25,646 nucleotides of DNA. Origin: an uncultured Nitrospirales bacterium. Its GTDB lineage: Bacteria; Hydrogenedentota; Hydrogenedentia; Hydrogenedentales; JAGMZX01. The stretch spans positions 1 to 25,646 of the forward strand of contig CAZMVU010000049.1 of the NCBI GenBank assembly GCA_964569295.1. The letters are read 5' to 3'. The stretch's first letter is position 1, and every line of letters begins with the position of its first letter. Positions 1 through 25,646 of the stretch are shown here, in pieces. The notes beneath the pieces are model-generated. The model made no database searches and had not been told where the DNA came from. It worked only from the letters and a program-made list of their open reading frames with translations. The position numbers and the translations under genes were made by a program.

Positions 1-105
1 TTCTTTAGCCGTTTGCCGTGAGCCGTTTCCCATACGTCATACAACTCCCTGGTATCAGCGCGGGTCGCGGTTCTGGCCCACCCGCTGTTTCTATCAGTCA
101 AGACG

Positions 106-355
106 TAGGCGCACTTTGGACTGCTGTGGCTTGCCACCGCTTTTCCCGCAAAGACCGTGGGTAGACGCTGGCGCGCAAGCCGGGAGAAAAAAGCCTCGTG
201 GCCTCCACCCCAAGTGGCCTGCTCATGAGCCCGAGAAGGATTCAAGGACACCGCTGGCGACTGTGTACGGTTGCTCTCCCGCCTTGGACAAATGCATGCA
301 CTTCAGCCCACGCGCGCAATAGCGGTGGCAAGCCACCGCAGTCCAAAGTGGCGCC
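106..355. repeat. MITE-like element: near-perfect ~30-36 bp inverted repeats (core 112-141 and 321-350, CACTTTGGACTGC[T/G]GTGGCTTGCCACCGCT) flanking a 179-bp non-coding core
   Basis: Read directly from the sequence: the reverse complement of 321-350 matches 112-141 with one mismatch, and the match extends to ~36 bp with one indel. Each arm also contains an internal GTGGC-TT-GCCAC palindrome. The only ORF between the arms has junk-like Pro/Arg composition. Confidence 0.45.
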
Positions 356-508
356 AACAGCATGGCTATCCTCATCGTACGACTGGTATTCGCTAACACG
401 GGGCAGACTGACGAAACAAGTGCGCTCCCTGGCGCCATACGGCTAAAGAATTGCAAATCTTTATCGCTGTACCCTTGCGCTCTATGGCTAAAGATTTACA
501 GAATCAGG

Positions 509-844
509 TCAGAACAAGGAAGCGCACCCGCGAATCAGCAGGAAGATTCCCAGAAGGATCAACAGGCAGCCGATAGCGCCACAGCCGCAGCCCGCGCCGT
601 TGCCGCCCTCGGCAAGTATGACTACCTCCGACGCGCCACGGCGCTTGCCTTGCCAGGATGGTTCACGCGGGGAACCACGTTTATCGCCGGGGCCGTTTAC
701 AACCTCGACGGCGACTTCTTCCACCTCGGCATCGACCGGCGCATCGAAAGGGCGGCCGCAGTGCGGACAGGTGGTTTCCATCTCCGGCGAGAATACACGG
801 GTACTCAGGGGCCCGCCGCACTGGGGGCAGCGCCAATCAGCCAC
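509..844 (-). CDS. small zinc-ribbon protein with a C-terminal transmembrane helix (GTG start)
   Basis: The N-terminus has a CPQCG...CPHCG C4 zinc-ribbon motif. The C-terminus has a hydrophobic segment GAIGCLLILLGIFLLI. A strong RBS AAGGAGG lies 6 nt upstream of the GTG start. The overlapping plus-strand ORF 362-916 has no such support. Confidence 0.5.
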   Translation of the reverse strand: MADWRCPQCGGPLSTRVFSPEMETTCPHCGRPFDAPVDAEVEEVAVEVVNGPGDKRGSPREPSWQGKRRGASEVVILAEGGNGAGCGCGAIGCLLILLGIFLLIRGCASLF

Positions 845-943
845 GATAACCTCCTTCGCGGTGTTGCGCTTTCGGTTGCAATACGTCGGTTTCTGACGAA
901 GGCGCCCGCGCCATAGCGTGCCTCATGCACGTGCCCACACGGT

Positions 944-2689
944 CTACCGTGATTCCCCTGCATCCGGCAGGGTATTCTCGTAACCCTCGACAATCACGCG
1001 AATGGGCGCGGATTCGGGATAGATGCCGGTGTCGAAGTAGACATGGTCGAACACCGGCTCGTCCAGCGGCACGAAGCCATCGAAATCGATGCGCAACAAG
1101 GCGCCAAACGCGGCATAGGGTATCGGGCCGTCATTGGTGTGCAGGTTAAACCAATCGCCGCCCAAGTCCGGCGCCTCGTTCCGCTGGAACGTCGCCAGGG
1201 GCGCCAGCCCGTCGTCGACCACCCCCACAATGGACACGGTAAACGCCGTCTCCGATGCGAGAAAGAAACGCAGGCGGCTAATGCCGGGCGGCATATAGTC
1301 GGCGCGTAGAAATGCCGTGGTTCCGTCCAGCCCCTCCGTAGCCACGAACCGCATGCGCGCAGTCAGCGGGTCGCTGTCGTATTGGGAGGGGTCATAGCGC
1401 TCGGAGGCCTCGTAGCGCACACTGAGGTTCGGCGTCGAGCCGGTGAGCACCAGGCGGAAGGCCGGCTGGAATTCCTGGCTGGCCGTGGAGCGGAACGTGG
1501 CCCAGCGCAGCACATAGCGCGATGCGAGGGATTCGACGATCTCGTTGAAGGCCGTGCTCAACTCCGGCGTGCTGGCGGCGCCGAAGAACTCGCCGCCCGA
1601 CTCCCCGGTTAGGGTGGTGAGGGTATATACATTGGTGTCGACGCCAAAACCGACGGCGTACACCCGCGCATTGACCGCCTGGGATGCGGCGAGGGCGTCG
1701 ACGATGGTGTTCTGGCGCGACACATCCTTGCCATCGGAGAAGAGCACGATAATGCGCTCTTCCTGGGCCGGATCGCCGGGTTCAAGCAACTCGGCGGCCG
1801 TTACCACCGCGTCGTATACCGGCGCTCCGCCGGCGAAGCCGTTGACAAATTCACCTTGTATGCGGTCGATGCCTTGGTGCACAGCCTCCTTGTCCGACGT
1901 GAGTGGCACAACCACCGCGGGCGGAAAGTCGGCGAATTGCGAATGAAACTCGACCACACCGACCTGCGCGTCGTCATTGAGTGTGGGCAAGAGCACCTCT
2001 TTGGCCGCCGCTTCCATCGGCTCGATGGCGCCGGCCTGCTGCATGCTGCGCGAGTAATCCAGCACGAGCATCAACTTGAGCTGGCGCGCGGCGCCGCGCC
2101 GGAAAAACACGGGCACATCGCTGCTCACGGGCTCGTCGTTCTCGAGGGGCGTGACCTCCCATTGAGGGCGTTCGGCCACGATCGGCTCGCCGAACACGTC
2201 TTTCACCGCAAAGCCGAAGTCAAGCAGGTAAGGGCTCGCGTACTGCTCCGCCATATCGTGGATCACCAGGCCATCCTCCGGGGGATCCTCGAGCTTCTCC
2301 ACACGAATCGGCAGGCTGACAGTGGTAATATTCTCCGCCGTAAAGTGCACCTTCCCCCGGTGCGACCCGGCTGGCAACCGGCTGCGGTCTACTGAAATCA
2401 CGACGCGCTCTTTGTTGAAGGGGCCGCTCAAGGCTGCCGGCGCGGCCGCATCGAATGTGTGCGGCAACACGCTAATCCACGGCTCACTGGGCTCGGCCGT
2501 CACCGTGATATCGCCCACCTGCGGATTCTCGTTCCAGACTTGGACAGTGCGCGGGTCGGAATTCAGCTCGAAATTCACTTCGCTGTTGGACAAAACGAGC
2601 GCATCGATCGGCGGATTGCAGCCTACAAGTCCCAGGAGTCCGGCCGCCGCGGTCAGCAGCACCACCACACGCATGCTACGGGTATACAT
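944..2689 (-). CDS. lipoprotein with a von Willebrand factor A (vWA) domain
   Basis: Signal peptide with a lipobox (LLGLVGC). The central region has a vWA/MIDAS motif (LVLDYSRSM ... VVEFHS ... IIVLFSDGKD ... VYAVGFG). GGGAG lies 9 nt upstream of the ATG. Confidence 0.8.
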   Translation of the reverse strand: MYTRSMRVVVLLTAAAGLLGLVGCNPPIDALVLSNSEVNFELNSDPRTVQVWNENPQVGDITVTAEPSEPWISVLPHTFDAAAPAALSGPFNKERVVISVDRSRLPAGSHRGKVHFTAENITTVSLPIRVEKLEDPPEDGLVIHDMAEQYASPYLLDFGFAVKDVFGEPIVAERPQWEVTPLENDEPVSSDVPVFFRRGAARQLKLMLVLDYSRSMQQAGAIEPMEAAAKEVLLPTLNDDAQVGVVEFHSQFADFPPAVVVPLTSDKEAVHQGIDRIQGEFVNGFAGGAPVYDAVVTAAELLEPGDPAQEERIIVLFSDGKDVSRQNTIVDALAASQAVNARVYAVGFGVDTNVYTLTTLTGESGGEFFGAASTPELSTAFNEIVESLASRYVLRWATFRSTASQEFQPAFRLVLTGSTPNLSVRYEASERYDPSQYDSDPLTARMRFVATEGLDGTTAFLRADYMPPGISRLRFFLASETAFTVSIVGVVDDGLAPLATFQRNEAPDLGGDWFNLHTNDGPIPYAAFGALLRIDFDGFVPLDEPVFDHVYFDTGIYPESAPIRVIVEGYENTLPDAGESR

Positions 2690-2948
2690 TGTCCTCTACT
2701 CCCTGTTAAGCACGCCGCGCCCGCACCGCGCACAAGGCATGACGCTGAACGGCGTTCGCCCCCAGCGGCGCTACGGCGGGCCCGCGCCCAAATACGCGGT
2801 CAGAATGGCCCACTCCAACACACCAAGTCAATTTGATGGTGTGGCATTTTGCTGCTGCCGGTTTCGCTGCCGGGCCTCGTATCGACGGGACAGCGCCAAG
2901 GGCGGCAAGTACGCGGGGAAGCGTGGCACTGCGACAGGCGGCGGCCTG

Positions 2949-4121
2949 TCAGGCGAGAAGCTGGAAGGCGCGCGCGAGTTCGGCTTCGGTATTGTAGAAA
3001 TGCGGCGAGAAACGCAGGAACGCCTGTCCCGCGCGGTTTTTTCGAAGCGACACGGTGATCTTGTGGGCGTGCAGCTTTTCGTAGACGGCCTGCATGTCTT
3101 TGTCCGGGTGATGGATGCACACGATACTCGAGCGGTGTTTGTCCTCGGCATCCTCCCGCTGGTCCCAGTCTTCGAGGTAGAGCCGGTAACCCAGGGGGCG
3201 GACGTGGTCGAGGATGAACCGGCGCAGGTGAAGCAGCCGTTCACCGATGGCGTCGATGCCCAGTTCAAGCAGCAGATCGAAGGAGGCGGCCATGCCGAAG
3301 ATACCGGGGAAATTGAGCGCGCCGGTCTCGTAGCGGCGGCCGCCGGTCTGGTAGCCGATCTCGGTTTGCGCCACGAAATCCGGCGAAATGGTGTTCCATG
3401 AGCCGAGCAGCGCCGGCGGCAGCAATGCCTGCCGCGAGGCTTTGACATAAAAGATGCCCGCCCCGAGCGGCCCCAAGAGCCACTTGTGCGAGTCGGCGCT
3501 GAGGAAGTCCACATGGTCCACGGACACCGGAAACGCGCCGAGGGTCTGGATACCATCGAGGCAAAAGAGGATGCCGCGCTCGTGAAGGCGCCGGCCGATG
3601 TCGTCCACGTCGATCCGGAACCCGCTCATGAAGTGGCACGAGGCCAACGCGACGAGTCTGGTCTTCGGGGTGATCGCGCGCGCGACCACGTCCCAGGTAA
3701 TCGCGCCGGTATGTGCGGGCGCAAGCGGTACCGGTTTCACGCCCCGGCCGGTGAGACCGCTCCAGGGGTAGACATTCGCCGGGTAGTCGTCGGCGTAGTA
3801 GACCACCTCGTCGCCCGGTTCCCACGCGAGTCCGAGCGCGACGAGGTTCAGTCCATACGAGGTCGGACCGACGAGCGCAATCTCGGCCGCGGTGGCGCCG
3901 AGCATCCGTGCCGCGCTTTCCCGGCACGCCGCGTCGACCGCCCAGGTGGCGTCGTTCTCCTGGCTGTCGTGGGAGCCCAGCCGGCCAAATTCGGCCAGCG
4001 CATCCGCCGCGACACGCGGGAGCGGCGCCACGCCCGCATTGCCGAAAAACGCCCGCTCCTGCGCCACGGGAAACTCCCGCAACCGCACATTTTCGTTGTC
4101 GAGGATGTCATCGAGTTTCAT
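2949..4121 (-). CDS. class V aminotransferase-fold PLP enzyme (cysteine desulfurase / selenocysteine lyase / epimerase family)
   Basis: PLP-lysine motif SADSHKWLLGPLGAG and the overall fold-type I layout (390 aa). There is no long disordered N-terminal extension. Confidence 0.8.
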   Translation of the reverse strand: MKLDDILDNENVRLREFPVAQERAFFGNAGVAPLPRVAADALAEFGRLGSHDSQENDATWAVDAACRESAARMLGATAAEIALVGPTSYGLNLVALGLAWEPGDEVVYYADDYPANVYPWSGLTGRGVKPVPLAPAHTGAITWDVVARAITPKTRLVALASCHFMSGFRIDVDDIGRRLHERGILFCLDGIQTLGAFPVSVDHVDFLSADSHKWLLGPLGAGIFYVKASRQALLPPALLGSWNTISPDFVAQTEIGYQTGGRRYETGALNFPGIFGMAASFDLLLELGIDAIGERLLHLRRFILDHVRPLGYRLYLEDWDQREDAEDKHRSSIVCIHHPDKDMQAVYEKLHAHKITVSLRKNRAGQAFLRFSPHFYNTEAELARAFQLLA

Positions 4122-4187
4122 GGGGCGCGATTGTACCCGAGGCTACACGGCGTGTTCCACGTGGCGTAGGCGGCACACACGGCATGG

Positions 4188-4484
4188 TTACCGCAGCACA
4201 TGTTCTTCGCGCATAACGTCGCTCTTGAGTTCCTCGATGCGCTCTTGCAACATGACGCCCATGGCGGTCCAACTGACGGCGCTCGCGTTCTCGACGCTCT
4301 GGTTGACCAGGCCCAACTCACGGCGGGCGGCCTCGAGCTGGGCAACACGTTGGCCAGTATCCAGGTGGCCCCGTTGCGCACGGGTGCGCAACTCTTCCAG
4401 GCGTGTGTCGATCTCGCCGATTTCCCGCTCCATTTCCGAGAGAAACGCCCATTTCCGGCTGGTGTCCATGTCCTCTTTACGCAT
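4188..4484 (-). CDS. small coiled-coil hypothetical protein (98 aa)
   Basis: The ORF is trimmed to the ATG that has a GGAGGG RBS 9 nt upstream. The sequence is rich in heptad-like E/R/L repeats. It lies 66 nt upstream of the aminotransferase on the same strand. Confidence 0.45.
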   Translation of the reverse strand: MRKEDMDTSRKWAFLSEMEREIGEIDTRLEELRTRAQRGHLDTGQRVAQLEAARRELGLVNQSVENASAVSWTAMGVMLQERIEELKSDVMREEHVLR

Positions 4485-4799
4485 CGGTGGCGACCCTCCA
4501 TCGGTTGCTGTAAATCGCACCCGCAACGCCCGCGCAACAAGGCGCCAGCCCTGCCAAGGTGTACGTTTGATTCTGGCCATGGCGGCACGCACAAAAGCAT
4601 CCCGTAGTAGTTTAACGCGCAGAAAACATGCCAGGGGGACATCCGTGACCACGAAGTTTTGTCTGTTCGTGTAAAGGGTTACACCGCCCCTGTTTACCGC
4701 CGCAACTGGCCACGGCCCCGCTCGCGGCACAACCTTGTCCTTGTATCGCAGGCATGCAGCGCGCTACAATTCTTCACAGGGATTGCATCTATTCGTTAC

Positions 4800-5010
4800 A
4801 TTGGCCGGACAATGGGTTAGGCGGCGGCCACTGGGTCCCTTGGGGCGAAGGGAGGATTCCCAGCGGCCACCGCCTGGTGCTCGCCGTAGATGGCGAGGCG
4901 TCGGGAGGACGGATTCCCGAGATCCGGCTGCGCAACACGAATGGGTTCGTGGGGTTGCGCGGGGAGCGAAGCGCCAAGCGGGGAGGGAGGGGCTTCGCTA
5001 TGTGGGATGA
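4800..5010. other. GC-rich, highly structured non-coding segment immediately 3' of the encapsulin gene (at least 4 consecutive hairpins and a G-tract/C-tract run)
   Basis: Hairpins read from the sequence: GGCGGCGGCCACTGGG/CCCAGCGGCCACCGCC (4820-4876) with a nested CCCTT/AAGGG stem; CTCGCC/GGCGAG (4881-4899); GCGCAAC/GTTGCGC (4930-4967); AGCGAAGC/GCTTCGCT (4966-4999) with a GGGGAGGGAGGGG loop. No ORF with plausible composition is present. Confidence 0.3.
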
Positions 5011-5038
5011 AGTGTCATCCGTGCCTTGCTGTGGCGCT

Positions 5039-5848
5039 TTACTTGGCCGTATAGACCACAGCGGCAGCCGGCTCCGGAATCCGGAAAGCCAGGGATTCTG
5101 TCAAGTATAGTTCCACGTTCTCCTTGTTGTGGCCGGCATAACCCATGGAAACATCCTGGCCCACGTGCAACTCGAAATCGCCGCCACGCAGGGACAGCAG
5201 CACGCCTCCCGCGAGCCCGGCGGACCAGACAAGTTTACCGCCCACCAAGTCGGACAACATCTGGTAGACCGGTTTACCGTAATTCATGATCTTGAGCAGT
5301 TTGTGGTAGAGGTTTTCCTCGAGCACGAGGGCATATGGGCCGCCGATGCCCGCAGCGTGCATGGCGCCCAGGCCTTTCGCGATTGCCTCGGGATATTCCG
5401 CCGCATCCTTTGGAAGCGGGATCGGCTCGTGGGTCGCGGTCTCGACGATCCCCTGCATGCCGGCGTCGGGGAAACCTTGGTACACGAGCCGATCCTCGAA
5501 GAGGGCGAACTCCCGCGCCGCCTCCGCGAGCGGGGCGAGATCGGCATCGGCGGCGCCCCGCGTGATATTGTCGATCTCGAACTGGTTCAGCGTAAACGGC
5601 GCGCGCACCTCGATGAGCGGCAGCACCGCGCGCTGCCCCCATCCGACGCCCGGCGTGGCCTTGTTGCCGGCCAAGTCGACCCGGCCCAGGTTCACCGCGG
5701 CGTACTCCCATCCGTGCGGCCCGGCGAAATCGACGAGCGTTCGGGCAGAGAGGAATGTCTTGAGCCAGCGGTTCGCCTCGTCTTCTATCTGTTCCCACGC
5801 CTTGGGGCTGAGCGGGGCGAGTTCTTTGCGAAGAATACCGGCAGTCAT
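5039..5848 (-). CDS. Family 1 encapsulin nanocompartment shell protein (HK97 fold)
   Basis: Clear collinear similarity to the T. maritima encapsulin (GPHGWEYAA, LPLIEVRAPFTL, RGGDFELHVGQDVSMGY, GPYALVLE). The start is trimmed to the ATG at 5848, which has an AAGGAG RBS 8 nt upstream. Confidence 0.9.
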   Translation of the reverse strand: MTAGILRKELAPLSPKAWEQIEDEANRWLKTFLSARTLVDFAGPHGWEYAAVNLGRVDLAGNKATPGVGWGQRAVLPLIEVRAPFTLNQFEIDNITRGAADADLAPLAEAAREFALFEDRLVYQGFPDAGMQGIVETATHEPIPLPKDAAEYPEAIAKGLGAMHAAGIGGPYALVLEENLYHKLLKIMNYGKPVYQMLSDLVGGKLVWSAGLAGGVLLSLRGGDFELHVGQDVSMGYAGHNKENVELYLTESLAFRIPEPAAAVVYTAK

Positions 5849-5887
5849 GATCGTTGTACTCCTTTCACGCATGGTACGTTCAACCGG

Positions 5888-6271
5888 TTAGCGCGTGAAT
5901 TTGTGGAATTTTCCAATGCCCAGGTCGCTGTCCGAGGCTGCCGCATCGCTGTTTGCCGCCCCGTCGCCACCCTGTTCCGCTTCGTCCTCGATCTCGGTGA
6001 TGGGCGCCGGGGTGAACAGGTATGTTTGAAGCTGTTCGGCAAATGTTGGCTCGTTGCGGCGAATCCACTCGAGCGTCATAGCCGCGTGCTCCATTTCCTC
6101 GTCGCGGTTGTGGCGCAGCACGTGCGCCATTTCTTCGTCGGCAGTCACATCGACCCGTTGCTGGTACCAGTCGACCGCTTCGATCTCTTCCACCAGGGTT
6201 GTGTAGGCCCGGTGCAATTCCCGCGTGCGCTGGCTCAGCTCCTGCGGCGGCTCGTGGTATTCAATGGTCAT
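5888..6271 (-). CDS. encapsulated ferritin-like protein (EncFtn) with a C-terminal encapsulin targeting peptide
   Basis: EncFtn core motifs EEIEAVDWYQQRVDV and HNRDEEMEHAAMTLEWIRRN. An acidic linker is followed by a C-terminal ...SDSDLGIGKFHKFTR tail matching the (S/D)LGIG(S/K)L cargo-loading peptide class. It sits directly upstream of the shell gene. Confidence 0.9.
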   Translation of the reverse strand: MTIEYHEPPQELSQRTRELHRAYTTLVEEIEAVDWYQQRVDVTADEEMAHVLRHNRDEEMEHAAMTLEWIRRNEPTFAEQLQTYLFTPAPITEIEDEAEQGGDGAANSDAAASDSDLGIGKFHKFTR

Positions 6272-7100
6272 GGGGTTCTTCTACCTTTTTGTGTCGATTG
6301 CGCGAGTGCAGGGAGGTGTACTCCACATCTTCCGCGATGGGCAACAGTTCGTCCCGTTCCAGCGACGTGACCGGCTGCTGCCGGCCGTAATAGTCGTACA
6401 GGGTCTGTTCGGCTTCCAAGCGCAGGGGCTGGGACGGGTCGAACGCCGGGTCGTCCTCGAGCGTGGGCGCACTTTCAATGACCGACCGGGGCAACGGAAT
6501 GTGAAGCTCTTTCAGGTCTGTCTCGATGTCCTGCACGCGGCTGCACGGAATGTAAACCCGGCGGCCGCTGAACCAGGTGCCGGTGTTGACGACGCCAAGA
6601 CGCAATGCGTATTCCTCGTTTTCGAACACAATGTCTTCGAGCCGGCCGAAGATGGCGTCCGCCCCGCGAATCCGGTAGCCCAGCAACTCGCAAAAACTGT
6701 ACAGATGATCGCCGGCCGCTTCGGGCGCGTGGTGCCGTTCGGGCAGCGTAACCGGCAAGAGCACGCCGGCCTGCGGCGCCACCATGGGCGCCCAGTGCAG
6801 CATGGACGCGGCGTCCTCGGGCACGTTGTCCGGCGCGACGCCCGCCTCCTCGAGGCCCGGCCGCGCCAGAATCTCCTGCTTGCTACAGGCCACAGGAAAG
6901 CGCTCCGCATTCCATTCCGGGGCGAGCAAGCCGCCGGTCTCGACCAGCACCTTACGCCCGGGCATAAGCGTGCCCGTTTCGGCCACGACATACAACACAC
7001 GCCAGCTATCGGCCTCGAAATAGAAGTCCGACACGGTGCCAACACGGCCGTCCTTCGCCTCGAGCGTGTAGCCGATAAGTCCTTTCAAGCCTCGTAACAC
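6261..7100 (-). CDS. tandem PRC-barrel domain protein, translationally coupled to EncFtn (GTG start)
   Basis: Two PRC-barrel signatures are present (LIGYTLEAKDGRVGTVSDFYFEA..., LLGYRIRGADAIFGRLEDIVFENE...). An AAGGAG RBS precedes the GTG. Its stop overlaps the EncFtn start in the sequence ATGACCATTGA (11-nt overlap). Confidence 0.75.
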   Translation of the reverse strand: MLRGLKGLIGYTLEAKDGRVGTVSDFYFEADSWRVLYVVAETGTLMPGRKVLVETGGLLAPEWNAERFPVACSKQEILARPGLEEAGVAPDNVPEDAASMLHWAPMVAPQAGVLLPVTLPERHHAPEAAGDHLYSFCELLGYRIRGADAIFGRLEDIVFENEEYALRLGVVNTGTWFSGRRVYIPCSRVQDIETDLKELHIPLPRSVIESAPTLEDDPAFDPSQPLRLEAEQTLYDYYGRQQPVTSLERDELLPIAEDVEYTSLHSRNRHKKVEEPHDH

Positions 7101-7267
7101 AGCAGGATCACTCCTTTCTCCATCGCCGTTTGCTCGTCAGATGCGTTCATTGTGCAAGGGCTGTGCCATCTCAGGTGGCATCGAAGCGCGCACCCCTCAC
7201 CCCGTTCTTGTGGGAGTTGGCCGGGAACGGGGGGACCGGCTCAGCCGGCCACAATGCGTATAGAATC

Positions 7268-7281
7268 GTTACACTTGTAAC
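7268..7281. promoter_or_regulatory. perfect inverted repeat GTTACA-CT-TGTAAC, ~170 bp upstream of the PRC-barrel/EncFtn/encapsulin operon
   Basis: Read directly from the sequence. A TATAGAAT -10-like box is adjacent. It is a candidate operator. Confidence 0.3.
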
Positions 7282-7321
7282 CGATCCGCCCACCGATCGC
7301 CCCGGTCTCCCGGCCGAAACG

Positions 7322-7912
7322 CTATTCCGCGGGCGCCTCAGGCGGTGTTTCCTCGACATCCTCGTAGGCGCGGTTCACGGCCTTGCGCAGATCGTCATAG
7401 GCGTCGCGTACACCCTGGACAATCTCTTCCCAGGCTTCATCGCCGTTCTCGGTTACCCGCTGCATCTGCTCGGCGAGGGCCGCGCGCTTTTCTTCTATGG
7501 TTTCGAGCTGCTGCTGGAGTTGCTCCTTGGCCTGGCCTTGCATTTCACCGGTGCGGTCACGCAAGGCATCGACGCGATCGCCCATGGATTCGGTGCGCTG
7601 GGCCACGGCTTCCCGGAAATCCTGGCGCTGGGCCTTCGTATACTCCCAGAGGCTTTCCGCCGCCTTGGCCGCGTCCCGTTGCACATCCTCGGCGCTCGGC
7701 GCCGTCTCTTCCGGCGGCACAACCTCTTCGGGCTCGTCCTCGGGCGGTGGACTCACATCGGGCGGCGGCACGGTGTCCATCGGCCCCCCGACAGGCGGTT
7801 CCATCGGTTCCTCTTGCGGCGCTTCTTCGCCGCCACAAGCCATCAACCCCAATGCCAGCGCCATGCAGGCCCCGGCCACCATGGTCCCTGTCGTGATTCG
7901 CTTGCTGTTCAT
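7322..7912 (-). CDS. lipoprotein with a Glu/Pro-rich linker and a helical, acidic C-terminal domain
   Basis: Signal peptide MNSKRITTGTMVAGACMALALGLMAC with a lipobox. An AGGAGG RBS lies 9 nt upstream of the ATG at 7912. The PEEPMEPPVGGP low-complexity stretch is followed by a coiled-coil-like region. Confidence 0.6.
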   Translation of the reverse strand: MNSKRITTGTMVAGACMALALGLMACGGEEAPQEEPMEPPVGGPMDTVPPPDVSPPPEDEPEEVVPPEETAPSAEDVQRDAAKAAESLWEYTKAQRQDFREAVAQRTESMGDRVDALRDRTGEMQGQAKEQLQQQLETIEEKRAALAEQMQRVTENGDEAWEEIVQGVRDAYDDLRKAVNRAYEDVEETPPEAPAE

Positions 7913-8166
7913 GCGTCCAGTCCTCCTGTTAAGTAAGCCGGTTTTGCCGTCCATCCAACGTATCAACCGCAAAATGACTTTCATTTTTTTGGGGAGCGTC
8001 CATCCCGCCAGCGGGTACGCCCCACCGGGTTCGGAAACACCTTCTTTGGGCTACGTAAGTGCAAAAGTTGTGCCATAGCCCCGGCCCACGCCTGACCATG
8101 TGCCCCCGCCTGAATCCCGCAAACTGCACCTGATCCGGCATACCCAGCAAGCAACCGCAAATCGGC

Positions 8167-8207
8167 TTGACATTTCCGTGCGGTTATCATACTATACCGT
8201 ATGGTAT
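8167..8207 (+). promoter_or_regulatory. sigma70-type promoter (TTGACA-17-TACTAT) with an overlapping palindromic candidate operator ATACC-GTAT-GGTAT
   Basis: TTGACA at 8167-8172, a 17-nt spacer and TACTAT at 8190-8195. The inverted repeat at 8194-8207 overlaps the -10 box and +1. It lies 14 nt upstream of the TetR ATG. Confidence 0.5.
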
Positions 8208-8220
8208 GGAGACATCGAAG

Positions 8221-8754
8221 ATGACAGCGGCAAAACAGGCATGGCTCGATACGGGTCTGGCGCTGCTCGAGGAGCAGGGCCCCGGCGGGCTCACCATCGA
8301 TGAGCTCACACGCCGTCTGGGCCGGACAAAGGGCTCTTACTACCACCATTTCAAGAGCCGGGATGGGTTTGTGGACGCGCTGCTGCGGCATTGGGAAGAG
8401 GAGAACACGCAACGGATCATCCGGGAGGCGGAAGCCGCCGGCGAAGCCGAGGCGAAGAAGCGCCTTCTCACCCAGCTCACGCAGCCGCTGCACGAGTCCC
8501 GGATCGAGGTGCATATCCGTGCGTGGGCGCTGACGGAGAGCCGCGTGCGTGCGTATGTGGCGCGGGTTGACGAGGCGCGTATGGGGTATGTGCGCCGGAT
8601 AGCGGAAGTGGCGACGGGTGACCGGGATCGTGCTCAGGCCATCGCGCGGATTGTATACGCGGTATTCGTCGGTGCGCAGCAGGTGCTGCCGCCGATTAAA
8701 GGCAAAGAGCTTGTCCGCCTGTATGCGGATCTCGAACGGCTCTACGAACTGTAA
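8221..8754 (+). CDS. TetR/AcrR family transcriptional regulator
   Basis: N-terminal TetR HTH (LTIDELTRRLGRTKGSYYHHFKSRDGF). The start is set at the ATG with GGAG 9 nt upstream. Confidence 0.85.
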   Translation: MTAAKQAWLDTGLALLEEQGPGGLTIDELTRRLGRTKGSYYHHFKSRDGFVDALLRHWEEENTQRIIREAEAAGEAEAKKRLLTQLTQPLHESRIEVHIRAWALTESRVRAYVARVDEARMGYVRRIAEVATGDRDRAQAIARIVYAVFVGAQQVLPPIKGKELVRLYADLERLYEL

Positions 8755-8814
8755 CGAAACCTCAGGAACCGGGAAACGAGCGTGAGCGTCGGCACAACAG
8801 ACTATCGGAGGCTT

Positions 8815-10419
8815 ATGAGCGGCAACGAGGCCGTGGCGCTGGCCGCGTTACACGGCGGCGTGGCGCTGGGTACGGGCTATCCCGGCACCCCCTCGACAGA
8901 AATCCTCGAGCACCTCAGCGCCTATGGCGGGCGCGCCCAGTGGGCGCCGAACGAGAAGGTGGCCCTCGAGGTGGGTATTGGTGCCGCGTTCGCCGGTGTG
9001 CGTGTGCTGGTGACAATGAAACACGTGGGCGTAAACGTGGCGGCGGACCCCTTCTTTTCCGTGGCCTACACGGGCGTCGACGGCGCCTTGGTTATCGTAT
9101 CGGCCGACGATCCGGGCATGCACTCGAGCCAGAACGAGCAGGACAACCGCCGCTTTGCCCTGGCGGCCGGCATGGTCATGTTCGAGCCGGCCGACGCGCA
9201 AGACGCCTATGATTTTACCCGTGCGGCCTTTGCCTTTTCAGAGGCCTGGAACCTGCCGGTGATGCTGCGCATGACCACCCGGGTGTGCCATTCACAGGGC
9301 GTGGTGCGGCCAGCCGTGCCAGACACGGTAAAGACCTCCTCCGGCTTCAAGCGCCATATTCCGGGGCGTGTGATGATCCCCGGTCATGCGCGCCACGCCC
9401 ACCGCCAGTTGCGCGCTAAACTCGAAGACGTACGCGCCTGGAGTGAAAACGAGGCACTGCACCGGGAAGAGACGGGCAGTCCAACCCTCGGGATCATCAC
9501 CGCGGGTGTGGCCTACCTGCACGCCCGGGAAGCGGCGCCGGAGGCCAGCCTGCTCAAACTCGCCATGACCCACCCGTTGCCACTCGCGCACATCCGCAAG
9601 TTCGCGGAAAGCGTCGACCGCTGCATGGTTATAGAAGAAGGCGACCCGTACCTCGTCGAGCAGTTGTGTGCGGCGGGCATTGCGGTCACAGGCAAGCCCG
9701 CGCGCTACCGCCTCGGCGAATTGAACGTGCCCCGGGTACGCCGGATTCTCGCCGGCGACGACTCGGAAGAACCCGCGCCGCCGCGCGGCAAGCTGCCCCA
9801 GCTTTGTGTGGGCTGTCCGCACCGGGGCGCTTTCGCGGTGACCAAACGGCTCGGGTGCATCGTGTCGGGTGACATTGGCTGCTACACGCTGGCCGCGCTG
9901 CCGCCTTTCGAGGCGATGGACAGCCAGTTGTGCATGGGCGCCAGCATCGGCATCGGTCTGGGCCTGCGCCACACGCTCCCGGAAGAGGCGGCGCGCCGTG
10001 TGGTGTCCGTCATCGGGGACAGCACGTTCATGCACTCGGGCCTCACCGGCCTCGCCGAGATGGTGTACAACCCGCCGTCCACTGGCCATATTGTGCTTGT
10101 ACTCGACAATGGCACCACCGCCATGACCGGTATGCAGGAACATCCGGGCACCGGCCGCAGCCTGGACCACCGCCGTGCAGGACGTGTGTCGTTCGAGGAT
10201 GTGGCCCGCGCTATGGGCGTGGGAAACGTGTGCGTGGCGGAGACCACGAAAGAACTCGCGCAAACGCTTACGACCGCCCTCGAACACAACGGCCTTACCT
10301 TCATCGTATTTCGCCATCCCTGCCGGCTCGCGAAACCGCGGATCGAGGCGTGGGAAGCGCAGGCCGCTGGCGAAACAGCGGCGGTGGCGCCGTCCACGGA
10401 GGCCTGCTGCCATGACTGA
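8815..10419 (+). CDS. iorA: indolepyruvate:ferredoxin oxidoreductase alpha subunit (TPP-dependent)
   Basis: LMSGNEAVALAALHGGV N-terminal motif and a CVGCPHRG ... GDIGCYTL TPP/cluster region. An alternative GTG start at 8782 is possible. Confidence 0.8.
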   Translation: MSGNEAVALAALHGGVALGTGYPGTPSTEILEHLSAYGGRAQWAPNEKVALEVGIGAAFAGVRVLVTMKHVGVNVAADPFFSVAYTGVDGALVIVSADDPGMHSSQNEQDNRRFALAAGMVMFEPADAQDAYDFTRAAFAFSEAWNLPVMLRMTTRVCHSQGVVRPAVPDTVKTSSGFKRHIPGRVMIPGHARHAHRQLRAKLEDVRAWSENEALHREETGSPTLGIITAGVAYLHAREAAPEASLLKLAMTHPLPLAHIRKFAESVDRCMVIEEGDPYLVEQLCAAGIAVTGKPARYRLGELNVPRVRRILAGDDSEEPAPPRGKLPQLCVGCPHRGAFAVTKRLGCIVSGDIGCYTLAALPPFEAMDSQLCMGASIGIGLGLRHTLPEEAARRVVSVIGDSTFMHSGLTGLAEMVYNPPSTGHIVLVLDNGTTAMTGMQEHPGTGRSLDHRRAGRVSFEDVARAMGVGNVCVAETTKELAQTLTTALEHNGLTFIVFRHPCRLAKPRIEAWEAQAAGETAAVAPSTEACCHD

Positions 10420-10963
10420 GCACGGCCGCACCACGAACATCGTCTTCGCCGGACTGGGCGGTACCGGCGTTATCCGCGCCTCTGACATTATGGCGGGAGC
10501 GGCCTTCCGCACCGGCTGCGACGTGAAGAAAAGTGAAGTGCACGGCATGAGCCAGCGGGGCGGCTCCGTCACGAGCGATGTACGTTTCGGCGCGCAGGTC
10601 CTCAGTCCGATGACGCCCGCGGGTGAGGCGGATTTCCTGGTGGTGTTGCATGCGGCGCAGGTCGAGGTGGTCCGCCATTACCTGGCGCCGGACGGCGTGC
10701 TGATAACGACGGATGTGTTGTTTGCGCCCGAAGCCGGTCCCAAGACGCTCGACGACGATCCGGCCACGCCGGTGACCAGCCGGAATTACAACGTGGCCTT
10801 GCTCGGCCTCTTGAGCACATACCTTGCTATCGGCAATCCCGCCTGGCACGCGGCCATTCAAGCCGCTCTTCCCGAAAAGGTGCAGGCGCAGAACGTCGCG
10901 GTATTCACCTTCGGGCAAACATTACGCGCCATGGCGGAAACCCGGGCGGGGGAAGGCGTATGA
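10412..10963 (+). CDS. iorB: indolepyruvate:ferredoxin oxidoreductase beta subunit
   Basis: NIVFAGLGGTGV ... GMSQRGGSV, a pyruvate/ketoisovalerate oxidoreductase gamma-like fold. There is an 8-nt start/stop overlap with iorA. Confidence 0.8.
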   Translation: MTEHGRTTNIVFAGLGGTGVIRASDIMAGAAFRTGCDVKKSEVHGMSQRGGSVTSDVRFGAQVLSPMTPAGEADFLVVLHAAQVEVVRHYLAPDGVLITTDVLFAPEAGPKTLDDDPATPVTSRNYNVALLGLLSTYLAIGNPAWHAAIQAALPEKVQAQNVAVFTFGQTLRAMAETRAGEGV

Positions 10964-12294
10964 GCCAGTTCTGGCACGATAGCGGCGGCACGTTTCATCC
11001 CGTGAGCGCCGTGGACTTTCTGCCGGCGGCGCAATTGCGCGAATTGCAGTTGCACCGGCTTCAGGCGGTGGTGCGCCGCGCCTATGAGCAGGTGGCGTTG
11101 TTCCGGGCGCGCATGGACGAGCGCGGCCTGCATCCCGGCGATGTGCACCGTCTCGCGGATCTCGGCAAGCTGCCGTTCACGCTCAAGAGCGATCTGCGCG
11201 ACACGTATCCCTTTGGGCTGTTCGCCAGCCCCATGAGCGAGATCGTGCGGCTCCATGCGTCCTCCGGCACGACGGGCAAGCCCATCGTGGTGGCGTATAC
11301 GCACGCGGACCTCGCGGTATGGTCAAGCGTGATGGTGCGCGCCTTCGCGGCCTACGGCCTTAAAGATGGGGACATCATACAAAACGCCTACGGCTACGGC
11401 CTGTTTACCGGCGGCCTGGGTGCGCACTACGGTGCGGAAGCGCTCGGCGCGACGGTGATCCCCATCTCCGGCGGCAATACGGATCGCCAGCTCATGGTGA
11501 TGAAAGACTTCAATGTGACCGCCGTATGCACAACACCGAGCTACTTCCTGCGGCTCATCGACCGCGCGCAAGAGCTCGGCATGGATCTGCGCGCCATGCC
11601 GGTGAAGGTGGGTGTATTCGGCGCGGAGCCGTGGACCCACGGGATGCGCCAGCGCATCGAGGCGGAGGCGGGCATCACCGCGTTCGACATCTATGGACTG
11701 TCCGAGATCGTCGGCCCGGGTGTCGGTGCGGAATGCGCGTATCAAAACGGGCTCCACATTTTCGAAGATCACTTCTACCCCGAGATCATCGATCCGGACA
11801 CCGGGGCGGTACTGCCCGACGGCGAGGAAGGCGAACTGGTCTTCACCACCCTGTCGAAGCAGGCCATGCCCATGATCCGCTACCGCACGCGCGACATCAC
11901 GGCGCTCGTGAACGCCCCGTGCGCGTGCGGCCGCAGCATCCGCCGCATCAAGCGCATCGCACGCCGCAGCGACGACATGATCATCATCCGGGGCGTGAAT
12001 GTCTTCCCTTCGCAGGTCGAAGCGGCGCTGCTGGCGGTCGATGGCACGCTCCCGCATTACCAGATCGTGCTGACCAACGACGGCACACTCGACCAGATGG
12101 AAGTGCAGGTCGAGGTGACGCCGAAGGTCTTCAGCGACCGCGTGGGCGCGCTCGAAAACCTCCAGGAGACCCTGGCCCAGGCGATCGAGCGCATTCTGAA
12201 TATCCGCGTGCACCTGCGGCTGGTCGAGCCGAACACCATCGCGCGGTCGGAAGGCAAGGCCAAACGCGTCATAGACAAGCGCCCGAAGGACTGA
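10960..12294 (+). CDS. paaK: phenylacetate-CoA ligase (arylacetate-CoA ligase)
   Basis: AMP-binding motif SSGTTGKP, a PaaK-type N-terminus and a length of 444 aa. There is an ATGA overlap with iorB. Confidence 0.85.
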   Translation: MSQFWHDSGGTFHPVSAVDFLPAAQLRELQLHRLQAVVRRAYEQVALFRARMDERGLHPGDVHRLADLGKLPFTLKSDLRDTYPFGLFASPMSEIVRLHASSGTTGKPIVVAYTHADLAVWSSVMVRAFAAYGLKDGDIIQNAYGYGLFTGGLGAHYGAEALGATVIPISGGNTDRQLMVMKDFNVTAVCTTPSYFLRLIDRAQELGMDLRAMPVKVGVFGAEPWTHGMRQRIEAEAGITAFDIYGLSEIVGPGVGAECAYQNGLHIFEDHFYPEIIDPDTGAVLPDGEEGELVFTTLSKQAMPMIRYRTRDITALVNAPCACGRSIRRIKRIARRSDDMIIIRGVNVFPSQVEAALLAVDGTLPHYQIVLTNDGTLDQMEVQVEVTPKVFSDRVGALENLQETLAQAIERILNIRVHLRLVEPNTIARSEGKAKRVIDKRPKD

Positions 12295-12300
12295 CACACC

Positions 12301-12741
12301 ATGAAAACCCACCAACTCAGCGTGTTCCTCGAGAACCGGGCCGGCGCTCTGCGGCAACCCTGTCAGGTGCTCGCCGATGCCGGCGTCGACATCCTCACGC
12401 TGTCCCTGGCCGACACGAAAGAATTCGGTATCCTCCACCTCATCGTGCGCGACTGGGAACAAGCGAAGAACGCGCTCGAAACCGCCGGGAAGACGGTGAA
12501 GGTGACCGAGGTGGTGGCCGTCGAAGTGGCGGATGAACCCGGCGGCCTGGCCAATGTCCTCCGGCATATCGAAGAGGCTGCGATTAATGTAGATTACATG
12601 TATGCATTCACTTTTGGAAACCAGGGCCGTGCGGTGCTGGTCTTTTGTTTCAATGATCCTGATCGCGCCGTTCTCACCCTCGATGAGGCGGGCGTGAAAA
12701 CCATCGGCATGGGCGAACTCTATGAGCGAACCAAAAGCTGA
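12301..12741 (+). CDS. ACT domain-containing protein (paired ACT domains)
   Basis: HQLSVFLENRAGAL and VVAVEVADEPGGLANV ACT signatures. This is the typical partner gene of iorAB-paaK clusters. Confidence 0.75.
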   Translation: MKTHQLSVFLENRAGALRQPCQVLADAGVDILTLSLADTKEFGILHLIVRDWEQAKNALETAGKTVKVTEVVAVEVADEPGGLANVLRHIEEAAINVDYMYAFTFGNQGRAVLVFCFNDPDRAVLTLDEAGVKTIGMGELYERTKS

Positions 12742-12967
12742 TGATAACGATCCTCCACACCCTCCGTTCCACGTCACCCCGGGCGGGCTGGGGCTCAGGC
12801 TCATCCCCACACCCGATCTCCCCCCCTCCCCCCGGGGTGACCCTATTTGATTGCCGGGGATTGCCGGGGGAAAGCCCCCGCAATACCTTCTTCTCATAGG
12901 TTTGTGTTCAAGAAAGGTTGTGTCCCTGGGGAGCGCGTGTAACCTCAGGAAGGGGCGCCAGTACCCT

Positions 12968-13030
12968 TCAGCATTCAGCACTCAGCACTCAGCACTCAGC
13001 ACTCAGCACTCAGCACTCAGCACTCAGCAT
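12968..13030. repeat. heptanucleotide tandem repeat (TCAGCAY)x9, perfect TCAGCAC x7 in the centre
   Basis: Read directly from the sequence. It abuts the stop codon of the minus-strand gene 13031-13981. On the minus strand every frame reaches TGA within one unit. Confidence 0.9.
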
Positions 13031-13981
13031 TCAGGGTTCGGGTGTTGTCGATCGGAAGGAAACCAACCAGAAGAAGTTTGTACCGGGTGCGCCGGTGCGA
13101 ATGAGCGGGGTGATGCCGACGTTGTCCTGCCAGTACGCCTCGGACGCGGAGGTATCGTAGAGGGCGCCGAACGTGAGCACGGGCTCATCGCCGGCAAGCT
13201 CGATCCCGAGCGACGGCTTGTACGCCGGTTCGATGGGGGCATGGCCCTGCGCCTCGGTGTCCACCTCGTTGTAGTCCCCTACAACCTCGATGTCGAGCAC
13301 TTTGGTAGTATCCGTTGGGAAATGGCGCGGCTGCGCCGCTGGCCTCCAGAAGTCGGCAAAGGCGTCGCCAATAACCCTTGCATGGCGCATGTCGCCTGTA
13401 TCGCCCGTGCCGCCGGAGAGCAGCGGCACATCCTCGAGGTAATTGCTCGCGATACGGTAGAGGTTGAGATCGCCCGTGTTGGCCGTGACCGGGGCGTCGA
13501 GTGTGAGCGCGTACTCGCCTGATCCCCCCACGGCCTCGGCCGCCTTGTCATACGAGAAGCCCAGACTCATCGTCCACTGGCCACCCTCGCCGCCGCCTGC
13601 CGCCGGCACCCCTCCCGCAAACGCGAGATAGACGCCCGTCGTCATGGCATCCACCGAAAGCAGATCAGCGCCTGCCGGGTCCGCCCCTTCGAAGAACGGC
13701 TGCGGATACCACGTGCTGCCCCAGCCATTCGGGTCGCCGCCGGGATGCGGGCGCACGGCCCATGCGCTGTCCGCATAGACCACGCTCATGAAATGATGGG
13801 GCGCCGCATCGCCGTCCATGTGCTTGAAGCACCGGTACTCCCTGCCGCTTTCCGCCGGATGCACTTCAATGAAGTACGTGCCGCCGTCGATTACCGAGAC
13901 CGGACATCCGGCGGCGAATATCACCATGAGCACGGCGCAGCCCACTGGCAACAACCGGTGGAATCCCTGGAACAGGCGCAT
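13031..13981 (-). CDS. secreted hypothetical protein (signal peptide, Gly/Asp-rich)
   Basis: N-terminal hydrophobic signal LLPVGCAVLMVIFAAGC. No recognisable catalytic motif. Confidence 0.5.
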   Translation of the reverse strand: MRLFQGFHRLLPVGCAVLMVIFAAGCPVSVIDGGTYFIEVHPAESGREYRCFKHMDGDAAPHHFMSVVYADSAWAVRPHPGGDPNGWGSTWYPQPFFEGADPAGADLLSVDAMTTGVYLAFAGGVPAAGGGEGGQWTMSLGFSYDKAAEAVGGSGEYALTLDAPVTANTGDLNLYRIASNYLEDVPLLSGGTGDTGDMRHARVIGDAFADFWRPAAQPRHFPTDTTKVLDIEVVGDYNEVDTEAQGHAPIEPAYKPSLGIELAGDEPVLTFGALYDTSASEAYWQDNVGITPLIRTGAPGTNFFWLVSFRSTTPEP

Positions 13982-14149
13982 AACCTACCCTTGCCTTTCT
14001 GGGCTCCTGAGGCACCGATCCCAACCGCGGCGCCATCGCTTTCAGTATGCCACAGATTGCCGGAAAACACGCAGGCCATGCTTTGCAGACACGGGCCGTA
14101 AGAGGCGCTGTACATTCCGATTCAGGATACTTGCTGCGCGATCGCGCGC

Positions 14150-16033
14150 CTAGAATTCCTTCTCCGCATAGGTGCGTTGGCCGGGAACAAAGTGGGCCGA
14201 ATCCATGGCGTCGGCAGAGATGTAGGCATTTCCGTCGGGGCTGGGTCCGGCCACGCGCAGGTGCACACTACGCAACCCGCCGAACCACCAGCGGCGGTCA
14301 CATACATAGACAAGGTCGCCGTGCTGCGCGGCCATGGCATCGATCGCGGCCTGCGGGAAAATCGCCGCGTCGCCCTCGAGCGCGTGGTCGGCGTAAACCG
14401 CGAGGTAGGTCGCGCGGCCTGGCGTGCGGTTGATCTCGGCGCCCTTGAATGCGCGCATGGCATCGAGTTGGGTGCCCGTCACCAGCCCCCGGATGGCTTC
14501 GAGGGGTTGCGGCCGGGTGGCGAACGCAACCACCACGCCCAAGGCGCCGCTTGCCACGATCCCGAACAGGGCGCGGGTGAACTTGTAGCTGTCCGGCCCC
14601 ATGCCGAAGCTGAGCGGCGCAAGGAACCAGTCATCGAAGGGCGGGAAGCTGGAAAGTCCCACGAGAATGCCGCCGCCGACAAGGGTGGCGAGTACGGCCG
14701 GGGCATTGTAGCGCTTCCACAATACGCCCAGGAGAATCGCCACGACGATGGGGGGCGTCACTGCGGCGGTAAACATGCCGTGCGCCGAGTAGATGCTTTC
14801 CTGCAGCATGAACAGCGGTACGAGCGCGAGTCCAATGAGCGCCGTGGTTAAGGCGGCCAGGCGCGCTATCATGAGGTAGTGCTTGTCCGTGCGCCCTTTC
14901 ACCACGTAGGGGCGGTACACGTCGTTCACGAAGACAGCGCTCACCGCGTTGATCAAGGTATCGGCGGTGGACATGAGCGCGGCGAGCAATGCGGCCAGTA
15001 CGAGCCCGAAAATGCCCGGGCTGCACACGAACTCGGCGGCCTTCACGAAGGCATCGTCGGGCGAGGTGGTCAGTTCCCCGTTCGCCACGAGCGCCTTGGC
15101 GATCCAACCGCCGCCAGAGACCGTAACCGCCGCGAGGGGCGCGAGGATCAGCACCCACAAGAAGACCATGCGCCGGGCATCGTGCACGCTGCGCAGCGAG
15201 AGAAAGCGCATCATCATCCCCTGATTCATGAGGATGAAGGCGCCCGAATTCGCGAGCCCGTCCTGGACGTATATCCCGATAAAGCTGAACTCCGGCGGCT
15301 TGTTGAACTGGGAGAAAATGTAGCGGTGGCTCTCGGGCATCAGGTTCCAGAAATCGATGAACCCGCCAAGGTGCGCCACGCCCGCGAGAAACACCGCAAG
15401 CCCGACGATGAGCAGAATGATCCCCTGGGCAAGGTCGGTCATGATAACGGAGGTCTGGCCGCCGGCGAACACGTACAGCGTGACCAGCACGCACGAGAGC
15501 GCCGCGCCGGTGAACGGATGCAAGCCCAGCACCGGCGAGAGCGCCTTGCCCAACGTGAACAGATTGACCCCGACGTAGCCAATCAGGTAGATAAGCAAGA
15601 AGACCGTCGCGGCCATGCGCGCGCTCGTGCCGAAGCGGCGCTCGAAGTATTCGGGCACGGATTGTATGCGCTGGAAGTAGATGATGGGCAGCCATACCAG
15701 CAGGAGAATGGGGACCCAGTACCAGTCGTTGAGGTAGGTCTGACTCGAGGACAAGCCGTATTCGAAGCCGACGCGGCTGTACTTTATGAAGCTGTAGGAA
15801 CCCACCATTGTGGCAATGCACGAGAAGGCGATCAGCCACCAGGCAAACCGCTGCCCACCGAAGAAGAAATCCTTGGTGGTCTTTGCGTATTTGCTGAAGT
15901 ACAGGCCGAAGCCAACCACCGCCGCGAAATACAGCACCATCACCGCTACATCGGAGTTGGTCCCTGTTCGCAGGATGGCGTCTTCGCCCGCGGGCGCGGC
16001 AGCGGCGGCCAGGTGTGCAACAAAGCGGTTCAT
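14150..16033 (-). CDS. sodium:solute symporter family transporter with a ~120-aa C-terminal soluble extension
   Basis: The SSF/SLC5 multi-TM core covers about the first 500 residues. The C-terminal tail is hydrophilic (…AIDAMAAQHGDLVYVCDRRWWFGG…). Confidence 0.85.
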   Translation of the reverse strand: MNRFVAHLAAAAAPAGEDAILRTGTNSDVAVMVLYFAAVVGFGLYFSKYAKTTKDFFFGGQRFAWWLIAFSCIATMVGSYSFIKYSRVGFEYGLSSSQTYLNDWYWVPILLLVWLPIIYFQRIQSVPEYFERRFGTSARMAATVFLLIYLIGYVGVNLFTLGKALSPVLGLHPFTGAALSCVLVTLYVFAGGQTSVIMTDLAQGIILLIVGLAVFLAGVAHLGGFIDFWNLMPESHRYIFSQFNKPPEFSFIGIYVQDGLANSGAFILMNQGMMMRFLSLRSVHDARRMVFLWVLILAPLAAVTVSGGGWIAKALVANGELTTSPDDAFVKAAEFVCSPGIFGLVLAALLAALMSTADTLINAVSAVFVNDVYRPYVVKGRTDKHYLMIARLAALTTALIGLALVPLFMLQESIYSAHGMFTAAVTPPIVVAILLGVLWKRYNAPAVLATLVGGGILVGLSSFPPFDDWFLAPLSFGMGPDSYKFTRALFGIVASGALGVVVAFATRPQPLEAIRGLVTGTQLDAMRAFKGAEINRTPGRATYLAVYADHALEGDAAIFPQAAIDAMAAQHGDLVYVCDRRWWFGGLRSVHLRVAGPSPDGNAYISADAMDSAHFVPGQRTYAEKEF

Positions 16034-16254
16034 GGCGTCACCTCCTCTGGTACGAAGGGCAGCCAGAAGGTGAACGCACCGGTCAACGCCAGCAAGGCCA
16101 CGAACCCAATCACGATGATCACGATCACGCGGCGATCACGCGGCAGCTTGAGATCGACGTATCCGCTCGACACGCCGGCCCACAGGCCCACGGCGCAGAG
16201 CAATGCCCCCACGCCAAACTGGACAATAATCGGGTATACGCGCAGCATATCCAT
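16030..16254 (-). CDS. small two-TM membrane protein, putative symporter small subunit (DUF4212-like)
   Basis: 74 aa with two hydrophobic helices. There is a 4-nt overlap with the symporter start. A GGGAGG RBS lies 10 nt upstream of the ATG at 16254. Confidence 0.55.
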   Translation of the reverse strand: MDMLRVYPIIVQFGVGALLCAVGLWAGVSSGYVDLKLPRDRRVIVIIVIGFVALLALTGAFTFWLPFVPEEVTP

Positions 16255-16308
16255 ACGCAACAAGCCCTCCCGTAATCACAAGCGTCTGGAACGGACGCCG
16301 CACAACGT

Positions 16309-16339
16309 ATCATACCGGGCATCGGATTTGCGCGCAAAT
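16309..16339 (-). promoter_or_regulatory. promoter (TTGCGC-17-TATGAT on the minus strand) overlapped by the perfect 14-bp palindrome ATTTGCGCGCAAAT
   Basis: The palindrome lies at 16326-16339. The -35 box is inside the palindrome and the -10 TATGAT is at plus-strand 16309-16314. It sits ~55 nt upstream of the small-subunit start. Confidence 0.45.
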
Positions 16340-16499
16340 GCAAGCGGAAACCCCGCACGCCGGCCGTGGGCGTCTTTATCCGCCGGACAGCGCCGCACGA
16401 CGTCATGCGCCCCCCGTAAATAAACGTTGGTCCCCCCCCCGCTGATTAGAGACGCGCAACAGCGCACACTCCAACCCACTCGGCCGCCCACACGCCGCC

Positions 16500-17402
16500 C
16501 TACGCTTCCTCGATCAGCCGTTCGCCGTCCGCAGCCAACCGGTAGCCGCCCTGCAGCGAGGGCCGATCATTGCCCTGGCAGTACACGGCGAAGGCGTGTG
16601 CGTCGTCGCTGGTATCCGCTTGCAGCAAGACATCGTGATCCATGAAGATGGGCCCCTTGAACGACGCATCGCACCGGCGGGGCTTGTCCCCGGGCAGTTC
16701 CGGCATGGTGCTGAGCGTGCGCGCGAGGGTCCACATGCCGTGGATGATGTCGCGCTTGAACCCGAACAACTTCGCGAGAATGCGTGACACATGGATGGGG
16801 TTGTAGTCGCCGGATATCTTTGCATAGCGCTTGCCCATGTTTTTGGGCACATGCCATCTCTCATCCATGACCGCGTTTTCGACTTCCGGCATGGCCGCTA
16901 TAGCGGGCGTTTCCCCCGGCTCTCCAAACTTCTTCCCCCGCACGAGATACGTACTGATGGCCTCCCAGCGCGGGTGGGTGCCCTCGCGCACGGATGTGTT
17001 GATGTCGAACTCGAGCCCGGCCTTCACCACGCGCGACGTGGCGAGGCGGCATTCCATGTGCATCATTGCATCACTGGCGATCGGCGCAAACTGCACAATG
17101 TGGTTGCGCAGGTGCAGTGCGCCCATGGCGGACAAGGGAAACGTTTCGTGTGCGAGAATGGCCATCTGCAGGCGGTTGCACAGCACCTGCGGATACGTGA
17201 TCGGCAGGCGGCCGTCGTCTTTGAAACCGCACACATCGCGGTAGGCCTGCAAGGACTGGCTGTCTGCCTGGGCGCCCGGCCATTCGGTGGTTATCGCCGG
17301 CAGCGATTCGCCCGGTTTCAAGCCGGGCCGCCGCTTGAGCAGCAGCCGGCGGTAGAGGTACCCCGTCGAGGGCGGTGCGTCGTAGCGCAATTCGATGGAC
17401 AT
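16500..17402 (-). CDS. MaoC-like (R)-specific enoyl-CoA hydratase / double hot-dog fold dehydratase
   Basis: Hot-dog motif ISGDYNPIHVS...IIHGMWT. The start is trimmed to the ATG at 17402 (MSIELRYD...). Confidence 0.7.
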   Translation of the reverse strand: MSIELRYDAPPSTGYLYRRLLLKRRPGLKPGESLPAITTEWPGAQADSQSLQAYRDVCGFKDDGRLPITYPQVLCNRLQMAILAHETFPLSAMGALHLRNHIVQFAPIASDAMMHMECRLATSRVVKAGLEFDINTSVREGTHPRWEAISTYLVRGKKFGEPGETPAIAAMPEVENAVMDERWHVPKNMGKRYAKISGDYNPIHVSRILAKLFGFKRDIIHGMWTLARTLSTMPELPGDKPRRCDASFKGPIFMDHDVLLQADTSDDAHAFAVYCQGNDRPSLQGGYRLAADGERLIEEA

Positions 17403-17779
17403 GTGGAATCCCTTCACGTTTTTTGGACACAGTACACACTCCACACCCGGCACCAGCCTAGCGCGAATGTACGCCGGCGCGCAAGCTGTCCCCGCACGCG
17501 TGTTTCCGCGAGCACTAGCGCGAAATGGCGGCCGGCGGCGGTTACCTGCCCTGGCCATCAAAACCGCCGAAGCATCACGAACCGCCACACCCGGGAAGGC
17601 GGATATATTCGAAAGCTATGGCATAGCGCCGGATACAGCGTATGAAAGCCGTACCGCCTTGCCTGCTACACGTGACACCCGCACTTTGCCCAAGAGCGTA
17701 AACGCCGCACAGCACCGCCAACGCTTCGTTTCGCATCATACCCTGGCTGCCATTTTATTGCCGCCAATGTAACCGTCTG

Positions 17780-17875
17780 TGATACTATGTAATGTGTAAA
17801 AACGCGCGGGGGTATGCCCGCGAATACTATAATGGGCGCCGTAAAAACGGGAAAGCAGCACCCCGTTTTCCGATC
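17780..17875 (+). other. candidate small RNA / terminator pair in a divergent intergenic region: extended -10 (TGaTACTAT), GC hairpin, then hairpin plus T-tract
   Basis: TGATACTAT at 17780-17788. Hairpin CGCGGG-GGTATG-CCCGCG at 17805-17822. Hairpin AAAACGGG-N10-CCCGTTTT at 17844-17869, followed by CCGATCTTT. Both hairpins have an A-tract before and a T-tract after, so either strand could terminate here. Confidence 0.25.
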
Positions 17876-18018
17876 TTTACCGGAAAAGCAATTGTTCCCA
17901 ACCGCTGAACATGCTACTATATGGCGTGCTTGGCGGCCGGAGGCTGCGCATGGCGGGCCGCACCACAACGCACACCGCAGAACATCCGCGGACTCAAAGA
18001 GACAACACTGGGACGATT

Positions 18019-18852
18019 ATGCTGCTTACAAAATACATCCCGAAAAACTGTGTGGTACCGGCGATCGAAGCAACCTCGAAGCCGGAATCCCTCAAGGAAA
18101 TGACCCACCTGCTGTTCGAGAAAAAGAAGGTGAAGGGTGTAGGCCAGGCGCTCGACCAGATCATTGCGCGCGAAACGACGGAGAGCACGGGCATTGGGCA
18201 TGGGATTGCCGTGCCCCACGCGCGCGTATCGGGCTTGAAGAATCTCATGTGCGCCGTGGGGCGCAACAATGCGGGCATCGACTTCATGGCGGTGGACAAG
18301 AAGCCGGTGCACCTTATCTTCCTCATCTGCTACCCGCCTATCATGCAGACCACGTACCTCAATTTTGTGGCCACTGTCGCCAAGCTTCTGCGCGACCCGG
18401 AACACCTCGGGCAAATGGTGAACGCCCCCGATGCCGACACCATGTTCGCGGTGCTCGAGGATCTCTCGGGGCGCCTGGTCGAGCCGGAAGGCCGGTACAA
18501 GAAGGATGATGTCGCCCAGGAACCGACGCTCCTGCAACCGGGCGATGCCCATGCCGACCTCATCCTCCTCGCGCGCTTGCAGTTGTGCCAGGAAATGCTC
18601 GACGCTGCGAAGACCGGGAAAAAGGCCATTCGCGACCGCATCGAAAACATCCGCGCCTTGGTGGCCCCGCGCATCCTCAGCCACTACGACCGGCTCATGA
18701 AGAGCCGCCCCCCCGCGCTGGTACCGGTCGAAGGCGATACCTGCCAGGGCTGCTTCATGAAACTGCCCACCCAGTTCGCCCAGCAGGTCCGCCAGGATAC
18801 CGACCACATCCACACCTGCAACAATTGCAGACGGTTCATCTACATGGTATAA
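18019..18852 (+). CDS. PTS EIIA-Ntr (PtsN)-like domain fused to a coiled-coil and C4 zinc-ribbon C-terminal domain (COG1579-like)
   Basis: ESTGIGHGIAVPHAR active-site His region and KPVHLIFLICYP. The C-terminus has CQGC-x17-CNNC, ending in RRFIYMV. An extended -10-like TGcTACTAT lies at 17912-17920. Confidence 0.7.
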   Translation: MLLTKYIPKNCVVPAIEATSKPESLKEMTHLLFEKKKVKGVGQALDQIIARETTESTGIGHGIAVPHARVSGLKNLMCAVGRNNAGIDFMAVDKKPVHLIFLICYPPIMQTTYLNFVATVAKLLRDPEHLGQMVNAPDADTMFAVLEDLSGRLVEPEGRYKKDDVAQEPTLLQPGDAHADLILLARLQLCQEMLDAAKTGKKAIRDRIENIRALVAPRILSHYDRLMKSRPPALVPVEGDTCQGCFMKLPTQFAQQVRQDTDHIHTCNNCRRFIYMV

Positions 18853-18910
18853 CAATCCCCGTGTAAACGAGGTGCCTTCACACACCATGTGGAACGGGGA
18901 GCGTTAGACC

Positions 18911-19348
18911 ATGCCGATGACCCAAGCACAATTGCAGTCACTCGTCAAGCGTGTCGACCTTTTTCATGGTCTCACTACCGCCGATGTCGACAAAATCCTG
19001 AGCCACGGCATTACCCAGAACTTCAAGAAGAACGAAGTCATCTTCTACAAGGGCACCGTGGGCAGCCAGATGTACATTGTGCTCGGCGGCAAAGTGGGGG
19101 TCTTCGATGACCGCAAGAACCTTATCGCCGAGCTGCGCACAGGCGATATGTTCGGGGAGATGGCCCTGGTGACCCACGAGCCGCGCAGCGCCAACGTGGC
19201 TGCCACTGAAGACGGTTACCTCTTCGTGCTCACCGAGAACACCTTCCAGAAATTGCTCACGAAGAAGGTCGCCATTCGGATTCTGCTCAACATGGTGACC
19301 GTGTTGAGCCGCCGCCTGAAAGAGGCCAACCTGCGCGCCTCGGGGTGA
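18911..19348 (+). CDS. stand-alone cyclic nucleotide-binding domain protein
   Basis: cNMP-binding signature GDMFGEMAL...RSANVAA in a 145-aa protein. Confidence 0.8.
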   Translation: MPMTQAQLQSLVKRVDLFHGLTTADVDKILSHGITQNFKKNEVIFYKGTVGSQMYIVLGGKVGVFDDRKNLIAELRTGDMFGEMALVTHEPRSANVAATEDGYLFVLTENTFQKLLTKKVAIRILLNMVTVLSRRLKEANLRASG

Positions 19349-19361
19349 CGGGGCGGTTTTT
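19336..19361 (+). terminator. Rho-independent terminator overlapping the stop codon (CGCCTC-N8-GGGGCG + TTTTT)
   Basis: A 6-bp stem including one G-U pair, an 8-nt loop containing the TGA, then GTTTTTAC. Confidence 0.45.
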
Positions 19362-19591
19362 ACCCAGTTCAGACGGCACGAAGAGCCGTTCCAATACAGG
19401 CCGTTTCCCAGTATGGGAAGTTTGTCCTGGATAAACATGCCCGCACCCAGGCCAGCCCTGCGTCGTCTGCCAGACGGCGGGCGCATGGCCGGGCAGCACA
19501 GGCTGAACATCTGCTGTAAAGGCCATCCCCGCTTTCCTGTGCGGCCTCGCGGCCTCGCGGCCTTGCCCTCTCGCACGCTCGCGGCTACACT

Positions 19592-20068
19592 GTGCGGATG
19601 ATGGATGTGGAATTCGACATACGCAAGCCGTTGCAGGAACTGGACCCCGACACCTGGAACCCGGAGGCGCTGGATGAAGAGTTGGGGCCGCTCGTGAAGC
19701 GGCTGGCGCACAAGCCGGTACGACGGCTGACGGCGGGGGAATTGCGGGAACTCATCACCCGGGGACTCTCGCTCGCGTGCAGCATACCGCTGGCCATCGA
19801 CAAGCTGGTGGACGAACCATTCCTCGAGGCGCAGCGCTACCCCGGCGATTTGCTGACCGCAGTGCTCGAGGCGGACACGCGGTTCTGGGCGGAACGCGAG
19901 GATTTGTGGTGGGCCATGGTCCCCGTACTCGAGCAGGCGGTCGCGGCCATCAACACGCGCATGGAGGCGGAGGAACGGGAAGACTACCTGCCGTGGCACC
20001 TGGGCGATGATTTCATGGCGGCGCTCATCCACTTTCGCGGCATACACAGGACGGACGGCGCGCAGTGA
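19592..20068 (+). CDS. hypothetical protein (158 aa, acidic, Trp-rich)
   Basis: Open frame with protein-like composition. The start is GTG at 19592 or ATG at 19598. There is a GTGA overlap with the downstream rluA-family gene. Confidence 0.45.
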   Translation: MRMMDVEFDIRKPLQELDPDTWNPEALDEELGPLVKRLAHKPVRRLTAGELRELITRGLSLACSIPLAIDKLVDEPFLEAQRYPGDLLTAVLEADTRFWAEREDLWWAMVPVLEQAVAAINTRMEAEEREDYLPWHLGDDFMAALIHFRGIHRTDGAQ

Positions 20069-21045
20069 CGGAACGGTTTGAAGCGACAGTGGACGCGGCG
20101 GGGGACGGCCTGCGGCTGGATCAGTACCTGGCGGCGATGGTCGAAGATGCTTCGCGTTCGTACCTGAAAAAGCTGGTGAAGGACGGGCATGTCTCGCTGA
20201 ATGGCGCCGTGTGCACGAAAGCGGCGCGTGCGGTGCGCGCCCACGATGTGGTCGCTGCCGAGGTCCCGCCGCCCCCCGATCTCACGCCCGAGCCGGAAGA
20301 CATGCCCCTCGACATCCTGCACGAGGACGCCGAGCTGCTGATCGTCAACAAGCCTGCCGGTCTCGTGGTGCATCCGGCGCCGGGTCACTATTCGGGTACG
20401 CTCGTGAACGCGGTGCTCCACCATTGCCCTGATTTCCAGGCGCCCGGCAGCGATCTCGTGCGCCCGGGGATTGTGCACCGCCTCGACATGTACACCTCGG
20501 GGGTCATGGTCGTGGCAAAGACGCAGCGCGCCTTTGCTCACCTCGGCGCCCAGGCGGCGGCGCATGCCTTCGACCGGCGCTATCTCGCAATCGTGCGCGG
20601 CGACTTCAAGGAGCACCACGGCCGAATCGATGCGAGCATCGGGCGAAGCACCGCCGACCGGAAGAAGATGACCGTCACCGGCATCCGCGCGAAGGAGGCC
20701 GTCACGAATTTCGAGGTGCGTGAGCGTTTCGGCATGGCCTCGCTCGTAGCGCTCAAGCTCGAAACGGGCCGCACCCACCAGATTCGCGTGCACATGCGTT
20801 TCGCCGGCCGCCCGATCCTCGGCGATCCGATCTACGGAGTGGCGGATTTCACCGGGTGGAAGGTCGGGCCAGAATTACGCGCAGCGCTCGATGCATTGCC
20901 GGGCCAGGCATTGCATGCGGAGCTGCTGGGCATCGAACACCCGGCCACCGGTGAACACCTCACCTTTACCGCCCCGCCGCCGCAGGCCTTCGTGTGTGTG
21001 CTCGAGGCCTTGCGCGCACACGCGGCCGCGGCGAGGACGCGGTAG
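20065..21045 (+). CDS. RluA-family 23S rRNA pseudouridine synthase (RluD-like, S4 domain + catalytic domain)
   Basis: S4-like N-terminus (GLRLDQYLA) and catalytic motif HRLDMYTSG. GTG start. Confidence 0.85.
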   Translation: MTERFEATVDAAGDGLRLDQYLAAMVEDASRSYLKKLVKDGHVSLNGAVCTKAARAVRAHDVVAAEVPPPPDLTPEPEDMPLDILHEDAELLIVNKPAGLVVHPAPGHYSGTLVNAVLHHCPDFQAPGSDLVRPGIVHRLDMYTSGVMVVAKTQRAFAHLGAQAAAHAFDRRYLAIVRGDFKEHHGRIDASIGRSTADRKKMTVTGIRAKEAVTNFEVRERFGMASLVALKLETGRTHQIRVHMRFAGRPILGDPIYGVADFTGWKVGPELRAALDALPGQALHAELLGIEHPATGEHLTFTAPPPQAFVCVLEALRAHAAAARTR

Positions 21046-21374
21046 GCGTGCGCCCGGCCGGTGACGGGGCCGTTTCCAGAATGCTGGACAACCTTGGCAG
21101 GTTTTCTCTACAGGGAGCAGCGACACGGCAAACCCGGCCGCGTATGAGGCAAAATAGGTATACCCTGCATTTCATTCCCCATAACATGTATAATTCCTGG
21201 GTCACCCTGGTAAAGGTGGTGTGCAGGGGCACGGCGCCCGGCCCGTCTCCGGTCCGGCGGGTTTCCCGGCAGTACCGTCTTTCCCGAACGTGCAAACCCC
21301 AGGTATAATGGGCATGCGTAGAATCGCAATACGGCCTTCCATCCACAAGGCATACGACAGGCGAGAAGGCGCAT

Positions 21375-23258
21375 ATGTTGAACGGTCTCCATAGGCGGCG
21401 TGGTGTGCAGCATCGCAACGGCAAACACATGGCCCGCCCGCATCGCTGGCGTCCTGTGCTTGCAGTGGCGGTTTTCGTGTCGTTCATGGGAGTCACCGGC
21501 GTTGCCCAGGAAACGGGCGATAACCCGGACACCGTGTACTTCTATGCGCCCCACGGGCGGCTCGAGGCGTATCGCGTGGACTCGAAGGCGTTCGTGCGCC
21601 GCGAGCCCAAGCTGCAAAAAGTCCTTACTACCCCGACAATCGCGTTCGACATCAGCTATGAAGATGAGGACGGTGTGGGCTTTTTCGACGCGCAGGACGG
21701 CCCGCAACGCAGGGCCCGTCTCGAGGATGCGCTCACCTACGTCGCCGCGGTCATCAACATGCCGGGCGATCTCGATGTGCGGGTCGACGAATCACAGAAC
21801 GAACAGAGTGGCGCGCTGGCAGCGGCAGGTACCTTCTATTCCACCGTGGCCGGCTTCACGAACGGCTCCGCCTTCGCGCGGCTCGATACCGGCCGCAAGC
21901 CGTTTTCAAATTTTCCTGAAATCACGCTCGTTGTAAATTTTGGGTACAAGTGGAACATCGAGACCCGTGCGCCCGCCGGCGATGAGTTCGACTTTCTTAC
22001 GGTGCTGGTACACGAAATCACGCATGGACTCGGCTTCGCAAGCCTGGCCAGTGAGAGCGGGGAAAGCCTTATAATGCCCGAGGACAGCGAAAACTCCGGC
22101 ATATATACCAAATTCGACGAGCTCATGGTCTACCGCACCGGCGAACGCGCGCTCTTTGGCGGTGATCCACCGGACTTCCTGGGCAGTTCGGTCGACTTGC
22201 GCAGTGACAACCTGGCCATGAGCGGTTCAGCGGCCTTCACCGAATATGACCAAGGCGTCCTGCCAGGCATCTATGCGCCCGACCCCTTTCAGCGGGGCAG
22301 CAGCCTTTCTCATTGGGACACGAATAACATTGTGGGCGGCGCTATCATGGAGCATGCCTTTGCCCCCGGCGTAGAACGGCGCTCCTATGCCCCCATAGAT
22401 ATCGGCGCGCTTATCGACCTGGGCTACACAAATGCCGCACCCGCGCCACCCCCAGGCGGGGACGACGAAGAAGAAGAACCGGAAGGCGCCGTCGATGTCA
22501 ACTCGGTGGTGCAGGTCACCGTGCGCGACAGTGCGGTCGGGGTGGCCATTACGGACGCGAGCCTGCGGCTGGACCCGACAGGCGAAACGACCAACAACAA
22601 CGACGACGGGCAATACACATTCAATGTGCTGGAAGCGGGCACATACAAAGTTTCCGCCAACGCGCCCGGCTACCGCGCCATACAATCGCCCACCTTTGAT
22701 ATTGACGGCGACACCCCCCAAGTGAATATGCCGCTTTCCATGGAGGCGTTCCCAGAGCCCGCTATCCGCGTATCGCCGGCTGGGGATTCCGACTTTGGCA
22801 CGGTAAACGTCGACAGCTCGGATGAAATCGCGTTCAGCGTGACCAATACCGGCGGCGGGCGCCTTTCCGGCACCGCCAGCGTTTCGGGCAGCGGCTTCAC
22901 GAGCATCGGCAATGACTCCTACCTGCTGGCGCAGGACACAGCGGCAGCCACAATTACGGTGCGGTTTGCACCCACGGCCGCGCAGGAGTATACCGGGACC
23001 GTCACCTTTACGGGCGGCGGCGGCGCATCCATAGGCCTCAGCGGCAGCGGTGAGGAGCCTGAACCGCCGCCGGAGGAATGCGGCACCGCGGCCCTCGACA
23101 GCGCCAATCCCCCTTGGGGGAATGTCGCCCTGCTGCTGACGGTGGCCACGCTGCTGGTTTGGGCCTCGCGGTACCACCGCGTACCACGGCGCGCCCCCGC
23201 CGCAGCGTCCGGGAAAGGGCCCCGGCCAGCCGTGGGACTCGTCCAAACCAAGCGGTGA
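21375..23258 (+). CDS. secreted HExxH zinc metalloprotease-like protein with Ig-like/Gly-rich C-terminal domains and a C-terminal hydrophobic anchor plus basic tail
   Basis: VLVHEITHGLGF zincin motif. An alternative ATG at 21429 sits just before the signal-peptide h-region. The C-terminus is ...CGTAALDSANPPWGNVALLLTVATLLVWASRYHR, like a sorting signal. Confidence 0.65.
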   Translation: MLNGLHRRRGVQHRNGKHMARPHRWRPVLAVAVFVSFMGVTGVAQETGDNPDTVYFYAPHGRLEAYRVDSKAFVRREPKLQKVLTTPTIAFDISYEDEDGVGFFDAQDGPQRRARLEDALTYVAAVINMPGDLDVRVDESQNEQSGALAAAGTFYSTVAGFTNGSAFARLDTGRKPFSNFPEITLVVNFGYKWNIETRAPAGDEFDFLTVLVHEITHGLGFASLASESGESLIMPEDSENSGIYTKFDELMVYRTGERALFGGDPPDFLGSSVDLRSDNLAMSGSAAFTEYDQGVLPGIYAPDPFQRGSSLSHWDTNNIVGGAIMEHAFAPGVERRSYAPIDIGALIDLGYTNAAPAPPPGGDDEEEEPEGAVDVNSVVQVTVRDSAVGVAITDASLRLDPTGETTNNNDDGQYTFNVLEAGTYKVSANAPGYRAIQSPTFDIDGDTPQVNMPLSMEAFPEPAIRVSPAGDSDFGTVNVDSSDEIAFSVTNTGGGRLSGTASVSGSGFTSIGNDSYLLAQDTAAATITVRFAPTAAQEYTGTVTFTGGGGASIGLSGSGEEPEPPPEECGTAALDSANPPWGNVALLLTVATLLVWASRYHRVPRRAPAAASGKGPRPAVGLVQTKR

Positions 23259-23729
23259 ATGCGCCTCTCCAGGCCCCGGCCTGCCGCCCATCAGAGACCG
23301 TGCGCTATGGGCTGGCCTGTCAATCAAGCAAAAACCCAGAAGGCAGCAGCCCCCTGCGCCCTGGAAGAACGGGGGCACCGCCGGTCCAAGTCAAACCGTT
23401 CGAGCAAGTTTCCGCTCTTGTGCCCCGCCATACAACCGGCAAGCAGCACCTGCGTCCCATGTTTCTCGGGCTTTCGGGAATACACCTATTGATTAATAAT
23501 GCGGATTTAGGGTAGACTGGATTCCGTGGTAGCGCGCAAACGGTGGGAAGTTGGAAGGAAAAACGGGAGGTATACCGAGAAAACCCCAAAAAACAACGAG
23601 AGTTTCTGCCGAGACCCGGCCTTACCGACCATTAGTTAGCATAGGGCGGCCCGCTAGTGGCGCGAGCCCCATACAAGCTGTGGCGCACACGATGGATACA
23701 AGGACCACGACGGAAAGGAGAACTCCACT

Positions 23730-24335
23730 ATGCCGAAGAAGAAAACCGCATCCAAAGGCACACGGACCGCAAGAATGGCGTCCACGCCGCTGGACAAAGT
23801 TTCGTCGCAGGCGGAAAAGCTCATGGAACGCATTTCCAATCGCGCGGATGAGGCCGCATCGAGCACGGGACGCAAGGCCTGCAAGCTCGTGCTGTCCGTC
23901 ATCGATTTCCAGAAGACAACCTTCGACAACACCTTCAAGATCATCAGCCAGCTTCAGGAGCAATCCGAGAAGATGGTCAGCACCATGGTCACCGATTCGC
24001 ACTGGGTCCCCAAGGAAGGCAAGTCGGTAGTCAAGGAGTGGGTACAGATGCTCCAGACCGGGCGCAGCGATTTCCGCAAGACCGTGGACAAAAGCTTCGA
24101 CCTGCTGACGGATTACTTCGAGCGCGTACAGAAGGAGGGGATTCCTTCTGCTACGACCGCCAAGAAGAGCACCACCAAGAAGAGCACCGCAAAGAAAAGC
24201 ACCGCAAAGAAAAGCACACCCAAAAAGTCTACCGCAAAGAAGAGCACCGCAAAGAAAAGCACACCCAAAAAGTCTACCGCAAAGAAACCGGCTGCCAAGA
24301 AGAGCACCGCCAAAAAGAAATCGACGGCGTCGTAG
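23730..24335 (+). CDS. PhaF-like protein: phasin-like helical N-terminal domain + histone H1-like (S/T)(A/P)KKS repeat tail
   Basis: AAGGAG RBS 9 nt upstream. The C-terminus is KKSTAKKSTAKKSTPKK repeated. The N-terminal 130 aa are helical and amphipathic. Confidence 0.55.
   Translation: MPKKKTASKGTRTARMASTPLDKVSSQAEKLMERISNRADEAASSTGRKACKLVLSVIDFQKTTFDNTFKIISQLQEQSEKMVSTMVTDSHWVPKEGKSVVKEWVQMLQTGRSDFRKTVDKSFDLLTDYFERVQKEGIPSATTAKKSTTKKSTAKKSTAKKSTPKKSTAKKSTAKKSTPKKSTAKKPAAKKSTAKKKSTAS
24150..24320 (+). repeat. nested coding tandem repeats: 15-bp units (TAKKS/TPKKS) organised into two near-identical 45-bp copies (24186-24230, 24231-24275)
   Basis: Read directly from the sequence. The two 45-bp copies differ by a single nucleotide. 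Confidence 0.85.
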
Positions 24336-24639
24336 AACCGCGCGGTGCAGCGGCACGTCCACAGCCAGACATCAGGGGGGCCTGCTTGATACGGCAGAGC
24401 AGGCACCTCAAGTGCCGTAAACTTCAGCAAGCATAAAGAACATCAAGAAGTTTTCGGACGAAAGCATATAAGCTGCTCGTGTACAGGGTGATACGCTACG
24501 CCCAAAATCTGAAGGCCGGCACGCGCGGCAAGCGGGCCACGTGGCGCCCGCCTTACACGGCGACACGGTCAGGCGGCCCCGCCGCAAACGCGCGCTTTTC
24601 CTAAAGTGCCCGTGTTGAAATCAGCGCCGCGAGCTGCGC

Positions 24640-24690
24640 AAAAACGCCAAAAAAACTGCGTTGACACCCGTCTCTGGAATCTGCTAGACT
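24640..24690 (+). promoter_or_regulatory. strong sigma70-like promoter with an A-tract UP element (AAAAACGCCAAAAAAACTGCG-TTGACA-N17/18-TAGACT)
   Basis: TTGACA at 24661-24666 is preceded by A-tracts. TAGACT also occurs in the putative promoter of the phasin-like gene (TTGATT-N18-TAGACT, ~23489-23518). It lies ~220 nt upstream of tRNA-Glu. Confidence 0.4.
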
Positions 24691-24910
24691 TGCGGTTCTG
24701 TGATGGCGAGGACGGAGGCGGCGAACGGAACATCCCGCGGCTGCTTCACGATACTGTAGAAGAGCGTGTGCTGTGTGTAGCGCGGCTCCAAACGTGCGGC
24801 GGTGGATGAGGCAACGGGGGATGTTCATACAAAGGTTGCAGTTTCCGCCATCATACGCGGAACGGCAACAACGTGCGCCGCCCCGAGACATGACCAAACC
24901 TATCATCCGC

Positions 24911-24988
24911 GACCCCATCGTCTAGCCTGGTCTAGGACACCGGCCTTTCACGCCGGCAACACGGGTTCAAATCCCGTTGGGGTCGCCA
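24911..24988 (+). tRNA. tRNA-Glu (anticodon UUC), CCA encoded
   Basis: Manual fold: 7-bp acceptor stem GACCCCA/TGGGGTC; U8; D stem GTCT/GGAC; anticodon stem CCGGC/GCCGG with loop CTTTCAC; T stem ACGGG/CCCGT with loop TTCAAAT; discriminator G followed by CCA. Closely resembles E. coli tRNA-Glu. Confidence 0.85.
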
Positions 24989-24999
24989 TTTTTGTATCG

Positions 25000-25410
25000 A
25001 ACCAAGTACGGGCGCCACGTTGCCGGTGGCTGCCTTTTCCCCGTGCTCCAGGAATCCCAACATCCCCTCGGCCTTGGGGCGCACGGTCACCTGCGTGCCG
25101 TCCAAGACAATGTCTTCCAACAGGATACGCAGGTAGGTCTTCCGCAGTTCCGGTTGGGCGGAGCACAGCAACTGACGGAGTGCGTGCTGTATTTGCTGTA
25201 TTCGCTCGGGCTTCGCCAGCGAGGCGGGCAAGTCGGGTGTGATTGTCCTGGAGGCGAACTCCTGCTCAAGCTCCGCCTTCTTCAACTTCAGTTCCCGGAG
25301 CCTACCCCCCGCATCCTCCGGCGACATCACCCCTGCCTCGAAGGCCTCGTAGTACCGCTCCAGAGAACGTTCAACCTCCTTCATTTTCCGCCGAAGTTCC
25401 TTGGCCGGGC
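25000..25410 (-). pseudogene. C-terminal fragment of a large serine recombinase-like protein (coiled coil + ...LRILLEDIVLDGTQVTV tail) whose ORF runs into the 3' half of tRNA-Glu
   Basis: Only the C-terminal ~125 aa look recombinase-like. The upstream 40 codons of the ORF are junk, and no catalytic N-terminal domain is present. Confidence 0.35.
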
Positions 25411-25420
25411 CTAATAATAA

Positions 25421-25601
25421 CCAAGGACAGTCACCGTTTATCTGAGACTGTTCGCAACCCGAACCGCCGCCCCTGCTCCCGCAGCAACGCCAAGTAGACG
25501 CGCCGGTCGTCATCAACGAAGAAGACATCCTGCTTGTTGTTACCCCGTTGCACCACGTGGTGTGCAGCGCCCGGTACGACTATCCGCGCGACTCTTGGCA
25601 T
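25421..25601 (-). pseudogene. truncated Y1 tyrosine transposase (IS200/RAYT, COG1943-like) N-terminal fragment, 56 codons, not in the ORF track
   Basis: Own translation of the minus strand: MPRVARIVVPGAAHHVVQRGNNKQDVFFVDDDRRVYLALLREQGRRFGL..., then a premature stop. This matches the conserved PGxxHHVxQRGNNRQ N-terminus of REP-associated tyrosine transposases. Confidence 0.5.
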
Positions 25602-25646
25602 GCACCCATGCTACCCGCGAAGGGCCGGAATGTCAATATAAACGGT

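Follow-up and report, generated by a model that had tools for sequence, protein, structure and literature searches.

The encapsulin operon and its additional gene

Here we describe a locus in an uncultured Hydrogenedentota bacterium that is an EncFtn/family-1 iron nanocompartment operon of the standard kind, preceded by a gene for a tandem PRC-barrel protein. A check of open reading frames in the window, by which we mean the whole 25.6-kb stretch of DNA that was analysed, placed three genes on the minus strand: the PRC-barrel gene (279 aa, 6261-7100), assigned from two stretches of PF05239 similarity and an AlphaFold (AF2) model; the gene for the EncFtn (encapsulated ferritin-like) cargo (127 aa, 5888-6271), assigned from PF22277, TIGR04535 and solved EncFtn structures; and the gene for the family-1 encapsulin shell protein (269 aa, 5039-5848), assigned from NF041155, PF04454 and solved relatives.

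The cargo matched PF22277 at E 3e-38 (129.8 bits against a cutoff of 27) and TIGR04535 with 141.5 bits against a cutoff of 125. Solved EncFtn structures match it at E 1e-36 in alignments that include the targeting peptide, with the C-terminal DLGIGKF aligned to the SLGIGSL localisation sequence of the solved encapsulated ferritin. Three residues, E29, E59 and H62, do not vary among the 32 EncFtn sequences that we aligned (A3), and with a numbering offset of -3 relative to 5da5 they supply the Glu/Glu/His set of a ferroxidase centre, corresponding to E32, E62 and H65, which we take to be the ferroxidase-centre residues of Rhodospirillum rubrum EncFtn. The shell protein matched the family-1 encapsulin model NF041155 at E 3e-87 (292 bits against a cutoff of 100) and PF04454 at E 4e-84 (282 bits), and among solved structures it is closest to T=1 family-1 shells (E 1e-66). 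Its start is placed at the ATG at 5848, 39 nt from the end of the EncFtn gene, in preference to a longer reading frame from 5872, because an AGGAG lies about 10 nt upstream of that ATG. [quoted passage not shown] The predicted assembly is a shell that is probably T=1 and encloses EncFtn decamers loaded via LGIGKF.

The operon resembles the model systems, R. rubrum Rru_A0973/A0974 and the Haliangium ochraceum EncFtn-Enc pair, with which it shares the order of cargo then shell and a T=1-type shell of about 269 aa, as well as a cargo that has the EncFtn fold, the ferroxidase residues and an LGIG-type peptide at its C terminus. What sets it apart, and is undescribed in either of those systems, is an overlapping tandem-PRC first cistron and a sigma-54-type promoter. 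A class-V aminotransferase gene at 2949-4121 was considered as a family-2A-type cargo and ruled out (69 bits against a cutoff of 800).

Gene overlap and promoter element

The PRC gene starts with GTG, with a GGAG 10 nt upstream, and runs into the cargo gene. Direct reading of the sequence confirms the 11-nt overlap described in the earlier note, ATGACCATTGA (6261-6271, minus strand), with the PRC stop codon TGA at 6263-6261 and the EncFtn ATG at 6271. The same 11-nt overlap recurs, identical, in three related contigs (L007, L008 and L089), and the TGA arises from the conserved EncFtn codons ATT-GAA (Ile3-Glu4). A weak Shine-Dalgarno-like sequence for EncFtn sits within the region encoding the PRC tail, and no mRNA structure that would sequester the EncFtn start was found (z = 0.2).

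Upstream of the PRC gene, a sigma-54-type -24/-12 promoter element, TGGCACagcccTTGCA, lies on the minus strand at 7153-7168, 52 nt 5' of the PRC start codon. It matches TGGCAC-N5-TTGCA exactly, and its -24 GG and -12 GC elements fit TGGCAC-N5-TTGCW at a position upstream of the operon. Two sigma-54-type matches occur in the window against 0.04 expected, a number reached in none of 100 shuffles. The element is kept 5' of the PRC gene in relatives, being exact in L089 and reading GGGCACggggcTTGCA in L007, and in L090, an operon without a PRC gene, a corresponding element (cGGCACagttcTTGCG) sits 55 nt 5' of EncFtn. Scans of the operon for sigma-70 promoters and terminators gave nothing beyond shuffle expectation, neither an rpoN nor a sigma-54 activator gene was found within the 25.6-kb window, and the only known RNA family detected in it was a distant tRNA. 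As a general feature of EncFtn genes such an element was discarded, being present 5' of EncFtn in only 4 of 158 loci, with 1 in the opposite-strand control.

Because of the element 52 nt upstream of its start, the PRC gene probably leads the operon as its first cistron. Since it stands between promoter and EncFtn, with its frame ending inside the EncFtn gene, we infer that PRC, EncFtn and shell are co-transcribed and that PRC and EncFtn are probably translationally coupled.

A derived member of the tandem PRC-barrel family

Against PF05239 the PRC protein scored 40.1 bits (E 3.7e-10, cutoff 21.2) in two stretches. The AlphaFold model has two barrels, at residues 1-88 and 131-215, both with pLDDT above 90, separated by a disordered linker (93-130) and followed by a YDYYGR motif (235-240) and a clade-specific tail (approximately 244-279). 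Foldseek matches of the model include RC-H subunits, 3htr and 8qzo, in keeping with the PF05239 fold. The best of these, at E 3e-9, are the tandem-PRC proteins CdpB1/CdpB2 of archaeal cell division (8qzo), which have the same tandem architecture (TM 0.7-0.79 on the target) but only 9-10% sequence identity and a cell-division context, so that the likeness is one of fold and not of family membership.

By sequence, the protein belongs to a widespread family of two-barrel proteins of about 245 aa, which carry YrrD/YlmC/YsnF-like labels and fall into at least 1820 clusters when grouped at 90% identity and 2078 at 50% identity (E <= 1e-10). It matches them at E 1e-34 to 1e-42 over residues 1-242 and shares the two linked barrels, an N-terminal MLR and the C-terminal YDYYGR. 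It departs from them in having lost the first YGWPxYW motif and about 45% of the near-invariant residues, in reading GRQQPV for GRPxYW, in having gained a conserved tail of about 35 aa, and in its linkage to an encapsulin operon. The family signature is accordingly not retained: 49 of 93 near-invariant positions are kept in the window protein (49-51 in its clade), whereas typical members keep at least 72, with a median of 90. The clade forms an isolated branch, the next-best match among those listed being 32% identical.

Typical tandem-PRC genes have BON-domain genes as neighbours, follow an ECF sigma gene or occur as duplicates, and a shell gene was never found beside the ordinary members that were examined in context. 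The best library matches from outside the clade were followed up and set aside: P0251, a duplicated protein of four barrels, has a second PRC gene next to it and no encapsulin, and P0252 lies on an uninformative 1-kb contig. The general stress regulons of EcfG and RpoE2 include PRC-barrel proteins, as do stress sets from cyanobacteria (PMC6599016, PMC6180224, PMC7660261); the stress label that we attach to the family comes from gene context and from this literature on PRC-barrel proteins generally, not on the tandem-PRC family itself.

The tail has features of its own. It reads …DELLPIAEDVEYTSLHSRNRHKKVEEPHDH / …LLPIAEDVEYTSLHSRNRHKKVEEPHDH, without the Gly-rich LxIGxL-type motif found on EncFtn, and reading of the sequence shows no LGIG/LxIGxL-type targeting motif at either terminus of the PRC protein, in agreement with the earlier note, which had held that the protein has no targeting peptide. 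None of the best 150 of 4643 library matches covers the tail, which is 78% conserved among the four loci of the clade (the window, L007, L008 and L089). The gene encodes exactly 279 aa in all four, with synonymous sites saturated between lineages (dS of about 1) and dN/dS of 0.15-0.17, indicating purifying selection, and its final 150 nt are 87% conserved at the nucleotide level compared with 75-77% for the entire gene.

Distribution of the PRC-EncFtn arrangement

Within the clade the PRC gene lies beside EncFtn in 4/4 loci. The nearest EncFtn operons without it (L090, L091 and L093; 68-73% identity) have other genes in the same slot, namely a 131-aa coiled-coil gene in L090 and a sigma-54 activator gene in L091 and L093. 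The L090 proteins equal those of the window in length (shell 269 aa, EncFtn 127 aa), and there is therefore no obvious compensating insertion.

More widely, we surveyed 160 diverse EncFtn loci among the matches listed (1.09 Mb, 97 with a shell gene), which is a sample and not a census. Only two of these, L085 and L129, have a PRC-family gene; in L085 it is on the opposite strand and there is no shell, which leaves L129 as the 1 of the 97 shell-containing EncFtn loci listed where a co-oriented PRC gene lies upstream. A metagenome scan with an alignment specific to the clade's PRC protein (A2) yielded no confirmed relative. The view in the earlier note that encapsulin systems are not known to include PRC-barrel proteins agrees with the literature, in which we found no paper pairing the two, and with the neighbourhood tables of Andreas & Giessen 2021, where PF05239 is listed for two Tindallia genomes only, at positions -9/-10 (PMC8346489). 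That note had also proposed co-occurrence of PRC-barrel and EncFtn-encapsulin genes across genomes as the check on a functional link, and outside the narrow clade the absence of enrichment that it had named as counting against such a link is largely what we find. Recurrence with encapsulin operons across lineages is not a property of this protein; judged from the gene neighbourhoods compared here, the added PRC gene is restricted to a single narrow lineage and does not belong to encapsulin systems in general.

L129 deserves separate comment. Its PRC gene precedes EncFtn and shell in the same orientation and encodes a highly derived protein (55 of 93 near-invariant positions kept), which in a neighbour-joining tree groups as the sister of the window clade (93% bootstrap). 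We rejected this placement as long-branch attraction because the direct phmmer comparison with the window protein gives only 99.7 bits and rank 278 of 281, because the clade HMM ranks it 273rd, and because the L129 shell is only 39% identical to that of the window. L129 thus appears to be an independent case, with a PRC protein not specifically related to that of the window; against a chance expectation of about 0.1 for a PRC gene in the upstream slot, itself a rough estimate, it hints at a recurrent functional link.

Interpretation

The account we favour, as somewhat the likelier one overall, is a sigma-54-controlled three-gene operon in which the PRC protein is a lineage-specific, co-expressed stress or accessory protein acting outside the shell. 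EncFtn and shell would form a standard iron-oxidising, iron-mineralising nanocompartment. A copy of the widespread tandem-PRC gene of about 245 codons would have landed between the sigma-54 promoter and EncFtn, and the recruited copy would then have diverged strongly, acquiring a C-terminal extension of about 35 aa that ends at the TGA supplied by EncFtn codons 3-4. Its product would not enter the shell but stay in the cytoplasm, serving as a protein-binding accessory or stress protein whose synthesis accompanies that of the compartment whenever the sigma-54 activator fires; a cytoplasmic, stress-linked role is the one we infer as most likely. The purifying selection, the clade-specific tail and the kept overlap would, however, also be expected of a protein dedicated to the compartment.

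In that reading, which we regard as possible but clearly the less probable, the PRC protein would bind the shell exterior or EncFtn, for example via its tail or linker, and would serve as an adaptor for assembly, iron delivery or release, or anchoring. Maintenance of the overlap and operon position at dS of about 1 with dN/dS of 0.15 speaks for it, as does a conserved tail unique to the encapsulin-linked clade, while the loss of so many family-invariant residues fits a change of function. PRC barrels are moreover protein-binding and oligomerising modules, as the match to CdpB1/CdpB2 illustrates, and L129 offers an independent, likewise derived example of the arrangement. Weighing against it are the absence of the gene from the nearest relatives and from 96 of the 97 shell-containing EncFtn loci listed, the lack of specific relatedness of the L129 protein and its shell, the unchanged lengths of shell and EncFtn in L090, and the absence of PRC among the operon neighbours recorded in the 2021 census. 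The more specific proposal, that the protein is an external EncFtn-encapsulin accessory docking via the clade tail, with L129 a second, convergent recruitment, is one we put forward tentatively. The suggestion in the earlier note that tight coupling points to a functional partner is upheld only in part: the PRC gene is tightly coupled to EncFtn and the three genes lie behind a conserved sigma-54-type promoter, but a general encapsulin partner is unsupported.

Non-cargo accessories in family-1 operons include the IMEF ferredoxin and, in DyP operons, oxidoreductases, cupins and DUF1345 proteins (PMC8346489). Like the window PRC protein these are co-oriented, lack a targeting peptide and have unknown or supporting roles, but they recur over many operons of one type, whereas the PRC gene is limited to a single narrow clade and one further, unrelated locus. 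Shell-binding external partners are not among the family-1 EncFtn operon components of the 2021 census, in which regulation is little recorded (PMC8346489).

That the PRC protein is itself cargo, taken into the shell by way of a so far unrecognised signal in the disordered linker or tail, seems to us very improbable. Genes directly 5' of the shell in family-1 operons usually encode cargo (PMC8346489), and here the PRC gene adjoins the cargo gene and encodes a disordered, conserved C-terminal tail of the kind that might hold such a signal; yet that tail lacks a Gly-rich LxIGxL-type motif, a two-barrel 31-kDa protein with no known catalysis has no obvious role inside a shell, and its family is otherwise without any encapsulin link. 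We are equally doubtful that the reading frame serves mainly to feed ribosomes to a weak EncFtn start and so set cargo stoichiometry, its product being of minor importance. The conserved overlap, the position of the weak Shine-Dalgarno-like sequence and the raised conservation of the last 150 nt would suit such a device, but purifying selection acts at the protein level over all 279 aa and both barrels, the EncFtn start is not sequestered by mRNA structure, and relatives without a PRC gene express EncFtn without any such frame. Least probable of all, and disfavoured here, is an unrelated or decaying passenger or an annotation artefact, for although the distribution is narrow and the abundance of the family means that occasional adjacency to EncFtn is to be expected, the frame is intact and of equal length in four loci at dS of about 1 under purifying selection, the promoter lies 5' of PRC and not between PRC and EncFtn, and the Pfam matches and confident fold are those of a real protein.

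Should the PRC protein prove to bind the compartment, it would open a first way into how such compartments are positioned, put together or emptied. Even if it does not bind, the locus is a clean natural example of an encapsulin operon under a sigma-54-type promoter, lengthened by gene capture. The association is too narrow to alter the general picture of encapsulin systems, and the four sequenced variants make up a ready set for co-expression comparison.

Flanking genes

Downstream of the shell gene lies a reading frame for a 180-aa coiled-coil protein (4188-4730, minus strand), which has no Pfam match. A tblastn search found a 74% identical counterpart 3' of the shell gene in L089, and with a gap of 308 nt to the shell gene its membership of the operon is uncertain. 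On the other side, the neighbouring gene at 7322-7984 (minus strand) encodes an sll1863-family stress lipoprotein-like protein (NF052504, E 1e-12, above cutoff) and forms a transcription unit apart from the operon, with a second sigma-54-type element, an exact match, at 8060-8075. A homologue of this gene also adjoins the EncFtn operon in L007 and L090.

Organisation and conservation of the operon

The three co-oriented minus-strand ORFs described in the earlier note were recovered in every detail by the ORF map and profile matches. The tandem PRC-barrel gene (PRC; 6261-7100) begins with a GTG at 7100, preceded 10 nt before by GGAG, and encodes 279 aa with two PF05239 stretches (E 3.7e-10; 40.1 bits against a cutoff of 21.2). 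The EncFtn cargo gene (5888-6271; 127 aa) matches PF22277 (E 3e-38) and TIGR04535 (141.5 bits against a cutoff of 125), and the family-1 encapsulin shell gene (5039-5848) matches NF041155 (E 3e-87) and PF04454 (E 4e-84). For the shell, the ATG at 5848 is preferred over a longer ORF from 5872 because it is preceded by AGGAG. The 11 nt by which PRC, up to its stop codon, overlaps the EncFtn start can be read directly in the sequence (ATGACCATTGA). The alignment of EncFtn with solved encapsulated ferritins spans its full length and places DLGIGKF, which includes the proposed LGIGKF targeting peptide, on their SLGIGSL localisation sequence; the nearest solved relatives of the shell are T=1 family-1 shells.

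A 279-aa PRC gene overlapping the EncFtn start by the identical 11 nt is also present in the other members of the window clade, L007 (JGI), L008 (GCA_015657915.1) and L089 (GCA_964473945.1), and the L089 contig carries all three genes. Between the three sub-lineages PRC has a dS of ∼1 and a dN/dS of 0.15-0.17, and within the clade its C-terminal tail is conserved to the same degree as the barrels. PRC is therefore a genuine gene under selection, and its arrangement has been maintained. Synonymous divergence shifts along the operon (5888-7100): between the window and L007, dS is ∼0.98 for PRC and ∼0.32 for the adjoining EncFtn, and the last 150 nt of PRC have 87% column identity versus 75-77% across the whole gene. 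The shift could stem from codon bias, from a constraint on translation initiation or from recombination with a boundary within PRC.

Linkage beyond the lineage

In the next-closest EncFtn operons (L090, L091 and L093), whose EncFtn is 68-73% identical, PRC is absent; its slot is filled by an unrelated 131-aa coiled-coil gene in L090 and by a sigma-54 activator gene in L091 and L093. We also sampled, rather than exhaustively counted, 160 diverse EncFtn loci among the matches listed (80 GTDB species genomes and 80 JGI metagenomes; 1.09 Mb; shell gene present in 97), searching six-frame ORFs with the PRC family HMM, and found a tandem-PRC gene in two, L085 and L129. At L085 it lies on the opposite strand, 1.6 kb off and behind an ECF sigma gene, and the locus has no shell and an EncFtn-like gene without a targeting peptide; at L129 it shares the strand of EncFtn and shell and lies 304 nt upstream of them. 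For ordinary tandem-PRC genes, the contexts inspected (L001, L002-5, L006 and L175) never showed an adjacent shell gene. The co-occurrence of PRC with EncFtn-encapsulin genes proposed as a check is conserved within the lineage but not beyond it. The view that PRC-barrel proteins are not a recognised encapsulin component agrees with our literature search, which returned no paper pairing the two, and with the 2021 encapsulin census, whose neighbourhood tables have PF05239 in just two genomes, both Tindallia, at positions -9/-10 (PMC8346489).

Among the matches listed, 63 of the 160 surveyed EncFtn-like loci (∼40%; L009-L088 and L094-L173) lack a shell gene in their flanks, and many of their proteins are ∼90-99 aa without a targeting peptide (e.g. 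L085 5001-5300), the stand-alone kind represented by PDB 3k6c (NE0167).

The PRC protein and its family

PRC belongs to a very large family of two-barrel proteins of ∼245 aa, which comprises at least 1820 clusters at 90% identity, with 2078 at 50% identity (E<=1e-10), and is spread over Planctomycetota, Chloroflexota, KSB1, Deltaproteobacteria and others. Within this family the window clade stands as an isolated branch (next-best library hit 32% identical) that has lost the first YGWPxYW motif, has GRQQPV in place of GRPxYW, and carries an added tail of ∼35 aa left uncovered by all of the 150 best library hits. The conserved EncFtn codons ATT-GAA supply the PRC stop codon, which would fit a tail that may have arisen by ORF extension into the former EncFtn leader. 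In the AlphaFold model (mean pLDDT 73) both barrels are confident, and the linker (93-130) and tail (239-268) are disordered; among solved structures it most resembles the tandem-PRC cell-division pair CdpB1/CdpB2 and, next, reaction-centre H subunits, a likeness in fold only.

Ordinary tandem-PRC genes are often adjacent duplicates (L006 5589-9866, L085 6922-8934, L175 1907-4379); in L006 their neighbours are BON-domain genes, and in L085 they directly follow an ECF sigma-factor gene. These contexts fit membership of the family in a stress regulon, and PRC-barrel proteins have been placed in general stress regulons (PMC6599016, PMC6180224, PMC7660261).

A neighbour-joining tree groups the L129 PRC with the window clade (93% bootstrap), a placement we reject as long-branch attraction since phmmer and shell evidence disagree with it. 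L129 is instead an independent juxtaposition of PRC with EncFtn and shell, because its PRC scores 99.7 bits against window-clade PRC by phmmer (rank 278 of 281 among family members compared), its best matches are ordinary family members, and its shell is 39% identical to the window shell (rank 69 of 81). From a background of roughly one PRC locus per Mb surveyed, we estimate that ∼0.1 PRC genes would be expected in the 1-kb same-strand upstream slot of 160 loci; one was observed, and this single case is suggestive only. The number of near-invariant family positions retained, out of 93, is 49-51 in the window clade, 55 in L129, 77 in L085 and at least 72 in typical members. Both EncFtn-upstream PRC proteins are thus unusually derived, a pattern of two cases that would fit repeated re-purposing. 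At L129, PRC and EncFtn are each preceded by their own sigma-54-like element, at 2846-2861 and 3925-3940 (TGGCACgattcCTGCA and cGGCAAgactcTTGCA).

A candidate sigma-54-type promoter

An exact sigma-54-type -24/-12 element, TGGCAC-N5-TTGCA, lies at 7153-7168 (minus), 52 nt upstream of the PRC start, and a second (TGGCACaacttTTGCA) at 8060-8075 (minus), upstream of a gene for an sll1863-family stress lipoprotein-like protein (7322-7984, minus). The window would be expected to hold 0.04 exact matches by chance; it holds two, a number that no shuffle out of 100 attained. The element is kept upstream of PRC in L089 (exact) and L007 (GGGCAC-N5-TTGCA). In L090, the closest PRC-less relative, EncFtn itself has a similar element (CGGCAC-N5-TTGCG) 55 nt upstream; PRC would thus be the first cistron, placed between promoter and cargo gene. 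We infer co-transcription and translational coupling of PRC and EncFtn.

No sigma-54 activator gene was found in the window. In L091 (3983-4885) and L093 (1699-2601) a 300-aa activator (AAA+ domain and HTH_8), with no obvious sensor domain, is encoded immediately upstream of EncFtn and shell, and no canonical -24/-12 element was found in the short gap before EncFtn. L007 and PRC-less L090 likewise have an sll1863-family homologue beside the EncFtn operon; in L090 a cGGCATagtgcTTGCT element precedes it, suggestive of a shared regulon.

Interpretation

The locus is a variant of a known system, plainer than the earlier note judged but still not trivial. We consider it probable that EncFtn and shell form a standard iron-mineralising compartment, and that in this lineage a PRC gene was captured into a sigma-54-controlled operon; its product would be co-expressed with the compartment and, as an accessory or stress protein that binds other proteins, act outside it. 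A link to stress is proposed because of the family's gene contexts (BON-domain neighbours, ECF sigma, tandem duplicates) and the stress-regulon literature. The dedicated encapsulin partner proposed earlier (assembly factor, regulator or external shell-binding adaptor) is favoured by the purifying selection on PRC, by its conserved unique tail, by how far it has diverged from its parent family and by L129 as an independent case. It is made doubtful by a distribution that is very narrow and by shell and cargo lengths that show no compensating change relative to PRC-less L090. PRC is unlikely to be cargo (it has no LGIG-type targeting motif, in keeping with the earlier note, which saw no targeting peptide), a translational device (no mRNA structure masking the EncFtn start was found; z = 0.2) or a chance passenger.

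Neighbouring genes

A 180-aa coiled-coil ORF (4188-4730, minus) without a Pfam match is 74% conserved downstream of the shell in L089, where the match is split over two reading frames, and may be part of the same gene cluster. Downstream of the cluster on the same strand, a class-V aminotransferase/cysteine-desulfurase-like gene (2949-4121, minus) was rejected as a family-2A encapsulin cargo, the resemblance being weak (69 bits against a cutoff of 800). On the plus strand, 8167-12294 holds a divergent TetR regulator gene followed by genes for an indolepyruvate/pyruvate ferredoxin oxidoreductase-like TPP enzyme and a PaaK-like AMP ligase, and a tRNA gene (24911-24985, plus) lies near the contig end.

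Follow-up and report, generated by a model that had tools for sequence, protein, structure and literature searches.

In REPIN/RAYT systems, a Y1/HUH transposase gene lies between inverted, partly palindromic short repeats, and short nonautonomous derivatives, each with a pair of inverted repeats, are present in multiple copies (Nunvar 2010; Bertels & Rainey 2011, PMC3116915; TnpA_REP classes, Quentin et al. 2018, PMC6006769). The MITE-like derivatives of IS200/IS605 elements, such as the PATEs of Haloquadratum (PMC3119063), are also short, have kept their ends, have lost the enzyme, and have multiplied in one genome. Islander-type elements have an intact tRNA gene whose 3' side directly adjoins an integrase gene of the tyrosine family that is oriented toward the tRNA (Hudson et al. 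2015, PMC4383910). The same study states that targeting of tRNA genes is not known for integrases of the serine family. S-Int elements were later predicted in t(m)RNA genes (14 of 297), and this observation was called previously unreported and proof was requested (Mageeney et al. 2020, PMC7192596). Our search of the literature on tRNA-targeting serine integrases returned nothing more specific than these two papers.

We analyzed a 25,646-nt stretch of DNA (the window), apparently an entire NCBI contig, from a Hydrogenedentota species. Near its right end, two unrelated mobile-DNA pieces probably abut to the right of an intact tRNA-Glu gene, i.e., the remnant of a large serine recombinase (LSR) integrase and a nonautonomous Y1/REP miniature element. 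The features of this region are as follows.

24911-24988, plus strand: tRNA-Glu(TTC), intact, with an encoded CCA end (ARAGORN; Rfam RF00005, 62.2 bits, E=1.6e-12)
24932-24988, LSR frame antisense to the tRNA, from the CCA end back to the D arm: LSR/tRNA overlap, encoding the peptide WRPQRDLNPCCRRERPVS followed by the stop (sequence and homologs)
24932-25409, minus strand: LSR C-terminal fragment, ~159 codons plus stop (phmmer, Pfam on relatives, alignments)
25417-25441, minus strand: right terminal repeat of the miniature element, ATAAACGGTGACTGTCCTTGGTTAT on the minus strand, which holds the TGA stop of the ORF (copy alignment, motif scan)
25417-25646, minus strand: miniature Y1/REP element, one copy of a ~235-bp unit, ~9 nt short of its left end (eight-copy comparison)
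25601-25431, minus strand: 56-codon ORF (coordinates include the stop), with codons 1 to 49 resembling the N terminus of a RAYT-like Y1 transposase (ORF scan, protein search, alignments)
25608-25636, minus strand: sigma-70-like promoter site, TTGACA-17-TAGCAT (10/12 matches)
25638-25646, minus strand: left terminal repeat, beginning ACCGTTTAT... (alignment with complete copies)

The miniature element ends in inverted REP-like repeats (GGGACAGTCACCGTTTAT). Every copy shows the same order of parts: the left repeat (AAACGGGGACAGTCACCGTTTAT), the promoter-like site, an ATG with 49 transposase codons, and the inverted repeat, which reads ATAAACGGTGACTGTCCCTrrTTAT as the inverted right copy. In the complete copies, the left repeat forms a DNA hairpin (-6.3 kcal/mol; z=-3.8), and folding of the right repeat is poor in this species. 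At least eight copies are present in this species, including the one in the window; three of the others lie on one 8.7-kb contig (L002), two lie in L087, and one each lies in L086 and L088. The copies have a core of 220 to 221 nt and are 90 to 98% identical (mean, 94%), and five of their ORFs have been annotated by NCBI as 56-aa hypothetical proteins (ACLFTT_*). All seven copies outside the window are located in intergenic DNA with no tRNA nearby. In the window, the contig ends inside the left repeat, the remainder of which (GGGGACAGTC... and the outer arm) lies beyond the contig end; the suspicion in an earlier note on this DNA that the window edge truncates the element was thus correct. To judge by its orientation, the promoter-like site at 25608-25636 would be aimed into the 56-codon ORF, then into the LSR fragment, and then, in antisense, into the tRNA.

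The 56-codon ORF had been described in the earlier note as the N terminus of a RAYT/IS200-type Y1 transposase, and protein searches bear this out. Although neither Pfam nor NCBIfam gave a relevant match when run directly on the 56-aa ORF, a protein search returned 37 matches (E=1.7e-26 to 3e-8), several of which carry PF01797 or are named transposase or RayT. The ORF is 73% identical to a 237-aa protein over residues 1 to 52 (E=9e-28), and this relative scores 49 bits against Y1_Tnp (cutoff, 23); membership in the Y1 family is therefore well supported by relatives. The homology stops at about residue 49, before the HUH motif, where the relatives continue with GYCLMxNHVHL ... YVERNP. Because it has neither the HUH motif nor the catalytic Tyr, the ORF is a fragment and not an enzyme. 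Its final codons and TGA stop come from the right terminal repeat. The span of 25601-25421 given earlier is right at its upper end; the lower end is at 25431, and the proposed limit was 10 nt too far.

Scans of genomes and metagenomes with the Y1 fragment yielded 160 loci, the majority of them in Planctomycetota, Phycisphaerae, and Hydrogenedentota and a small number in Zixibacteria and Deltaproteobacteria (the genome collection scanned does not include this species, and the best match there was 83% identical). At most of the loci, the gene is full length, with a product of 221 to 260 aa; these proteins pass the Pfam Y1_Tnp model (49 and 36 bits; cutoff, 23) and contain the motifs NHVHL, HLWQNRF, and YVERNPV. 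Their top NCBIfam family is REP_Tyr_transpos (NF047646), at 68 to 70 bits and thus below its cutoff of 80, and IS200 scores 19 bits. Among the 107 full-length Y1 genes with enough flanking sequence, 74 have a GGACAGTCACC core upstream and an inverted one downstream, compared with 2 of 107 in a within-ORF control. These relatives therefore have the inverted flanking REPs of RAYT genes, and a TTGACA is found at the equivalent position upstream of most of them. The outer arms of the repeats vary between genomes, often in a compensatory manner that keeps the palindrome (e.g., AATAGG..CCTATT, AAACGG..CCGTTT, and AACCG-GGA-CGGTT). Several Y1 genes occur per MAG (four loci in JACQVH01 and three in DAOVLE01), and the single gene copy and dispersed REP/REPIN population expected of a RAYT were not found in this limited and biased sampling. 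Other deletion derivatives of Y1 genes exist elsewhere (e.g., in L038).

The flanks of several full-length Y1 genes (L012, L041, L048, L057, L059, L060, and others) have a stuttered outer arm, i.e., tandem partial copies beside the complete repeat (e.g., GAAACTGGGGGAAACTGGGGGGAAACTGGGGACAGTCACC). Such stuttered arms may have been left by the chemistry of transposition or by slippage.

DNA alignment of the element with the 5' parts of full-length genes placed a deletion junction at codons 49-50, and this junction is identical in the eight copies. A single junction common to all copies indicates that the unit multiplied after the deletion. To judge from these alignments, the ~235-bp element is an internal-deletion derivative of a REP-flanked, RAYT-like Y1 gene. 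In the sequence of events that we propose, such a gene of the HUH type would have lost its interior, leaving a nonautonomous unit that kept both ends, the promoter-like site, and codons 1 to 49. By analogy with IS200/IS605 and REPIN/RAYT systems, a full-length Y1 enzyme may then have copied the unit in trans through its single-stranded hairpin ends. A search for a full-length Y1 gene of this species, conducted with a chimeric query and a metagenome scan, returned none, the MAG of this species being fragmentary; the nearest genes, of 80 to 92% identity, belong to other organisms. The element resembles MITEs in being short, in having no transposase, in its 18-nt inverted ends, and in its uniform copies, but these searches recovered no autonomous partner with the same ends in the same genome. 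No conserved target sequence or flanking duplication that would demonstrate mobility was seen at the element copies.

The two copies in L087 (2948-3180 and 3625-3860) are in the same orientation, ~450 bp apart, in one intergenic region, and the three copies in L002 fall within 3.4 kb. This spacing suggests local clustering of the miniature element. Extra copies of the right repeat also adjoin the element in this species (L002 5563 and 7426).

The second piece, the LSR fragment, belongs to a minus-strand ORF that spans 24932-25528, and its LSR homology is limited to 24932-25409. The fragment contains no internal stop or frameshift, has an ATG at 25384, and corresponds to the last ~160 residues of an LSR of ~545 aa, i.e., to the coiled-coil and C-terminal region only. 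Like the 56-aa ORF, it gave no relevant match to Pfam or NCBIfam in its raw form, and no Resolvase, Recombinase, or Zn-ribbon domain is present on the contig; a word-indexed protein search returned only the fragment itself. The profile searches that the earlier note recommended were thus silent on both raw fragments, and both homologies are strong through relatives. A phmmer search against 1.84e9 representatives recovered 257 matches at E<=1e-3, including 41 at E<=1e-10. The full-length matches (P0042, P0046, P0049, P0063, P0074, and others) are 529 to 556 aa long, and in every one of them Pfam recognizes Resolvase, Recombinase, and Zn_ribbon_recom domains, which places the frame in the serine recombinase family, against which the earlier note had proposed to test it. 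Examples are the alignments with P0042 (543 aa; phmmer E=8.7e-31) and P0046 (541 aa; phmmer E=6e-25; BLASTP, 40% identity, E=2e-31), both with the three LSR domains. From its residue 3 to its end, the fragment aligns with the final ~155 residues of the full-length LSRs and matches only residues ~383 to 541 of them. It is thus an LSR by C-terminal and coiled-coil homology and lacks the catalytic, Recombinase, and zinc ribbon domains. Because its reading frame is blocked upstream and the catalytic two-thirds are not on the contig, the integrase is inactive as it stands. No phage or viral relatives of the fragment were found.

Many of its homologs are C-terminal ORFs of ~190 to 200 aa that start at a conserved internal Met ("MxxLD"). 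Examples of this type include P0068, P0075, P0099, P0110, P0113, P0139, and P0174, several of which have antisense-tRNA tails, and in metagenomes, integrase C-terminal remnants seem to be frequent neighbors of tRNA genes. The closest relatives of the window fragment (P0039, P0040, P0055, and P0148) stand alone and, after "KWRP," leave the tRNA-type tail for an HTH-like extension; C-terminal extensions are also found in the longer LSRs P0066 and P0172, that of P0066 being HTH_ParB by Pfam. These "KWRP"-divergent relatives and the two extended LSRs might represent nonintegrated forms or a separate subfamily.

The LSR frame runs into the tRNA gene, as the earlier note had reported of a recombinase-like frame: its stop (24932-24934) lies within the tRNA, and its last 18 codons plus stop are antisense to tRNA-Glu positions 22 to 78. 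In the resulting peptide, Trp comes from CCA read in antisense, and the anticodon TTC (24947-24949) gives, on the opposite strand, the Glu codon GAA. Relatives that overlap tRNA-Glu(CTC) likewise read the anticodon in antisense as a Glu codon (GAG). The LSR homologs have the same type of tail in the same phase: a Glu-type tail (W.P..DSNP..RER.VS) is found in 34 of 149 homolog clusters, and 46 more have other W....DSN tails, which are typical of antisense tRNA 3' halves. Among the 27 homologs of at least 450 aa, ~19 have an antisense-tRNA tail. The identity of the tRNA-Glu at a full-length LSR was checked as DNA in two loci. In L085 (MAG GCA_964402555.1), a 541-aa LSR (P0046; 9475-11100) overlaps a tRNA-Glu(CTC) on the opposite strand (11044-11119) in the same frame, and in L084, a 548-aa LSR overlaps another tRNA-Glu(CTC), again in the same frame. 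An intact tRNA gene that is directly adjoined on its 3' side by an integrase gene, as in a tRNA-integrated island, is therefore an arrangement that recurs beyond the window. These alignments support the reading of the LSR frame at tRNA-Glu as the attachment geometry of an integrase gene running into a tRNA, which had been recognized before and is formed here by an integrase of the serine family.

By analogy with serine integrases and tRNA islands, an LSR-bearing element would have inserted itself on the 3' side of tRNA-Glu, with its integrase gene left against the tRNA, and the boundary between the two would be the integrase-proximal junction (attL type) of that element. We consider it conceivable, if rather doubtful, that a large and essentially undescribed clade of serine integrases specifically targets tRNA genes, here tRNA-Glu, with ORFs that are completed by ~18 antisense codons in a constant phase (CCA read as Trp). 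If this were true, the C terminus of the enzyme would depend on the integration state, and the P0039-type relatives might be the nonintegrated form.

The expected counterpart of such a junction, an attR in the form of a direct repeat of the tRNA 3' part, was sought as the earlier note had advised and was found neither in the window nor in the 9.4 kb of L085. The 650 bp examined on the island side showed no GC shift across tRNA-Glu. Since there is neither an attR in the window or L085 nor a GC shift, the island is putative and is read from the geometry. An Rfam scan of 23300-25646 matched no family other than tRNA.

Several other features surround the two tRNA loci. Shortly upstream of the tRNA region in the window, 23730-24335 (plus strand) encodes a protein of 201 aa whose C-terminal part is a lysine-rich (KKSTA)n repeat and which has a precomputed Pfam match to HC2 (histone-like). 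A promoter-like TTGACA-18-TAGACT with a TG extension is located at 24661-24690 (plus strand), ~220 nt upstream of tRNA-Glu, and a terminator-like hairpin at 25014-25030 (plus strand) lies just past the tRNA, within the LSR fragment on the opposite strand. In L085, the tRNA-Glu(CTC) is followed 40 nt on by a tRNA-Gln(CTG) (11044-11234 for the pair), and the 9.4 kb on the integrase side encode a GP88-domain protein, a guanylate cyclase, and a sigma-54 activator.

The two mobile-DNA pieces meet closely: the right end of the element is at 25417, and LSR homology (GPAKELRR...) begins within a few nucleotides of it. The element would either have inserted into the integrase gene or border on an integrase remnant that is older than the element. 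A recent insertion would imply that the LSR gene is otherwise intact, with codons 1 to 384 just beyond the left end of the element, and that the window shows an island that was recently disabled and is still complete. The start of LSR homology at the very end of the element fits such an event, as does the good condition of the 159 codons, which are free of stops and frameshifts and 40 to 58% identical to relatives throughout. On the other hand, every other copy of the element is intergenic, and many homologs of the fragment are C-terminal ORFs of ~190 to 200 aa. Its closest relative, P0039 (L169 624-1427; 58% identity), likewise consists of a C-terminal fragment standing alone, which starts within ~14 codons of the same point, with an unrelated gene adjoining and no tRNA nearby. 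Because P0039 is free-standing and has no tRNA neighbor, the LSR fragment may predate the miniature element. We therefore regard a recent insertion into an intact gene as plausible but lean against it.

Stand-alone homologs such as P0039 also raise the possibility that the ORF of 150 to 160 aa is a functional gene consisting of an LSR C-terminal domain only, possibly a regulator of recombination, for which the element provides a promoter. An ATG at 25384 opens this intact ORF, toward which the promoter-like site within the element points. However, the first ~14 homologous codons are missing in comparison with P0039, such fragments have no known function, and the short homologs may be remnants or products of gene calling on short contigs. 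We consider a functional gene of this kind unlikely.

A similar question arises for the 56-aa ORF, which could be a selected small protein, e.g., an inhibitor derived from a truncated transposase. The ORF is open and free of indels in all eight copies, and the variable sites among the four copies compared are distributed over the three codon positions as 3/6/10, a weak third-position bias. Nevertheless, the same four copies differ by ~10 amino acid changes, Gly takes the place of the family-invariant Arg19 in three of the eight copies, and the C terminus and stop are read from the repeat. At ~5% divergence, moreover, an open frame of 56 codons in all copies is not improbable. Selection on the peptide is thus quite improbable, and the ORF is regarded as a passive remnant.

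The earlier note had interpreted the Y1 piece as part of a unique, decayed insertion scar, i.e., as the relic of a single IS200/RAYT insertion drawn to a tRNA hotspot. The piece does lack the HUH and Tyr motifs and does adjoin another mobile-element fragment, but this interpretation did not survive the comparison of copies and now seems highly improbable: at least eight uniform copies share the same truncation point and ends, seven of them lie in ordinary intergenic regions without tRNAs, and their identity of 90 to 98% indicates propagation after the deletion. An assembly artifact, in which unrelated reads were joined through the repeat into a chimeric contig end, would suit the position of the feature inside a repeat at the very end of the contig but is scarcely credible, since complete element copies lie well within contigs of 35 to 58 kb and a second assembly (Candidatus Hydrogenedentota MAG GCA_046542455.1, contig JBKHBE010000045.1 [contig 45]), which is collinear with the window with two differences in 11.7 kb, is identical through the LSR/element junction at 25417 up to its own end at window position 25489. 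Both assemblies break inside the element because the element is repeated.

The region is thus a junction of two mobile-element fragments, each of a known kind, and as such it is ordinary mobile-DNA debris, with two features that are slightly out of the common. Its analysis explains the contig end, at which a repeat breaks the assembly, and identifies two small ORFs as fragments of mobile DNA rather than host genes. The element neatly exemplifies a Y1/REP unit that is intermediate between a REPIN-like repeat and an autonomous gene, in a setting (Hydrogenedentota and Planctomycetota) where Y1/REP systems have been little studied. The more noteworthy by-product, compared with the element, is the possible clade of tRNA-directed serine integrases. 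Of the relatives of the LSR fragment that can be detected, about half end in antisense-tRNA peptides, which provides bioinformatic support for integrases of a kind that PMC4383910 and PMC7192596 treat as unreported or unproven at tRNA genes.

Compared with large serine integrases of the phiC31, Bxb1, and A118 types, the homologs of the window fragment have the same combination of Resolvase, Recombinase, Zn-ribbon, and coiled-coil parts, and the fragment corresponds to the coiled-coil/C-terminal part. They differ in that the ORFs of the clade found here are completed by ~18 codons read antisense from the target tRNA, and the copy in the window is without the catalytic and DNA-binding domains. 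The locus has in common with Islander-type elements that the integrase adjoins an intact tRNA on its 3' side and points in. Here, however, the integrase is of the serine and not the tyrosine family, and the displaced tRNA fragment (attR) is not seen. Like the PATEs, the miniature element is short, has kept its ends, has lost the enzyme, and has multiplied in one genome. Unlike them, it is derived from a RAYT-like unit without TnpB and has kept its N-terminal ORF open, and one 18-nt motif, in near-perfect inverted copies, forms both of its ends, whereas those of PATEs are two different subterminal hairpins. The closest likeness in gene and repeat arrangement is to REPIN/RAYT systems: the Y1 genes lie between inverted, partly palindromic repeats, short derivatives with two inverted repeats occur in multiple copies, and the full-length relatives best match REP_Tyr_transpos and have the NHVH, WQ, and Y..NP motifs. 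In contrast to RAYTs, these relatives score under the NCBIfam cutoff (70 versus 80 bits) and occur as several genes per MAG, in the manner of insertion sequences and not as single copies. In the species of the window, the repeats are found almost only as the ends of the ~235-bp element and not as a dispersed REP/REPIN population, and where a REPIN has a short spacer, the element has an interior of ~190 bp with a promoter-like site and 49 transposase codons.
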